56,456 bases of DNA from a virus (lineage: Duplodnaviria; Caudoviricetes). The translations under genes and the position numbers were made by a program. Shown piece by piece: positions 1 through 56,456 of the stretch; positions within the stretch are counted from its first letter, which is position 1, and every line of letters begins with the position of its first letter. A model generated the notes under the pieces. The model was not told the origin of the DNA. It saw only the letters and a program-made list of their open reading frames with translations, and made no database searches. The stretch is taken from positions 1 to 56,456 of the IMG/VR virus record IMGVR_UViG_3300042995_000016; one strand, 5' to 3'.

Positions 1-255
1 ATGACGCACCCGCAGTACCGGCCACCCTCCGACTCGGACGACGACCCCATCTCCCGCCTCGCGGCGGATCCCGAGGCGTCGATGTCCACGGTGATGGCCA
101 CGATCAACGGCCTCGGCCTTCCCAGGGCGATCGACGGGCTGTTCGACCTGGCGGCCGCCGCGTCGGCTCACGGCGACCCGGACACGGTGCTGGCCTGCGC
201 CCGGCTGGTCGAGCGGATCCAGGACCACACGACGCCGAGGCGGCCCGGGTGCTGA
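1..255 (+). CDS. hypothetical protein
   Basis: 84-aa ORF with normal composition and GC3-biased codons. Confidence 0.5.
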   Translation: MTHPQYRPPSDSDDDPISRLAADPEASMSTVMATINGLGLPRAIDGLFDLAAAASAHGDPDTVLACARLVERIQDHTTPRRPGC

Positions 256-276
256 GCCCGTCCGCCCGAACCTGAC

Positions 277-305
277 TTGACACGTCATTCGTAATCATAT
301 ACAAA
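277..305 (+). promoter_or_regulatory. sigma70-type promoter for the 328-1474 operon
   Basis: TTGACA (277-282), 17 bp, TACAAA (300-305) in an AT-rich patch; TGAC-N7-GTCA palindrome (273-287) over the -35. Confidence 0.7.
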
Positions 306-327
306 ACACCCATCGGGCAGTCGCTCG

Positions 328-771
328 ATGCCGCGCCTCGGGCTCACAGCGGGCAGGATCAGGGACATGAGCGCACGTCGCTTCGGACGCATCGCCTTCG
401 GCAAGATCTTCGTCGCGGACCCGGAGGTCGGCAGGCTGGCCTCGTGGAGCTACGCCCGGTCGATCGTCGACCGCGGCAGGGCGATGGTCGAGTCCTCGCA
501 TGTCGCCATCGCGACGCGACCCGGCCACCCCGGGCTGTGGGTGTGCAAGCCGTACTTCGCCTATGCCGGGAAGCGGCGCTTCCGTCGCCTGCCCGTCCGG
601 CTCGCCTTCGTCGTCCGCATCTTGGCGGCGACGGGTCTCGCCCGGAACGCCGTCGACCGCGCCTCGCGCGGGATCGCCTGGGCATGGCGCCTGCATGGTC
701 CCTCGGCGCAGATCCGCTGGCTTCGTCAGCGCCGCGCCGAGGCGCGCTTCCGCAGGGAGTGGGGCCTTTGA
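328..771 (+). CDS. hypothetical basic protein
   Basis: ORF downstream of the promoter (start may be ATG 368); its stop overlaps the next start (TTGA). Confidence 0.55.
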   Translation: MPRLGLTAGRIRDMSARRFGRIAFGKIFVADPEVGRLASWSYARSIVDRGRAMVESSHVAIATRPGHPGLWVCKPYFAYAGKRRFRRLPVRLAFVVRILAATGLARNAVDRASRGIAWAWRLHGPSAQIRWLRQRRAEARFRREWGL

Positions 772-1247
772 GAGCGTCGACCTACATCACCCACGTCACG
801 CTCGGCACCGGCCACAGCCGCCGCAGCCTACGCGACGAGGTCCGGGGCGACGTCATGGACGTCGTCGCCCCCTGGCTCAGCGATGCGTTGGTCGGGGAGG
901 CCGCGGTGCCGCTGCCGGTCGAGGTACTGAGCGAGTTCACGGCGCAGCCACTCACCACGTCGGGCGGCTTGGTGGTGACGGTATCCGGCCCCGACATCCT
1001 CTCCCTCGTCCCGGACCCGGGCGGCATCCCCCTGGTGACCTTCGGGGTGGCGCGACGGTCCCGGGGGGCCGGGCAGCTCTGGGACCAGCTCGCCAAGGCG
1101 TCGGGAGCGACGACGGCCCCGCCGCCCGTCCCCTGGTGCGCGGTCATCATCTACCCGACGCTGAAGGCGTTCCCGGACGCGGCCAACTGGCTCGGCGACT
1201 TCGAGCGCTGCGTCGCCTGGGCGTGGATCGAGCGGGCTGCGGACTGA
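768..1247 (+). CDS. hypothetical protein (Trp-rich, ends WLGDFERCVAWAWIE)
   Basis: C-terminal part of track ORF 444-1247; TTG start overlaps the upstream stop; globular composition. Confidence 0.7.
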   Translation: MRASTYITHVTLGTGHSRRSLRDEVRGDVMDVVAPWLSDALVGEAAVPLPVEVLSEFTAQPLTTSGGLVVTVSGPDILSLVPDPGGIPLVTFGVARRSRGAGQLWDQLAKASGATTAPPPVPWCAVIIYPTLKAFPDAANWLGDFERCVAWAWIERAAD

Positions 1248-1474
1248 TGGCGAGGCCTCGGACACACCCGGACGGCACGACGGCCAGCGACCGCGCCCGC
1301 GCCGCCCTGGCCCGACTGGAGCAGAGCGGCGGGGCGCGCAAGACGTTCGCGCTGAGCGCCGGCGCCATAGAGGCGCTGGGCGCCATCCGGCGCAGCGTGG
1401 GCGACAGGTCGGAGACGGCCGTGATCGAGCGCCTGCTGGCCGCCGAATGGGCCCGGATCACGGCTGGCGGTTGA
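1247..1474 (+). CDS. small DNA-binding protein, ribbon-helix-helix-like
   Basis: TGATG coupling; MARPRTH...RKTFALSAGAIEALGAIRR...SETAVIERLL strand-helix-helix pattern. Confidence 0.6.
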   Translation: MARPRTHPDGTTASDRARAALARLEQSGGARKTFALSAGAIEALGAIRRSVGDRSETAVIERLLAAEWARITAGG

Positions 1475-1539
1475 CGGCAGGTCAGCGTGGGCGGCTCCTG
1501 CATCCCCTGCAGGATGGCGCTCCACCTGCAGGCGCCCCC

Positions 1540-2133
1540 CTACCGCGTCTCCGCGTGCCCCCCAAGCCGGGCCTCGATCGTGCGGCTCTTGGCGGCCGAG
1601 CCGGCCGAGCTGCCGAGCCAATAGTTGCAGACCTGACCAAAGCCGAGGACGAGCGCGCCGAACAGCATGTTCAGGAGATTGAACGTGCGCTCCGGCATCT
1701 CCGCCTGCGGCGTCGCGAAGAGCAGCGCCATGACGACGAAGAAGCCGAGCACCACGACGAGGGAGATCACCGGCGCTCCCCAGGCCACGGCGCTGCCGGC
1801 GCGCGCAAGGTCCACCGTCTGACCGCGCGCCCCGGCGCGATCGGCCGCGTCGATCCTCAGTCTCTCGGTCAGCGCCTCGACCTCGGCGCGATCGAGGTCG
1901 ACCAGCGCCAGGCGCACGGCCTCGGACGCCTGCGGGTCGCTCATGACGGCGTCGTGCGCCTCCTGGGGCGTGGCCTTGCCCGTCGCGGCCATCGCCGCGT
2001 CGACGACGGTCGCCGCGAGCGCGCCGGCCTTGGCGCTCCCGGTGACGCTCTCGGTCAGCGAGGGGATCAGGGCGGGCGCGACCTCGCGGGCGATGCCGAG
2101 CGCGAGGGGGACCAGCAGGGCGGCGGGGAGCAT
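1540..2133 (-). CDS. holin-like membrane protein (3TM/GTA-holin type)
   Basis: DRAGAR motif, two C-terminal TM segments, YWLGSSAGS..KS; directly follows the endolysin. Confidence 0.75.
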   Translation of the reverse strand: MLPAALLVPLALGIAREVAPALIPSLTESVTGSAKAGALAATVVDAAMAATGKATPQEAHDAVMSDPQASEAVRLALVDLDRAEVEALTERLRIDAADRAGARGQTVDLARAGSAVAWGAPVISLVVVLGFFVVMALLFATPQAEMPERTFNLLNMLFGALVLGFGQVCNYWLGSSAGSAAKSRTIEARLGGHAETR

Positions 2134-2160
2134 GGCGTTGTCCTTTCGGTGGATCAGGCT

Positions 2161-2988
2161 TCAGGCGGCGGGGGCGAGCGCGCGATCGAGCGCTGCGAGC
2201 GTGACGGCGTCGGCACGGCCGGTGGGCGCGAGGCCGGCCGATGTCTGGAAGCGGCGCACGGCGGATGCGGTCGCGGGCCCGAACACCCCATCCGCCCCGG
2301 CCGGGCCGAGGTAGAGCCCCGCGAGCGTGAGCTGGACCTGCAGACGGCGAACCTCGTCGCCCCGGGCGCCGCGCTCGAGGACGGGCGCCGGCCCGCGCGG
2401 GGCCGGCGGCGCGTCGAGGTCCCGGAGCGGGACGAGCGGGGCCGTCTGGCTGTCGGGCGTGAGGAACAGCGCCCGCTCCTCCCGCCTGCGATTGACCAGG
2501 CCGGGGAGCACCTTGCCCCCCGCCATGCGCCATAGCGGGAACTGATCGGCCGCGCCCTGGACGTCGCCGGCCAGGAGCTTGCGCCTGAGCGTCGAGTCGG
2601 CGAAGTCGGGCTCGCCCCCTTCGGCGCCGAGCCCGATGTTGTAGGTGAGCGAGACGAGCGCCGAGTATTGGTTGTCGCTCATGGGCACGGGGCAGAGCCG
2701 CGCCACGCCCGCCTCGAAGCGCGCGAGGTCCGCGTCCAGCAGCGCCTCGGCCTCGGCCCGCGTCAGGCCCGAGGGCCAGCGGCGGCGCCACTCGGCGTGA
2801 GCGAGGTGGCGGTCGCCCTCGCCCCTGAGCTGGCGCCCGCCCACCGTGAGCGCGTGGCCCCAGCCCACGGTCCAGACGCGGGCGGGGCACAGCAGAGGTT
2901 CGAGGGCGGGCGTGGTCGGGTCGCCGTCGTGCAGGCCTTCCCAGCGCCTCACGATGGTGACGCCCGCAACGTTGATGCGTCGGGTCAT
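2161..2988 (-). CDS. endolysin: GH24 lysozyme plus C-terminal peptidoglycan-binding domain
   Basis: WEG...WTVGWGH, ALVSLTYNIG, GLVNRRREERALF; DGVFGPATASAVRRFQ PG-binding motif. Confidence 0.93.
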   Translation of the reverse strand: MTRRINVAGVTIVRRWEGLHDGDPTTPALEPLLCPARVWTVGWGHALTVGGRQLRGEGDRHLAHAEWRRRWPSGLTRAEAEALLDADLARFEAGVARLCPVPMSDNQYSALVSLTYNIGLGAEGGEPDFADSTLRRKLLAGDVQGAADQFPLWRMAGGKVLPGLVNRRREERALFLTPDSQTAPLVPLRDLDAPPAPRGPAPVLERGARGDEVRRLQVQLTLAGLYLGPAGADGVFGPATASAVRRFQTSAGLAPTGRADAVTLAALDRALAPAA

Positions 2989-3006
2989 CGGGGATCTCCG
3001 GGCATG

Positions 3007-3029
3007 AAAAAGGCCGCTCGAGGCGGCCC
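3007..3029 (-). terminator. rho-independent terminator between tail and lysis genes
   Basis: GGCCGC-TCGAG-GCGGCC hairpin followed by a T-run on the minus strand. Confidence 0.6.
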
Positions 3030-3054
3030 GGGGGAGACGAGATGCGGGAAGGGG

Positions 3055-3525
3055 TCAGAGGGTCGCGGCGAACCGGAAGAAGTCGTCCACCTCGGCCGAG
3101 CCCATGCCCTGCGCGGCACCGATCGTCTCGGTCAGGGGGTGGCCCCGCTCGAAGGAGGTGGCGCCGGACAGGAGCATCTCGGCCGCGAAGCGCTCGTCCG
3201 GGTCCTCGATCAGCCCGAGCATCGCGAGCAGTGCCGGCGGGAGGTCCCCGGCCTTGACCGCGGCCAGGGCCTCGGCCTTGGAGATGCGAGGCTCGCCCCC
3301 AGGGCCCGGCACGACCGCGAGCGCCTGGAAGAACTGGCGGTCCGAGACGGCGCCGGGCACGGGCGCGACGGGCGCGGCCTTGACCACCTCGCCGTCGACG
3401 TACCTGTCCTCGGCCGCGGTGCCGTCGGGCGCCTCGACCCAGCGCAGGGGCGCGGCCACCTCGAAGGGCTCGTCCGCCACCTGGGCGATGCGCTCGCCCT
3501 CGATCAGTGCGTATCTCATCGTCAT
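3055..3525 (-). CDS. tail fibre assembly/accessory protein
   Basis: Follows the fibre gene; VSDRQFFQAL...FERGHPL...EVDDFFRFAATL pattern. Confidence 0.65.
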   Translation of the reverse strand: MTMRYALIEGERIAQVADEPFEVAAPLRWVEAPDGTAAEDRYVDGEVVKAAPVAPVPGAVSDRQFFQALAVVPGPGGEPRISKAEALAAVKAGDLPPALLAMLGLIEDPDERFAAEMLLSGATSFERGHPLTETIGAAQGMGSAEVDDFFRFAATL

Positions 3526-3535
3526 TCCTCTCCGA

Positions 3536-4462
3536 TCACCAGCGCACGACGACGACGCCCGCGGCGCCCGCGCCCGTGTTGGTCCCGTCCAGCGAGCCCG
3601 ACCCGCCGCCGCCGTAGCCGGCGCCGCCGCCGCCGTAGCTCGATCCGCCGCCGAGCAGGCTCGACCCGCCCGAGGCGCGCCAGCCGGTCGTCGTGCCGCC
3701 GGCGACGCCGGGGCCGCCGCGCGCGCCGAAGTCGCCGCCCGAGCCCGCGCCGCCCGCGCCGCCCGCGCCGCCGAAGCTGCCGCGCGTGCCGCCCGCGCCG
3801 CCCGTGGCCGAGCAATGCGCGCCGAAGCTGCTCGTGCCGCCCGTGCCGCCCTCGGCGTCCGCGAGGCCCACGGAGCCGCCGGCCCCGACCGTCACGGCCA
3901 CCGTCGCCCCCGGCGTGAGGCCGGTCACCACCTTGCGGGCGTAGCCGCCGCCGCCGCCGCCGCCGCCGCAGTTGGTGGCGGCCGAGCCGCCGCCGCCGCC
4001 GCCGCCGCCGACCAGCTCGACCAGGACCTCGGTCACGCCGGCCGGCACGGTGAAGGTCCCGGACGACGCGAAGACCTGGCCGTTGCGCGGGAAGAGGCCC
4101 GTGGCGTCGGCGCCGACGACTCCGGCGCCGGCGAGGCTGACCCGGAGATTGGCATCCAGGAACAGCCGCCGCTCGATGGGAATCTCGCAGTAGACCCGGA
4201 CCGTGCCGGTGAAGTTGACCAGCGCCGTCGTGCCGAGGTGGTTGCCCAGGACGGCGGTTCGGGCGAGCGTGTTCGGCGAGCCCAGGGCCAGCGTCCCCAG
4301 GCCCTTCTCGAACTGGACCCCGTCATCGATGTAGTAGTAGACGAGCCCGGCCCCGAGGGCGGCGGCGAAGGAGCGCCGGCCGGTGGCCGCGCCCCCCAGG
4401 CTGACCGTCCCCGTCCCGGGGTTGCTGGCGGTCTCCAGCACGTAGTCCTGCGCGCGGCTCAT
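3536..4462 (-). CDS. glycine-rich tail fibre protein
   Basis: Virion-attachment-like N-terminus, GTFTVPAGVT..VELVGGGGGGG Gly-rich domain, ends GVVVVRW. Confidence 0.8.
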   Translation of the reverse strand: MSRAQDYVLETASNPGTGTVSLGGAATGRRSFAAALGAGLVYYYIDDGVQFEKGLGTLALGSPNTLARTAVLGNHLGTTALVNFTGTVRVYCEIPIERRLFLDANLRVSLAGAGVVGADATGLFPRNGQVFASSGTFTVPAGVTEVLVELVGGGGGGGGSAATNCGGGGGGGGYARKVVTGLTPGATVAVTVGAGGSVGLADAEGGTGGTSSFGAHCSATGGAGGTRGSFGGAGGAGGAGSGGDFGARGGPGVAGGTTTGWRASGGSSLLGGGSSYGGGGAGYGGGGSGSLDGTNTGAGAAGVVVVRW

Positions 4463-4465
4463 GGT

Positions 4466-5257
4466 TCAAAGCCTCTCGGTCACGGTGAAGCGGAAGGAGT
4501 TGAGCCCGTAGGCCTGGAGCCCGATGCGCGAGGCCGGGCGGAAGCGCCCCAGCACGGCCTCTCGGGCCAGGAACGGGCCGGCCGGGCGGGGGACGAACAG
4601 CAGGTTGCCGCCGAGCCGGGCGACGCGGTCGATCTCCAGCGCCTCGGGATAGCCTTCCTCGTCGTCCAGGAAGTCGAAGGCCACGTCCCAGGCACGGCGG
4701 GTCCAGTCGTTCGTGGGGAACTCTTGGCCGCCCTTGGTCACGACCTCGGTCGTGCCCTCGTCGCGCCCGATCCCCGCGCCGTAGGAGAAGTTCCGCGTCG
4801 GCTGCCAGACGGGCCCGGCCCAGGCGTTTCCGACCCGGAGGGAGCCGTCGGGGTTGACCGCGTCGTCCAGGTCGATCCGCAGGTACCGTCCCGTGATCTC
4901 CGATGGCAGGACGAGCACCGCCTGGCCGTAGCCCGGCACCACACCGGCCGAGACGGTGCCGCTGTCGTAGGCCGGGATCGCCATGGTCGACGCCGCCGCG
5001 ATCCGGACCCGCCACGTCGCCGCGGAGGTGAGGTTGGTGCGGCTCAGCAGGACGGCGCGCCAGGTCTGCGACGGCGAGCCGGCGTCGATCAGCACCCACG
5101 CCCCCGCGGCCGAGGTCACGACCCCGCCCCCGGTCTGCCAGGCGTCGGCGCCGTGGTCGCTCTGCAGGTTCGTCCCGGGCTGGGCGCTCGTCTCCGAGCC
5201 CACGGAGAGGGAGCCGGAGCGGATCGCGTCCCGGTAGCCGATCATCGCGTTCGTCAT
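4466..5257 (-). CDS. minor tail protein
   Basis: Position in the tail operon; beta-rich, GRYLRIDLDD. Confidence 0.7.
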   Translation of the reverse strand: MTNAMIGYRDAIRSGSLSVGSETSAQPGTNLQSDHGADAWQTGGGVVTSAAGAWVLIDAGSPSQTWRAVLLSRTNLTSAATWRVRIAAASTMAIPAYDSGTVSAGVVPGYGQAVLVLPSEITGRYLRIDLDDAVNPDGSLRVGNAWAGPVWQPTRNFSYGAGIGRDEGTTEVVTKGGQEFPTNDWTRRAWDVAFDFLDDEEGYPEALEIDRVARLGGNLLFVPRPAGPFLAREAVLGRFRPASRIGLQAYGLNSFRFTVTERL

Positions 5258-5260
5258 CGA

Positions 5261-7000
5261 TCACACCAAGACTGAGAGGGTCACGGTCGCGTCGCGGGTC
5301 CGCAGGCTCTCGCCCACGGCGATGCCGGCGGGGCCGTTGCGGAGCGCGTCGGCGGGGTAGGAGATCGCCAGCACGTCGCCGATCTCCCGCTCGAGCGGGC
5401 GGAGGGCGCACTCGACGTCGAAGAGCCTCCGAGGCACGCCCCACAGCGCCCCCAGCGCGTCGGCCACGGCCTGGGCGTCGGCCGCCGAGAGGAGGCACGT
5501 AGCGAGCGGCGGCGGGTCGTTGGGCCGCCGGTAGCTGGTCAGGATCCCGGAGGAGTCCAGCCAGGTCGAGTAGCGGTACTCGCTCGCCAGGAACTGCCGG
5601 CGCGCGTCGCTCACGCCGGGAGCGAGGTCGCTGATCTGCGGCGTGTGGTTGCGTTGGTAGCCGACCCGCCACCGATAGGCGGGGGTCGCCATGGCCTCGG
5701 GCAGGGCCCGCCGCGCGGCGCGGACGATCCGCCCCGTGCCGTAGGTCGCGGCCGGCCGGGCGCCCGGCCCGATCGCGCGCAGGGCGAGCGGGCGCAGGCG
5801 ACCCGACCGCGTCGGCAGGAGCCGGGCGTAGATCGAGCCGAGCACGTAGCCGACCACGTCCACCCCCTGCGCGGGCTCAGGCCCCAGGTGGATCCCGGCG
5901 ACGTAAGGGAACGCCGCGTCGAGCCCCAGGAACGCGCCCTCGTCGATCAGGTCGGCCGGGAGCGCCATGTCGTCGACCAGCAGGTACCGCGCGATCGAGG
6001 CGACCGTCGTCCGCACGCCCGCCGAGGGGAACCGGCCGGTCACGTCGGCCGTGATCTGGCCGGCCGCGGTCGTGCCGAGCCGGAACAGGCCCTGCGCGTT
6101 GCACGTCGCGTAGGAACCCGGGGCGACCGAGGCCGCGACCAGCGCCGCGTAGCTGGCATGGTCGGCGCCGACCGTGAAGCCCGCGGCCGCGCGCTCGTAG
6201 AGCGTCACCACCGTCCCGGGCGCATCCGAGTACTGGTAGACCCGGTTCGCGGGGTCGATCAGCAGGGGGGTGACGTTCCTCACCGGGTTGGCGGTCGTGC
6301 CCCCCCGGGTCTTGGGCTTCGGCCTGCCCGTCAGCTCCGCCGTGCCCTCGGCCCCACCCGCCCCGCTGTAGACCTGGGACTGGATCGGCCGCTCGATCTG
6401 GTACGAGGCGTCCCGCAGCGGGATCTCCAGCGTCGCGTCACCGAGGGACCAGGGCCGCTGGACCCCGCGGAACAGCTCCACGAGGTCGGCATAGGCCGGG
6501 TCGACGTGGACCCCCCTGTCCCGGTCGTAGCGCTTGAGGCCGAACAGGACGCGGACCGCCCTCCCGTCGTTGACGTGGCCGGCCACGGGCCCGTCCCAGC
6601 GGCCGTCCGGGTTGGCGATCCGCATCGCGCCCCAGGAGTAGCCCGCCCCCGCCTGCGTCGGGTCGAGGGCGAACCCGCGGTCCAGCTCGAACGCCGTCTC
6701 CAGCAGCGGCGGATAGGCCTGCTGCCCGATCCGGTCCGAGGCGCGGGAGACGTAGCCGCGGTCCGAGGCCCGGAACACGGCATTGTCCTCGACCGGCTGG
6801 GCGAGCAGCGACAGCGTGCCCGCCGGCCGGGTGCCGAGGCCGGGGGTGAAGGTGAGCGCCCCCGAGCCCGGCCGGTAGGCCTCGACCTCGACCGCGTAGA
6901 ACGGGAGGTCGGCCGAGTCCGTCCCGATCCGCTGGAGCGGGGTCGGGCCGGTCGGGAGCGCGTCGGGGACGCCCGCGGGCGCGGTGCCGGCCGCGCGCAT
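5261..7000 (-). CDS. tail hub/baseplate-like protein
   Basis: 579 aa, coupled to the tape measure stop; GRPKPK..G...NVTP motif. Confidence 0.7.
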   Translation of the reverse strand: MRAAGTAPAGVPDALPTGPTPLQRIGTDSADLPFYAVEVEAYRPGSGALTFTPGLGTRPAGTLSLLAQPVEDNAVFRASDRGYVSRASDRIGQQAYPPLLETAFELDRGFALDPTQAGAGYSWGAMRIANPDGRWDGPVAGHVNDGRAVRVLFGLKRYDRDRGVHVDPAYADLVELFRGVQRPWSLGDATLEIPLRDASYQIERPIQSQVYSGAGGAEGTAELTGRPKPKTRGGTTANPVRNVTPLLIDPANRVYQYSDAPGTVVTLYERAAAGFTVGADHASYAALVAASVAPGSYATCNAQGLFRLGTTAAGQITADVTGRFPSAGVRTTVASIARYLLVDDMALPADLIDEGAFLGLDAAFPYVAGIHLGPEPAQGVDVVGYVLGSIYARLLPTRSGRLRPLALRAIGPGARPAATYGTGRIVRAARRALPEAMATPAYRWRVGYQRNHTPQISDLAPGVSDARRQFLASEYRYSTWLDSSGILTSYRRPNDPPPLATCLLSAADAQAVADALGALWGVPRRLFDVECALRPLEREIGDVLAISYPADALRNGPAGIAVGESLRTRDATVTLSVLV

Positions 7001-10000
7001 CAGGCGGCCCTCGGCGGGGCGTTCCGCATCTGCTGGAACTCCCGCCGCAGCGCCACCAGCTCGTCACGCAGCATCGCGAAGCCGTCCACGTTGACCGCCG
7101 TCTGAGTCTTGATGGCGCTCTCCACCAGCCGGCCCGGGTCGAACTGCCCGACCCGGTCGAGGACGTCGGCCACCCGGTTGAACGCCTCCGCGAAGCCCCG
7201 CCCGCTCCCGTACTGCGCCCGGGCCCCGCGCAGGTAGAGCTCGGAGTAGGCCTGGAGCTGGGCGAGGCTGTTGAAGTCGCCCGCCAGCGCCGCCCCCGAC
7301 ACCGCGTTGAACCGGCTCTCCGCCAGGCCGAACGCCGTCTCGGGGGCGAGCGCCGACAGATCCGAGAACGGCAGCGCCGCCGCGAACTGCCTCAAGCCCC
7401 CGACCACGCCGAGCGCCGCCTGCTGGCCGAGGGCGTCCTTCTGCGCCTGCTCGGCGTTCCGGACGGCCGCGATCTCCTTGTCGCGCGCCGCCACCAGCTT
7501 CTCGGTCGCCAGCCCCAGCTCCTGCGCCTTCTTGACCTGCGCGTCCCAGGTCTTCGTGATGTCGCGGACCGCCTTCTCCGCATCCGTCATGCCGGAGGTG
7601 AACTCCTCCCACCACTGCGCGAACTCAAGGTCGGAGGAGAGCGAGGCCACGTCCTTGGCCTTGGACGAGGCCAGCACGCGGCCGACCGTACCCGTGCCCG
7701 AGATGGCGCCCGAGGCCAGGATCGATCCCAGCAGCGCCGCCGGGTCGTCCGTGCCCCGGCTCCCCCAGGGGTTGCCGTTGCCCGAGTAGAGCCCGCCGAA
7801 GGGCATGCGCGAGGCATTGATCGACAGCCCGTAGGCGTCGACGAGCGCGTTGAGCTGCGCCGCCATCGCCTGCGTCTGCTCGACCAAGGGCCCCGCGTTG
7901 CCATCGTTGTCGGTGGATACGCCGAGCCCGCCGGCGAAGCGGCCGCCCTCGATCCCCACCGCGGAGGTGGCGATCGGGCCGACCGACGCCTTCTGCGTGC
8001 CGAACATCCCGCCGGCGCCGCCCGCGAGGCCGCCGATCACCGCGCCCACCGGGCCGCCGACGAGGAAGCCCACGCCCGCCCCGACCGCGGCGCCCGACAC
8101 GCCGCCGACCGCCTTGCTGTTGGTGCGGGTCCCCAGGTAGCCGCCGACCAGCGAGCCGGCCGCGAACCCGCCTGCCGCCGGCCCCAGGTACGCGGTGAAG
8201 GGCGTGCCGGCGTAGCCCACCGACTGGCCCGCCACCGCCGCGTTGCCCACGCCGCCCGGCACCGAGGCCACCCCGAGGGAGGAGGCGAGCCCGCCCGAGG
8301 CGGAGGTCATCTGCGTGATCGGGGCCGCGAACGTGCCCGGGAAGGCCGAGGCCGCCCAGCCGTTCACGGTGGTGCCGACCCCGCCGAAGAGCCGCCCGAA
8401 GTCCATCGGGGAGCCGATGCCGCCCCCACCCATCCCGAAGAGGCCCCCGCCCGAGGAGGCCGCAGCCGAGCCGCCGCCGGGCGCGCCAAAGCTCCACAGC
8501 GTCGGCAGGTTCGAGCCGAGCGCCGCGTTCTTCAGCGGGTTCAGCAGCGTCCAACGCGCGGCCGTGGTCAGCAACTCGGCCCCGAAGCCGCGCAGGACCG
8601 CCGTGAGGTCCAGGATGCCGTTCTTGCCCTGGACGGCGCCCTCTATCAGGGCATCGAACGCCCGGTCGCCGAGCTGCGCCGCCTCCTGGAGCGCGCTGTT
8701 GTAGCGCTCGACCGCGCGCTCGTTGTCGACCATCTCCTCGGCCGCGCGGGCGATGTTCTTGCGCTCGTCGTCGGACAGCGAGCCCAGCTTCTCCCGGCGC
8801 CGCTCCTCGAGCTCCATCTGCTTGAGGCGCACCGCCCGCGACCGCTCGTCCAGGCCCGAGATCGCAACCAGCTCGCCAGAGCGCTTCACCTCGTCTTCGA
8901 GGCTCCGGTTCAGCGCGTCCCGGTCCCGGATGAAGTCCTGGGCGCGCTTGGACGCGGCGGCGCGGGCCTGTTCCTCGTCCTTGGCCGCGTCCGTGGCCGC
9001 CGCGTTGATCGCGCGGTTGCGCTGCCGAAGCTCCTCGGCCTCGCGCTTCGCCGCCGCCGCCGCCCTGTCGCTGGCCTTGGCGTTCGCCTCGATCTTGTCG
9101 ATGGCCCGCTGGCGCGCGACCGCCTCCTCGATCAGGGCGCGCGTGGCCGCGTCGACCTGCTGGTACTCGGCGACGCCTGCGACCTTCATGGCCTCGGAAC
9201 GGAGCTTGGCCTCCAGCTTGGCGGCGTTGCTTCGGTCCTGCGCGTCCACCTGGAAGCCGAGGTCGGCGATCTGCTGGCGCAGGTTCTCGCGCAGCCCCTT
9301 GAGCGCATCCGTGTAGCCGCCGGCCGCCGCCCGCGCCCCGTCCGTGCTCGCCTGGACGGCACGCGCCCCGTCATTGTACTCGCCGAACTTGCCGCGAAGG
9401 ACGTCCAGCTCGAGTCGGAGCGCCCGGAACCGCTTCTCCGCCTCCTCGACCTGGGCCGCATAGCCGCTGTCGGCCAGCGAGCCGGCTTCGCCGAACACGC
9501 CCATGGGCTGGTTCATGCGCGCGGCCTGCGCCGCGACCAGGTCGGCCTCGGCCTTGTCGAGCGCCGCCTGCTTGGCGGCGATCACGTTGCTCCGTTGCGC
9601 CTCCAATGCGCGCGACTGCGCCCCCGTCGCGCGGGTGAGCTCGTCGCTCGCCTTGCCGGCGAGGTCCAGCGCCTTCGCGTAGTCGGTGTACGCGGTCTTG
9701 GAATTCTCGGCCTCGCCGCCCGCCTTGGACACCGCCAAGCCGAGGGCACCGACCACGGTGACCGCCGCGCCCAGGACGGCGCCCCAGGGGCCGAAGGCGC
9801 CGAGGAGCTGCCCGGCCTGCACCGTCAGGGCCTGCATCGCGCTCCCGCCGGACGCGATCTGCGTGGCGACGTCGCCGACCTGGAAGCCGACCTGCTGCAG
9901 CGCGCCGCGGAGGTTGTTGTTGGCCGCCTCGTGCTTGCCGGCCGCGACGACCGTCTGGCCATGCTGCTGCTGCAGGCGCTGCATCATGGCGGCGTGCTGC

Positions 10001-10650
10001 TGGGCGGTGATCTCGTTCCGCTCCAGCGCCCGGTTCAGGATCTCCGTCTGCTGGGCGAACTCCGCCTGCGCCATGGCGACCCGCTGGCTCGCCGCGTGCA
10101 TCGGGTCCAGGCGCTCGCGCAGCTCGGCCAGCGCCTGCGCCTCCCGCTCGGCCGCGCGGAACGCCTCCTCGAACGCGGACGCCGACTGCGCGGCGGCGCC
10201 CGGACGCCCCCCGCCCCCGACGCCGAGCTGCTGGTTGAACCGCATCTGCGCGTCCGCGGCCACCTGCGCGGCGCGGGCCTGCTCCACCATGGCCTCGGTC
10301 GCGCGCTGGGCCGCGGTCGCGGCGGCGCGCTCGGCCCGCTCCATCTCCTCCAGGACGGCGGCGGCGCGCGCCATCTGCTCGCCGCCCGAGGAGACGGCGG
10401 CGGCGAGGCGCCTCTTGTCCTCCTCCAGGCGCCGCGCCCCCGCGGACGCGGGCGCGTAGCGCCGCTCCAGCGCGTCGAGCTGGCGGGCCGACAGGCCCAT
10501 GGCCCTCTCGACCCGCTCCGTCGCCAGGACGAGGTTCTCGTTGACCGCCTTGAGCCGGGACGCGGCCCTCTCCGCCTCCTGCGCGCCCTTAACGGCGGCG
10601 CTGGCGTCGATCACGTAGGCGGTGACGACCTCTTCGCGCTGATCGGCCAT
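7000..10650 (-). CDS. tail tape measure protein
   Basis: 1216 aa, Ala-rich coiled coil, QVGFQVGDVATQIASG..Q.GQL lambda-type TMP motif, Gly-rich TM region. Confidence 0.92.
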   Translation of the reverse strand: MADQREEVVTAYVIDASAAVKGAQEAERAASRLKAVNENLVLATERVERAMGLSARQLDALERRYAPASAGARRLEEDKRRLAAAVSSGGEQMARAAAVLEEMERAERAAATAAQRATEAMVEQARAAQVAADAQMRFNQQLGVGGGGRPGAAAQSASAFEEAFRAAEREAQALAELRERLDPMHAASQRVAMAQAEFAQQTEILNRALERNEITAQQHAAMMQRLQQQHGQTVVAAGKHEAANNNLRGALQQVGFQVGDVATQIASGGSAMQALTVQAGQLLGAFGPWGAVLGAAVTVVGALGLAVSKAGGEAENSKTAYTDYAKALDLAGKASDELTRATGAQSRALEAQRSNVIAAKQAALDKAEADLVAAQAARMNQPMGVFGEAGSLADSGYAAQVEEAEKRFRALRLELDVLRGKFGEYNDGARAVQASTDGARAAAGGYTDALKGLRENLRQQIADLGFQVDAQDRSNAAKLEAKLRSEAMKVAGVAEYQQVDAATRALIEEAVARQRAIDKIEANAKASDRAAAAAKREAEELRQRNRAINAAATDAAKDEEQARAAASKRAQDFIRDRDALNRSLEDEVKRSGELVAISGLDERSRAVRLKQMELEERRREKLGSLSDDERKNIARAAEEMVDNERAVERYNSALQEAAQLGDRAFDALIEGAVQGKNGILDLTAVLRGFGAELLTTAARWTLLNPLKNAALGSNLPTLWSFGAPGGGSAAASSGGGLFGMGGGGIGSPMDFGRLFGGVGTTVNGWAASAFPGTFAAPITQMTSASGGLASSLGVASVPGGVGNAAVAGQSVGYAGTPFTAYLGPAAGGFAAGSLVGGYLGTRTNSKAVGGVSGAAVGAGVGFLVGGPVGAVIGGLAGGAGGMFGTQKASVGPIATSAVGIEGGRFAGGLGVSTDNDGNAGPLVEQTQAMAAQLNALVDAYGLSINASRMPFGGLYSGNGNPWGSRGTDDPAALLGSILASGAISGTGTVGRVLASSKAKDVASLSSDLEFAQWWEEFTSGMTDAEKAVRDITKTWDAQVKKAQELGLATEKLVAARDKEIAAVRNAEQAQKDALGQQAALGVVGGLRQFAAALPFSDLSALAPETAFGLAESRFNAVSGAALAGDFNSLAQLQAYSELYLRGARAQYGSGRGFAEAFNRVADVLDRVGQFDPGRLVESAIKTQTAVNVDGFAMLRDELVALRREFQQMRNAPPRAA

Positions 10651-10684
10651 GGCATGCCTCGGCAGGGGGTGGAGCGGGCGGGGC

Positions 10685-10939
10685 TCAGCCCCGCGCCGCC
10701 TTGGACCGCAGGAAGTTGGCGAGCCGCTTCGTCGCCTGACCGGGATCGGGCTTCGTCTCGGGCTCGTCGCTGCCGGATCCGAACGGGTTGGTCTTCCGCA
10801 GGAAGTCGATCCGCCCCTTGAGGGCCAGCTCGATCTGCGGGACGGGGGTGCTCAGCGCGACCTCGGGCGTCCAACCCAGCCACCCGGTCGCGTGCTGGAA
10901 GAGTTCGTCGAAGTACTCGTCCAGCGTCAGCCGGCGCCG
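10685..10939 (-). CDS. tail assembly chaperone frameshift extension (gpT-like); absent from the ORF track
   Basis: The -1 frame after G GGA AAC reads RRRLTLDEYFDELFQHATGWLGWTPEVALSTPVPQIELALKG... to TGA at 10685. Confidence 0.8.
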   Translation of the reverse strand, partial: RRRLTLDEYFDELFQHATGWLGWTPEVALSTPVPQIELALKGRIDFLRKTNPFGSGSDEPETKPDPGQATKRLANFLRSKAARG

Positions 10940-11277
10940 TTTCCCGCGTCGCCCTCGGGCTCGGCCTTGTCCTCGACGGGCTTGCCGCCGTTGGCGAGGA
11001 TGATCAGGAACTCGACCAGCGGCAGCGCCATGTCGCGCACGCCCGCCGCGAAGACCTTCTCGGCGAGCCCCTTGGCCTCGGCGTCCGTGCGCAGGCCGAG
11101 GCCGAACCGCACGATGGCCACGTAGGCGTCGAGGTCCTGGGCGAGCACGCGCTGCTGGGCGGCCTGGAGGCCGCCGAACTGCCGGCTGATGCCGGTCGCG
11201 GCGTTGAGGGTGGGCGTTAGGTGGCGCGGCTCGCCGTCCAGGGTGATGGCGACCTGGCCCGCGGTGATCTTGCTCAT
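10927..11277 (-). CDS. tail assembly chaperone (gpG-like)
   Basis: Lies between tail tube and TMP; slippery heptamer at 10939-10945. Confidence 0.85.
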   Translation of the reverse strand: MSKITAGQVAITLDGEPRHLTPTLNAATGISRQFGGLQAAQQRVLAQDLDAYVAIVRFGLGLRTDAEAKGLAEKVFAAGVRDMALPLVEFLIILANGGKPVEDKAEPEGDAGNGAG

Positions 11278-11376
11278 CTCGGTGTTTCCTCTGTCGGGAG
11301 GGGTGGGGCGGACGCCGACACGTCCGCCCCGTCGCTGCGCAGCGATGCGCTACCCGGTGCCGGCCGGGGTCTCAGG

Positions 11377-11868
11377 TCAGGAGCCGGCGACCGCGGCGCC
11401 TTCGATGACCTCGGTGTTGATCGCGAGCATGACCGTGCGGCGCAGCGCGTCGGGTGCGCCCTTGCCATGGCGGTTGGAGCCCACCAGGGCGCGGAAGTAG
11501 AACCTCGTCGGCTTGCTGCCGGTCCCGCCGGGATCGTCGGGCATGATGATCCTGAACGGGTAGTCGCTGGCCTTGTCGGCCCGCGCCTCCAGGAGCGCGA
11601 CCTGCCCGTCGTCGGCCGGGTCGTTCAGCATCCGGACCATCATGTTGCCGGCGTCGTCGAAGGTCTTGACCTTCTTCACGCGGCCGGTGCCGACCATGGG
11701 GATGTTCGAGATCTGCGTCTCGTCGCCGAAGTCGTCGAAGTCCTCGAGCTGGCCCAGCTCGGTCCAGCCGGCCTCGAGCTGGCTGTCGTACTCTGTGAGG
11801 GTGTCGTAGGCCCACGACTTGTCGCCGATGTAGATCTTCGCGCCGACGACAGGGATACCGCCGCTCAT
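11377..11868 (-). CDS. major tail (tube) protein
   Basis: WTELGQLEDFDDFGD...VKKVKTFDDAG...DDGQVAL tail-tube pattern; strong SD. Confidence 0.85.
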   Translation of the reverse strand: MSGGIPVVGAKIYIGDKSWAYDTLTEYDSQLEAGWTELGQLEDFDDFGDETQISNIPMVGTGRVKKVKTFDDAGNMMVRMLNDPADDGQVALLEARADKASDYPFRIIMPDDPGGTGSKPTRFYFRALVGSNRHGKGAPDALRRTVMLAINTEVIEGAAVAGS

Positions 11869-11893
11869 GCCTCTCTCCTCTTTTGAAAGCCGC

Positions 11894-12322
11894 TCATGCG
11901 GCGTAGTGGACGGTGAACGGGACGCTCACCGAGACCCGGAACCAGTTCCCGGAGTCGTCGCCCGATTCGCCGCCTCCGATGCTCGCGGCCTCGGTCTGGA
12001 TGCCCGAGAAGGCCGCCATGCGGAGCGCGGCGCCGACTTCCCCGGCGAGTTGATAGGCGGCTTGGTCGCCCGTGCCCACGGGGACGAAGCAGTGCGCGAA
12101 GATCGTGCCCCGCTCCGTCACCACCCGCTTGCCGGGCGAGTTGAAGGCGGTCATGTCCGACGGCCCGCCGAGCACCTCCAGGTAGATCCAGGGCAGCGGG
12201 CTGGGCGGGCTGCCGCCGTCGTCGGGCGGGTCGAAGCTCTCGTTCGGATAGGCCAGGGGGACCGAGCCGAACGGATTTCCCAGCCGCGAGCGGATCGCGG
12301 CGACGGCGTCGGCGAACGTCAT
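11894..12322 (-). CDS. tail terminator/completion protein
   Basis: YPNESFDPP...PW...FVPVGTG...WFRVSVSVPF; position before the tail tube gene. Confidence 0.75.
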   Translation of the reverse strand: MTFADAVAAIRSRLGNPFGSVPLAYPNESFDPPDDGGSPPSPLPWIYLEVLGGPSDMTAFNSPGKRVVTERGTIFAHCFVPVGTGDQAAYQLAGEVGAALRMAAFSGIQTEAASIGGGESGDDSGNWFRVSVSVPFTVHYAA

Positions 12323-12383
12323 GACTTGACTCCGGGAAAGTCGTTGCGCGTAAGCTGACTACCCCTTTCGCAAGGAGTGTCCC

Positions 12384-12542
12384 GTGGAAGCCCTGTTCAT
12401 CTGGATCGCGTTCGGCGTGCTCTGCGCCGTGCTCGCGCCGAGCCGCGGGCGCAGCGCCATCGCATGGTTCTTCCTGGGCGCGATCTTCAGCGCCTTCGCG
12501 CTGATCGCCCTCCTCGCGCTACCCGGTCGGAAGGCGGCATGA
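12384..12542 (+). CDS. 52-aa two-TM membrane protein (moron); absent from the ORF track
   Basis: AAGGAG SD at 12371, GTG start, MEALFIWIAFGVLCAVLAPSRGRSAIAWFFLGAIFSAFALIALLALPGRKAA. Confidence 0.75.
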   Translation: MEALFIWIAFGVLCAVLAPSRGRSAIAWFFLGAIFSAFALIALLALPGRKAA

Positions 12543-12892
12543 GACGTGCCGCGCGCGCGACCGCAGCCCTGGCGCTGGCTTTCCTGATCGCGTCGGAGGC
12601 CCAGGCGAAGCCACTGGCTCCGCAGCAGTGCGACGCGATCCTGGAGAGCATGAGGAAGCTGGTCAGAACGCTCAACGAATTGAAGTTTCAGCAGGGACTG
12701 TCCATCGACAGCCTCCGAGGGACCGCGGATCAGGTGGCCGACAGGAGCCTAAGGGAAAGCCTGAAAAGAACGGCAGGCCTCGCGGACCGAGGCCTGAACG
12801 AGAAGACGAAGTCGGCGGCATCCGAGCTGTCCATCATTCTGGAACACGTCGCCTACGCGTGCGACACACCCCCATCGGGCCACGACCGATGA
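12539..12892 (+). CDS. secreted/periplasmic helical protein (moron)
   Basis: ATGA-coupled to the membrane ORF; signal peptide ending AQA; two Cys. Confidence 0.7.
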   Translation: MRRAARATAALALAFLIASEAQAKPLAPQQCDAILESMRKLVRTLNELKFQQGLSIDSLRGTADQVADRSLRESLKRTAGLADRGLNEKTKSAASELSIILEHVAYACDTPPSGHDR

Positions 12893-12907
12893 CAACGCGC
12901 CATCCGA

Positions 12908-13609
12908 TCAAAGGGGCCCGAGGATCAAGGCGGGATAGGTCATCTGCTGCCCGGCGGCGGTGTCCTTCCTGCCCGCGAGGTGCCGGCGCCCCGCCCGGAA
13001 GGCCGAGCTGCGCCCGTCCTGCTTGGCCTTCACCAGCCTTTGCCGGCCCTTGAGCACGTAGCCGCCCTGGAGCTGGATGAACTTGATTTCGGCCACGAAG
13101 GTGCGGCCGAACTCGCGGAACAGCTCCTGCCTCACTCGCTCGACGATGCCGGGGGGCAGCCGGGCCGAGGTGCGATTCCCGCCCGGCTGGTTGACGGTCA
13201 TCTCGAGCTTGCGGTGGTAGGGCTGGTCGTTGGTCAGCACCAACTCGACGCCGTTCGGAATGGCCTCAGCGGATACCACCGCCCCACCGGCCATGACGAA
13301 CCAAGCCTCCTTGTAGGCGCCGCTCTCGACGGGCGAGAGTTCCCGCGCCCGCGCCAGCGCCCACTGCGCGATCCGGGCGAGGGACTGAAGCTCGTACCGG
13401 ATCACGCCGCCATAGCGGACGCTTTCCTCTGGGGCGCCTTTCTGGCCATCCACGAAGCGGACGACCTCCGGTGTGTCGGTTCGCTTCGCCAGCCCATTGG
13501 CCAGGACCTGCTTGGCGATGCGGGCGTGTTCCTTCTGGAACTTCGGGGGCTGGAGCTTCTGGAGTTGGAGGTTGATGATCCGCTCGAAGGCGGCCGTTCC
13601 GCGCGCCAT
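12908..13609 (-). CDS. neck/tail-completion protein (HK97 gp10-like)
   Basis: SPVESGAYKEAW...NDQPYHRKLE motif; position in the operon. Confidence 0.75.
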   Translation of the reverse strand: MARGTAAFERIINLQLQKLQPPKFQKEHARIAKQVLANGLAKRTDTPEVVRFVDGQKGAPEESVRYGGVIRYELQSLARIAQWALARARELSPVESGAYKEAWFVMAGGAVVSAEAIPNGVELVLTNDQPYHRKLEMTVNQPGGNRTSARLPPGIVERVRQELFREFGRTFVAEIKFIQLQGGYVLKGRQRLVKAKQDGRSSAFRAGRRHLAGRKDTAAGQQMTYPALILGPL

Positions 13610-13653
13610 ATAAGCCTCCGCCCTCAAGACCACTTCGCCCGGAGGCGATCGCA

Positions 13654-13860
13654 ATGCACATTGACCCGTTAGAATATGCCTGCATGCACCAAACGGCCGC
13701 TGAGATCACATTCAGAGACGAGGCCGAATTCCTGGAAGCCGAAGAACGCGCCAAACGCCTTGCCAGGGAACATGGCAGAGAACTCGAAGTGCACCGATCG
13801 ATCCGAGACATGAAGGCCGTCTTCGGCTTCGTCGTTCTGCGAATGCCGCCAGCCCAGTAA
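13654..13860 (+). CDS. hypothetical 68-aa protein, antisense insertion in the late operon
   Basis: Lower-GC ORF that fills the gap between two neck genes. Confidence 0.5.
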   Translation: MHIDPLEYACMHQTAAEITFRDEAEFLEAEERAKRLAREHGRELEVHRSIRDMKAVFGFVVLRMPPAQ

Positions 13861-13861
13861 T

Positions 13862-14185
13862 CTACCCCCTCACCCAGCAGGTGAACCCGACCAGCTCGGC
13901 CCCGTCGTACAGCGGCTCGGCCCCCTGCACGGCCCCGCCGTCGAGGACGTCGTTCTTCCGCGGCGGACCCGGCCAGCCGGCCGCCGCGATGTCCAGCTGG
14001 GAGATCTTGACGCGGCGGTCGCCCTGCACGACGCCGCCGACCAGCTCCTCCGGGCGGTAGCCGATGCTCTTGCCATGCACCGGGGCGTCGGTGAAAGCGG
14101 TCGTGCTCGTGCCGACCCTGCGGCGCAGGAGCATGGGCCGGCCGGCGCGGCGCAGCGACGCCTGGAACCGATTCGCCGCGCTCAC
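13862..14185 (-). CDS. head-closure/head-tail joining protein
   Basis: GTGA-coupled; YRPEELVGGVVQGDRRV...P.KND. Confidence 0.75.
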   Translation of the reverse strand: MSAANRFQASLRRAGRPMLLRRRVGTSTTAFTDAPVHGKSIGYRPEELVGGVVQGDRRVKISQLDIAAAGWPGPPRKNDVLDGGAVQGAEPLYDGAELVGFTCWVRG

Positions 14186-14832
14186 GCGACACCCGCCGCG
14201 CAGGCGACGCCGGCGGCGCGCAGCGCTTCCATGACGGACCGCGGCAGGCCGCCCTCCGCCTCGACCCTGTCGGCGTCCATGTAGGTCATGGCCTCGACGT
14301 CGGGGCTGGCGTAGGAGCGCAGCAGGGGGTCGCGGTCCTTCGCGTGCCAGCGGCGCCGGACCAGCTCCCTCACGGCGTCGGCGACCGGCACGGGGACCTT
14401 CCCCGGGGCGTAGCCGCTGGCGACCGTCACGACGATCTCCGCGCGCGCCCAGGCGCCGGCCGCCCGGTGCAGCAGCCCCGCCCTGGGCTCGGCCCGCCAG
14501 CCGGCCGCGTCCAGCGACGTCCCGCCCACGCTCACGCCCGTCACGCGCGCCGGCACGCGCCAGGGCAGAATGAGCGGGCCCGAGCACGGGACCTCCGAGG
14601 CCGCGAAGGTCACCGTCGCCGTCTCCGCCGCCAGCGTCGGCGGCGCGTCGCCGAGGTCGTCCCCGACGATCCCGCAGGCGGCGACGAGGCGGTCGGACTC
14701 GGTCAGGATCCAGCCATGGAGGATCGCGTCGGAGGCGGTGTCCGCGTCGGGGATGCCGAGCTCGGCCTTGACGCTCGCCAGCGTCGCGAGCGAGCGGTCG
14801 ACGGCCGGGGTCGCGACGGCGACGGTCGGCAC
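14182..14832 (-). CDS. head-tail connector (gp6-like)
   Basis: LATLASVKAELGI...SGY...VPVPVADAV...RDPLLRS. Confidence 0.8.
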   Translation of the reverse strand: MPTVAVATPAVDRSLATLASVKAELGIPDADTASDAILHGWILTESDRLVAACGIVGDDLGDAPPTLAAETATVTFAASEVPCSGPLILPWRVPARVTGVSVGGTSLDAAGWRAEPRAGLLHRAAGAWARAEIVVTVASGYAPGKVPVPVADAVRELVRRRWHAKDRDPLLRSYASPDVEAMTYMDADRVEAEGGLPRSVMEALRAAGVACAAGVA

Positions 14833-14835
14833 GGC

Positions 14836-15219
14836 TCAGCCCTCCGCCGGCACGAGCGCCGTCAGCTTCTTCGCGACCAGGTTGACCGCCCGGAAGCCCT
14901 GCTCGGACTTCGGGATGTTGGCGTTCTCGCCGACGTAGCTCGCCGACGCGCCCTGGGCCGTCACCTCGGCGTCGGGCGCGGCGCCGGCCAGCACGGGCAG
15001 CCCTCCGCCCGCGCGGGCCTCGATCTCCGCCCGGGTCAGCACGGAGAGGTCGACGTCGCGGCCGAGCACGAGCACGGGCACGCCCTCGCCCAGGACGGCC
15101 CCGAGGCGGGCGCGGACCAGGTCGGCCTGCGCGGGCGTGGGGATCATGTCCAGCTTCACCACCAGCGCGTCGCCGGGGGCGAGCGCCAGCTTGGCGACCT
15201 GGTACTCGATGCCTTCCAT
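14836..15219 (-). CDS. small protein whose residues 88-124 are identical to major capsid residues 169-205
   Basis: GAGGAGG SD (15229-15235); alpha/beta N-domain, then the capsid-derived segment. Confidence 0.8.
   Translation of the reverse strand: MEGIEYQVAKLALAPGDALVVKLDMIPTPAQADLVRARLGAVLGEGVPVLVLGRDVDLSVLTRAEIEARAGGGLPVLAGAAPDAEVTAQGASASYVGENANIPKSEQGFRAVNLVAKKLTALVPAEG
14848..14959. repeat. 112-bp exact direct repeat (other copy 16945-17056)
   Basis: Base-by-base comparison by eye shows no mismatch; offset 2097 bp. Confidence 0.95.
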
Positions 15220-15324
15220 GTGGCTTGTCCTCCTCTGGGGTCGGCGCGGGGCCGGACGGTCCCGTCGATCCGGGGCCGTCGGGTCCTGCGCCGGATGCGG
15301 CGCCCGCGCGGGGCGCCGCTCCGC

Positions 15325-15471
15325 TCACTTCTTCACGTAGCCGGGGACCTCGCCGCGCGCCTGCGTCACCGCGCGGTTCGCGTAGGCGGGGGCGCCCTTC
15401 GTGGCCTCCGCCCCTCGGGCGGGCCGGTCATCCGGCTCCGGCCGCCCGGCCTTCCTCTCGTCCCCGCTCAC
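15325..15471 (-). CDS. 48-aa hypothetical protein; absent from the ORF track
   Basis: GTGA-coupled; MSGDERKAGRPEPDD...YANRAVTQARGEVPGYVKK. Confidence 0.5.
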   Translation of the reverse strand: MSGDERKAGRPEPDDRPARGAEATKGAPAYANRAVTQARGEVPGYVKK

Positions 15472-15794
15472 GCGCCCGGCCCCGGCTCGCCCGGCTGGGC
15501 GTCCTTCGGGGGCTCGGCGGCGCCCTCGCCGGCGGGGCCGGCCTGCCCCTCAGGCTGGGCTGGCGCCGCCGCGGGCCTCTGCCGGCCGCCCCGGCGCCCC
15601 TTCTCGGCCGCCTCCCCGTCGGCGCCGCCCGTCCCGGCCCCCTCCCCCGGCCCCGGCTCGCCCGGCTGGGCGTCCCGGTACCTCGCGAGGCCGCGCGCCA
15701 CCAGGTCCCGGGCGACGGGCTCGTCGTAGGCGGCCCGCTCGCCCGCGTTCAGCGGGGCGACGGCCGCCAGCAGGATCACCCCGACCTTGGCCAC
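15468..15794 (-). CDS. small head-associated protein with disordered tail
   Basis: NAGERAAYDEPVARDLVARGLA pattern typical of post-capsid genes; DAQPGEPGPG occurs twice. Confidence 0.65.
   Translation of the reverse strand: MAKVGVILLAAVAPLNAGERAAYDEPVARDLVARGLARYRDAQPGEPGPGEGAGTGGADGEAAEKGRRGGRQRPAAAPAQPEGQAGPAGEGAAEPPKDAQPGEPGPGA
15475..15675. repeat. 30-bp exact direct repeat (15475-15504 and 15646-15675)
   Basis: cccggccccggctcgcccggctgggcgtcc twice. Confidence 0.85.
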
Positions 15795-15796
15795 GG

Positions 15797-16213
15797 TCAG
15801 GCCGCCGGCAGGGCGGAGGCGCCGCCGAGGACGATCGTCCCGGCGACGGGAATCGCCGGGGACGTGCCGCCCGTGAAGGCGACCGTCTCGACGACGCGGA
15901 CGTAGCGCCTGGCGCCCGAGAGGTCGACGTCGACCTCGGCCGCGGCGTTGTTGGCGGTCAGGGCGGCCGGGGCCGCGCCCGCGACGTCGGCCCAGCCGGT
16001 GGAGCCGTCCGCCGAGTCCTGGAGCTTGCAGGACACGGTCTGGGTGGTCGGCCCGCCGGTCGCGTCGCCGCACTGGTGGTGCAGGACGCAGGAGCCGTAG
16101 CCGGTCCGGTCGATCGCCGGGCCGGTGATGGTCGCCGCGGCGGAGGCCGCGGCCTTGAAGGCGGCGAGGGCCTTGATGAAGCCGCCGACGTTGCGGAACT
16201 GCGCGATGGACAT
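15797..16213 (-). CDS. capsid decoration/cement protein
   Basis: Follows the major capsid gene; G.AID..G...KLQDS.DG..W...RRYVRV jelly-roll pattern. Confidence 0.7.
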   Translation of the reverse strand: MSIAQFRNVGGFIKALAAFKAAASAAATITGPAIDRTGYGSCVLHHQCGDATGGPTTQTVSCKLQDSADGSTGWADVAGAAPAALTANNAAAEVDVDLSGARRYVRVVETVAFTGGTSPAIPVAGTIVLGGASALPAA

Positions 16214-16281
16214 CGCTCGTCTCTCCTCGGGGTGGGAAGGGAGGGGCCGCGGGCGACCCCTCGGGGCAGGCGCCGGCGGGC

Positions 16282-17559
16282 TCAGGAGATCCAGCGGACG
16301 CGCTTCATGACCGCGACGGCCGAGGCCTGCCGCATGTCCATGTCGTGCTGGGTGATGGCCCGAATGACCTGCTGGTCCTGGCTGACGCCCGAGACCAGCT
16401 GCGAGCCGTCGAAGTAGGTGGCGCCGTCGAACACCGACAGCTCGAGGCCCATGGCCTCGCCCACGAACACCTCGGCGAAGTCGGCGAGGTAGATCTCGCT
16501 CTCGTCGCCGCCGCCGAGCTCGTCCAGGTTCACCGGCACCTGGGTCGTCATCCGGAAGGGCTTGCCGCGGAGCATGCCCATCGACATCTCGCCGGAGTAG
16601 ACGAGGTTGCCGTTGCCGTCGCGCAGGTTCATCAGGAAGACCGCCGTCCGCGGCGCCATGATCCAGCCGGGCCGGCGCATCTTGACGTTGGCCTGGAGCA
16701 GCGCGAGCTCCATGCGGCCGAGGTCGTTGGTGATGTTCTGCAGGTTCACGGTCGGGTTGGCGTCGAGCAGGCCGGCCCCGCCCGGGGTCGCCGCGGCGAA
16801 GGACAGCAGGCCGCGCGGACTGTGCTCGCCCCCGTTGCCCCGGATCATGGCGAGGTCGCCGCGCTGCGCGATCGCGTCCACCATGTCGTCGCGCACGATC
16901 TGGAGCGTGTTGACGTTCGGGAACCGGATCATGTCGTTGCTGATCGGCACGAGCGCCGTCAGCTTCTTCGCGACCAGGTTGACCGCCCGGAAGCCCTGCT
17001 CGGACTTCGGGATGTTGGCGTTCTCGCCGACGTAGCTCGCCGACGCGCCCTGGGCCATGCCGGGGATCTTGAACGTGCCGAGCGGCATGCTGACGATGCG
17101 CGGCTGGAGCGAGGACACCGCCGCGGCGGGGCGCAGCAGCTCGATCACCTCGGACGCCATGTCCTCCTGGAGCAGGAGGCCGCCGGCCGACCCGACCGAG
17201 ACGCCGAGCGCCTTGGCGACCGGCGCGCCCTCGGGCCCGAAGGTCTTCTCGACGTAGTCCGCGGCGTCGCGGAACGAGCCCTTGGTCGACGCGAGCGCCA
17301 GCACGGCCATCGCGGCCTTGGCGCCCTTCATCTCGGGGGCCTTGGCCTGCGCGGGGACGACGTGCTTGTGCTCCTGCCCAGGGGCCGGCTGCGCCGTCTC
17401 GGCCGCGAGGGCCTGCGCCTCCTCCGTCCGGCGGATCTGGTCGGCCAGCTTGACGACCTCCGCCTTCTTCGTCTCGAACGCCTCGCCGCCGTCGGCGGCC
17501 AGGGTGATCAGCTCGCCCGCCGCCTTCGCGTGGGCCGAGCGCAGCTCGTGCAGCTTCAT
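16282..17559 (-). CDS. major capsid protein, HK97 family
   Basis: Coiled-coil N-terminus, GGLLL...IELLR, YVGEN..IPKS..F..V.L..KKL, LRDGNGNLVY. Confidence 0.96.
   Translation of the reverse strand: MKLHELRSAHAKAAGELITLAADGGEAFETKKAEVVKLADQIRRTEEAQALAAETAQPAPGQEHKHVVPAQAKAPEMKGAKAAMAVLALASTKGSFRDAADYVEKTFGPEGAPVAKALGVSVGSAGGLLLQEDMASEVIELLRPAAAVSSLQPRIVSMPLGTFKIPGMAQGASASYVGENANIPKSEQGFRAVNLVAKKLTALVPISNDMIRFPNVNTLQIVRDDMVDAIAQRGDLAMIRGNGGEHSPRGLLSFAAATPGGAGLLDANPTVNLQNITNDLGRMELALLQANVKMRRPGWIMAPRTAVFLMNLRDGNGNLVYSGEMSMGMLRGKPFRMTTQVPVNLDELGGGDESEIYLADFAEVFVGEAMGLELSVFDGATYFDGSQLVSGVSQDQQVIRAITQHDMDMRQASAVAVMKRVRWIS
16945..17056. repeat. 112-bp exact direct repeat, copy inside the major capsid gene
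   Basis: Identical to 14848-14959. Confidence 0.95.
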
Positions 17560-17626
17560 GACGCTCTCCAGGTGTGAAAGGGGCCGCCCCTCGGCGGCCC
17601 GGTATCCCGATCAGCGGCGGGAACGG

Positions 17627-18697
17627 TCAGGCGACGACGGCCAGCCCCATGGCCTCGGCCACGCGCTTCCTGCGGGCGGCGGCCTTCTCCTCGGCGGCAT
17701 CGCCGGTCTCGGTGTTCGCGGTGTCCAGCACGCCCTGGATCAGGTCGCGCGCCTGGGTCAGGTCCGTCTCGTTCCGGCCCGACAGCACCTTGCCGGCCTT
17801 GAGGGACAAGGCCTCGATCCGCTTGCCCCGGAGGGCGCCGACCACGTCCTTGACGGTGATCGCGGGGGCGGCCTTGTCGGCCTCGTCCGCGGCGGCGTCC
17901 CCGACCCCCTCGTCGGCGAGCCGCCCCAGCAGCGCGGCCACGCTCTCGTCGGTCATCTCGACCAGCGCGGCCCCGATCTGGCGGAGCGCGTCGGCCAGCA
18001 GGCCAGGCACCTCCGACTCGGACCCGGTCCACTCGGCCTCGTCGGCCGCGTAGCCCTGGATCCAGCCCAGATCGCCCATGGCCGACGCGAGATAGCCGAC
18101 GAGCCACAGGCTCTTCGCCGTGAGCGCCGGCGCGTTCTTCGGCACCACCTTGGTCACGGCCCGGGCGCCCTTCGTCGTCACCAAGCCGTGCTCGCGGAGC
18201 AGGTCGAGGACGGGGGCGATCTCCTCGACCGAGAACGAGCGCTCGACCACCAACGCGCCACGGGCCGCCGGCACGCTGACGAAGCTGAACTCCATCAGCT
18301 CCACGGCCTTGTACCGGGTGCCCTTCTTCGGGTTCTTGGCGTCGATGGGCTCGGCGTCCACGGGCATGAAGCCGACCGAGGTGGCGTTGACCACCCCGGC
18401 CTTGACCAGCCCGTAGACCTCGTCCGCCTTGGCGCTCACGCCCTCCTCCGGGAACTCCACGAGCGCGGAGAGCCTGCCGCCGACGAGGCCGATCTCGACG
18501 CAGCGCGCCACCGGCACCTCGGGGTCGTGCTGCCAGAGCACGACCGGGTTCGCCCTGTAGGCGGAGAGGTCGATCCCCTCCTGCACCACGACGTCGCCCG
18601 AGCGGTCGACGTCGGCCGTCGAGCAGACGACGCGCACCTGGCGCCTCTCCGCCAGGGTCTCGGTGCTGGCCCCGAGGGCCTTGCGCTGGATGGTCAT
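17627..18697 (-). CDS. prohead protease, HK97 family, with C-terminal extension
   Basis: DRSGDVV, NPVVLWQHD, SVGF, ELMEFSFVSVPA; KAGKVLSGRN tail. Confidence 0.92.
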   Translation of the reverse strand: MTIQRKALGASTETLAERRQVRVVCSTADVDRSGDVVVQEGIDLSAYRANPVVLWQHDPEVPVARCVEIGLVGGRLSALVEFPEEGVSAKADEVYGLVKAGVVNATSVGFMPVDAEPIDAKNPKKGTRYKAVELMEFSFVSVPAARGALVVERSFSVEEIAPVLDLLREHGLVTTKGARAVTKVVPKNAPALTAKSLWLVGYLASAMGDLGWIQGYAADEAEWTGSESEVPGLLADALRQIGAALVEMTDESVAALLGRLADEGVGDAAADEADKAAPAITVKDVVGALRGKRIEALSLKAGKVLSGRNETDLTQARDLIQGVLDTANTETGDAAEEKAAARRKRVAEAMGLAVVA

Positions 18698-18704
18698 GCT
18701 CACC

Positions 18705-20030
18705 TCAGGGGCTGGGGGATTCGCCGGCCGCGGGCCGCCCGGCGCCGTCGGGGGCGTTGCCAGAGACGTCGGAGCCGAGCGCGGCCATGTTGGTCGGCTG
18801 CATCAGGGCGTCGCCGCCCTCCACGGGGTTGCGCCCCTCTATCGCGCGCAGCTCGTTCGTGCTGGCGAGCCCGGTCAGCTTGTCGATGCGGGCGATGTTG
18901 CGCCGGGTCATGGGGTCGGCGCGCAGGAGCGTGCTCTCGTCGAGCTCGACCTCGAGCCCCTGGGCGTCGAGGTCGAAGGCGAACTCCAGCTCCTGCTCCC
19001 AGTTCTCGGCCTCGGGCGCGATCGTGTTGTTGAGGTAGTCCTGGTCCTGCGCGGCGATGTTGTTGTTGGTCGCCCGGTCCATCTTGCCGACCTTGTGCGG
19101 CGGCACCCGGAAGAACCGGCAGATGTCCTCGACCTGGAACTGCCGCTGCGCCAGGAACTCGAGGTCGACCGAGGACAGCGAGAGCTGCTGCCACTCCATC
19201 CCCTCCTCGAGCACCGCCGTGCGCCCGGTGTTGCCGAGCCCGGAGTTGAAGGCCTCCCACTGCGCCTTGAGCCGCTGGGCGGCCTCGGTCGACAGCGACT
19301 TCGGGGACTTGAGCACGCCCGAGGGGCGGGCGCCGTTGCCGGCCCAGCGGGCGGCCTGCTCCTGCTGCGCCATGGCGAGGCCGATCGCGTCGCGCGCGAG
19401 CCCGATCCTGGACGGCGCGTGGAGCGGCGTGTCGACGCAGACGCCGCGGACGTGCAGGACGTTCTCGGCCGGGATCGCCATGGGCATGCCGGCGAGGACC
19501 GACTGCTCGAACATCCCGGCGCGGCTGACCTGGTAGAACACCCAGCCGTTCGCGGCCTCGAGCACGGTCACCCGGTCGGCGTTGATCGGGAACATCTCCG
19601 TCGGCTCGCCGGCCGGGTCCCTCAGGATCACGGCGATGGCGTTGGCCTTCAGCTCGACGCCCATCTGCATCATCGAGGCGAAGCGGAGCCACGTCTGCGC
19701 GCGGTTCGGGCGGCGCAAGAGCCGCGCGAGCGCGCCGTCCCTCACCTCGTCCCGCCCGCCCTCGACGCGGTCCCCGTTCGGCAGCACGCGGTCCGGGCGG
19801 ACCCGGTACAGGCGGGGGCGCATGCGCGCGAGGTCGACCGCCTTGATGGTGGCGCAGGCGTAGACCGTCGAGACCTGCAGCGCGGTCGCCTGGCTGACCC
19901 GGCGCCCCGTCGAGCTCGCGACGCCCATGAGCGTCGGGAGCCGGGACACGGAGAGGTCGGCCGCGGACCTGACGACCGCGGGCGCGGACGCCCGCGGCTC
20001 CGCCCCCACGATGGCCGTCAGGATGCCCAT
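18705..20030 (-). CDS. portal protein, HK97 family
   Basis: ALQVSTVYAC, RPN..QT, NGARPSGVL, VLEEGMEWQ, ICRFFRVPPHKVG. Confidence 0.95.
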   Translation of the reverse strand: MGILTAIVGAEPRASAPAVVRSAADLSVSRLPTLMGVASSTGRRVSQATALQVSTVYACATIKAVDLARMRPRLYRVRPDRVLPNGDRVEGGRDEVRDGALARLLRRPNRAQTWLRFASMMQMGVELKANAIAVILRDPAGEPTEMFPINADRVTVLEAANGWVFYQVSRAGMFEQSVLAGMPMAIPAENVLHVRGVCVDTPLHAPSRIGLARDAIGLAMAQQEQAARWAGNGARPSGVLKSPKSLSTEAAQRLKAQWEAFNSGLGNTGRTAVLEEGMEWQQLSLSSVDLEFLAQRQFQVEDICRFFRVPPHKVGKMDRATNNNIAAQDQDYLNNTIAPEAENWEQELEFAFDLDAQGLEVELDESTLLRADPMTRRNIARIDKLTGLASTNELRAIEGRNPVEGGDALMQPTNMAALGSDVSGNAPDGAGRPAAGESPSP

Positions 20031-20032
20031 GG

Positions 20033-20212
20033 TCAGCGCGCCTTGATCAGGGCGTAGGCCGTCGCGGCCGTGCCGAGCAGCAGCAGTGCCAAGCCCCAGT
20101 GGAACGCCGCGGCGCCCACCAGCATCGCCAGCACGCCGCACCCGCCGATGACGTCGCGCAGGTCCAGGCTCACGCGCCAGCGCTCGGCCGGCCCGGTCGG
20201 TTCGTCGCTCAT
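20033..20212 (-). CDS. small two-TM protein between terminase and portal; absent from the ORF track
   Basis: MSDEPTG...DVIGGCGVLAMLVGAAAFHWGLALLLLGTAATAYALIKAR; SD present. Confidence 0.65.
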   Translation of the reverse strand: MSDEPTGPAERWRVSLDLRDVIGGCGVLAMLVGAAAFHWGLALLLLGTAATAYALIKAR

Positions 20213-20225
20213 GTCGGTCGCCTTC

Positions 20226-21905
20226 TCAGAGGAGGATCAGCTCGCGGTCCTCGTACACGGACCGCGCGCCGCCCAGCGGCTTCGGGTCCGTGGCCATCAG
20301 CGCCATCGCGTTGAAGAGCGCGATCAGCGGGTCGATCTTCGCGGTCCCGGCCGTCTGCTTGGTGATCAGGATCGCGTTGCCGCGCGCCTCGACGCGCGCG
20401 TTGCCCACGCACCAGGCCATCAGTTCCTGGCCCGCGTGCACCAGGTTCCCCGAGGCGAGCTCGCGCTCCGTCGTCTTGATCGCGCCGGCGATCTTCCAGC
20501 CCTGCGGGATCCCGACGATGGCGTCCCTCGGGATCCCCGCGTCCACCATCGCGTCGACGATCGCCCCGATCCCGACCGGGTCGAGCCCGATCCCGCCCAG
20601 CAGCCCGGCCTCCCAGACCGCCACGACCACGTCGCGGAACTCCTCCACGTCCTGGCCGATCCGCTCCACCAGGACGAGGTCCCCCGCCTCCGCCAGGTCG
20701 CGGAGCCTCGGCGCGATCTCCTGCCGGCGCTCGAGCGCGACCGGGTGCGCCCAGGCCCTGTTCCACAGGAGCAGCTCGCGCGTGTCCCGGTCGCGCCCCA
20801 GCACCGCCAGCCCCAGCAGGTCGTCCAGCCCGCCGCCGTCGCCGCCGACCACGACCACGTCGCAGCGCGCCACGATCTCGTCCGGGGTTAACGACCGGCA
20901 TCCCTGGGCCTCCCAGTAGGCCGCGCCCGCCCAGCCGTCCGAGCGCAGCCGGAGGCCGATCTCGACGTTGAAGTGCTGGGACGCGAGCAGCGCGAGCTGC
21001 GACGGGCCCTCGCGCTCGGCCTTGGTCAGCTCCCGCCGCAGGAACGCCTCGTCGACCGAGCGCCCCATGTTGGGGTTGACCATCGGCCAGCGCCGCGGGT
21101 CCTTCCAGCCGTCCCCCTTGCAGACGCGGTCCGGCAGCTCGTAGATCACCGGCAGCAGCGGCAGGTCGAGCTTCCCGTCCCGGACGTCGCGGGCGACGCC
21201 GAGCTCGGCCTTGAACACCCCGGCCGGCGGCTCCTTGGACTGGGTCGTGATCTGGACCATGAAGCCGTCGGGCCGGGCCGCCAGCGCGCCCCGGATCTCC
21301 ACGAAGACGTCCGCCGCGTTCGCCTTCTTCGCGAAGACGTGCGTCTCGTCCACCAGGATCCCGGTGGACTTCGAGCCGGTGATGACGTCCGTGTCCGCGG
21401 CCTTGATCAGGATCGAGGCCCCGGTCCGCCGGTGCGTGATCGTCCGGATGTGCCGCTGCGGGTGGAAGAGCTTCGCGAGCTCGGGGTCGAGCTTGATGAT
21501 GCCCGAGGCCTGCTTGAAGGCGATGTCGGCGATCTGCTTGGTCGGCGCGATCAGCAGGAACTCGGCCTCGGGGCGGCGGTTCACGATCACCGCCACGACC
21601 ATGAGCGCCGCGGCGTAGCTGGACTTCCCGTTCTTCTTCGGCACCAGGAGGAACACCTCCTGGACCAGCCGCCGGTTGGCCTCCGCGTCGTAGCTCCCGA
21701 ACAGGACCTCGACGATGCGCCGGAACCAGTCGCCCGCCGCCTCGGCCATCCGCGGCGTGCCGATGACGTCGGGCAGCCGCAGGCGGTCGAAGATCCGGAG
21801 CGCCCGGTCCGCCTCGGCCCGGAAGAGCGGCAGGTCCGGCACCAGCGGGCGCCCCGCCTCGAGGCGGTCCTCCCAGTCCGGGCAGGCGGTCGACCACGCG
21901 CCCAT
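20226..21905 (-). CDS. terL: terminase large subunit
   Basis: VPKKNGKS Walker A, ILVDETH Walker B, GGDGGGLDDL and KIDPLIALFNA nuclease motifs. Confidence 0.96.
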   Translation of the reverse strand: MGAWSTACPDWEDRLEAGRPLVPDLPLFRAEADRALRIFDRLRLPDVIGTPRMAEAAGDWFRRIVEVLFGSYDAEANRRLVQEVFLLVPKKNGKSSYAAALMVVAVIVNRRPEAEFLLIAPTKQIADIAFKQASGIIKLDPELAKLFHPQRHIRTITHRRTGASILIKAADTDVITGSKSTGILVDETHVFAKKANAADVFVEIRGALAARPDGFMVQITTQSKEPPAGVFKAELGVARDVRDGKLDLPLLPVIYELPDRVCKGDGWKDPRRWPMVNPNMGRSVDEAFLRRELTKAEREGPSQLALLASQHFNVEIGLRLRSDGWAGAAYWEAQGCRSLTPDEIVARCDVVVVGGDGGGLDDLLGLAVLGRDRDTRELLLWNRAWAHPVALERRQEIAPRLRDLAEAGDLVLVERIGQDVEEFRDVVVAVWEAGLLGGIGLDPVGIGAIVDAMVDAGIPRDAIVGIPQGWKIAGAIKTTERELASGNLVHAGQELMAWCVGNARVEARGNAILITKQTAGTAKIDPLIALFNAMALMATDPKPLGGARSVYEDRELILL

Positions 21906-22498
21906 CAGTTCGGCAGCCCCACGCCGAGGTCGTCGCCCCACTCGGTGCCGGCGCCGGCGGTCTGCGCCTCCTCCTGGGCCAGGGCCTTCTTGCCCTGGCG
22001 CGCCGGGGCCGCGGTCGGCCGCATCATGCCGAGCACGTGGGCCATCTTCGTGAGCGCGCCGAGCTTGTCGTGCATCTTGACCTTGAGGGTGCCGTCCTTG
22101 CTCTGCGACACCTCGGCGATGGCCGCCGCGACGCCGTCGGTCAGCTTGTCGCTGTCGACGATCACGACCTCGGTCGCCACCGCGAGCCGGGGCTCGCCGG
22201 TCTCCTCGTCCTCGACCATCTCGGTCACGGCGGCGCGCCAGCGCACGAGGTCGCGGATGTCCGAGAAGCCGAGCTTGGCGAGTTCGGCCATCACCCGCTC
22301 GGGCGTCACCCCGGAGTGCGCGGCGACCAAATTCCTACGGCGTTCCAGCTCCGCGGCCACCTTGGGGTGCCTTAGCAGGCGGCTGGCCTCGACCTCGGCC
22401 GAGCGCTCGCTGTAGCCGGCCTTGATCGCGGCCCGCTTCCCGTTGGGATCCGCGAGGTACGCCTCGACGAACCGCCGCTGCTTCTCGGTCATGGACAT
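21905..22498 (-). CDS. terS: terminase small subunit
   Basis: TEKQRRFVEAYL...AAIKAGYSERSA...SRLL; KMHDKLGAL. Confidence 0.93.
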   Translation of the reverse strand: MSMTEKQRRFVEAYLADPNGKRAAIKAGYSERSAEVEASRLLRHPKVAAELERRRNLVAAHSGVTPERVMAELAKLGFSDIRDLVRWRAAVTEMVEDEETGEPRLAVATEVVIVDSDKLTDGVAAAIAEVSQSKDGTLKVKMHDKLGALTKMAHVLGMMRPTAAPARQGKKALAQEEAQTAGAGTEWGDDLGVGLPN

Positions 22499-22504
22499 TA
22501 GCAA

Positions 22505-22607
22505 CGACCTCCCACCGACGCGCGGGCCGAAAAAATTCTGCGCGTGAGCCCCGTGCGGTTCGGGCCCCGGCCCCGCCCCAGGGATCGATACCCCCTATCC
22601 CCGCGCC
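22505..22607. promoter_or_regulatory. probable cos packaging region
   Basis: Intergenic between HNH and terS, with a G-run and CTCACGCGCAGAATTTTTT on the minus strand; the usual cos position in HK97-type phages. Confidence 0.55.
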
Positions 22608-22967
22608 TCAGCGGCGGTGGACCTTCGCCATCCTGGCGGCCCGGGCCCGGGCAGTCTTCGCCGAGTGGCACGCCCCGCAGAGCAGGCGGACGTTGGCGGG
22701 GTCCAGCGGCGCGCCCCCGTCCTTGAGCTCGACGACGTGGTCGCCGAAGACGCGGATGGGCGCGCCCTCGGCGTCGTGCGTGCGCCCGCATCCGGGCCCC
22801 TCGCAGCGGCGCCCGCGCTCCCGGACCAGCCGCGCGACCAGCGACCGCCACTCGGGTGAGAGGTAGAACGGGTCCGCCCGCTTGGGCGCGGGACGCGCGG
22901 TGGCGGTGTCGAGCGACCGGACCGCGGGCCCGAGCGAGCGGAGCCGGGCGTGCCGGCGGTGGCTCAC
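22608..22967 (-). CDS. terminase-associated HNH endonuclease (gp74-like)
   Basis: FYLSPEWR...C..PGC...DHVVELKDGGAPLDPANVRLLCGACHSAKT. Confidence 0.9.
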   Translation of the reverse strand: MSHRRHARLRSLGPAVRSLDTATARPAPKRADPFYLSPEWRSLVARLVRERGRRCEGPGCGRTHDAEGAPIRVFGDHVVELKDGGAPLDPANVRLLCGACHSAKTARARAARMAKVHRR

Positions 22968-23161
22968 CCGCGCGCCCTCCTGCCCTGCCGCCACTCGCGG
23001 ACCATGAGGGCCACGCGGCCGATGGCCAGCAGCAGGGCCAGCGCGGCCATGGTCGCCGAGTAGCCCTGCGACAGCAGGTCGATCCAGTCGAAGCCGACGC
23101 CGAGCGCGACGGCCGCGCCGCCGCCCGCGGTGGTGAGGTCGATGACGGCGCGCTCGGACAT
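22964..23161 (-). CDS. small membrane protein, holin-like
   Basis: 65 aa, hydrophobic segments, basic C-terminus; first gene of the late operon. Confidence 0.55.
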   Translation of the reverse strand: MSERAVIDLTTAGGGAAVALGVGFDWIDLLSQGYSATMAALALLLAIGRVALMVREWRQGRRARG

Positions 23162-23176
23162 GGCGGGCTCCCAACG

Positions 23177-23208
23177 AAAAGCCCGCCGCGGCGCGAGGCC
23201 GGGCGGGC
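23177..23208 (-). terminator. terminator upstream of the late genes
   Basis: GCCCG...CGGGC stem followed by TTTT on the minus strand. Confidence 0.55.
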
Positions 23209-23231
23209 AAGGACGACGGCGAGGTCGCTGA

Positions 23232-23729
23232 TTAGGCGTTCGCCGCGAGATGGGCCTTGAACACGGTGGTGTACAGCGCCTCGATCTCGCTGGCGCTGAA
23301 CGAGCAGAACCCGTCGGGGCTGACGAACAAGGGCCGGATGCCGGCCGCCACTTGGGGCGGCTTCAGTCTGGGCTTGGTCACTCGCCCCTCGCCGAGCTTC
23401 GCATCGCTGATCAGCATCTCGGGCGACACGAGCTTGACGTCTATGTACTCCGTCACCTGCCCCTTGATCGCCACGATGTCTATCGGCCCATGGGGGCTGA
23501 CGTTCCGGAAGACCTCGTAGCCACGCTCAACAAGCCAGCTGGCCGCGATCATCTCGGCCCAAGCGCCGCGATGCTTGAGCTCGACCACGTTGGTGCGCTT
23601 GACCGACTTTGCGACGCGCTTCACGGCCCCGGCCTCGTAGCACTCCAGACCGCAGTAGACCTGGCCCTCGGCGCTCGGCCGGAACATCCGTCGGCAGTGC
23701 TCACAACGAGAGGGTTCGTGCTTCGTCAT
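23232..23729 (-). CDS. Zn-finger plus PD-(D/E)xK nuclease
   Basis: CEHC...YCGLEC; AEMIAASWL..GYEVF...PIDIVA...IDVK. Confidence 0.75.
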   Translation of the reverse strand: MTKHEPSRCEHCRRMFRPSAEGQVYCGLECYEAGAVKRVAKSVKRTNVVELKHRGAWAEMIAASWLVERGYEVFRNVSPHGPIDIVAIKGQVTEYIDVKLVSPEMLISDAKLGEGRVTKPRLKPPQVAAGIRPLFVSPDGFCSFSASEIEALYTTVFKAHLAANA

Positions 23730-23819
23730 CGGCTACCGCCCTCGGCCCACAGTGCGCGCGACCATGCCTCAACTCCTACCGATTACCCCGATCGATTGTC
23801 ACGCTCGGAAACTGACTAG

Positions 23820-24575
23820 TCAGTTTTTGCACTGGTTCAGCTCCCGGGCGATCAGACCGAGCGCGTCCACCTCGGCGCGCCGGACCCACTCGTGGCTGAC
23901 GCCCCTCTCGCCGCGGGCCTCCCTCGCCGCGGAGATCCCCTCGGCGACCTTGCGCAGGCTGACCCCCATGAGCCTGAGCACCAGCGCCCTGCGCCGCTCG
24001 GGGTCGACCACCGCGTACAGCCAGGGCAGGCGGTCGTCCAGCAGCCGCAGCTCCTCGGGCGAGGGCAGGACGCGGGTGATCCTGGTGTTGGCCTTGCCGT
24101 GGAGCATCAGCTCCCACAGCTCGGCCCGGGTCTTGACCACCTCGGGGTGGCCCGAGCGCAGGCCGGAGGGGAACGCGCCCCTGCCCACCGGCATGCGCCG
24201 CAGGACGGCTACGGCCTCGGCCAGACGGTCGCGGACGAGTTCGGCGTCGTACCGGATCCGGCCCGGGTTCGCGACGGACGAGGCCGTGCGCCTGGGCGCG
24301 ACGACGGTGCCGGCGTCGAGCCGGAGGACGAGGCCCGAGCGGGCGGGACCGAGGTCCTCGTGCTCGGGGTGCTGGCGCCGGTAGTCGACCTGGGCCACGG
24401 CCTCGGCGAGGCGGATCTGGTCGGCGCTGGAGATCGCGTAGCGGCGGGCCGGGGCCGTGGCGACGTCGCCCTTGCGGTCCCGGAAGACGCGGGGCTCGGC
24501 GAGCTCGGGGCCCGCTGCCTGGAGCCGGGCGAGCGGCGGGAGGGCGCTGAGGCGCCTGCGGTTCTTCCGGGGCAT
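23820..24575 (-). CDS. late-gene regulator (Q/sigma region 4-like HTH)
   Basis: VRDRLAEAVAVLRRMP...PSPEEL..LD..LPWL...GVSLRKVA; position of Q. Confidence 0.65.
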   Translation of the reverse strand: MPRKNRRRLSALPPLARLQAAGPELAEPRVFRDRKGDVATAPARRYAISSADQIRLAEAVAQVDYRRQHPEHEDLGPARSGLVLRLDAGTVVAPRRTASSVANPGRIRYDAELVRDRLAEAVAVLRRMPVGRGAFPSGLRSGHPEVVKTRAELWELMLHGKANTRITRVLPSPEELRLLDDRLPWLYAVVDPERRRALVLRLMGVSLRKVAEGISAAREARGERGVSHEWVRRAEVDALGLIARELNQCKN

Positions 24576-24955
24576 CAGGATGCAACTCCGAGGAGAAGGT
24601 AACGCCCACAACTCGCCGTTACCCGACCGTTACCCCGTTTGTTACCTCTAACCTCTTGTCCTGAAAGGGAAGTAACGAACAGGGGAGAAGGTAACGGCAT
24701 ATCGAGGTCCCCGTGAGGCGCGGGGGCGCGCTCGCGTGTGCGCATACGCGCGGGGGCGCAGGGGCGTGCATGCGGGCAGGCGGACATGTGGGGATGGGGC
24801 GGAATCGCGTTACCTCGGCCCGTTTCCGTTACCTCGTTGATCCGAAAGGCGAATTCGGTAACGCCCGAGGTAACGGGGCCTCGGCGGACCGTTACCCGCG
24901 TTACCTCGGGGTAACGGCGCCCGTTACCCCCAAGCCCTTGATTCGATTGGCTCAT
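24575..24955 (-). CDS. 126-aa ORF running through the iteron array
   Basis: ATGA overlap with the helicase stop and TGATG overlap with the next start. Confidence 0.45.
   Translation of the reverse strand: MSQSNQGLGGNGRRYPEVTRVTVRRGPVTSGVTEFAFRINEVTETGRGNAIPPHPHMSACPHARPCAPARMRTRERAPAPHGDLDMPLPSPLFVTSLSGQEVRGNKRGNGRVTASCGRYLLLGVAS
24598..24928. repeat. iteron array, probable phage replication origin
   Basis: 14 copies of GGTAACG/CGTTACC (12 exact) in both orientations, directly downstream of the helicase gene. Confidence 0.85.
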
Positions 24956-27006
24956 CCGAGCACCGCCTTGATGGGCAACATCATTGCGCGGGACTTCGCG
25001 CCGGGGGAGAAGTGGGTGGCGCTGGGGGTCGGCTCGGCGCCCTCGACGCCCTTGAGGAGGCGCCCCCATCCGTTCGGCCAGCTCGTCGGGGCCATGATCC
25101 GCTCGAGCGCCGAGTGCTGGTTGGCGACGAACAGGCGGTCGCCCTCGACCTTGAGGCCGTAGCGCCGCAGCATGCGGTCGGCCGAGGCGAACTCGTCCTC
25201 GCCCGGCGCGTGCACGCAGGCGGCCACCAGCTCGCCGATCGTGACCTCGGCCGCGGGCTTGGAGGGGTCGCGCGCGCGGGCCTGCAGGATGGCCTGGAGC
25301 GCCGCCAGCGCGTCGCTGGTCTCGGTCGTGTCCTGGATCTCCCCCCACTCGCGGTCGGGGTGCGCGACCCAGGCGACGGCCTCCTCCTCGGTGAGCACGC
25401 GGCCGCTCCGGAGCGCGTAGGCCCCGGCGAGGAGCGTGCCGAGCTGGTCGCCGGCGCGGGCCGTGCCGAGGTGGCGCGCGACCGCGACCTTGAACACCTC
25501 GGCGTTGGCCCGGATCGTCGGCAGCAGGCCGATGGTGCGCGCCAGGAGCCGCCCGGAGAACTCGGGCGTGAACTCGGCGAGCGCCTTGAGGAGCCGCGCG
25601 TAGTGCTGCTCGTTGGCCCTGCGCTGCTCGATCGTGTCCTTGGGGGGCGAGCGCAGACCGAGCACGGTCACGCGCTGCTCGTCCGCGGCCTCCTGGAGCG
25701 CGACCCGGATCGAGGCCAGCATGAAGCACGATCGGATCGAGTAGATGTCCGCGTCGTCGCCCGCGCCCGCCATGGCCGTGACGGCGCCGTCCTCGCTCGA
25801 CGTGGCCCGCATGAGCCCGAGGATCTCCGCGATCCTGGCCGCGGCCTTCTCGCCGTTGGCCTCGCTCTCGTCGAACAGGATGGAGAGCGCGTCGGCGCGC
25901 AGCAGGCGCCGGATGCCGGCCTCGCTCGACTTGCCCTTGAGGTGGTAGGCCACGCCCGCCAGCAGCGCCTTGACGAAGTCGCGCAGCAGCGTCGTCTTGC
26001 CCGAGCCCGCGCCCCCCGTGATCCAGAGGTGCGGGCGCCAGTTGAGCGCGCCGCACACCGGGGCGACGACGATCCAGCCCGCGCAGAGGTAGGCGTAGAT
26101 CGGGCGCTCCCAGCGGAACATGCGCGCGACGTCGAGGACCTGCCCGGCCTCGGCCGGGCCGAGCGGCTCGCCCTGGGGGCCGCGCAGGCGCCGGCTCGCC
26201 TGGTAGATGAACTCGCCGTCCGCCACGAACTGCCCGAAGAGGTCCCGCTCCTGCCCGTCGACCACGAGCCGGTCGCCGAGGTGGATCACCGCGCGCCCGT
26301 CGTCCCACCAGGCGCCGCGCCCGCGCACCCGCCCGGGGTCGTAGACGCCCTCGGCGTAGCAGCCCTGGATCAGGGCGTTGGCCGCCATGCGCCAGTCGGC
26401 CCCGCCGCGGCTCGGCGGGCCGGGGTAGTTGAGCGCCCAGTACTCCATCGGCGCGAGGGTCATGAGGTTGAGGTCGGAGTGCTTGGCCGCCTGGATCGAC
26501 CTGACCTGCATGCTGCGCCGCGTGAAGTAGAACATGCGGTCGCCGTCGTAGCCCAAGCAACGGAACGGCGCGCCCGCGTCGGGGCGCGGCGCGGGCTCGG
26601 CGCGGGACGCGGGCTCGGGGACGGGCGCCGGGGTCGGCGCGGGCCCGGCCGGCACCTCCGCGAGGTGCGCGCGGATCCAGCTCGCGTCCGCGATGCCCCG
26701 CTGCAGCGCGTCGTCCAGGTCCCCGTCCAGCAGCCGCACCGTGGCGCCGGCCGCCGCGGCCGCGCGGGCGAGCTCGGGCGTCAGCGCCACGACCTTGCGG
26801 CCGCGCAGGGGCTCGAGGTCGAAGTCCGGCCCGGCCGCGACGTGGACGACGGAGGGGAGCGCGATGCGGGCGCGGTCGCGCAGGGCCTTGGACGGCCCGA
26901 GGATCACGCTGGCGCCCGGTGCGGCCGCCAGGTCGGCGAGGCCGAAGAGCGGCCTCCGGGGCGTCGCCACGGCGCCGGCCGGGTATCCCGATGCGTCAGG
27001 CGGCAC
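24952..27006 (-). CDS. phage primase/helicase-type replication protein (P-loop NTPase)
   Basis: GGAGSGKT Walker A, ILFDESE Walker B, RVRGRGAWWD; N-terminus looks like a degenerate TOPRIM domain. Confidence 0.8.
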   Translation of the reverse strand: MPPDASGYPAGAVATPRRPLFGLADLAAAPGASVILGPSKALRDRARIALPSVVHVAAGPDFDLEPLRGRKVVALTPELARAAAAAGATVRLLDGDLDDALQRGIADASWIRAHLAEVPAGPAPTPAPVPEPASRAEPAPRPDAGAPFRCLGYDGDRMFYFTRRSMQVRSIQAAKHSDLNLMTLAPMEYWALNYPGPPSRGGADWRMAANALIQGCYAEGVYDPGRVRGRGAWWDDGRAVIHLGDRLVVDGQERDLFGQFVADGEFIYQASRRLRGPQGEPLGPAEAGQVLDVARMFRWERPIYAYLCAGWIVVAPVCGALNWRPHLWITGGAGSGKTTLLRDFVKALLAGVAYHLKGKSSEAGIRRLLRADALSILFDESEANGEKAAARIAEILGLMRATSSEDGAVTAMAGAGDDADIYSIRSCFMLASIRVALQEAADEQRVTVLGLRSPPKDTIEQRRANEQHYARLLKALAEFTPEFSGRLLARTIGLLPTIRANAEVFKVAVARHLGTARAGDQLGTLLAGAYALRSGRVLTEEEAVAWVAHPDREWGEIQDTTETSDALAALQAILQARARDPSKPAAEVTIGELVAACVHAPGEDEFASADRMLRRYGLKVEGDRLFVANQHSALERIMAPTSWPNGWGRLLKGVEGAEPTPSATHFSPGAKSRAMMLPIKAVLG

Positions 27007-27673
27007 GGGCGGCCTCCTTGGGAGAGACGATGTCGATGGGGGAGCGGTCGAGCTCGCGGATCAGCTTGCGGAGCCGGTCGGCGAGCGCGCGGTCGGCGCA
27101 GGCCACCCGCAGCCCGCGCAGGTCGTGGCGGGGGTCGGCGCGCCAGTCGACCAGGCACGCGGCGTCGCCGCCGGCGCGCAGCCAGTCGAGCGGGGTGGCC
27201 ACGAGCCGCACCGGCTCGCCCTCGGCCCGGGCGCGCTCGATGTGGGCCTCGCCGAGCCAGGTGGCCGCGCCGGTCACGCGCCACCACTCGCCCGGCGCGC
27301 CGAGGTAGAAGGCGACGAGGTCGTCCAGCTCGCGCCACACGGGCAGGCCGCAGCCGACGTCGCCGTCCGGCCAGGACACGACGCCCGCGGCCGGGACGAC
27401 GATCGCGTTGCGGCCGGCCGGGTCGGGCCCGGGCACGAGCGAGCACCAGCGGTCGCCGGGGATGCGGACGCCGTCCTCGTCCCAGCGGTCGGAGGCCTCG
27501 ACCTCGACGGGCCAGATGCCGACGAGCGGCGGCGCGTTGCCGCGGACGACGGCGACGGGCACGCCGGCCGCGACGAGGCGGTCCTCGGCGCCCGGCAGGC
27601 GGCGGAGCCGCCCCCAGGCGAAGTAGAGGTTGCACGACCGGATCAGGCCGTCCGCGCGGCGGCGGGAGAGCAC
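26996..27673 (-). CDS. hypothetical replication-module protein
   Basis: DDLVAF...WWRVTG.A..LG...TPLDWLRAG pattern. Confidence 0.6.
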   Translation of the reverse strand: MLSRRRADGLIRSCNLYFAWGRLRRLPGAEDRLVAAGVPVAVVRGNAPPLVGIWPVEVEASDRWDEDGVRIPGDRWCSLVPGPDPAGRNAIVVPAAGVVSWPDGDVGCGLPVWRELDDLVAFYLGAPGEWWRVTGAATWLGEAHIERARAEGEPVRLVATPLDWLRAGGDAACLVDWRADPRHDLRGLRVACADRALADRLRKLIRELDRSPIDIVSPKEAARAA

Positions 27674-27691
27674 GATGTCGGGCCCGCCCGC

Positions 27692-28963
27692 TCAGATCCG
27701 CATCGGCATGACGACCTGGCGCAGCGCGACGCCGCCCTCGGCCGAGGGGGCCGACGTCACCAGCATCGGGTTGGCGGGATCCACCAAGCCGAACTCCACG
27801 GCGTCGCCGCCGGCGCGCTCGAGCGCCTCGAGCAGGTAGGTCGCCGAGAAGCCGAGGCGGAGGACGCCGCCGACGTCCGGCGCGCCCGCCTCCCGGCGCA
27901 TGGCCAGCGGCAGCGCCGCCATGGCCGTGCCGCTCGTCTGCGACCGCGCCTCGACGGTGAGCCGCGTGCCGTCGAAGGTCAGCCGCACCGGCTGCTGGCG
28001 ACGGTCGTAGGGCTCGCCGCTGGCCGCGAGGATGGCGGAGACGAGGCGCAGCTTGCGCCGGAGCGCCGCGCGCTCGACCGTGGCGCGGACCACCGGGCTG
28101 GGCATGAGCCGCTCGTAGTCCGGGAAGGTGCCGTCGATCAGCTTCGATTCGAGCGCCCAGCCCGGGCCGTGGAAGCGCATGGCGCGCTCGGTGCAGGCGA
28201 CCGTGACCGGAGCCGCGGGGTCGGAGAGGACGAGCAGGCGCAGCAGCCGGGCGACGGCGCCGCGCGGCAGGATCAGCGGCACGGCCGTGGCGAGCGCGCC
28301 GAAGTGGAAGACGTGCGGCAGCCGGAGCCGGGCCTCGGCCAGCCGGTGCCCGTCGGTGGCGGCCGCGACCAGCTCCGAGACGCCGGCCGACGCGGCGATG
28401 CGCAAAGCGACGCCGTTGAGGTAGTAGCGGGTCTCCTCGTCGGAGATGCAGTGCTCGACCGCCTGCAGCAGCGCGGCGAGGTCGCCGGCGCCGAGCGACC
28501 AGGTCGGGGCGCGGCCGAAGTCGTATGTCGCGCCCTCGTCCGGGAAGTCCTCGACCGACAGGCCCTTGATCGTGGTGCTCAGCTCGGCGTGCGAGACGTC
28601 GAGGTCCGCGTCCGCCGCGTGGTCCGCGAGCTCGACGGGGCCCGCGCCGAGCTCGCGCGCGACCGCGGTCAGCGCCGCGGCCGGGACGCAGGCCGAGACG
28701 TCGCGACCCGCGTAGGGGATCTCCGCCGCCATGCGCATGTCCATGTCGGTCGTGGCGAGGCGGAGCGCGCCGCCGCCGCCAGAGAGCCGGACGCAGGCGA
28801 GGATCGGGAGGACGGAGCCGCGGCGCGGCACGACGCCGGAGACGAGCCGCAGCGCGCGCAGCAGGTCGCGGGCGTCGAGGGGCCCGTGCGCGTCGGCCGG
28901 CGCCGGGTCGATCGGCGTGGCGTTGGTGACGGCCGTGGCAGGGCGGAAGAGGGTCATGTCCAT
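27692..28963 (-). CDS. dnaN: DNA polymerase III beta sliding clamp homologue
   Basis: LPILACV, ATTDMDM, DEETRYYLNGV, ATDGHRLA, SKLIDGTFPDYERLMP, VVMPMRI. Confidence 0.92.
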   Translation of the reverse strand: MDMTLFRPATAVTNATPIDPAPADAHGPLDARDLLRALRLVSGVVPRRGSVLPILACVRLSGGGGALRLATTDMDMRMAAEIPYAGRDVSACVPAAALTAVARELGAGPVELADHAADADLDVSHAELSTTIKGLSVEDFPDEGATYDFGRAPTWSLGAGDLAALLQAVEHCISDEETRYYLNGVALRIAASAGVSELVAAATDGHRLAEARLRLPHVFHFGALATAVPLILPRGAVARLLRLLVLSDPAAPVTVACTERAMRFHGPGWALESKLIDGTFPDYERLMPSPVVRATVERAALRRKLRLVSAILAASGEPYDRRQQPVRLTFDGTRLTVEARSQTSGTAMAALPLAMRREAGAPDVGGVLRLGFSATYLLEALERAGGDAVEFGLVDPANPMLVTSAPSAEGGVALRQVVMPMRI

Positions 28964-28992
28964 GGGGCGGGTCCTCGAGGAGGATGGGGTGG

Positions 28993-31527
28993 TCACTCGG
29001 CCGCGACGGTCGCGGCCGGGGCGTAGAGGGTGTGGTGGGCGTTGAGCTTCGCGAGCAGCGTGACCGGGCGCTTGGGGACCGAGTTGCCGACCAGCTTCAT
29101 GCTCTCGGTCTTGGTAAGCGGCCGGCGGACGCCGTCGATCTCGATCTCGTCGGGCATCCGGAGCTCGTGCGCTGCGGCGGCCTCGCGCGGGGTCAGCATC
29201 CTCATTCCGATGTCGATGACTACCCAGGGCCCGACGGTCACGACATCGCCGCCGTCCCAGGCGCCGTGCTCGCGCAAGAACTCCGCGACCTGGCGGGCCC
29301 GGGTGATCTGGGCCGTCGAGAGAGAGGGCGCGAGGTCGGCGGCCGACACCGCGAACCTGTCCCGGGTGGAGGCCGTGTTCAGCGGCGCCTCGCAGCCCTG
29401 GTGCTGACCGCCCGTGCCGTAGTACTCGCAGAGGAAGGCGGCGGCCGGTGCCGTGTGGAAGCCCCCGGCGGTCTGAGCCGGCACCGGGTTCGCGGGATCG
29501 AGCGCGGTGGCGGTGCCGCGGAGCTCGGCGAGGTAGGCCGCGCCGACCGCCTGCGGGCCGACGGTGGTGACCGTCGTGCTCGTGGGGTCGGTCATGTCGT
29601 GGCCGACGACGCCCGTGTTGTTCTGGACCATCCAGGCGCCCATGACGGCGTGCCCGCCGCTGGTCGTGATCGTGTTGACGGGGTCCGAGGCGTCGTAGGC
29701 GCAGGAGGCGTTGGACTTGTGCATGTCGGTGCGGACCATTGCGGCTCCGACCACCGCGTGCTTCGCCCCGCCCGCCATCTGCGTCCCGATGGCGTTCTCG
29801 ATGTCGATAGCGCGGGGCTTCTGGCCTTTCCGCTCCCCGTAGCCGGTCTGGACCAGCGACGCGGCGACCACCGAGAACTCGGGCGATCCCGTGGCGGTCT
29901 GGAGCGGGTCCGCCGCGTCCTGACCCCGGTGGGCGGTGTAGCCCGGGCCCGTATGCCCGGGGCGGACGATGGTGGGAGCGAGCGTCGCGCCGACCACGCC
30001 TAGCGGCGCGGCACCGCCCGGGCGCTTGTGGAAGCTGTTCGCGGTCACGGTCGGGAGCGGCGCCGTCGCGGGCACCCCGGCGCTGTCGCCGCGGAACACC
30101 GCGACGTGCGGCGCCAGGGAGGCGCCGACCACGCCGAAGCGCGGTGCCCCGGCCATGACGGTGTCGAGCGGTGCGCCCGGCTGCTGCCCCACGCTGTTCT
30201 CCTGGAACTTCGTGAGGTGCGCCGCCACCACGCAGCGATCTTCCTTGGTCGTGCTGGTGTTGAGCGGATCGGCCGCGCCCATCGGGGGGCTCTGCGCGGC
30301 CCGGCCGCCGGCGCCGACCACGGTCGCTGCCATCGCGGCGAACTCGCCGCCCTTCACGCCGGCGGTCAGCGTCGGGACCGGCCCCTCGCCGTCGTGGACG
30401 CGCTCGCGCCCCTTCTTCTTGCTGCGGTGGGTCGTCGGCACGACCGCGGCGCCGACCAGTGCCATCTCGCCGCGATGCGCGCCGGTCACCGTCGAGATGG
30501 GCTCGGTCGGGTCGATCTCGGGCCGCGCCCCATGGTGCGTCAGGTGGATTAGGAACGGCCGCGCGGCCTCGATCACGAACCGCTTCATCCCGACCGCGAC
30601 GCGCCGCTGCGTCGCCGCCGCGAGGGGCTTCTTCCGGTCGAAGATCGAGGGCAGCGGCAGGGACCAGTCGATGATCTCCGCCGCCGCGCGGAAGGGCTTC
30701 AGCTTGCCCGCCTTCACCGCCTCCGAATCCCGCGGCCCATGCGTGGTCGGCGGCCATTCGATATCGCCGGGGCCGAAGACGCCGACGCCGAAGAGGCGCT
30801 TGCGCGAGGTCGGGACGCCGTGCTCCGCGCAGTTCAGGTCGCGATCTTCATACCGCGCACCCAACTTCTCCAGGTGCCTGACCCAGGCCCGGTAGGTGCG
30901 GCCGACGCGCTTCGGGTCGCGGACGAGCTGCTGCTCCTGCCGCGGCACGCGCTCGCCCTTGGCCGCGACGGTGCCGTCCAGCTTGATCACGCGGCCGGTC
31001 GCCTTGCAGCGCTTGGCGATGAGCGGTCCCCATCCGCGGATCTCCCTGACGTTCTCAAGGTAGACCACGCGCGGGCCGAGGCCGTGCTTGCGGAGCTTGC
31101 CGATCCACCGGCAGACTTGCCAGGGCATGGAGCGCACCCGGGGCGATCGAGGGGCGCCTCCCTTGGCCACCGAGTGGTCCAGGCAGTCCGGGCTGGCCCA
31201 GAGGATGTTGACCTGCCGCCGCCCGGTCGCCTCCAGCGGGCACACCTCGTAGATGTCGGCGTGCAGATGGCGTGTGAACGGGTTCAGGGCCTTGTGCGTG
31301 GCGATGGCGACGGCGTCGTGGTTGACCGCGACGTGGACCGGGAAGCCCGCGTCCTCCAGCCCCTGGCACGCCCCGCCCATGCCGGCGAACAACACGACGT
31401 TGATGCCGGCCTCGAGCGGCCACTCGTCGCGGCGCCGATCGTCCCGCCGGGCGTTGCGGCGCCGCGCGCGGGTCCTGGCCGCCGGGCGGGTTTCGATGAG
31501 CCCGGTGAACAATGAGCCGTCAGGCAT
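28993..31527 (-). CDS. C5-cytosine DNA methyltransferase with internal repeats
   Basis: LFAGMGG, ASPDC, ENVREI, TSRKRLF, DIGMRMLTPRE, LVGNSV. Confidence 0.92.
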   Translation of the reverse strand: MPDGSLFTGLIETRPAARTRARRRNARRDDRRRDEWPLEAGINVVLFAGMGGACQGLEDAGFPVHVAVNHDAVAIATHKALNPFTRHLHADIYEVCPLEATGRRQVNILWASPDCLDHSVAKGGAPRSPRVRSMPWQVCRWIGKLRKHGLGPRVVYLENVREIRGWGPLIAKRCKATGRVIKLDGTVAAKGERVPRQEQQLVRDPKRVGRTYRAWVRHLEKLGARYEDRDLNCAEHGVPTSRKRLFGVGVFGPGDIEWPPTTHGPRDSEAVKAGKLKPFRAAAEIIDWSLPLPSIFDRKKPLAAATQRRVAVGMKRFVIEAARPFLIHLTHHGARPEIDPTEPISTVTGAHRGEMALVGAAVVPTTHRSKKKGRERVHDGEGPVPTLTAGVKGGEFAAMAATVVGAGGRAAQSPPMGAADPLNTSTTKEDRCVVAAHLTKFQENSVGQQPGAPLDTVMAGAPRFGVVGASLAPHVAVFRGDSAGVPATAPLPTVTANSFHKRPGGAAPLGVVGATLAPTIVRPGHTGPGYTAHRGQDAADPLQTATGSPEFSVVAASLVQTGYGERKGQKPRAIDIENAIGTQMAGGAKHAVVGAAMVRTDMHKSNASCAYDASDPVNTITTSGGHAVMGAWMVQNNTGVVGHDMTDPTSTTVTTVGPQAVGAAYLAELRGTATALDPANPVPAQTAGGFHTAPAAAFLCEYYGTGGQHQGCEAPLNTASTRDRFAVSAADLAPSLSTAQITRARQVAEFLREHGAWDGGDVVTVGPWVVIDIGMRMLTPREAAAAHELRMPDEIEIDGVRRPLTKTESMKLVGNSVPKRPVTLLAKLNAHHTLYAPAATVAAE

Positions 31528-31536
31528 GGGTGTCTC

Positions 31537-31944
31537 TTACTCGGTGGCGCCGGGGCCGGCGGCAATGAGCGCCAGGGCCTCCTCGGGCGAGCGGGCGACG
31601 CCGGCGATGCCGCCCGCTCGCCGCACGGCGTCGATGAAGTTGAGTTGCTCGGCGGTGGGGGTGCCGCGGGCCGTCTTGACCTCGACGGCCGTCATGACGG
31701 CGACCGTGCGCCCGACCATCTCCGGCGTGATCGTGACGGCGGTGAACCCGATCAGGTCGGAGCTGCCCGGGCACAGGCCGTAGGCGACCCGGCGCGGGTA
31801 GCCGAGGACCAGGCGGCCGTCGGCGTGGTCGAGGACGTTGCCCGCCCAGGCCTCGCCGACGGGGTTGTTGAAGAGCCGCGTCGCGCCGTTGCAGGCGAGG
31901 CGGATCGAGTTGCGGACCTCGGTCTCGGGATTGCGGCGGGTCAC
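31537..31944 (-). CDS. VRR-NUC domain nuclease
   Basis: GSSDLIG...AVEVKT..G....EQLNFI...GGIAGVARS. Confidence 0.9.
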   Translation of the reverse strand: MTRRNPETEVRNSIRLACNGATRLFNNPVGEAWAGNVLDHADGRLVLGYPRRVAYGLCPGSSDLIGFTAVTITPEMVGRTVAVMTAVEVKTARGTPTAEQLNFIDAVRRAGGIAGVARSPEEALALIAAGPGATE

Positions 31945-32192
31945 GGCGACGCCTCCCCGAACGGGTCCGCCTCGGCGGCCGCGCGGCGGGAGCGCTCATC
32001 CTGCTCGGCGAGCTCGCGCCGGCGCCGGTCGGCGGCGAACCGCTCGAAGTCGGCCATGAGCCGGCGGCGCAGGCGCTCCGGCGGCTCCCCGGCGACCGGC
32101 CGGCGGCGCGCGGGCTCGGCTTCTGCGGCCCGGGCGAGCCGCTCGGCCGCGTCGGCCATCTCGCGGCGGGTAGGCTTCTTGTGGCGGGTCAT
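31941..32192 (-). CDS. hypothetical protein
   Basis: MTRHKKPTRRE...; coupled at both ends. Confidence 0.55.
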   Translation of the reverse strand: MTRHKKPTRREMADAAERLARAAEAEPARRRPVAGEPPERLRRRLMADFERFAADRRRRELAEQDERSRRAAAEADPFGEASP

Positions 32193-32359
32193 GCGGCGAC
32201 CTCTGAGACCCGCGGAGATCCGTCCAACCCTCGGCCCATCAGGGCGCACACGGCGTCCTCGAGCTCGGCCAGGGCGTCGGAGCAGTCTTGGGCGTAGACC
32301 CATTCGACCGCGGCGCGGACCACCCGCTCCCGCGCGTCAGTCGGTGCAGGCGCAGTCAA
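32189..32359 (-). CDS. 56-aa hypothetical protein; absent from the ORF track
   Basis: GGAG SD, TTG start, ...RERVVRAAVEWVYAQDCSDALAELEDAV...EVAA, ATGA overlap. Confidence 0.5.
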   Translation of the reverse strand: MTAPAPTDARERVVRAAVEWVYAQDCSDALAELEDAVCALMGRGLDGSPRVSEVAA

Positions 32360-33248
32360 TGGACTCTCCGTGCTCGAAGAGGCTGCCCGTGGCCCGACCG
32401 ACGCGCTCCGCTTCCTTGAAGCGCGCGACCTCGGCCCTGGCCGCTTCCGGGTAGTTGAGGACGTAGGCCTTGAGCTCGGCGTAGGTCGGTCCGTCCTTGC
32501 GGAAGCGCGCGCCGCTGGCCTTCCGCGTCACGTCGGTCGCCCAGGCCTCCATCTCGATCCACCAGTCGAGGGCGTCGATGTCCCGCAGCAGGACGATGAG
32601 GAGCTTCACCCGAGGCTTGAGGTGACAGCCGTCGCAGTTGCCGAACGCATCCTCGTCGTCGGGCAGGCGCAGGTCGAACGGCTTACCCGACCAGAACCTG
32701 CGGACGTCGTCCTTGCCGACGTTCGCCTCGTGGAGAGGCATGACGTTGATGTAGGGCTCGGTTCCGGCGGCGTTCTGCCGCAGCTTCTTCTTGACCCGCT
32801 TCGGCTCGTCCCTGCGCAGGCCGATGACGTTCAGCCACTTCCTGTAGCCGAGAGACCGCATGTACTCCCGGGTCGGGACGATCTTGCCCTCGACGGTGCA
32901 GAACCTCGTCACGCCGTTCGGCAGGAACCGCCGATTCTCGATCGCACGGCGGAGTGGGGTGCCTGCCCTGTCGGCCGAGTTGTGGCCGACCTCGACGAAG
33001 CCGCCGGGGGCGTCCCAGTCGCGCTCCAGCCAGACGATCCGGACCCCGAGTCGCTCGCCGAGGTCGCGCACGAAGTCCAGTGTCGCCTCGTCCTCCCGCC
33101 CGGTGTTGCAGAAGACGGCGTGGACGTCGTCGGGGAGGCGACCGCCGTGCGCGTCGACGATCCGCCAGAGCATCTTGCCGCTGGTCCGGCCGCCGCTGAC
33201 GCCCAGCACGGCGGGCCCGCGGATCAGGTACGGGTTCCGGTCGAGCAT
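32337..33248 (-). CDS. PAPS-reductase-family PP-loop protein
   Basis: SGGRTSG, FCNTGRED, RFCTVEGK, IGLRRDE, GNCDGC, C-terminal CAC. Confidence 0.85.
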   Translation of the reverse strand: MLDRNPYLIRGPAVLGVSGGRTSGKMLWRIVDAHGGRLPDDVHAVFCNTGREDEATLDFVRDLGERLGVRIVWLERDWDAPGGFVEVGHNSADRAGTPLRRAIENRRFLPNGVTRFCTVEGKIVPTREYMRSLGYRKWLNVIGLRRDEPKRVKKKLRQNAAGTEPYINVMPLHEANVGKDDVRRFWSGKPFDLRLPDDEDAFGNCDGCHLKPRVKLLIVLLRDIDALDWWIEMEAWATDVTRKASGARFRKDGPTYAELKAYVLNYPEAARAEVARFKEAERVGRATGSLFEHGESIDCACTD

Positions 33249-33253
33249 CGCCG

Positions 33254-34228
33254 TCACTCCGCCGCGACCTGGTCGAGCCGGTCGAGCAGCGTGCCCGCGG
33301 CTGCCGCGGCCTCGGCGTCGGCGAGGTGCCGGGCCGCGAGGCGGAAGTACTCGGGCTTCAGCTCGAACCCCACGAAGCGGCAGCCGTTCGCGAGCGCCAC
33401 GGTCCCCTCGGACCCGATGCCGCCGAAGGGGCTGAGCACCACGTCGCCCGGCCGCGACCAGACCCGCATGGCCCTCCGCGTGATGTTGAGCGGCATCGGG
33501 CACAGGTGCTTCTCGTCCCGGTCGGAGCGCGCGACCTTGACGTTGAGGACGTCGGTCTCCGGCAGGTCCTCCGAGGGGTAGTTCCACACCGGCGATATCG
33601 CGCCGTTCGTCGGCCACACGGGGGACGCCAGCCGCTGCCACTCCGCGACGGGGAAGCCCTCCGCGGTGTGGCCGATCCTGACCGCCTTCGCCCGCTCCTC
33701 CTCCGTCGTCGCCCACTTCCGGTACACCATCAGGTACTCGGGCAGGCCGGTGCGGCTGAACGAGCTGTCCTCCTTGATCGTCCGCCAGAGGAGCCCGTGC
33801 GCCTTGGTCTTCTGCATCTCGCGCACCGGGTCGCGCGCGATCGTGACGCGGCAGTGGAAGTCCCAGCCCTCCTCGACGTGGATCTTCGTGCAGAGGTCGG
33901 AGAAGGGCCGCAGGCCCGCCGTGCCGCGGGGCGAGCTGTTCTGGTAGTAGACGAGGTCCTTGACGTGGATCGCGGTCAGGCGCCCCGGCCGGGTCACCCT
34001 GAACTTCTCGCGCACGGCGTGGCGGTACTGCTCGGCGAACTCCTCGTCCGAGGCGACGTTGCCCATGTCGGCGACGCTCTCCGAGTAGATGTAGAGCGAG
34101 CTGAACGGCGGGCTGTAGACGCTGAAGTCGACGCTGTCCGCCGGCAGCGCGGCCATGCCCGGCACGCAGTCGGCGTGGTAGAGCGACCATCCGGCCCCGT
34201 GGGCCTGGTCGAGCACGAATCCGCTCAT
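33254..34228 (-). CDS. amino (N4-C/N6-A) DNA methyltransferase, beta class
   Basis: YSPPF catalytic motif before KHLCPM and SPFGGIGSEG SAM motif. Confidence 0.9.
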   Translation of the reverse strand: MSGFVLDQAHGAGWSLYHADCVPGMAALPADSVDFSVYSPPFSSLYIYSESVADMGNVASDEEFAEQYRHAVREKFRVTRPGRLTAIHVKDLVYYQNSSPRGTAGLRPFSDLCTKIHVEEGWDFHCRVTIARDPVREMQKTKAHGLLWRTIKEDSSFSRTGLPEYLMVYRKWATTEEERAKAVRIGHTAEGFPVAEWQRLASPVWPTNGAISPVWNYPSEDLPETDVLNVKVARSDRDEKHLCPMPLNITRRAMRVWSRPGDVVLSPFGGIGSEGTVALANGCRFVGFELKPEYFRLAARHLADAEAAAAAGTLLDRLDQVAAE

Positions 34229-35625
34229 GCGGCGCTCCTGATCCAGGACGGCAGCCGCATCGGCGCCGTCGGGTTGTAGTCGAGGCGGGTGGACCGGCGC
34301 TCCGCCGAGCGCCGCATGGCCGCGGCCATCTCCCGCCGCATGGCGTCGTGGCCGTCCTGCTTGCGCGACAGCGCCGCGCGGACGTGCTGCTCGGTGTCCG
34401 CGAGCACCGCGTGGGCCCGGACCGGCCGGAGCTGGCCGAAGCGCCAGAAGCGGCGCAGGGCCTGGTAGAAGGCCTCGTAGGAGAAGTTCACGCCCGCGAA
34501 GGCGGTGCGCGCGCAGTGCTGCCAGTTGAGGCCGAACCCGGCGATCGAGGGCTTGGTGACGATCACGCGGTGCGTGCCGTCGGCGAAGCCCAGGAGCCCC
34601 GCCTCCTTGCGCGCCTCCGGCATGGAGCCGCGCACCTCCGCGACCCCGCCGGGAGCGCCGGCGAGGAGCGCCATGACGGCGTCGGCCTCGTAGTCCGTGT
34701 CGACCCAGACGCACCACGGCTCGCCCGGCTCCGCGTGGACGAGCTCCGCGACGACGCGGGCCCGGTCCTCGGCCGTGATGCGCTTCTCCCGGTGGATGTC
34801 GGTGGCGCTCGCCCCCGGCAGGCGGAAGAGCGTGTCGCCGCGGTCCCGCAGGATGTCGGCGCGCACCGTGTGCCAGCGCAGGTCGAGCGGCGGCAGGTCG
34901 TAGCCGTCGTCGGGGAAGCCGAGGTCCGAGGGCCGCGACACGCAGCGCGCCCAGCTCGCGACCCAGCTCCAGAACGGCGCGACGGCGTGGCCCTTCAGGC
35001 GGTAGCGGCCCATCTCCGCCTGGTCGGTCACGAAGAACCGCGACAGCATCTCGGCCGAGGGCATGACGCCCAGGAAGGCGGAGTGCTGGCCGAGCTCGGT
35101 GTGGTCGTTGGGCGCCGGCGTCGCGGTGCAGGCGAGCCGGAACGGGATCCCGGCGCCGAAGGCGACCAGGCGGCGAGAGTAGACGCCCGTGAAGGTCTTG
35201 AGGATGGAGGACTCGTCGAGCACGACCCCGCCCAGGTCCTCGGGCCGGAAGTGCGGGAGCTTCTCGTAGTTCGCGAGGTTGACCCCGGGCGCGAGCTCGT
35301 CGGCGGAGCGGACGACCCTGGCCGGGATGCCCCAGCGCTCGGCCTCGCGGCGGTGCTGCGGGGCGACGGCGAGCGGCGAGAGCATCAGCACCGGCCGGCC
35401 GGTGCGCTCGGCGACCACCCTGCCCCACTCCAGCGCGCTGAACGACTTGCCGAGGCCGGTGTCCATGAACTCGGCCGAGCGTCCGGCGCGGAGCGCGAAC
35501 TCGGTGACGTGGCGCTGGTGGGGCTTGAGGTCGGGGTGGAGCTCGGGGACGTCCTCCATCCCCGCGGGCGGCGCCTCGAGGACCTTGCGGGCCAGCAGCG
35601 CCTCGTAGCCGGCGAGGTCGGTCAT
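34225..35625 (-). CDS. SNF2-like helicase
   Basis: DTGLGKS, LDESSILK, CTATPAPND, GFGLNWQHC, QALRRFWRFGQ. Confidence 0.9.
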   Translation of the reverse strand: MTDLAGYEALLARKVLEAPPAGMEDVPELHPDLKPHQRHVTEFALRAGRSAEFMDTGLGKSFSALEWGRVVAERTGRPVLMLSPLAVAPQHRREAERWGIPARVVRSADELAPGVNLANYEKLPHFRPEDLGGVVLDESSILKTFTGVYSRRLVAFGAGIPFRLACTATPAPNDHTELGQHSAFLGVMPSAEMLSRFFVTDQAEMGRYRLKGHAVAPFWSWVASWARCVSRPSDLGFPDDGYDLPPLDLRWHTVRADILRDRGDTLFRLPGASATDIHREKRITAEDRARVVAELVHAEPGEPWCVWVDTDYEADAVMALLAGAPGGVAEVRGSMPEARKEAGLLGFADGTHRVIVTKPSIAGFGLNWQHCARTAFAGVNFSYEAFYQALRRFWRFGQLRPVRAHAVLADTEQHVRAALSRKQDGHDAMRREMAAAMRRSAERRSTRLDYNPTAPMRLPSWIRSAA

Positions 35626-37100
35626 GCGGACCTCCGCTCGGCCGCCGCGTTGAGCGATTCGTAGTAGCCCTGGTCGAACAGCGACGGCCCGGGCCCGCGG
35701 CGCGCGCCGAGGTGGCGCGCCGACATCATGTGGTCGACCCACCCCTTCTTGTAGCCGCGCTCGGCCGCGATGCGCTCCAGGTCCTCGCGGGTCTTCGCGG
35801 CGCCGACCTCGCGCCGGAGCGCCTGGGCGCGCTCGGCCTTCTCCCTCGCGGCCTCGACCTCCTGGAGCTCGCCCTCGCGCTCCTCGGGCTGGCGCGCCTC
35901 GGCCTGGTAGGCGTGGCCGCAAGCCGGGCACACGGGCGCCGGTCTATGGGCCGTGTAGCAGGTCGGGCACTGCCTGACCCGCACCTGGGGCTCGGCGAGG
36001 ACGTCGCCCTTCCTGCGCTTCGGCGCGCCCTGCAGCGACCACTCGCGCGGCTCGTCCGGCAGGCCGTGGCGCGCCGTGTTGCCGACGTGGTCGACGACGA
36101 TGGCGAAGTCCTTGCCCTCGGCCGGGCGGAGCGCGCGGCCGACCTGCTGGATGTGGAGCGCGAGCGACTGGGTCGGGCGGAGCAGGATCACCGCGTCGAC
36201 GCCGGGGACGTCGAAGCCCTCGGAGATCAGCGAGCAGTTGGTCAGAACGGACAGCTCGCCGCGCTCGAAGGACGCCAGGACGCGCTTGAGCTGCGCCCCG
36301 TCCATCTCGCCGTCGACGTGGGCGGCGGGCACGCCGTGGGCCCGGAACTCGGCCGCGACGTGCTCGGCGTGCTGGATGCTGACGCAGAACGCGATCGCCC
36401 TCTTGCCGCCGGCGAGCTTGCGGTAGTGCTCGACGACGCTGCCCGTGATCGCGGCCTTGTCGACGCGCTTCTCGACCTCGCCGACGGCGTAGTCTCCCAT
36501 GCGGGTCTTCACCCCGCTGAGGTCGATGTCGGTCGGCGGCGCGAACACCCTGGCCGGGACCAGGAACCCCATGTCCGTGAGCTCGGCGACGCTCGGCGCC
36601 TCGACCAGGCGCTCGAAGCACCCGCCGTGCCCCTTGCCCAGGCCCGCGCCGTCCAGGCGCAGCGGCGAGGCCGTGACGCCGAGGATGCGGGTGTCCGCCA
36701 GGGCCTGGGCGAGCGCGACGTAGCTGGCGCTGACGCCGTGGTGCGCCTCGTCCCAGATCATGAGCTTGGGCGGCGGCAGCTTGCCCAGCCGCTTGACCAG
36801 CGTCTGCACGGTCGCGACCTGGACCAGCGCGTTGGGGCGCGGCGCGAAGCCCGAGGCGACGACGCCGTGGTCGATCCCCCATTCGTGGAGCTTGCCCGAG
36901 ACCTGCGCGAGCAGGACGCGCGAGGGCTCGACGATCCAGACCGAGTTGCCGCGCGCCGAGGCGCCCGAGGCGATGCGCCCGAAGGTGGGCGTCTTGCCCG
37001 CGCCGGTCGGCGCGACGAAGAGCACGGCCCGGGCGCCGGCCGCGAACTCGCGACGGACGCCCTCGACGCCGGCCTCCTGGTAGGGTCTGAGCGTCAGCAC
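35622..37100 (-). CDS. SF2 DEAH helicase with C-terminal Zn ribbon
   Basis: APTGAGKT, DEAHH, EGFDVP, QQVGRALR, CPTC..CPAC. Confidence 0.92.
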   Translation of the reverse strand: MLTLRPYQEAGVEGVRREFAAGARAVLFVAPTGAGKTPTFGRIASGASARGNSVWIVEPSRVLLAQVSGKLHEWGIDHGVVASGFAPRPNALVQVATVQTLVKRLGKLPPPKLMIWDEAHHGVSASYVALAQALADTRILGVTASPLRLDGAGLGKGHGGCFERLVEAPSVAELTDMGFLVPARVFAPPTDIDLSGVKTRMGDYAVGEVEKRVDKAAITGSVVEHYRKLAGGKRAIAFCVSIQHAEHVAAEFRAHGVPAAHVDGEMDGAQLKRVLASFERGELSVLTNCSLISEGFDVPGVDAVILLRPTQSLALHIQQVGRALRPAEGKDFAIVVDHVGNTARHGLPDEPREWSLQGAPKRRKGDVLAEPQVRVRQCPTCYTAHRPAPVCPACGHAYQAEARQPEEREGELQEVEAAREKAERAQALRREVGAAKTREDLERIAAERGYKKGWVDHMMSARHLGARRGPGPSLFDQGYYESLNAAAERRSA

Positions 37101-37363
37101 GGCGCGGCCTCCGTCGAGGCGAGGCGGCGCAGGTCGCGGGCGCCCATACCGAGCTTGAGCCGCACGGCCGCGAGGTGGGCGCTGACGGTGTGCGTCGAGA
37201 TGCCGAGGGCCCGCGCGACCCCCTTGTAGCTCTCGCCGCCGGCGATCAGCTCGGCGCAGCGCCGCTGCGCGGGGGTGAGGGTCGAGACGTCGAGCCCGCC
37301 GGGCCCGGCGTCGGCGGCGCGGCGCAGCTCGTCGAGCTCGCCGCGGGACAGGATCACGCCCAT
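37094..37363 (-). CDS. stand-alone LuxR-type HTH protein
   Basis: LTPAQRRCAELIAGGESYKGVARALGISTHTVSAHL...KLG. Confidence 0.8.
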   Translation of the reverse strand: MGVILSRGELDELRRAADAGPGGLDVSTLTPAQRRCAELIAGGESYKGVARALGISTHTVSAHLAAVRLKLGMGARDLRRLASTEAAPC

Positions 37364-37734
37364 CAGGGGGACTCCTTCGGTCGGAAGGCGCGGGCCAGGC
37401 GCTCGGTCTCGCGGGCCCGGCGGACCGCCGCCGCGCCGACGGGCGGCACCCACGCGACGCCGTGGTGGTGGCCGCAGTAGGACGAGCCGGGCCGCTGGGG
37501 TGCCTGGCAGTAGCCCCAGGCGCCGGACCGCACGTCGCCGTCGATCCAGCGGCAGCCGACCGGCTCGCGCGGGCCCGGGGCGGGCGGCGCGGCGACGGAA
37601 GCCGGGACCTGGACCGCGGCCAGCAGCCGGGCGACGCTCGTGCCGAACCACCCGGCCACGGTCGAGGGACGCGCGCCCCGGCCGAGGTGGTGGCGGGCGG
37701 TGTCGAGGTCCTCGGGCGAGAGCGCGGCGCCCAT
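37363..37734 (-). CDS. GcrA-family regulator
   Basis: CRWIDGD...YCQAP..PGSSYCGHHH..AW matches the GcrA C-terminal Cys/His motif. Confidence 0.8.
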   Translation of the reverse strand: MGAALSPEDLDTARHHLGRGARPSTVAGWFGTSVARLLAAVQVPASVAAPPAPGPREPVGCRWIDGDVRSGAWGYCQAPQRPGSSYCGHHHGVAWVPPVGAAAVRRARETERLARAFRPKESP

Positions 37735-37922
37735 CAGGCCGCCTCCCCGCGCGCCCGGTAGAGCCGGCACGCCGCGTGGTAGTCGCCCCAGCCCTCGGCC
37801 CAGGCCCAGCCCGAGTCGGTGTCCGGGACGTAGGGATTGGCGGAGCGGTCCTCGCCGCGCGAGGCGGCCTCGACGCCCTCCCGGTAGGCGGGGATCCTGC
37901 GCGGGTTCGGGGCCGGCGTCAT
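37734..37922 (-). CDS. Rmf-like small protein
   Basis: AYREGVEAA..G....NPY......W.EGW. Confidence 0.65.
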   Translation of the reverse strand: MTPAPNPRRIPAYREGVEAASRGEDRSANPYVPDTDSGWAWAEGWGDYHAACRLYRARGEAA

Positions 37923-38425
37923 CCCGCGGTCCCCCGGGCGGAGGGGTGCGCCACGACCCCGGCGCCGCCGTGGGGCGGCTCCACCATGTCCCGGATGGCC
38001 CGGGCGTTGTCGATGACGTCCTGCGCCTCGCGGGCGATGCGCCGGCGGTCGCGGGCGTCGAGCGCGTCGTCGGCCATGGCCTTGTCGACCTCGCCGTTGA
38101 GTTCGCCGACCTCGCGGGCGAGCGAGCGCAGGCACCGGTCGATGTCCGCGGCGGGCGTGGGCGCGCCGCGCAGCCTCGCCAGCGTCGCCTGCGCGATCTC
38201 CTGCAGCGCCGGGGCGAAGACGGGGCTCAGCCCGCGGGCGACCAGCGCCGCGTCCAGCGCGGCGGCGTCGGGCAGGTCGAGCCCGTAGTCGTTCGACGGG
38301 TTGCAGATCTTGGCGAACGTCGCCGCGCGCTTGCCGGTCGCGGCGAGGATCTCGTCCGGGGAGAGCTGGTTGAGGACGTCGCGGAGCTTGTCCTCGATGG
38401 ACCCGGCGGGGCGATGAAGCGTCAT
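37919..38425 (-). CDS. CII-family phage regulator
   Basis: NP....L....A..LD; REVGEL...A.AD..LD..DRRRI.RE; position downstream of cro. Confidence 0.75.
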   Translation of the reverse strand: MTLHRPAGSIEDKLRDVLNQLSPDEILAATGKRAATFAKICNPSNDYGLDLPDAAALDAALVARGLSPVFAPALQEIAQATLARLRGAPTPAADIDRCLRSLAREVGELNGEVDKAMADDALDARDRRRIAREAQDVIDNARAIRDMVEPPHGGAGVVAHPSARGTAG

Positions 38426-38436
38426 CCAAAATACCC

Positions 38437-38706
38437 CTATCGATTGGATAGGACGTGGGGGACGGCCTCGTCCACACTCGGGCCCAGCAGGACGGGCGAG
38501 GGGGCGAGGCGGTGATCGAGGCGGGCGAGGACGAGGTCGGGGCCAGGCTGGCGCTGCTGCGCTCGATCGCGGGGATCGGGGCCGAGCGACAGGACGGCGG
38601 AGACCGCCGCGCCGCCCAGGACCAAGCCGCCCAGGCCGGCCGAGGCGAGCAGGACGCCGACGCCGAAGGTGGTGCGCCGTACCGCGACGGAGAGCCGGAT
38701 GCACAC
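38437..38706 (-). CDS. possible small membrane protein
   Basis: Hydrophobic stretch FGVGVLLASAGLGGLVLGGAAVSAVL; start uncertain. Confidence 0.35.
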   Translation of the reverse strand: MCIRLSVAVRRTTFGVGVLLASAGLGGLVLGGAAVSAVLSLGPDPRDRAQQRQPGPDLVLARLDHRLAPSPVLLGPSVDEAVPHVLSNR

Positions 38707-38918
38707 CGATGCGCGCGGGACGCGGGCAGGCCCGGCGGCGTAGGCTTCCTTGACAGTCTGGTTATGGTGGGAGTCTTGCGTCTTGGTCAGGGCGGGCACG
38801 GAGAGGGGCGGCCGGCGGGGCATGGCGGCGCGTCTCCCGTCAGGCGCGGGGGCAGGCTCGACGCCCGCCCCCGCCGTCGCTACCGTGGGTGTTGCGACAC
38901 ACCCCACGGAGCAACCCG

Positions 38919-39299
38919 ATGCCCTGGAACAAAGAGACGAAGCGGCGGAACCTCCTGCTGTTCTGCTGGCTCCGCGACCTGGACGACCGTGCGCCCGACA
39001 TCGAGAAGGCGCTCAAGAAGCACGAACCCTTCCGCATCGCGCCCGGCGTCTGGCACCTCAAGACGAGGGCAGGCATCGAGGCGGTCCGGATGGCCGTGGT
39101 CCGCGTGGTCAGCGACTTCGAGGACGACAGGGTCATGGTGGTGGACTCGACCTCGGACAACGTCAGCTTCTGGTGCGGCCATCGCTGGCCGGAGGCGAAG
39201 GAGCTCTGCGACCGGCACTTCATCCGATCGACGACGGACCACCTGGGGCGGCCGCATCGCTACGAGTGGCAAGAGGACACGCCGGGCACGGGCGATTGA
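38919..39299 (+). CDS. antisense-oriented accessory gene, ferredoxin-like (Cas2/VapD-like) pattern
   Basis: SD plus ATG; LLLF...DIEKALK...PGVWHLKT...DDRVMVVD. Confidence 0.6.
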   Translation: MPWNKETKRRNLLLFCWLRDLDDRAPDIEKALKKHEPFRIAPGVWHLKTRAGIEAVRMAVVRVVSDFEDDRVMVVDSTSDNVSFWCGHRWPEAKELCDRHFIRSTTDHLGRPHRYEWQEDTPGTGD

Positions 39300-39713
39300 C
39301 CGTCCCGTTGGTCGTCCCGACCCCGCGGAGGTTCCCGGCCTCGTCCCAGTGCTCGACGGTCCCTTCGCCCAGGGCGACGCGGAGGCCGGGCTTCGGCGGG
39401 GCCAACCGGCACCCGTCGGCGGCGCATGGGGCGTGAGCGTCCGGAACGTGCACCTGCGCAGCCGCCAGCCGCTCGGCGGCATCGGCCGCGCGCTCCAGCT
39501 CGTCGGCGAGACGGGACGCCTGGGCGATGGCGTCGGCCATGCCAAGGTCAAGCGAGGCCGCCCCGGCCCTGGGACACCGCACGCCGCGCGCGGCGGCGGC
39601 ATCGGGGCACGGCCCCTCGCAGTGCGGCGTGCAGCGAACGTCGGCGACCATCGTCGTATCTCCTCCGCCGGGGGCGGCCTGGGGGTGGTGGGGGAAGGGC
39701 GGCATGGCGGCGT

Positions 39714-39941
39714 TCAGGCCGCGGACTTGGCGAAGTGCTCGACCAAATCGGGCCGAAGTTCGCTGGCACTGACCGCGCCGCCGAAGGCACGGATCACCTC
39801 AGGGATTTCCTCGGCCGGCAGGGTTATTTCCGCGCCCCATTTCTTGATGGTGTTTCGCGGGCGCTTCAGGCGCCGCGCCAACTCGGCGAGGGTGATCCCG
39901 TGCTTCCGGCAGAGCTGAGTGAGGGGGCGTGCGTTTCGCAT
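39714..39941 (-). CDS. cro: Cro-like repressor
   Basis: LAELARRLKRPRNTIKKW HTH; VSASELRPD signature; divergent from cI. Confidence 0.88.
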   Translation of the reverse strand: MRNARPLTQLCRKHGITLAELARRLKRPRNTIKKWGAEITLPAEEIPEVIRAFGGAVSASELRPDLVEHFAKSAA

Positions 39942-39948
39942 GCCCACG

Positions 39949-40042
39949 TTTGTACCACCACATGGTACAGGATGCAATGACGTTGATCGGAGAATCGGAC
40001 CATATGAAGGTCCTGCCGAAATGTACCATCGTTAGGTACATT
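39949..40042. promoter_or_regulatory. OR region: three operators with divergent PR and PRM
   Basis: TGTACCA-CCACA-TGGTACA (39951-69), CGGACCA-TATGA-AGGTCCT (39996-40014), TGTACCA-TCGTT-AGGTACA (40022-40); minus-strand TTGCAT-17-TACAAA; plus-strand CTGCCG-18-TACATT. Confidence 0.85.
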
Positions 40043-40048
40043 CGGCCC

Positions 40049-40393
40049 ATGTCTAAGCAGGCTGGAACAACGAAGACCAAGAGCCGACTGGCCGGGCTGC
40101 GCGCGAGGCGCAAGCTCACCCAGGAGCAGCTTGGCGAGATGATTGGCGCGAACCGCGAGAAGATCGCGAAACTGGAGCGCGGCGATATCTGGTACTCGCT
40201 CGACAGCGCAACTCAGATATCACGAGCCCTGAACTGCGGCATGTGGGAGCTAATGCCGGATGCTCCGGATCTTACCCAAGACGACCTCCGCATTTTGGCC
40301 GCGCTGCACCGGATGAACGAAGACCAGAAGATGCAGTTCCTGACTTTGTTGGAGACTTTGCTAAACGGGGCGGCGCCCGACCGTCAGCAATAG
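40049..40393 (+). CDS. cI: CI-like XRE repressor lacking an S24 peptidase domain
   Basis: LTQEQLGEMIG..REKIAKLERG HTH; only 114 aa. Confidence 0.88.
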   Translation: MSKQAGTTKTKSRLAGLRARRKLTQEQLGEMIGANREKIAKLERGDIWYSLDSATQISRALNCGMWELMPDAPDLTQDDLRILAALHRMNEDQKMQFLTLLETLLNGAAPDRQQ

Positions 40394-40496
40394 CCTCTGC
40401 GGCATCGGCCAGTAGGCTGCGCATCGCGGGGGGGACTGCACGAACAAGCGTCAGCCAAGCTCTATCTTCATCGGACAGCCCCATCGCGCCCCCCAT
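40272..40496 (-). CDS. putative SOS-induced antirepressor
   Basis: Lies downstream of a LexA-boxed promoter; LSDEDRAWLTLVRAVPPAMRSLL resembles the CI C-terminus. Confidence 0.55.
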   Translation of the reverse strand: MGGAMGLSDEDRAWLTLVRAVPPAMRSLLADAAEAIADGRAPPRLAKSPTKSGTASSGLRSSGAARPKCGGRLG

Positions 40497-40515
40497 CGCG
40501 CCAGCCTAGCAACCA

Positions 40516-40545
40516 GAACATAATCGGAACATCTCGCCTCGTCAC
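40516..40545 (-). promoter_or_regulatory. promoter overlapped by an alphaproteobacterial LexA box
   Basis: GAAC-ATAATCG-GAAC (40516-40530); minus-strand GTGACG-17-TATGTT. Confidence 0.75.
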
Positions 40546-40621
40546 GCACATCGGTGCATGCGCTTGATGCATCAGCATTGAGGAGCACCCCGGCTCACCG
40601 GCGCGGGCCGGGGCGCCACTG

Positions 40622-41059
40622 TCACGCGGCCCTCAGGCTGAGCGCGCACATCGCCGCCTGTCTAGCGGCCAACGCGCACATCGCCGCTCCCTTGCAAGCG
40701 CCCCGTGGCGCGTCCTTGTAGTTGGACACCAACTCGACGCCGTGCTCGGCGAAGGCGGCCCTTGTGACCTGCCATGCCTCGGCGAACGCCGCCGTGCCAT
40801 AGGCGTTCGCGTCGTGATAGAGCTCGACGCCGCCCATTGCCGCGGACACCTGGGCCAGCAGTTTGGGATCCTCGATCACTATATGCAGCGCCGCGTCGGC
40901 CGCCTCGGTCATCGCGAGCGTGGCGGACGGGTTCCGCGCAAGATGATCGAGCAGCGCGCTCATGTCGCCCACAGCAACCTCGGCCTGCTCGGGCGCGAGC
41001 CCGCCAGCGACCAAGCCGGCGACGACACCAGAAAAGTCGAGTCCCATCACTCCCTGCAT
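40622..41059 (-). CDS. small protein with a GRDP/DUF1399-like core and a repeated AAMCAL tail
   Basis: ADAALHIVIED...LYHD...AWQVTR..F; cgcgcacatcgccgc at 40643 and 40673. Confidence 0.7.
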   Translation of the reverse strand: MQGVMGLDFSGVVAGLVAGGLAPEQAEVAVGDMSALLDHLARNPSATLAMTEAADAALHIVIEDPKLLAQVSAAMGGVELYHDANAYGTAAFAEAWQVTRAAFAEHGVELVSNYKDAPRGACKGAAMCALAARQAAMCALSLRAA

Positions 41060-41071
41060 GTCAGCCTCTCC

Positions 41072-42127
41072 TCATTGGCGCGTCAGCGACGCGCGTGTTA
41101 TCGCCGCGATCCTCATGACCAGGCTCGTGATGTCGCCCAGCCCGGCGGCGGCGAATCCCGACCGACGCAGCCGCGCCTTGATGCCCTTGACTTGGTTGTA
41201 GGCTGTTCCTGGATCTACGCTCCGCGCGTCCGCGATCTCCCGGACCGAGAGGCCGGCGCCCAAGAGCGCTGTGACGTGGGCCTCGGCGGGCGTGAGGTCG
41301 AAGGTCCGCCCGAGGGCACTGCGGATCTCCTCCTGGTCCTCTCCGAAGGCGGCGACGGCTAGGACGGCCGTACCGGCGGATGCACCGGGCGAGACCGCGA
41401 GCAGGTGGGGGTCCCCGGCGCCCGGACGGCGCAGGGGAACGATGGCCGGCTCCTTGCGCCCGGCGCAGGCCGCGAGGACCGCCTGGGCCAGAACGATGTG
41501 GTCATATCTGTCGGCGGCGCGGATGCCGTCCTCAGTCTCGAGGATCCCGTCGCCCCGCTCGGCCAGCAGCCGGAACGCGGCGTTGGCGTGGATCAAGCGC
41601 TTGGCTTGGTCGACTAATCCCACGGCGAGGCCGACGGCGTCCAGCGCCGACTGCAGCCCTCGAAACGCTTCGCTGATCTTGGATGCCCACACGACGCCGA
41701 GCCAGTTTTGCGCGCCGTCGAAGTACCGCTCCATTCCTGTCGCCTTGACCGCGACGCGCGCCTGCATCGACATGCCACCGTCGAGGCGCAGGTGGGAGAC
41801 CAGCATGCGTCCCGCGGGATAGACGTTGATAAAATCCATATCGGTATGCCGACGGGCACAGCTCGCCGTCTCGGCGTAGAGACGCGGGTTCTCGGCGGCA
41901 AGGGGGTTGCCGTTGAAGCCGTGGCGCACCAGAGCATAGATCAGGTCTTTGTAGGTGTCCTCCGGCCTGAACTGGAAGCAAGGCCACTGTTCACGTTGTT
42001 CTTGATTAGCCCAGAGGACACGATCCTCGGCATCGAAAATGACGATACCTCCGCCGAGGCTAGCAGCGGCCTCCGCAAGCTCGCGCCCCCGATGCGGCAG
42101 TCCTTGTAGTGCAAATGAACTACGCAT
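41072..42127 (-). CDS. PAS-PAS-LuxR HTH transcriptional regulator
   Basis: GIVIFDAEDRVLWAN (PAS), VGLVDQAKRLIHANAA (PAS), FDLTPAEAHV..LL..GLSVREIA (LuxR HTH); lower GC. Confidence 0.85.
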   Translation of the reverse strand: MRSSFALQGLPHRGRELAEAAASLGGGIVIFDAEDRVLWANQEQREQWPCFQFRPEDTYKDLIYALVRHGFNGNPLAAENPRLYAETASCARRHTDMDFINVYPAGRMLVSHLRLDGGMSMQARVAVKATGMERYFDGAQNWLGVVWASKISEAFRGLQSALDAVGLAVGLVDQAKRLIHANAAFRLLAERGDGILETEDGIRAADRYDHIVLAQAVLAACAGRKEPAIVPLRRPGAGDPHLLAVSPGASAGTAVLAVAAFGEDQEEIRSALGRTFDLTPAEAHVTALLGAGLSVREIADARSVDPGTAYNQVKGIKARLRRSGFAAAGLGDITSLVMRIAAITRASLTRQ

Positions 42128-42423
42128 GCTTTTCAGCCGTGATCGTCAGCGATTAGCTGCCCATATCCAACCTTGGACACCTTTCGGTGTCAATGAATAT
42201 ATTCTTGCGCTAGCAATGATGCACGAGAAGCAAAGTCGCATTGTTGCGCACGCGCCGCGCTTCCCCAGATGCAAAGACCTCGCCGGCCGGAGCGGGTGGG
42301 ACTGCCTGGGGTAGATCTGTTCATAGGCGAGCACGACGCCGACTCAGATCGCGGCGAGCACTGCGGCGCTCATGAAGCCGACGACTGTCCATATCTGAGT
42401 ATGACATGGATGGCAAACAGTCG

Positions 42424-42480
42424 TGTACCACTTCAAGGTACATTATTCGCTTGCACTGACGTACCATCACGCGGTACATT
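42424..42480 (+). promoter_or_regulatory. OL region: two operators and PL
   Basis: TGTACCA-CTTCA-AGGTACA (42424-42), CGTACCA-TCACG-CGGTACA (42460-78); TTGCAC-18-TACATT. Confidence 0.85.
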
Positions 42481-42577
42481 TTTCCTGCACCGACCGATGG
42501 GGCTACCCCACGACGGCGCTTCCTCCCAACTAGACCGGGGTGCCTGGCGCCCCGGTCGCCTCCCGAGGGCCGGGTCC

Positions 42578-43327
42578 ATGTCGTCAGAGTCAGAGAACCC
42601 CATCGCCGATCCCGTCGTCACCGAGGCGAGCGCGGGCGCCTTCGTCTCGCTGCTCCAGGGGGATCGCGCGATCAACGCCTTCGCCGCCGGCGCGCTCGGG
42701 GCGGGCAGTCTCCTCACCGCCTCGGACGAGGCCGTCGCCGCGCTGCTGCGCGCCGTCGCCGACCGGCTGGCGCCGTCCGTCACCCCCGAGACCGTCGCGG
42801 CCGAGGTCGCCGAGGTCGCGACGGGCCGCTGGTTCCACAGGAAGGCCAACGGCACGCGCCCAGAGGGCTGGTTCGCCGTCGCGAACGTCGAGATCGAGTA
42901 CAGGCATGACCTCGGCTCGACGCCGTGGCGCTTCGAGTTCTGGTCCGAAGAATGCGCGGTGAGGAGCGTCCATGCCGCCACGCTCCCCGAGCTGCGCGCC
43001 GAGGCGCTGGAGGCCGCCGCCGCGATGCCGGCGGAGCGCCCCGAGCCCGAGGCCCCGGCCGAGCGGCCCGCCGCGCCCGGGCTCGACGGCGGCACCCTCG
43101 TCTGCGTGACGGTCGGCGAGGACGGCCACGCCCGCGACGACGGCTACGGCCGCGTCGTCCCGCTCCGGGACTTCCTCGCCGACAACTTCGACGGCCTCTC
43201 CGCCGCCGAGGTGACCGAGCTGCACTCCGCGCTGGGCCGCCGCGAGCCCTGGCGCCACGGCGGCGGCGCCGCGCCGCTCGTCACCGTCACCCTCGCCGCG
43301 GCGGTCGACGCCGCCGAGGTCGCCTGA
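42578..43327 (+). CDS. hypothetical protein, first gene of the PL operon
   Basis: GC3-biased ORF downstream of PL. Confidence 0.65.
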   Translation: MSSESENPIADPVVTEASAGAFVSLLQGDRAINAFAAGALGAGSLLTASDEAVAALLRAVADRLAPSVTPETVAAEVAEVATGRWFHRKANGTRPEGWFAVANVEIEYRHDLGSTPWRFEFWSEECAVRSVHAATLPELRAEALEAAAAMPAERPEPEAPAERPAAPGLDGGTLVCVTVGEDGHARDDGYGRVVPLRDFLADNFDGLSAAEVTELHSALGRREPWRHGGGAAPLVTVTLAAAVDAAEVA

Positions 43328-43328
43328 G

Positions 43329-43841
43329 ATGGCGTTCCACCGCCTCCGCGTCGCGACGGCCCCGGCGGGCCCGCGGCGCCCCCTCAGGGCCGGCGTCACC
43401 ATGGGCATGTACGCCCACAACCGCGCCGGCCGGCGCCTGATGCTCCGCTTCCCCGAGGGCCTGCGCGCCGAGCTCGGCTGGAAGGCCGGCGACCTGATCG
43501 CGGTCGCGATCGGCGACGGCGCGGACCTCGGCCGGATCCGGCTGGAGCGCAGCGAGGTCCGCGACTACGGCTGCTACCGGCTGGTCGCGAGCTCGAAGCG
43601 CGCGGACGCGCCGCTGACGCTGTCGGTCTGCTCGTTCGAGGTCGGCCCGCAGGGCTGGCCCATGCCGGTCACCCGGGACACCTGGTGCGCGACGGAGGTC
43701 GGGCACCGCCTCGACGGCGCCGCGCTCGTCCTGGACCTGCCGCCCTGGCTCTACCGCCCGGACGAGCCGCGCCCCGTGCGCCGCGTCCGGGCCGGGTCGC
43801 GGCGGCTCAACGGCCACCACCACCACCACCCCACGGGATAG
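43329..43841 (+). CDS. hypothetical protein with AbrB-like pattern
   Basis: LRFPEGLRAELGWKAGDLIAV; ends in a His run. Confidence 0.6.
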   Translation: MAFHRLRVATAPAGPRRPLRAGVTMGMYAHNRAGRRLMLRFPEGLRAELGWKAGDLIAVAIGDGADLGRIRLERSEVRDYGCYRLVASSKRADAPLTLSVCSFEVGPQGWPMPVTRDTWCATEVGHRLDGAALVLDLPPWLYRPDEPRPVRRVRAGSRRLNGHHHHHPTG

Positions 43842-44300
43842 GCGCGCCGCCCGCCCTTCCGGCCCCGCGGCTCGGGCCGGAACCAGCTCGATCCGTGAGG
43901 CCGGCGCGCCTACGGCCCCGCAAGGGGGCCGGTCAGACTGGACGGAAATCGAGCGGAGCCGCGACCCCGGGCGCTGAAACCGGGGACGGGACGCGCGGGG
44001 GCGACGGTCGCCCCCGGTTCGGACGAGGCGCACGGCCGGCACGGGAGCCGGACGCAGGCACGGAAGCGAGAGGTGCCGCGCGTCTCCGAAGGTCGAGGGC
44101 CCCCCGAGTGCCCCGCGCGTCCCGGCGCCACCAAACGAATAGGCGTGTCGGCCCGGGCGACCGGGGCGGCGAACCCCTCCCGGGGTGCGGGCGCCAGCCA
44201 ACTCAGAAACGAAGAAGCCGAAACCGAACCATGACGGGCAGCCGCCGACGGGCTGCGGAGTGACAGTCGGCGCCGGCCGGGGGCGCACCCCGGCGCTTCT
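43841..44300 (+). ncRNA. candidate structured RNA region
   Basis: About 480 bp with no credible CDS and many adjacent hairpins. Confidence 0.35.
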
Positions 44301-44320
44301 ACCGCGAGGGAGACACGGCC

Positions 44321-44929
44321 GTGGGCCAGTCCAGCATCTACCGACACTTCCTGATCGAGGGGGATCCCCTGCTGTCGAGGGCCAAGGCCGTGCAGGAGAC
44401 GCACGACAAGGCCCGGCTCGCCGCCGTCGAGTTCGCCAGGAAGCACGGGGCGCCGGGCTACTACACGAGCGCCGAGGGCCTGTTCGGCAATCACCGCCCG
44501 GTGCGCGTCGTGGGCCTCATGCTCGCCGATCCCGTCCCGTCCGGCTGGAAGGTGAGCGGCCGGGGCAAGCACCGCATGATGGTCCCGCGCGCCGACGCCG
44601 CCGAGGTCTCGGCCGAGATGGCCGCGCTTCCGGAGTTCCCCAACCTCCGCGCCGTCGCGAACGAGATGCTCGGGTGGGATCCTAACCTGTCCTGGGACGA
44701 CGCCGAGAGCAAAGGGGGCATGGGCCTCCCGAGCGCCCAGCTCATCTGGACGAACTCCAGCTTCTGCCTGGCGCTGCCGCTCGGGCGCCTGTTCGGGCCC
44801 GGGGACGAGCGCAGCATCAGGAACGCGATGGCCCACCCCGTCCCCGAGGGCTGCCGCGAAATCACCGAGGCCGAATGGGCCCTGATCGACGCGCAGGCCC
44901 GCGTCGATCGCGAGCGGTCCGCCGCCTGA
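44321..44929 (+). CDS. hypothetical protein
   Basis: SD GGGGAG; globular 202-aa ORF. Confidence 0.7.
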   Translation: MGQSSIYRHFLIEGDPLLSRAKAVQETHDKARLAAVEFARKHGAPGYYTSAEGLFGNHRPVRVVGLMLADPVPSGWKVSGRGKHRMMVPRADAAEVSAEMAALPEFPNLRAVANEMLGWDPNLSWDDAESKGGMGLPSAQLIWTNSSFCLALPLGRLFGPGDERSIRNAMAHPVPEGCREITEAEWALIDAQARVDRERSAA

Positions 44930-44955
44930 CCTCCCCTGCCGACCGAGGGCACCCC

Positions 44956-45342
44956 ATGCAGACCGACTGGATCACCCGCTACACCGAGCTCGAGCGCGAG
45001 CTGGCCGCGCTCGCCGACCGCGTCCGGTCCGCCCTGCGCGAACTCGGCGACCACAAGACGACGCCCGAGCGCGCGCTGCTCCTGCTGCGCCTGCCCTCCG
45101 GGCCGACCTCGGTCGCCGACGTCGCGAAGCGCTGCTACGTCGGCACGAACGTCAGCTACAACCTCGCCGCCCTTGCCGAGGCCGGGCTGATCGGGAAGAG
45201 CCACCCGGCCAACGACCGCCGCACGGTCCTGATCCAGAGGACCCCGGCGGGGGCCGAGCTGTGCCGCCGCATCGTCGAGGCCATGGCCACGGCCGAGGCG
45301 CGGGCGGCTGCCGACGCCCCCGCCGACCGGATCCCGGCCTGA
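44956..45342 (+). CDS. MarR-family regulator, LdtR-like
   Basis: YVGTNVSYNLAAL..AGLI......DRRTVLI..TPAG. Confidence 0.8.
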   Translation: MQTDWITRYTELERELAALADRVRSALRELGDHKTTPERALLLLRLPSGPTSVADVAKRCYVGTNVSYNLAALAEAGLIGKSHPANDRRTVLIQRTPAGAELCRRIVEAMATAEARAAADAPADRIPA

Positions 45343-45351
45343 GGCGCCGCC

Positions 45352-45579
45352 ATGCCCGACGGCTTCGCCCCCGGCTCCCTGCCGATCCCCACCGCCGCCG
45401 ATCCCCTCGCGACCGCGGCGGAGATCCTGGACCTCGCCGCGCGCGCCGCCCGGCTCGAGGCCGAGGCGGGCCACGACGGCAGGATCCCCCGGGCGCTGGC
45501 CGACCGCATCCGCGAGATCGAGCGCCTCGCCCGCGAGTGCCGCCGCCTCGCCGTCCCCACCCCCGGCACCGGAGCGTGA
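45352..45579 (+). CDS. hypothetical protein
   Basis: Operon spacing and codon bias. Confidence 0.55.
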   Translation: MPDGFAPGSLPIPTAADPLATAAEILDLAARAARLEAEAGHDGRIPRALADRIREIERLARECRRLAVPTPGTGA

Positions 45580-45581
45580 GC

Positions 45582-45965
45582 ATGGACGCCCTGCCCTTCG
45601 GCGCCCGCGTGATCGTGCGCCACCACGCCGGCATCCGCTTCGCCGGGGTCGTGGCCTCGGGCCCGATCCTGAGCGCCGGCATCACCGGCTACCGGGTGCG
45701 CCCGGCCGCCGGCGGCCCCGCCCTGTGGCACTCCGCGGCGCGCATCGAGGCCGTGCCCCCGGCCGACCTCCCCCGGCGCTACTTCGCCGCCCTGCACCGC
45801 CTGCACGGCGTGGACGCCGCCGCGATCCTGGAGGCTGCGGACGAACTCGAACTCCTGATGGACCTCGCCGAGGGCGTCAACCCCGTGATCCACGGCCGCT
45901 GCCGCGCGCGGCTGGCCGAGCTGGGCGTGATCGCCGGCGGGACCGAGCCGAGGGGGGCCGCGTGA
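45582..45965 (+). CDS. hypothetical protein
   Basis: MDALPFGARV...; coupled to the next gene. Confidence 0.55.
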   Translation: MDALPFGARVIVRHHAGIRFAGVVASGPILSAGITGYRVRPAAGGPALWHSAARIEAVPPADLPRRYFAALHRLHGVDAAAILEAADELELLMDLAEGVNPVIHGRCRARLAELGVIAGGTEPRGAA

Positions 45966-46501
45966 TGTCGGCGGCGACCAGGTACTTCGTGCTGATCAAC
46001 CTGCTGGCCAAGCGCCGGAAGGAACTCGGCATCACCCAGCGGGAGCTGGGCAAGCGTCTCGGCGTCGCCGCGCGCACGCTGCTGCGCTGGGAGACGCACG
46101 AGACCGACGCGCCGACCATGGACCTCTTCCGCTGGGTCGAGGCGCTCGGGCTCAAGGTCGACGTGACGGATATGTCACCCGAGGCGGGCGCCATGGTCGC
46201 CCTGCCCCGCTCCCCGGCGTTGGACGCGGCGCTCGCCGCGTTCGCCGGCATGCCGGCGGGGTCCGAGCCCGCCCCTGTCCCCGGCGCCGTCGGGGCCGCG
46301 CCCCTGCGGTTCGCCTACACCAACTGGCGAGGCGAGCGCTCGGTCCGGCGGGTGATCCCGACGCGGATCTACTTCGGCGCCACCTCGTACCACCCCCGGC
46401 CTCAGTGGCTCATGGAGGCGCTCGACGTCGACAAGGGCGTGGCCCGGGCCTTCGCGGTGGCCGACATGCGACCCGAGCCGCTGGAGCCGATTGATGGCTG
46501 A
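45965..46501 (+). CDS. XRE-HTH fused to a WYL-like domain
   Basis: RRKELGITQRELGKRLGV..TLLRWE; FAYTNWRGERSVRRVIP...QWLMEALD.DKG..RAFA. Confidence 0.8.
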   Translation: MSAATRYFVLINLLAKRRKELGITQRELGKRLGVAARTLLRWETHETDAPTMDLFRWVEALGLKVDVTDMSPEAGAMVALPRSPALDAALAAFAGMPAGSEPAPVPGAVGAAPLRFAYTNWRGERSVRRVIPTRIYFGATSYHPRPQWLMEALDVDKGVARAFAVADMRPEPLEPIDG

Positions 46502-46916
46502 CGTTCCCGCCGTCCCCGCCCCCGACCAGGTCGACCCTGCCGCGCTCCGGCGCTCGGCCGAGCTGGCCATGGCCTACCTGCTGCAGATCCAGGTCCGGGA
46601 CTACCAGACCCGCTACCGGGACGCGCTGCTCGCCGCCGTCTACGCGATCCAGGGCCGGTTCGGCCCGACCGCGTCGGAGTACCTGGTGCTGGACGAGCTG
46701 CTGCGCGCGGTCGGCGCGGCGCCCCGCGACCCGGGCGAGTGGCTGCGGGCGATCGTGGCCGCGCAGGCGCCCGACCTCGTGCCGCGCGGCAAGGTGATCG
46801 GCGCGCTCCGGGCCCGGGCCTCGAAGTTCGCCGAGGGGGCGCCAGAGCGGGTCGCTTTCGAGGCGTTCGTCGAGGACCTGGAGCGCCCGGCCCCGCAGGC
46901 GCGGGAGGCGGCGTGA
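46494..46916 (+). CDS. hypothetical protein
   Basis: Coupled at both ends. Confidence 0.6.
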   Translation: MADVPAVPAPDQVDPAALRRSAELAMAYLLQIQVRDYQTRYRDALLAAVYAIQGRFGPTASEYLVLDELLRAVGAAPRDPGEWLRAIVAAQAPDLVPRGKVIGALRARASKFAEGAPERVAFEAFVEDLERPAPQAREAA

Positions 46917-47335
46917 TGAAGATACGGCTCGTGAAGCGCTTCACGATCACCGGCCCGGACGGTTCGCTGTACCTGACCCGCTGGACCCTTCGCCTAGGGC
47001 CGCTCGGCGCGGTCAGACTTCACCGCTTTTACCGTCCGGACCTGGACCAGGACCAGCACGACCACCCCTGGCCCTTCGTCTCTGTCGTGCTGCGAGGCTG
47101 GTACGTCGAGGAGCTGGGCGGGTGCCGTGAGCATAGGACCCGGGGGGCTGGCTCCTTCGCATACCGGCCGGCGGCCATCCCTCACCGCGTGATCGCCATG
47201 CCCGAGGCGGGCTGCTGGACGCTGCTCTGGACCGGCCGGGACCGGGGCCGGGATTGGGGCTTCTACACCTCGGGTGGGTGGCAGCCCTGGCGCCAGTATC
47301 TCGGCATCGTCTCCCAAGAGGTCCCCCATGGCTAA
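46916..47335 (+). CDS. cupin-fold protein
   Basis: LHRF...HDHPWPFVSVVLRGWYVEE...HRV...WTL..TG...WGF. Confidence 0.75.
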   Translation: MKIRLVKRFTITGPDGSLYLTRWTLRLGPLGAVRLHRFYRPDLDQDQHDHPWPFVSVVLRGWYVEELGGCREHRTRGAGSFAYRPAAIPHRVIAMPEAGCWTLLWTGRDRGRDWGFYTSGGWQPWRQYLGIVSQEVPHG

Positions 47336-47603
47336 GCCGCGTCCCGCGAGCGACGCCAAGCGCGTCTCCTGGACCGCCGACATGAGTGCGGCAGCGGACC
47401 GGATGCTTGCCAAGGGCCACAGCTTCGAGCGCACCGCGGAGCGTGTCGGCGTGTCCGTCGCCTGCATCCTGCGCCACTACGCCAGGCTCTACGTCGTCGA
47501 GGTGCTGGGCAACAGGTCGACGTCGCGCGCCGTGACGGCGAACCCGTTCTCGGCGGACCAGGTGTCGCGCCCCCTGTCCGACGTGGAGGCCGCCCGTGGA
47601 TAG
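47328..47603 (+). CDS. small HTH protein
   Basis: WT...GHSFERTAERVGVS. Confidence 0.55.
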   Translation: MAKPRPASDAKRVSWTADMSAAADRMLAKGHSFERTAERVGVSVACILRHYARLYVVEVLGNRSTSRAVTANPFSADQVSRPLSDVEAARG

Positions 47604-48051
47604 CCCCATCCCCGACCGCGACCTGGGCACCTTCGAGGGCCGGCCGCTGCGCACCCTCGCCGACGTCGTCGCGACGATCCGCGAGGTCGTTGCCGCCGGG
47701 GACGACCTGCAGCTCACCAACGCCTGCGCGCGCCTCGTGCTCGACGCGCTCGACGGTCCCGGCGAGGTCCCGACCTACAGCGGCACCCCCTGCGGCCGCC
47801 GCGCGCGCACCGAGCACTCGATCCTCGTCCCGCGCAGGCTCCGCCACGCGGCGATCACGGCGGCCGGCGAGCTGGTCCCGCGCTCGCAGATCAAGGCCAG
47901 CGACATGGTGGCGGCCTGGGTGTCCTGCCGGACCTCCCGCGCGGCGGGCTGGCACTGGATCGACGTCCTCGGCCCGGTCGACGCGGCGGCGCTCCGGTAC
48001 CGGGGCGACGGCGTCGGGCGCGGCCACCGGCCCAAGGGGGCGCGCGGCTGA
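47596..48051 (+). CDS. hypothetical protein
   Basis: Coupled ORF in the operon. Confidence 0.55.
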   Translation: MDSPIPDRDLGTFEGRPLRTLADVVATIREVVAAGDDLQLTNACARLVLDALDGPGEVPTYSGTPCGRRARTEHSILVPRRLRHAAITAAGELVPRSQIKASDMVAAWVSCRTSRAAGWHWIDVLGPVDAAALRYRGDGVGRGHRPKGARG

Positions 48052-48410
48052 TGGCGACGACGATCCCCGCCCTGCCCTACCGCGGCCCCAGCCACGACCT
48101 GGGCGCGCTGGAGCGCCTGGCGCTCCGCGAGACCTGCCGCCGAGGTCTCGCCTGGGCGGACCTGACGGAGCGCGAGCGGAACGAGTGGATAGACTGGGCC
48201 GGCAGCACCGTCACCTTCGCCTGCCGGGTGCTCGACGACGATCCGGGCTGGACGCGGTTCCTGCCCGCCAAGCTGGACCCTGACGCCGGCCTCTCCTCCT
48301 GGGAGGTCGACGACCTCAAGGAGAGGATCGCCAGCCGGCACCAGGAGCTGGTCACGCGCCTGCCGCTGATGCGCGATCTGCGTCGGGCCTTCGAGGGGCA
48401 GGACCGCTGA
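48051..48410 (+). CDS. hypothetical protein
   Basis: TGATG coupling on both sides. Confidence 0.6.
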   Translation: MATTIPALPYRGPSHDLGALERLALRETCRRGLAWADLTERERNEWIDWAGSTVTFACRVLDDDPGWTRFLPAKLDPDAGLSSWEVDDLKERIASRHQELVTRLPLMRDLRRAFEGQDR

Positions 48411-48820
48411 TGCCCGACGGCTCCATCGCCCTCGACCGCCTCTCGAACCGCCGCCCGGCCGAGCCGGACCGCCGCCCGCGCGCCGAGCTGCCGACGCGGC
48501 CGGGCGAGGTGGTCTACGGCAAGCTCAGGCTGGTCAAGCAAGGCCCCTGGGTCCCGGCGCGCTGCTGGGTCGTGGACGGGGATCGGTGCCCGGACACGGG
48601 CGATCTCCTCTCCGACCAGCGCCTCGCGTTCCAGGTCATGGACGACCCCGCCCGCTGGGCGCCGGAGTGGTGGCCGCGCGGCTGGCCCTGGCGCCCGATC
48701 GCGCCCGCCGAGTGGACCTACCTGACCGAGCTGCGCGCCTGGGCGCTCGCCCACGACCCGACCCACCCCCTCGCCAACCCCACCCGGCCGCTCGTCGTGG
48801 CCGAGGCCTCGACGTGGTGA
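48410..48820 (+). CDS. hypothetical Trp-rich protein
   Basis: LRLVKQGPWVPAR...; coupled. Confidence 0.6.
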   Translation: MPDGSIALDRLSNRRPAEPDRRPRAELPTRPGEVVYGKLRLVKQGPWVPARCWVVDGDRCPDTGDLLSDQRLAFQVMDDPARWAPEWWPRGWPWRPIAPAEWTYLTELRAWALAHDPTHPLANPTRPLVVAEASTW

Positions 48821-48840
48821 CCGCCACGAACCCCCTGGAG

Positions 48841-49305
48841 ATGAGCATGAAGCGCCGAATCTACGTCGCGTCGTCCTGGCGCAATCCCCACCAGCCCTCC
48901 GTCGTCGAGGCCCTCCGGGGCGACGGCCACGAGGTCTACGACTTCCGCAACCCGTTCAACGGCGTGGGCGGCTTCGCCTGGTCGGAGATCGACCCGGACT
49001 GGCAGCGCTGGAGCGCGGCCGACTACCGGCGGCTGCTGACCACGCACCCGATCGCCGCCCGCGGCTTCGTCTCGGACCTGCGCGCCATGCAGTGGGCGGA
49101 CACCTGCGTCCTCGTCCTCCCGTGCGGGCGCTCCGCCCACCTCGAGGCCGGCTGGTTCTGCGGCCAGGGCAAGCGGACCATCATCCTGACCCGCGACGGC
49201 GAGGAGCCCGAGCTGATGGCGCTCCTGGCGACGGACATCTGCATCGCCCTGGACGAGGTCCGCGCGCTGCTGGCGCCCGCCGCCGTCGCGGGCGAGGCCG
49301 CCTGA
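48841..49305 (+). CDS. nucleoside deoxyribosyltransferase-like protein
   Basis: IYVASSWRN...HEVYDF...D..VLVLPCGRSAHLEAGW..G. Confidence 0.7.
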   Translation: MSMKRRIYVASSWRNPHQPSVVEALRGDGHEVYDFRNPFNGVGGFAWSEIDPDWQRWSAADYRRLLTTHPIAARGFVSDLRAMQWADTCVLVLPCGRSAHLEAGWFCGQGKRTIILTRDGEEPELMALLATDICIALDEVRALLAPAAVAGEAA

Positions 49306-49334
49306 TCTCCACCTCACCGACCGGAGACCGGACC

Positions 49335-50033
49335 ATGTCCACCCGCACCATCGAGATGACCATGCGCGTCGCCGTGCGGCGCACCACGGCCGAGGAGATC
49401 GGCGACGCCGCGACCGCCGAGATGCTCGCCGGGGACGGCGGCGTGATCGAGGACGCCGAGATGGAGGGCTTCGCGACCCACTTCGCCGAAGCCGTGAGCG
49501 CCGTCGACCAGGGGGAGATCATGGCCGGGTCGGACGTGTTCCTGGTCGCGGAGCGCAGCTCCCTCGTCGCTTGGCGGCCGGCCCCCGCCGCCGCCGACCA
49601 GGATCCGACCTACGGCGACCTGATCCACGCCAAGCTCCAGGAGCTGAACCCCGGCGATGCGATCGCCTATGTCGAGACCATGCGCGAGATCGCGGCGCTG
49701 GCGACGCAGGCCGTCAGAGACGAGATCAGGCCCGCGACGCCCGTCCTGATGGGGCCGACGAACCCGACCGGCTGGAAGCTCGAGGACCTGCTCTGGCAGA
49801 TCCGGGAGGAGGTCGGCGCCAAGAGCAACAAGCTCCTCTGCGACGCCCGCCCGACCGCGCGCGCCGTGCTGCGGAACAACCAGCAGGTCATGGGGCTGCT
49901 GCAGCAGGCCGAGGCGCTGCAGCGGGACAGCTACGACCGGCTCGACGCCATGGCCCCGAACGAGGGCCCGCTCGGCAAGCCCCGCATCGGCGAAGGGTCC
50001 GACACGGCCGCCGCGCAAGCCGGGGCCGCCTGA
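49335..50033 (+). CDS. hypothetical protein
   Basis: SD GGAG; NPTGWKLEDLL C-terminal domain. Confidence 0.65.
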   Translation: MSTRTIEMTMRVAVRRTTAEEIGDAATAEMLAGDGGVIEDAEMEGFATHFAEAVSAVDQGEIMAGSDVFLVAERSSLVAWRPAPAAADQDPTYGDLIHAKLQELNPGDAIAYVETMREIAALATQAVRDEIRPATPVLMGPTNPTGWKLEDLLWQIREEVGAKSNKLLCDARPTARAVLRNNQQVMGLLQQAEALQRDSYDRLDAMAPNEGPLGKPRIGEGSDTAAAQAGAA

Positions 50034-50034
50034 G

Positions 50035-50910
50035 ATGCCCGACGGCTCCCTCTCCCCGGAACTCCTCCGGGACCGCCACGGCATCGGCGGCAACATGCCG
50101 CCCGAGCCGATCGAGCTCCTCCGCGCCACGCTCGCCGATCTGACCGGTGCCGATCGCGCCCGCGTCGTCTCGGCCGCTCACCAGATCCTGCTCGATGCCG
50201 CGACCCAGGACGATCCCGAGCGCGCCGCGACCCGCGCCCGCCTCGAGGCCGCCTGCGCGAAGTGGGACAAGGAGCGCCCGGAGATCCTCGACGACGACCA
50301 GCTGGCCAAGGCCGGAAACGTCGTCCGGCTCCTCACCGACGCCGTCAACGCGGAGGAGAAGGCCCGGACCGGGGCCAAGCGCCCGTACATCGACGGCGGG
50401 CGCGCGATCGACGGCGCCTTCAAGGTGCGCCTCGCCCCGATCGAGGGCGGCAAGGCGCGCATGACGGCCCGCATCTCCCGATACCAGGCCAAGGTCGCGG
50501 CCGAGCGGCGCGCCGCCGCGGCCGAGGCGCACCGGCAGGCGGAGGCCGCCGCCCAGGCCGCCCGCGACCTGGAGCGCCAGCAGCGGGAGGTCCAGGCCGC
50601 CGCCGCGCAGGGCGCGCCCGTGGACGCGGCGCAGCTCGCGGCCGACGCCGCCGCGGCCGAGGACCTGCGCCGGCGGCAGGCCGAGGCGCAGCAGCAGGCC
50701 GCGGCGCTCGCGACCAAGCCCGAGGTCCGCTCCGACCACGGCGTGCTGGTCACGTCCAAGGTCGTGAAGCGGCTCCAGGTCGACGACGAAAGCCTGATCC
50801 CGGACGAGTTCTGGGAGGTCAACTGGCACAAGGTCCGGCTCGCCCTCGACACCGGCCGGGAGATCCCCGGCGCCCGCCTCGTGGACGAACCGATCCCGCT
50901 CGTCCGCTGA
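50035..50910 (+). CDS. coiled-coil recombination-module protein (Gp157/Gam-like tail)
   Basis: KRPYIDGGRAIDGAF; VDDESLIPDEF...GREIPGARL. Confidence 0.65.
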   Translation: MPDGSLSPELLRDRHGIGGNMPPEPIELLRATLADLTGADRARVVSAAHQILLDAATQDDPERAATRARLEAACAKWDKERPEILDDDQLAKAGNVVRLLTDAVNAEEKARTGAKRPYIDGGRAIDGAFKVRLAPIEGGKARMTARISRYQAKVAAERRAAAAEAHRQAEAAAQAARDLERQQREVQAAAAQGAPVDAAQLAADAAAAEDLRRRQAEAQQQAAALATKPEVRSDHGVLVTSKVVKRLQVDDESLIPDEFWEVNWHKVRLALDTGREIPGARLVDEPIPLVR

Positions 50911-50948
50911 CCGCCCGCCCCAGCCACCACCACAGCCAGGAACCCACG

Positions 50949-52202
50949 ATGCCCGACACCTCCCTGCCCGCCCTCGCCGGCGTCGGCGCCGACCAGCTCC
51001 GGTCGGCCCTGCCGGCCGTGGCGATGCCCAGCATGCTCGCCGACGCGGCCCGCTTCGAGTTCGGCCAGCGCGTCGCCAACCTCTTCGCGAACAGCCAGCT
51101 CGTGCCGGCGCACCTCCGCGGCAAGACGGCCGACTGCTTCATCGCCCTGCACATGGCGGAGCGCCTCAACGAGGACCCGCTCGTGGTGATGCAGAACATC
51201 AACATCATCAACGGCCGGGCCGGCTGGTCCGCGCAGTACATGATCGGCCGGGCGAACCGCAGCGGCGTCTTCCGCGGCCGCATCTCCTGGCGCTCGACCG
51301 GCGCAGGGGACGCGCTCCAGGTGACCGCGCACGCGGTCCTGGCGGACGCGGGCGAGGAGGTCACGGCCACGGCCTCGATGGCGATGGCTAAGGCCGAGGG
51401 CTGGACGAAGAACCAGAAGTACCAGTCCATGCCCGAGCACATGCTCCGGTACCGCTCCGCGACGATGCTGATCAGGCTCTACGCGCCGGAGGTCATGCTC
51501 GGGATCCCGAGCAGCGACGAGCTGGAGGACGTCCAGTACACGGTCGTGCAGGACGCGCCCCCGCCGCCCTCGCGGGCCGCCCACGGCCTGTCCTCGGTGC
51601 CGGCCCCGACCTCGGCTCCGGCCGCGCCCCAGTCTGCGCCTCAGGCAGCGCCCTCGCCAGTGATCGACAACGGCCCCGCGTTCGACGGCGATGCGGACGG
51701 CGCGGACTACGAGATCGTGACCAGCGAGGGCCAGGTCCTCGACTTCCACGCCGGCACCGAGACGAACGTCCGCGAGGGGATGTTCGTCGAACTGCGCAAC
51801 GGCGCGCGCCGCGGCCGCGCCGACCTCGACGGCGTGTGGGAGACCAACGCGGCCGTGCTGGACGAGCTCGACCGACGCGGCCACGGGGTCGTCGCGGAGG
51901 AGATCCGGGCGGAGTACCGGCGGCTCGTGACCGTGCTCGAGCGCCAGGCCACGCAGACGCCCGAGGCGGCGCAGCAGGCCGCCCAGCAGCCCGCGGCCCA
52001 GGCGACCCAGGCGGCGCCCGCGGCCGGGCGCAAGCGACAGCCGCCCGCGGCCGCGGAGCCGCCCCCGCCGGCCTCGGCCGAGCCGCCCCCGCCTCCGCCC
52101 CCTCCGCCCGTCGCGCAGCAGCCCGCGGTCGCGATCCCGACGGAGCCCCCTCCCCCGCCGCCACCCCCGGCCGACGGTGGCGGCGCCGACGACCTGTTCT
52201 GA
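50949..52202 (+). CDS. RecT-like single-strand annealing protein with Pro-rich tail
   Basis: SQLVPAHLRGK.ADC...VMQNI..INGR...PEHMLRYRS...R.YAPEVMLG; acidic DDLF end. Confidence 0.8.
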   Translation: MPDTSLPALAGVGADQLRSALPAVAMPSMLADAARFEFGQRVANLFANSQLVPAHLRGKTADCFIALHMAERLNEDPLVVMQNINIINGRAGWSAQYMIGRANRSGVFRGRISWRSTGAGDALQVTAHAVLADAGEEVTATASMAMAKAEGWTKNQKYQSMPEHMLRYRSATMLIRLYAPEVMLGIPSSDELEDVQYTVVQDAPPPPSRAAHGLSSVPAPTSAPAAPQSAPQAAPSPVIDNGPAFDGDADGADYEIVTSEGQVLDFHAGTETNVREGMFVELRNGARRGRADLDGVWETNAAVLDELDRRGHGVVAEEIRAEYRRLVTVLERQATQTPEAAQQAAQQPAAQATQAAPAAGRKRQPPAAAEPPPPASAEPPPPPPPPPVAQQPAVAIPTEPPPPPPPPADGGGADDLF

Positions 52203-52239
52203 CCCCGACCGGAGGGGCCGGCCCCGGTCGGTCCCTCCC

Positions 52240-52641
52240 ATGGAGACGCACATGCGCAGCACCGAGTATTGGATGCGGGTCGCCAGATCCTCCCCCGGCG
52301 ACCGCCACCTGCTGCGGCGCGACGCGGCCGTGGCCCGGGGCGTCACCGGCCACCGGATCGGCCGCGTCCGCGCCGCCCTGCACGCCGACGGCCGGACGGC
52401 CTTCCCCGACGTCGTCCGGTACCGGCTCGGGGACGGCTCGCTCGTCGACCTGCCGCCGACGGCCGAGTCTCACCCGGACGCGGCCCTCGCCGGCCGGATC
52501 GTGCCCTCGGTCGCCTACGAGGTCGTGGTGCGCCGGCTCGCCGACTACGAGGCGCTGCTGGCGTCGGGCGCGCTCGGCGCCGGCCACGCCTACCTGGCGG
52601 CGGAGACGGTCGTGGACCACCGCCGGGCCCCGGGCGCGTGA
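52240..52641 (+). CDS. hypothetical protein
   Basis: Coupled to the next gene; start may be 52252. Confidence 0.55.
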   Translation: METHMRSTEYWMRVARSSPGDRHLLRRDAAVARGVTGHRIGRVRAALHADGRTAFPDVVRYRLGDGSLVDLPPTAESHPDAALAGRIVPSVAYEVVVRRLADYEALLASGALGAGHAYLAAETVVDHRRAPGA

Positions 52642-52904
52642 TGAAGCGCGCCGGGTCTCTGCACCGCGCCGGCGGGCGCGCCGCCGGCGGGCACCCGCTC
52701 GTCGAGAGGCTGCGGGCGCGCCGGGTCGCGCTCGGGGTGACGGGCGAGGACCTGTCCGGGCGCGCCGGGATCTACGTCGGCGCCGTCAGCAAGTGGGAGC
52801 GCGGGCACAGCCCGACGCTCTCGCTCTTCTGCGCGGCCGTCGAGGCGCTCGGCGGGCGCGTGGAGGTCGTGTTCCCCGACCGACCGGGCCGAGGAGGCGA
52901 CTGA
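52641..52904 (+). CDS. XRE-family HTH protein
   Basis: LRARRVALGVT.EDLS.RAG.....VSKWERG..PTL. Confidence 0.75.
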   Translation: MKRAGSLHRAGGRAAGGHPLVERLRARRVALGVTGEDLSGRAGIYVGAVSKWERGHSPTLSLFCAAVEALGGRVEVVFPDRPGRGGD

Positions 52905-53377
52905 TGCCGGACGCCGGCCACCACCCCGCGCCGCTCCTGACGCTCGAGGAGGCCCGCCTGGTGATCCACCCGGGCGGCGCCGTCACCCTGCACGCCCTCA
53001 AGCAGGCGTTCCGCGACGGCCGCTTGCGCGGGGTCAGGATCGGCCACACCATCCTCGTCTCCCCGGAGGAGGTCGAGCGCTTCAAGTCCAACCCCGCCGG
53101 CGCGCGCCGCGCCGCCAGAGGCCAGCCCGCATGCCCCGCGCCAACCCAGGACCCCGCCTCCGCCTCTTCGGGCCCGACGACCGATTCGGGGCCAAGCGCC
53201 GAGGCGGCTTCGCCGACTACGTCTGGTACATCGTCTGGACCGAATCCGGGGTCCGCCGGGAGCGGAGCACTGGCGCGGGCAAGGATGACCGCCGAAAGGC
53301 TGAAGAGGAGCTCGCCCGCTTCCTCGACGCCCGGGCCCCGCGGGTCGTCGGGCCGCGTCATCCCCATGAGATCCTGA
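52904..53377 (+). CDS. xis: excisionase-like protein overlapping int
   Basis: LLTLEEA...GRLRGVRIG..ILVSPEEVERF; position directly before int. Confidence 0.7.
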   Translation: MPDAGHHPAPLLTLEEARLVIHPGGAVTLHALKQAFRDGRLRGVRIGHTILVSPEEVERFKSNPAGARRAARGQPACPAPTQDPASASSGPTTDSGPSAEAASPTTSGTSSGPNPGSAGSGALARARMTAERLKRSSPASSTPGPRGSSGRVIPMRS

Positions 53378-54438
53378 TCGCCGACGTCCTGGACCTCTAC
53401 GGGACAGAGCACGCGCCGAACGCCACGGACGCCGCCCGCATCGGCCACGCGATCGCGGCGCTGCTGCCCTGGTGGGGCGAGCGCACGGCCTCGACGATCA
53501 CGCTCGAGACGTGCCGGGCCTACTTCCGCCACCGGTCGGCGCAGCTCGCGAAGAAGGAGGCGGAGCAGGCCGAGCGCCGAGCGGCGCGCGCCACGGCGAA
53601 GGCGCGGCGGCTGCACCCCAAGGCCCCCGAGGCGAAGCGGGACAGGACGCGCTCGGAGCTCTCGGCGCCCTCGGACTTCGACAGGGCGGGCAGGGTCTGC
53701 CACCACAACACCGTTCGTCGCGAGCTCGGCGCGCTCCAGGCGGCGCTCGGCTACTGCCACGCCGCCGGCGTCCTGCTGAACCCGCCCGTCGTGTCGCTGC
53801 CGAGCAAGCCGGAGGCCCGTCAGGACTGGCTCGACCGCGACGAACTGGCGCGCCTGCTCCGCGCCGCCCGGCGCGAGCCGAAGGCGAGGGGGCACCTGCC
53901 CTACATCATCCTGATCAGCTACTACACGGCCCACCGCAGGGAAGCCGTCCTGGCCCTGCAGTGGCACCCGAACACCGAGGGCGGGCACGTCGACCTGAGG
54001 CGCGGCCTGATCGACTTCAACCCGATCGGCCGTCCCCGGACGCGCAAGCGGCGCCAGGCGGCCATGCCGATCCCGCCGCGGCTGCTGCCCCGGCTGCTCC
54101 ACCTGCGCCGCACGACCAGGCGGTTCGTGATCGAGGCCGAGCGCCCGGAGGTGGTCGACGGCGAGGTGCGGATGGTCCGCGGCCGCGTGCGCAGCTACAA
54201 GCGCTCGCTGGCCACCGCCGTGCGGGCGGCGGGGCTGACCGGCAAGCGGATCACGCCCCACGTCTTCAAGCACACCGGGATCACCCACCTGATGCAGGAC
54301 GGCGTCGACCCCTGGGCGGTCTCGGGGTTCACGGCGACGTCGATAGAGACCATACAGAAGGTCTACGGGCACCAGCACCCGGACTACCTGCGCGAGGCCG
54401 CGGCGGCGCCCCGCGGCAAGGGAAGGAGCCGCCGGTAG
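53131..54438 (+). CDS. int: tyrosine integrase
   Basis: YTAHRREAVL.LQW, KRR, TPHVFKHT, KVYGH; adjacent to att. Confidence 0.93.
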   Translation: MPRANPGPRLRLFGPDDRFGAKRRGGFADYVWYIVWTESGVRRERSTGAGKDDRRKAEEELARFLDARAPRVVGPRHPHEILIADVLDLYGTEHAPNATDAARIGHAIAALLPWWGERTASTITLETCRAYFRHRSAQLAKKEAEQAERRAARATAKARRLHPKAPEAKRDRTRSELSAPSDFDRAGRVCHHNTVRRELGALQAALGYCHAAGVLLNPPVVSLPSKPEARQDWLDRDELARLLRAARREPKARGHLPYIILISYYTAHRREAVLALQWHPNTEGGHVDLRRGLIDFNPIGRPRTRKRRQAAMPIPPRLLPRLLHLRRTTRRFVIEAERPEVVDGEVRMVRGRVRSYKRSLATAVRAAGLTGKRITPHVFKHTGITHLMQDGVDPWAVSGFTATSIETIQKVYGHQHPDYLREAAAAPRGKGRSRR

Positions 54439-54462
54439 GATCGAGCAGAGCAGGAGCGCCCA

Positions 54463-54846
54463 GTGAGGACGTTGGACGAGCACGTCGCGACCTTGATCAA
54501 GCAGCGGGACGTGCTGCTCATGCAGGTCGCCCACCTGAGGACGGGAAGGATAACCATCCGGGAGAACGGCCGGGACATCACGGCCGAGCGGATCGACTGG
54601 TACCAAGAAATCGTGGAGACCTTCACCCGGCTCATCGGCGACGACGGCCCCGCGCGCTTCTGCGCCTACGTCGGGGACGTGCCAGTGGGTCTCCACCCAT
54701 CGCTCGAGGAGGCGCAGCGGGACGCCCTCGCGCGCAGGGCGCGGGGCGAGCGACCGCGAGTTGAATCTCTCTCCGCCCCTGGGCCGTCGCGGACCTGGGT
54801 CCATGAGGACGACGCGCGGGGATGGGTCGAGGTCGGCCTCGCGTGA
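54463..54846 (+). CDS. hypothetical protein between int and att
   Basis: SD AGGAG, GTG start, 127 aa. Confidence 0.55.
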   Translation: MRTLDEHVATLIKQRDVLLMQVAHLRTGRITIRENGRDITAERIDWYQEIVETFTRLIGDDGPARFCAYVGDVPVGLHPSLEEAQRDALARRARGERPRVESLSAPGPSRTWVHEDDARGWVEVGLA

Positions 54847-54856
54847 CCCGCCCCAT

Positions 54857-54890
54857 ATCCCCGTAACATCCCCGTAAGGCATCCCCGGAA
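54857..54890. repeat. tandem ATCCCCG(T/G)AA x3, probable Int arm-type sites
   Basis: Copies at 54857, 54868 and 54881, about 70-100 bp from the att core. Confidence 0.65.
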
Positions 54891-54959
54891 ACCTCCTGAA
54901 GCCTTCGGGAACCCCGCACAAACCGGGCACGTCAGCGGAACGCGGCGGGAACGCGGCGG

Positions 54960-55015
54960 AGAGCACTGCTTTCGGGAGGCAGGGGCCGGAGGTTCGAATC
55001 CTCTCTCTCCGACCA
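54960..55015 (+). pseudogene. 5'-truncated tRNA-Pro(CGG), att site
   Basis: Anticodon arm CTGCT-TTCGGGA-GGCAG, T arm GGTTCGAATCC and ACCA end are present; no 5' acceptor strand or D loop upstream. Confidence 0.9.
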
Positions 55016-55048
55016 ATCCCCGCAAGGGGTCAGGAAGACTGAAGACAG

Positions 55049-55087
55049 CGCCCGGTGGTTCAGACGAACCACCGGGCGTTCTCTTTT
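55049..55087 (+). terminator. rho-independent terminator, probably native to the host tRNA
   Basis: CGCCCGGTGGTTC-AGAC-GAACCACCGGGCG followed by TTCTCTTTT. Confidence 0.85.
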
Positions 55088-55251
55088 CGCACGACGCATC
55101 CTCGCAGCCTGCACCGGCGTCCACTGGTCCGGCCGAGCGCCCGTTCCGCGCGGATCGATCGCGTGGACACGGACGCACCAAAATGCCATCGTAACTTGCC
55201 GAAAGGACTAGGCGCGATGACGCATTAAGGCGTCACGACGGGAGGCTGAGA

Positions 55252-55950
55252 ATGGATGGCACGCCGGGGCTCCCCGAGACGCGCTCGAAGGACGCGCTGA
55301 GGACTCACTTCAAGACGCTCCTCCTCATCGCGCAGGCGTCTCGGCTGGAGATGGGGATGGTCGAGGACCGGTACCCGCCGACCGAGGACGAGACGGCCGA
55401 GAGCGAGCGGCGGCGGCGCTGGGTGGACGCGGCGGTCGACCGGGCTCGGGTCAGCCAGCGCCTGCTCGCCCGCATGCCGGCCACCAACCTCGACGAGGCG
55501 GCCGTCCAGCTCGCCGTCGCGGCGCCCCTGGCGCTCAGGCTCCACGAGAGCGCGAAGGCCGCCGGGCAGCCGGTCGACGTCGACGAGGTCGAGGATCTCG
55601 TCTCGCTGCTCTGGTCGGCCGCGGCGGCGGTCGCGAGCCGCGCCGGCATCGACCTCGCGGCCTACGGCATCGCGCCGCCGGCGGAGCTCGCCCCCTGGGC
55701 CGCCACCGCCGACGGCGCCCCGGTCTTCGACACCGCGTTCCAGGCGGCCGGCGGGGACGGCTTCGACGACGCGGTGAGCGCGCTGAGCGCCGAGCCGCTG
55801 CCGGAGGAGGCGACGCCGGAGATGCTGCTGGCCGGGCACCGGGCCGCGCCCGGCGAGGTCTCGAACCTGCTGCGCGCCGAGATGCTGCAGCGGATCTGGC
55901 AGGCCATGGTTCGGTGCGCGCGGCCGCAGGCGACGGGCGACCTGCCGTGA
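55252..55950 (+). CDS. hypothetical protein, outside att
   Basis: SD GGAGG; 232 aa; GTGA-coupled to the next gene. Confidence 0.65.
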   Translation: MDGTPGLPETRSKDALRTHFKTLLLIAQASRLEMGMVEDRYPPTEDETAESERRRRWVDAAVDRARVSQRLLARMPATNLDEAAVQLAVAAPLALRLHESAKAAGQPVDVDEVEDLVSLLWSAAAAVASRAGIDLAAYGIAPPAELAPWAATADGAPVFDTAFQAAGGDGFDDAVSALSAEPLPEEATPEMLLAGHRAAPGEVSNLLRAEMLQRIWQAMVRCARPQATGDLP

Positions 55951-56456
55951 TCGGCCTGCCGTCCCTCCTGCGCCTCGGGAGGCCCCGCCCGCCCCCGGCG
56001 ATCGAGGCCCGGACGGAGATCCACCGGCAGCCGATGGCCTTCGCCTCGGACCGGCAGCAGGCGGTGCTGGAACTCTACCGGAGCGACCGGAACCTGAATC
56101 CCGACTTCGCCCAGCGCCTCAAGGCCATGGACCTGCTGCGCAGATGCGTGTTCCTCGCGTCCGAAGGCGCGGGGCCCTTGCTGTTCCGCTACATCGGCGA
56201 GCCCACCATCTCCTTCCTCGGCGCCGACTGGGCGCGCGCGCAGCTCGGCAGGCCCGACGACCAGGACCCGCACCAGTGCCTCGCGGACGGCGTCGGGCCG
56301 CAGTACCGGGAAGCGATCGAGGGCGGCGAGCCGATCCTGAACCGCGTCGAGATAACCGGCCTGTCCGCCGCACCGAAGGTCTACACGCACCTCCTGCTGG
56401 GGTGGCGCCGCCCCGACGGCCGGCGCGCCCTCCTCAGCTGCCTCGACGTGTTCTAG
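55947..56456 (+). CDS. stand-alone PAS-like protein
   Basis: LLFRYIGE......G.DW...QY.EAIEGGEP...YTHLLL pattern of single-PAS proteins. Confidence 0.55.
   Translation: MIGLPSLLRLGRPRPPPAIEARTEIHRQPMAFASDRQQAVLELYRSDRNLNPDFAQRLKAMDLLRRCVFLASEGAGPLLFRYIGEPTISFLGADWARAQLGRPDDQDPHQCLADGVGPQYREAIEGGEPILNRVEITGLSAAPKVYTHLLLGWRRPDGRRALLSCLDVF

Follow-up and report, generated by a model that had tools for sequence, protein, structure and literature searches.

The DNA analysed here, a stretch of 56,456 nucleotides (hereafter designated the window), is a prophage in which we found a small gene, left unannotated in the source record, that is preceded by a LexA (SOS) box and converges on the repressor gene cI. 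Presumably, this locus is the SOS-induction arm of the prophage immunity switch and encodes a probable LexA-controlled antirepressor acting by the mechanism proposed below, a reading that we consider somewhat likelier to be right than wrong. The host is taken to be an Azospirillum-like bacterium because of the matches of three genes, namely the PAS-LuxR gene (matches only on Azospirillum plasmids, 6/6 records), portal (top matches, Komagataeibacter and Azospirillum phages), and terminase (top matches, phages of alphaproteobacteria). The features of the locus are collected in Table 1.

Table 1. Features in and around the immunity region of the window.
Feature	Position	Strand	Details
cro-like gene, 75 aa	39714..39941	-	Pfam YdaS_toxin/HTH; PHROG 'transcriptional repressor'
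OR region, two GTACC-N7-GGTAC operators	39952..40039	.	operators 39952-39968 and 40023-40039
cI, 114 aa	40049..40393	+	Pfam HTH_3 (E 6.7e-7) and related HTH families; PHROG phrog_3 repressor
Small ORF, 74 aa from ATG 40496	40272..40496	-	homologues P0002, P0003, P0005, P0006
Conserved core of small ORF, residues 7-43	40368..40478	-	L[ST]DE-W---R-LP---R-L-I-AAEAIA-GR-PP; alignment A2, 14 invariant columns
Exact 12-nt tandem duplication, CCCCATCGCGCC x2	40479..40502	.	repeat family D17
LexA (SOS) box, exact GAACATAATCGGAAC	40516..40530	.	GTTC-N7-GTTC read on the small-ORF strand
Putative promoter	40517..40545	-	-35 GTGACG (40545-40540), 17-nt spacer, -10 TATGTT (40522-40517)
GC-rich hairpin, likely terminator	40584..40617	-	RNA fold z -2.38; 3/200 shuffles fold equally well
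ORF, 145 aa	40622..41059	-	co-directional with small ORF; 43.9% identity to phage Cd gene 03
Regulator, 351 aa	41072..42127	-	weak PAS matches; C-terminal LuxR/sigma-r4-type HTH
OL-like pair, GTACC-N7-GGTAC operators	42425..42477	.	before plus-strand early-left operon

The gene cI is divergent from the cro-like gene, which heads the lytic minus-strand operon. The operator sequence GTACC-N7-GGTAC has four matches where 0.39 would be expected in the window, a count that none of 100 shuffles attained, and the early-left operon on the plus strand, before which the OL-like pair lies, extends to the integrase at 53131-54438. As the first-pass annotation of this DNA had stated, CI comprises 114 residues and has no peptidase domain; Pfam returned HTH families alone and no peptidase or S24 autocleavage domain. 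Lacking an autocleavage domain, CI therefore could not be inactivated directly by RecA. The protein is made up of an HTH domain, a linker, and two predicted C-terminal helices (residues 77-87 and 91-105; AF2 model of low confidence, pLDDT 53), and its gene has a GC3 of 0.77. As to other induction devices, neither an S24 peptidase nor an ImmA-like protease was found in the subset of ORFs scanned with Pfam and PHROGs. A search of an index of 5.8 billion proteins with CI returned only the self-match. Among viral contigs, one full-length relative (35% identity) was found, in the low-GC phage L001, where an integrase follows it and no small ORF comparable to that of the window was detected; the remaining 15 CI-matching viral loci share the HTH part alone. 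A blastn search of region 39600-41100 against phages gave no match. Among sequencing runs, one DNA data set was listed for this sequence, perhaps the one from which the window came, and no RNA data set.

Reading the sequence confirmed the exact GAAC-N7-GAAC noticed in the first-pass annotation; the two ATGs of the small ORF are 19 and 31 nt downstream of it. The exact core is present three times in the window against 0.68 expected (at least three in 3 of 100 shuffles), and its other two copies are inside coding DNA and have all-G/C spacers. Its interpretation as the alphaproteobacterial SOS box also held, as, of 30 alphaproteobacterial lexA loci sampled, 27 carry the exact motif beside the gene. 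With a weight matrix derived from the 30 boxes flanking lexA in those 27 loci, the site in front of the small ORF scored 22.1 bits, within the training range (11.2-38.4 bits), versus 10.2 bits for the next best site in the 56-kb window; in Markov simulations of the 228-nt gap, none of 20,000 reached 22.1 bits (maximum, 19.9). Judged from the sequence, the LexA box is real and specific, and LexA itself would be expected to bind there.

The promoter described earlier fared less well. Its hexamers, their spacing, and the overlap of the putative -10 with the LexA box are all present, but the match to the consensus is weak (8 of 12 positions), and the promoter was absent from the promoter-scan output. 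These elements make up a putative promoter ahead of the small ORF. The GC-rich hairpin, which directly follows the stop codon of the 145-aa ORF and has no U-tract behind it, is likely a terminator that insulates the small-ORF promoter. A motif, CGCACATCG, was observed three times in this region, starting at 40545, 40645, and 40675, with the copy at 40545 abutting the -35.

The length of an ORF is by itself uninformative at 73% GC, as 49 ORFs of at least 30 aa are contained in 4 kb. The small ORF, which is convergent with cI and overlaps its last 122 nt (40272-40393) as had been claimed, was evaluated by its relatives. A phmmer search of 1.84 billion representatives retrieved P0002 (E 5.8e-7) and P0003 (5.5e-6), and a profile search added P0005 (1.1e-14) and P0006 (3.1e-6), the family being rare, with four metagenomic homologues. 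Conversely, an HMM built from the four homologues alone picked out the small ORF at E 5.4e-17 among 737 six-frame pieces, the next being at 0.15. Substitutions within the family are conservative and restricted to the core, and the tails diverge. The core is predicted by AF2 to be a helical hairpin (helices 9-20 and 23-37; pLDDT >90 for residues 11-40), and the tail (residues 45-74) to be disordered. The overlap with cI covers residues 35 onward only, and within it GC3 is 0.29 in the small-ORF frame versus 0.78 in that of cI. By these sequence comparisons, the small ORF is a real member of a conserved small-protein family. Its two in-frame ATGs arise from the 12-nt duplication, and the ATG at 40484 (70 aa, MGLSDED...) is the more likely true start, like that of homologue P0003 (MRLSDEE...).

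Searches for distant relatives of the small protein returned little. At E ≤0.1, Pfam and PHROGs gave no antirepressor family and indeed no family at all for the small ORF; the family profile matched none of the PDB sequences at E up to 10, a Foldseek search of the PDB with the hairpin model yielded nothing at E up to 0.001, and the best ESM Atlas score for the family was 0.82, below the lead level of that tool. Profile-derived and back-translated AAEAIA-GR-PP patterns revealed no true member in viral, genome, and metagenome contigs, four genome and six metagenome matches being rejected because the first helix is missing. The family profile found no member in 401 alphaproteobacterial genomes either; 20 of them gave weak partial matches, of which eight were inspected and none was a member. 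The core gave no tblastn match in phages or in plasmids. The C-terminal tail of an integrase (L023) has an equal spacing between the W and the motif and was not counted as a member.

The same gene order was found in genes 02-04 of Azospirillum phage Cd (CU468217). The shared layout consists of a PAS-LuxR gene, a 145-aa gene, a hairpin (in phage Cd, a hairpin-forming sequence in the equivalent place), a LexA box, a small ORF, and a convergent repressor gene whose product lacks a peptidase. The box of phage Cd, GTTCGCGTTATGTTC, is the top matrix match in 45 kb of prophage (16.5 bits) and is followed after 27 nt by an unannotated ORF of 88 aa that has a GGGAGG Shine-Dalgarno sequence and overlaps 180 nt of the repressor gene; the 216-aa repressor gave HTH matches only, and no peptidase domain, in Pfam. 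Moreover, TTATGTTCT in the putative promoter region is common to the window and the phage Cd site. Genes 02 and 03 have homologues in the window (46.6% and 43.9% identity, respectively), whereas the repressor and the small ORF of phage Cd are unrelated in sequence to their counterparts, and the family HMM found no member in the phage Cd prophage; an EEVAAGRQP stretch in the phage Cd repressor was set aside as a coincidence. Between the phage Cd small ORF and its own repressor no likeness was seen; nor does this ORF have protein homologues, and it is found only as identical copies in four A. brasilense plasmids. Phage Cd is, by sequence and gene order, an independent second case of the layout. 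The arrangement is not general, because a relative, phage phiKM1, lacks a good LexA box, its top-scoring site reaching 9.3 bits.

We propose that CI, a short HTH protein whose C-terminal domain has two helices, would be countered from a promoter situated behind the terminator-like hairpin, 123 nt downstream of cI and on the opposite strand, with a host LexA box over its -10. In the lysogen, LexA would hold this promoter closed. Upon DNA damage, cleavage of LexA would let a protein of about 70 aa be made, composed of a two-helix hairpin core ending in AAEAIA-GR-PPP and of an unconserved, disordered tail antisense to cI. The small protein would then bind CI, which would lose its hold on the four operators (two OR and two OL), most likely through occupation of the C-terminal oligomerisation helices of CI, as in SinI/SinR and AimX/AimC.

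SinI of Bacillus subtilis inactivates SinR by mimicking its oligomerisation helices, and there, as in the present proposal, a small helical protein pairs with the two-helix oligomerisation domain of an XRE-type repressor. The two differ in that the window carries a phage switch under LexA and SinI/SinR is a chromosomal biofilm switch, and in that the ORF family has no significant similarity to CI, unlike what would be expected of a homologous mimic; neither the small ORF nor CI matched Pfam SinI at E ≤0.1. Indeed, the ungapped alignment of the small ORF with the CI C-terminus, on which the earlier idea of mimicry was founded, proved not significant, with 4 identities in 31 positions and a BLOSUM62 score of 7 that is equalled or exceeded by 72 of the 82,485 six-frame 31-mers of the window. 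BLASTP returned no alignment in this register, the family HMM scored the CI frame at -0.9 bits (rank 247 of 354), and hhalign returned the register with a P of 0.087 and a probability of 0.66%. What stands of the mimicry is that the predicted helices coincide at an offset of 68 (ORF 9-20 and 23-37 versus CI 77-87 and 91-105, the latter from the model with pLDDT 53), together with a weak complex score.

This score came from complex modelling. CI and ORF residues 1-50 gave ipSAE values of 0.45, 0.46, and 0.45 against 0.05 for the best of three controls, with at least 62% of contacts shared between the runs and a partner pLDDT of at least 66. The values fall in a band of low reliability: of 80 solved complexes, 58 attain the ipSAE mark, as do 2 of 110 mismatched pairs, but among these passing cases only 7 of the complexes, along with both mismatches, score 0.60 or less, and a score in the 0.45 band is, according to the tool, more often wrong than right unless the pairing is likely beforehand. 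The prediction is weakly in favour of binding of CI by the small protein. Helix mimicry of CI and an antisense effect on cI are conjectural parts of the reading. In short, the earlier picture of an SOS-induced dominant-negative mimic keeps its box, its conserved ORF, its non-cleavable CI, and a recurring layout, but not a significant mimicry alignment.

The strongest alternative is that the LexA-controlled small protein does not act on CI and is an SOS accessory product directed at the host or the SOS response (a division inhibitor, a DinI-like modulator, or a small toxin, for example), the prophage being induced by another route. The box and the gene are real, yet the link of the protein to CI is a predicted one; the weak complex score, the lack of sequence likeness to CI, and the lack of a match to a known antirepressor family all agree with this alternative, as does the presence of other genes, such as dinI, in LexA-controlled phage operons (Lemire 2011, PMC3121763). 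It would, however, leave unexplained why the ORF is immediately convergent on a non-self-cleaving repressor in two phages whose repressors are unrelated, why no other induction device was seen among the ORFs scanned with Pfam and PHROGs, and why the layout agrees with that of AimX/AimC. We regard an accessory product as unlikely, and favour an antirepressor.

By layout, AimX/AimC of phi106-type Bacillus phages would be the closest precedent for such an antirepressor. According to the preprint (bioRxiv 10.1101/2025.11.23.689978), the AimX ORF of 29 aa directly follows a LexA site and shares 30 bp with the end of aimC, the short repressor gene that converges on it. AimX attaches to AimC and prevents oligomerisation via its two-helix C-terminal domain, and the antisense component has little effect. 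The two systems share a short HTH repressor that is not cleavable and has helices for oligomerisation at its C-terminus (predicted in the window), an opposite-strand small ORF that directly follows a LexA site and is preceded by a terminator (a likely one in the window), an overlap of the small-ORF 3' end with the end of the repressor gene (the layout of phage Cd being equal), and co-directional sensor/regulator genes upstream. The window differs in having a host of another phylum and a GAAC-N7-GAAC direct repeat as the LexA motif, in having the PAS-LuxR and 145-aa genes in place of aimR/aimP, and in the sizes of the protein (about 70 aa versus 29 aa) and of the overlap (122 nt versus 30 bp). 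The likeness of the window to AimX/AimC is one of layout, and its function is inferred.

The same precedent bears on the view that the SOS-induced transcript is itself the working product, lowering cI by convergent transcription or antisense pairing, with the peptide secondary. A transcript from the boxed promoter must enter cI antisense for at least 122 nt, no convincing terminator stands ahead of the 5' region of cI, and this was once the hypothesis for aimX (bioRxiv 10.1101/2025.11.23.689978). Against these points, conservation in the window is at the protein level, with the core almost wholly outside cI, and no Rfam match was found in 39500-42600; in the Bacillus phages, the same preprint describes a start-to-stop mutation that abolished the response and a recoding of the overlap that was without effect. 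A working transcript is therefore quite improbable here, and the protein remains the preferred product.

LexA-controlled antirepressors are known from enterobacterial phages, namely Tum of phage 186 and AntC of N15. The Gifsy prophages have others, GfoA/GftA/GfhA (PMC3121763). These systems resemble the window in combining a repressor without a cleavage site with a small antirepressor (predicted in the window) and a LexA-boxed promoter after a terminator-like palindrome. The Gifsy operon (dinI, antirepressor, irsA) is located 1.3 kb downstream of replication genes and not convergent on the repressor (PMC3121763). The LexA motif of the window is also different, and the Pfam/PHROG family search showed no sequence relation. 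In the literature searched, which left most subscription journals outside its scope, we found no LexA-controlled antirepressor in an alphaproteobacterial phage, and the induction of alphaproteobacterial temperate phages with a non-self-cleaving repressor is hardly described. If the antirepressor reading is true, the pairing of a short SinR-like repressor gene and a LexA-boxed micro-gene that converges on it and overlaps it would have arisen or spread in two distant phyla, and would be a general design missed by annotation pipelines, the small ORF being unannotated both in the source record and in phage Cd; the window would also have revealed a new small-protein family with the sharp motif AAEAIA-GR-PPP. 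A culturable test system would be at hand in A. brasilense Cd and Sp7, the phages of which are reported to be mitomycin-inducible (induction of Azospirillum phages by mitomycin C, PMC3899980).

The gene pair upstream of the small ORF hints at a second, non-SOS input. The 351-aa regulator shares 46.6% identity with phage Cd gene 02 and also resembles Azospirillum plasmid genes; the 145-aa ORF had no Pfam or PHROG match, and no relative of its protein was found in viral contigs. The pair is also present in A. lipoferum, outside any immunity region. Comparable modules are the TF-smORF/VqmA-Qtip pairs of Vibrio/Aeromonas phages (bioRxiv 10.1101/2022.09.16.508337), in which a phage transcription factor stands beside a small ORF, as in the window, and the smORF inactivates cI. 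There, the smORF is SOS-independent and is transcribed divergently from the transcription factor, and cI is autoproteolytic; the small ORF of the window, in contrast, is co-directional with the PAS-LuxR gene, with the hairpin between them, and is LexA-boxed, and its CI is non-cleavable.

From this it might be supposed that the main input is non-SOS, with the PAS-LuxR regulator and the 145-aa protein driving the small gene by activation or by read-through from upstream, and that the box is minor or a chance occurrence. In both phages the conserved pair lies immediately before the small gene and is read in the same direction, CGCACATCG occurs three times with one copy abutting the -35, and sensor-regulator and small-antirepressor modules are described for Vibrio/Aeromonas phages (bioRxiv 10.1101/2022.09.16.508337) and for arbitrium phages (bioRxiv 10.1101/2025.11.23.689978). 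Nevertheless, the top LexA-box candidate of each phage sits exactly here, the hairpin stands between the small ORF and the genes upstream, and the pair in A. lipoferum belongs to no immunity region, so that we assign this supposition a low probability, comparable to that of a working transcript.

A doubtful extension of the LexA-controlled antirepressor is a two-input induction switch, an alphaproteobacterial counterpart of arbitrium and VqmA-Qtip in which a conserved cassette adds a second signal. The cassette would consist of the PAS-LuxR sensor-regulator, its 145-aa partner, the hairpin, the LexA box, and the small antirepressor, and would be placed convergent to any non-cleavable repressor, the small ORF co-varying with the repressor. 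Without DNA damage, LexA would hold the antirepressor gene shut; the PAS-LuxR protein would respond to a signal from the cell or the environment and open this gene, either as an activator acting on the CGCACATCG repeats or through anti-termination at the hairpin.

That box and ORF are both non-functional products of chance, ORFs being everywhere at 73% GC and the promoter match being weak, is hardly credible in view of the homologues at E 5.4e-17, the 20,000 simulations without a comparable site, and the recurrence in phage Cd.

Comparative sequence evidence supports well the proposal of the first-pass annotation that SOS induction of this phage would work through a small antirepressor gene that carries a LexA box and lies beside a non-cleavable CI. 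All features listed in that annotation were found where it had placed them, and its claim that CI has no peptidase domain was borne out: CI has a helix-turn-helix (HTH) domain only (Pfam HTH_3, E 6.7e-7; PHROG 'transcriptional repressor'). The 56,456-base window, a virus record of ~73% GC, contains four GTACC-N7-GGTAC palindromes against 0.39 expected (four were reached in none of 100 shuffles), which are probably the CI operators OR and OL. Since an annotated-style ATG at 42269 would put OL within an ORF, the plus-strand gene now placed there likely begins 3' of 42480. In a Logan assembly CI is called as a 138-aa protein (P0004; same 90% cluster), corresponding to 39977-40393 (+), with an upstream start that would fall over the operators; whichever start is used, CI has no peptidase domain. 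As for the host, the PAS-LuxR protein matched plasmids of Azospirillum only (six of six records), the top portal matches were Komagataeibacter phage phiKM1 and Azospirillum phage Cd, and the top terminase matches were Labrenzia and Agrobacterium phages; these best matches point to a host that is probably an Azospirillum-like member of Rhodospirillales. About 1.1 kb separates the tyrosine integrase from the tRNA-Ala(CGC) gene, and this end of the window is probably the prophage attachment end.

Features of the window and of the corresponding phage Cd region
Feature	Position	Strand	Remark
Structural, replication and modification genes		-	Including helicases, cytosine methylase, VRR-NUC nuclease
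Large terminase	20226-21941	-	
CII-like gene		-	After replication/modification genes
cro-like gene	39941-39714	-	After replication/modification genes
GTACC-N7-GGTAC palindromes	39952-39968, 40023-40039		Between cro and cI
cI	40049-40393	+	Divergent from cro
Small ORF, 74 aa	40496-40272	-	Beyond cI, reading back towards cI
145-aa ORF	41059-40622	-	Beyond cI, reading back towards cI
PAS/LuxR-type regulator, 351 aa	42127-41072	-	Beyond cI, reading back towards cI
GTACC-N7-GGTAC palindromes	42425-42441, 42461-42477		Ahead of plus-strand early operon
Plus-strand operon	From ~42.5 kb	+	To tyrosine integrase and tRNA-Ala gene
Tyrosine integrase	53131-54438		
tRNA-Ala(CGC) gene	55572-55672		
Phage Cd box GTTCGCGTTATGTTC	2987-3001		3' of gene 03, after hairpin-forming sequence
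Phage Cd 88-aa ORF	3029-3295		Unannotated; follows the box and a GGGAGG Shine-Dalgarno

The exact GAAC-N7-GAAC reported at 40516-40530 is present. The alphaproteobacterial LexA motif is given as GTTCN7GTTC in a review table and a Caulobacter preprint. When lexA was sought in a sample of 81 alphaproteobacterial genomes and the best 30 loci were read, an exact GAAC-N7-GAAC adjoined lexA in 27 of the 30, with no other copy within these 3.6-kb loci. One genome flagged as unpublished counts only towards the sample of 81, and none of the claims depends on it. The spacers of these boxes are AT-rich (consensus GAAC-CAAACTA-GAAC-A). With a weight matrix built from the 30 lexA-linked boxes (training sites, 11.2 to 38.4 bits), the site at 40516-40530 scored 22.1 bits and the runner-up anywhere in the window, on either strand, 10.2; the other exact-core copies (32761 and 54938) have spacers of G/C only and fall outside the top twelve scores. 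When the 228-nt gap was simulated 20,000 times with a Markov model, the score peaked at 19.9 and never reached 22.1 bits. Trained on lexA promoters with exact cores, the matrix is narrow, so that the test errs on the side of caution where a spacer is atypical. Judged by these scores, the candidate LexA box is specific. The proposed minus-strand promoter stands in part: GTGACG-17-TATGTT is present, matching 8 of 12 consensus positions, and is absent from the promoter-scan list. That this locus holds a genuine small protein gene transcribed from a promoter under LexA repression we regard as quite probable. Nearby, two exact copies of a 15-nt direct repeat, CGCGCACATCGCCGC, stand 30 nt apart (40643-40657 and 40673-40687) near the 145-aa ORF's 3' end and give AAMCAL twice in its product, and a partial third copy, CGCACATCGGTGCATG, at 40545-40560 abuts the -35 of the putative promoter; the repeats may serve a regulator or may have arisen by recent duplication.

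A 74-codon open frame is uninformative at this GC content, as 49 ORFs of at least 30 aa were counted in 4 kb. A phmmer search of 1.84 billion representative proteins found P0002 (74 aa, E 5.8e-7) and P0003 (51 aa, 5.5e-6), and a profile search brought in P0005 and P0006; the contigs behind all four homologues are short and belong to ENA or Logan. Common to the five sequences is a core that spans residues 7-43 in the window ORF, L[ST]DE-W---R-LP---R-L-I-AAEAIA-GR-PP, in which 14 columns are invariant and exchanges are conservative; the extensions at the N-terminus and the tails at the C-terminus diverge. Moreover, an HMM made from the four homologues alone picked out the small ORF among 737 six-frame pieces of the window (E 5.4e-17; runner-up, 0.15). 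AlphaFold2 on this alignment predicted a helical hairpin (helices 9-20 and 23-37; pLDDT above 90 at residues 11-40) with a disordered tail. The conserved core falls between cI and the 145-aa ORF, and only residues 35 onward overlap cI. GC3 in the overlap is 0.78 in the cI frame, which keeps its coding signature, and 0.29 in the small-ORF frame, where that signature is absent, so that the tail seems to have run on without constraint. Across the start lies an exact tandem duplication of 12 nt (40479-40502), which supplies two in-frame ATGs, of which the second (40484) yields MGLSDED..., parallel to MRLSDEE... of P0003. Taken on its conservation and predicted fold, the small ORF is a real gene. 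The family is rare: no further member was found in viral, genome or metagenome contigs, 401 alphaproteobacterial genomes, or phage and plasmid collections.

Through PAS-LuxR homologues we found a second, independent instance in phage Cd, present also as a prophage on A. brasilense Sp7 plasmid p5 (identical across 1,340 nt compared); this phage has the same genome organisation as the window. Its genes 02 and 03 are 46.6% and 43.9% identical to the window PAS-LuxR and 145-aa genes, respectively, and its small ORF overlaps by 180 nt the convergent gene 04, encoding a 216-aa HTH protein with no peptidase domain. The box GTTCGCGTTATGTTC has the top matrix score in 45 kb of prophage (16.5 bits; a second site is close, at 15.2), and TTATGTTCT is common to the window and phage Cd boxes, so that both contain the -10-like hexamer TATGTT. 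Outside the HTH the window and phage Cd repressors show no relationship, nor do the two small ORFs, that of phage Cd having no homologues found; unrelated partners within a shared layout are what one expects of putative specificity partners in a conserved frame. Azospirillum phages are reported as mitomycin C-inducible (PMC3899980). The second LexA-like site, GGAACGTACCTAGAACG, at 18028 of the Sp7 prophage lies in a gap upstream of a hypothetical gene before the HNH and terminase genes, and LexA may also touch the late region. The PAS-LuxR/145-aa pair lies directly upstream of the small ORF, co-directional, in both phages, and also occurs outside a prophage on the A. lipoferum 4B chromid (L069, 1165-2689), away from any immunity region; the pair may be a moron, or may feed a second input into this small gene.

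The claim that the small ORF mimics the C-terminal helices of CI failed at the level of sequence. The gapless alignment offered for it, a 31-mer with 4 identities and a score of 7, is equalled by 72 of 82,485 six-frame windows; BLASTP gave no ORF-CI alignment in that register, the family HMM scored -0.9 bits on CI, and the phage Cd small ORF showed no likeness to its own repressor. Profile-profile comparison returned exactly this register (ORF 6-41 against CI 74-109) with P 0.087 and a probability of 0.66%, and predicted secondary structure agrees, in that CI helices 77-87 and 91-105 are the ORF helices shifted by 68, in a poor CI model (pLDDT 53, two-row alignment). Complex prediction for CI with ORF residues 1-50 gave ipSAE values of 0.45, 0.46 and 0.45 (best control, 0.05; tool grade, 'weak support'), on a scale whose mark is reached by 58 of 80 solved complexes and 2 of 110 mismatched pairs, with only 7 of those 80 complexes and both passing mismatches at 0.60 or under; contact agreement among runs was at least 62% and partner pLDDT at least 66. 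Binding of the small protein to CI is plausible from these models, and mimicry of the CI oligomerisation helices is a reasonable guess; that the protein acts by replacing CI's own C-terminal hairpin we hold to be less likely than not. That the small protein is an antirepressor of this CI we hold to be slightly favoured.

LexA-controlled small antirepressors have long been known in enterobacterial phages; none for a phage of Alphaproteobacteria was found in the literature searched, of which coverage was incomplete. The Gifsy prophages differ in that their LexA-controlled operon lies 1.3 kb downstream of replication genes and not against the repressor gene (PMC3121763). In Vibrio and Aeromonas phages, cI is inactivated by modules that pair a sensor transcription factor with a small ORF; these are divergent and do not depend on SOS (10.1101/2022.09.16.508337). 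The closest precedent is that of the arbitrium phages of Bacillus, as described in a 2025 preprint (10.1101/2025.11.23.689978). There, the short phi106-type repressor AimC, by itself insensitive to mitomycin, carries after its HTH and a linker two antiparallel C-terminal helices, a domain that forms dimers and tetramers. The 29-aa AimX ORF follows closely on a LexA site, with the aimP terminator ahead of it, and shares 30 bp with the end of the convergent aimC. AimX is reported to bind AimC and to prevent oligomerisation by the two-helix domain, which the authors liken to SinI/SinR. An aimX start-to-stop mutation abolished the response and recoding of the overlap was without effect, so that antisense RNA matters little in those phages. 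In the window, antisense or convergent-transcription effects on cI may contribute, and are unlikely to be the main effector. The small-protein family is new, and the locus would extend to a further host group the design now known from Bacillus phages.

Two likenesses were seen elsewhere. A low-GC phage contig (L001, 3986-4312) encodes a 108-aa repressor that is 35% identical to CI and has the same kind of two-helix end (LNDKEVKIIKAYRQASESMQTAICTLLEI), which suggests that short XRE repressors may widely share this C-terminal hairpin as a module. On a 1.3-kb metagenome contig (L023, 619-1212, minus strand), a tyrosine recombinase ends in ...AEAW-17 residues-AAEAIAEGRIPPPPP, with the W-to-motif spacing of the small-protein family; chance, a gene fusion or a gene overlap may account for this likeness.
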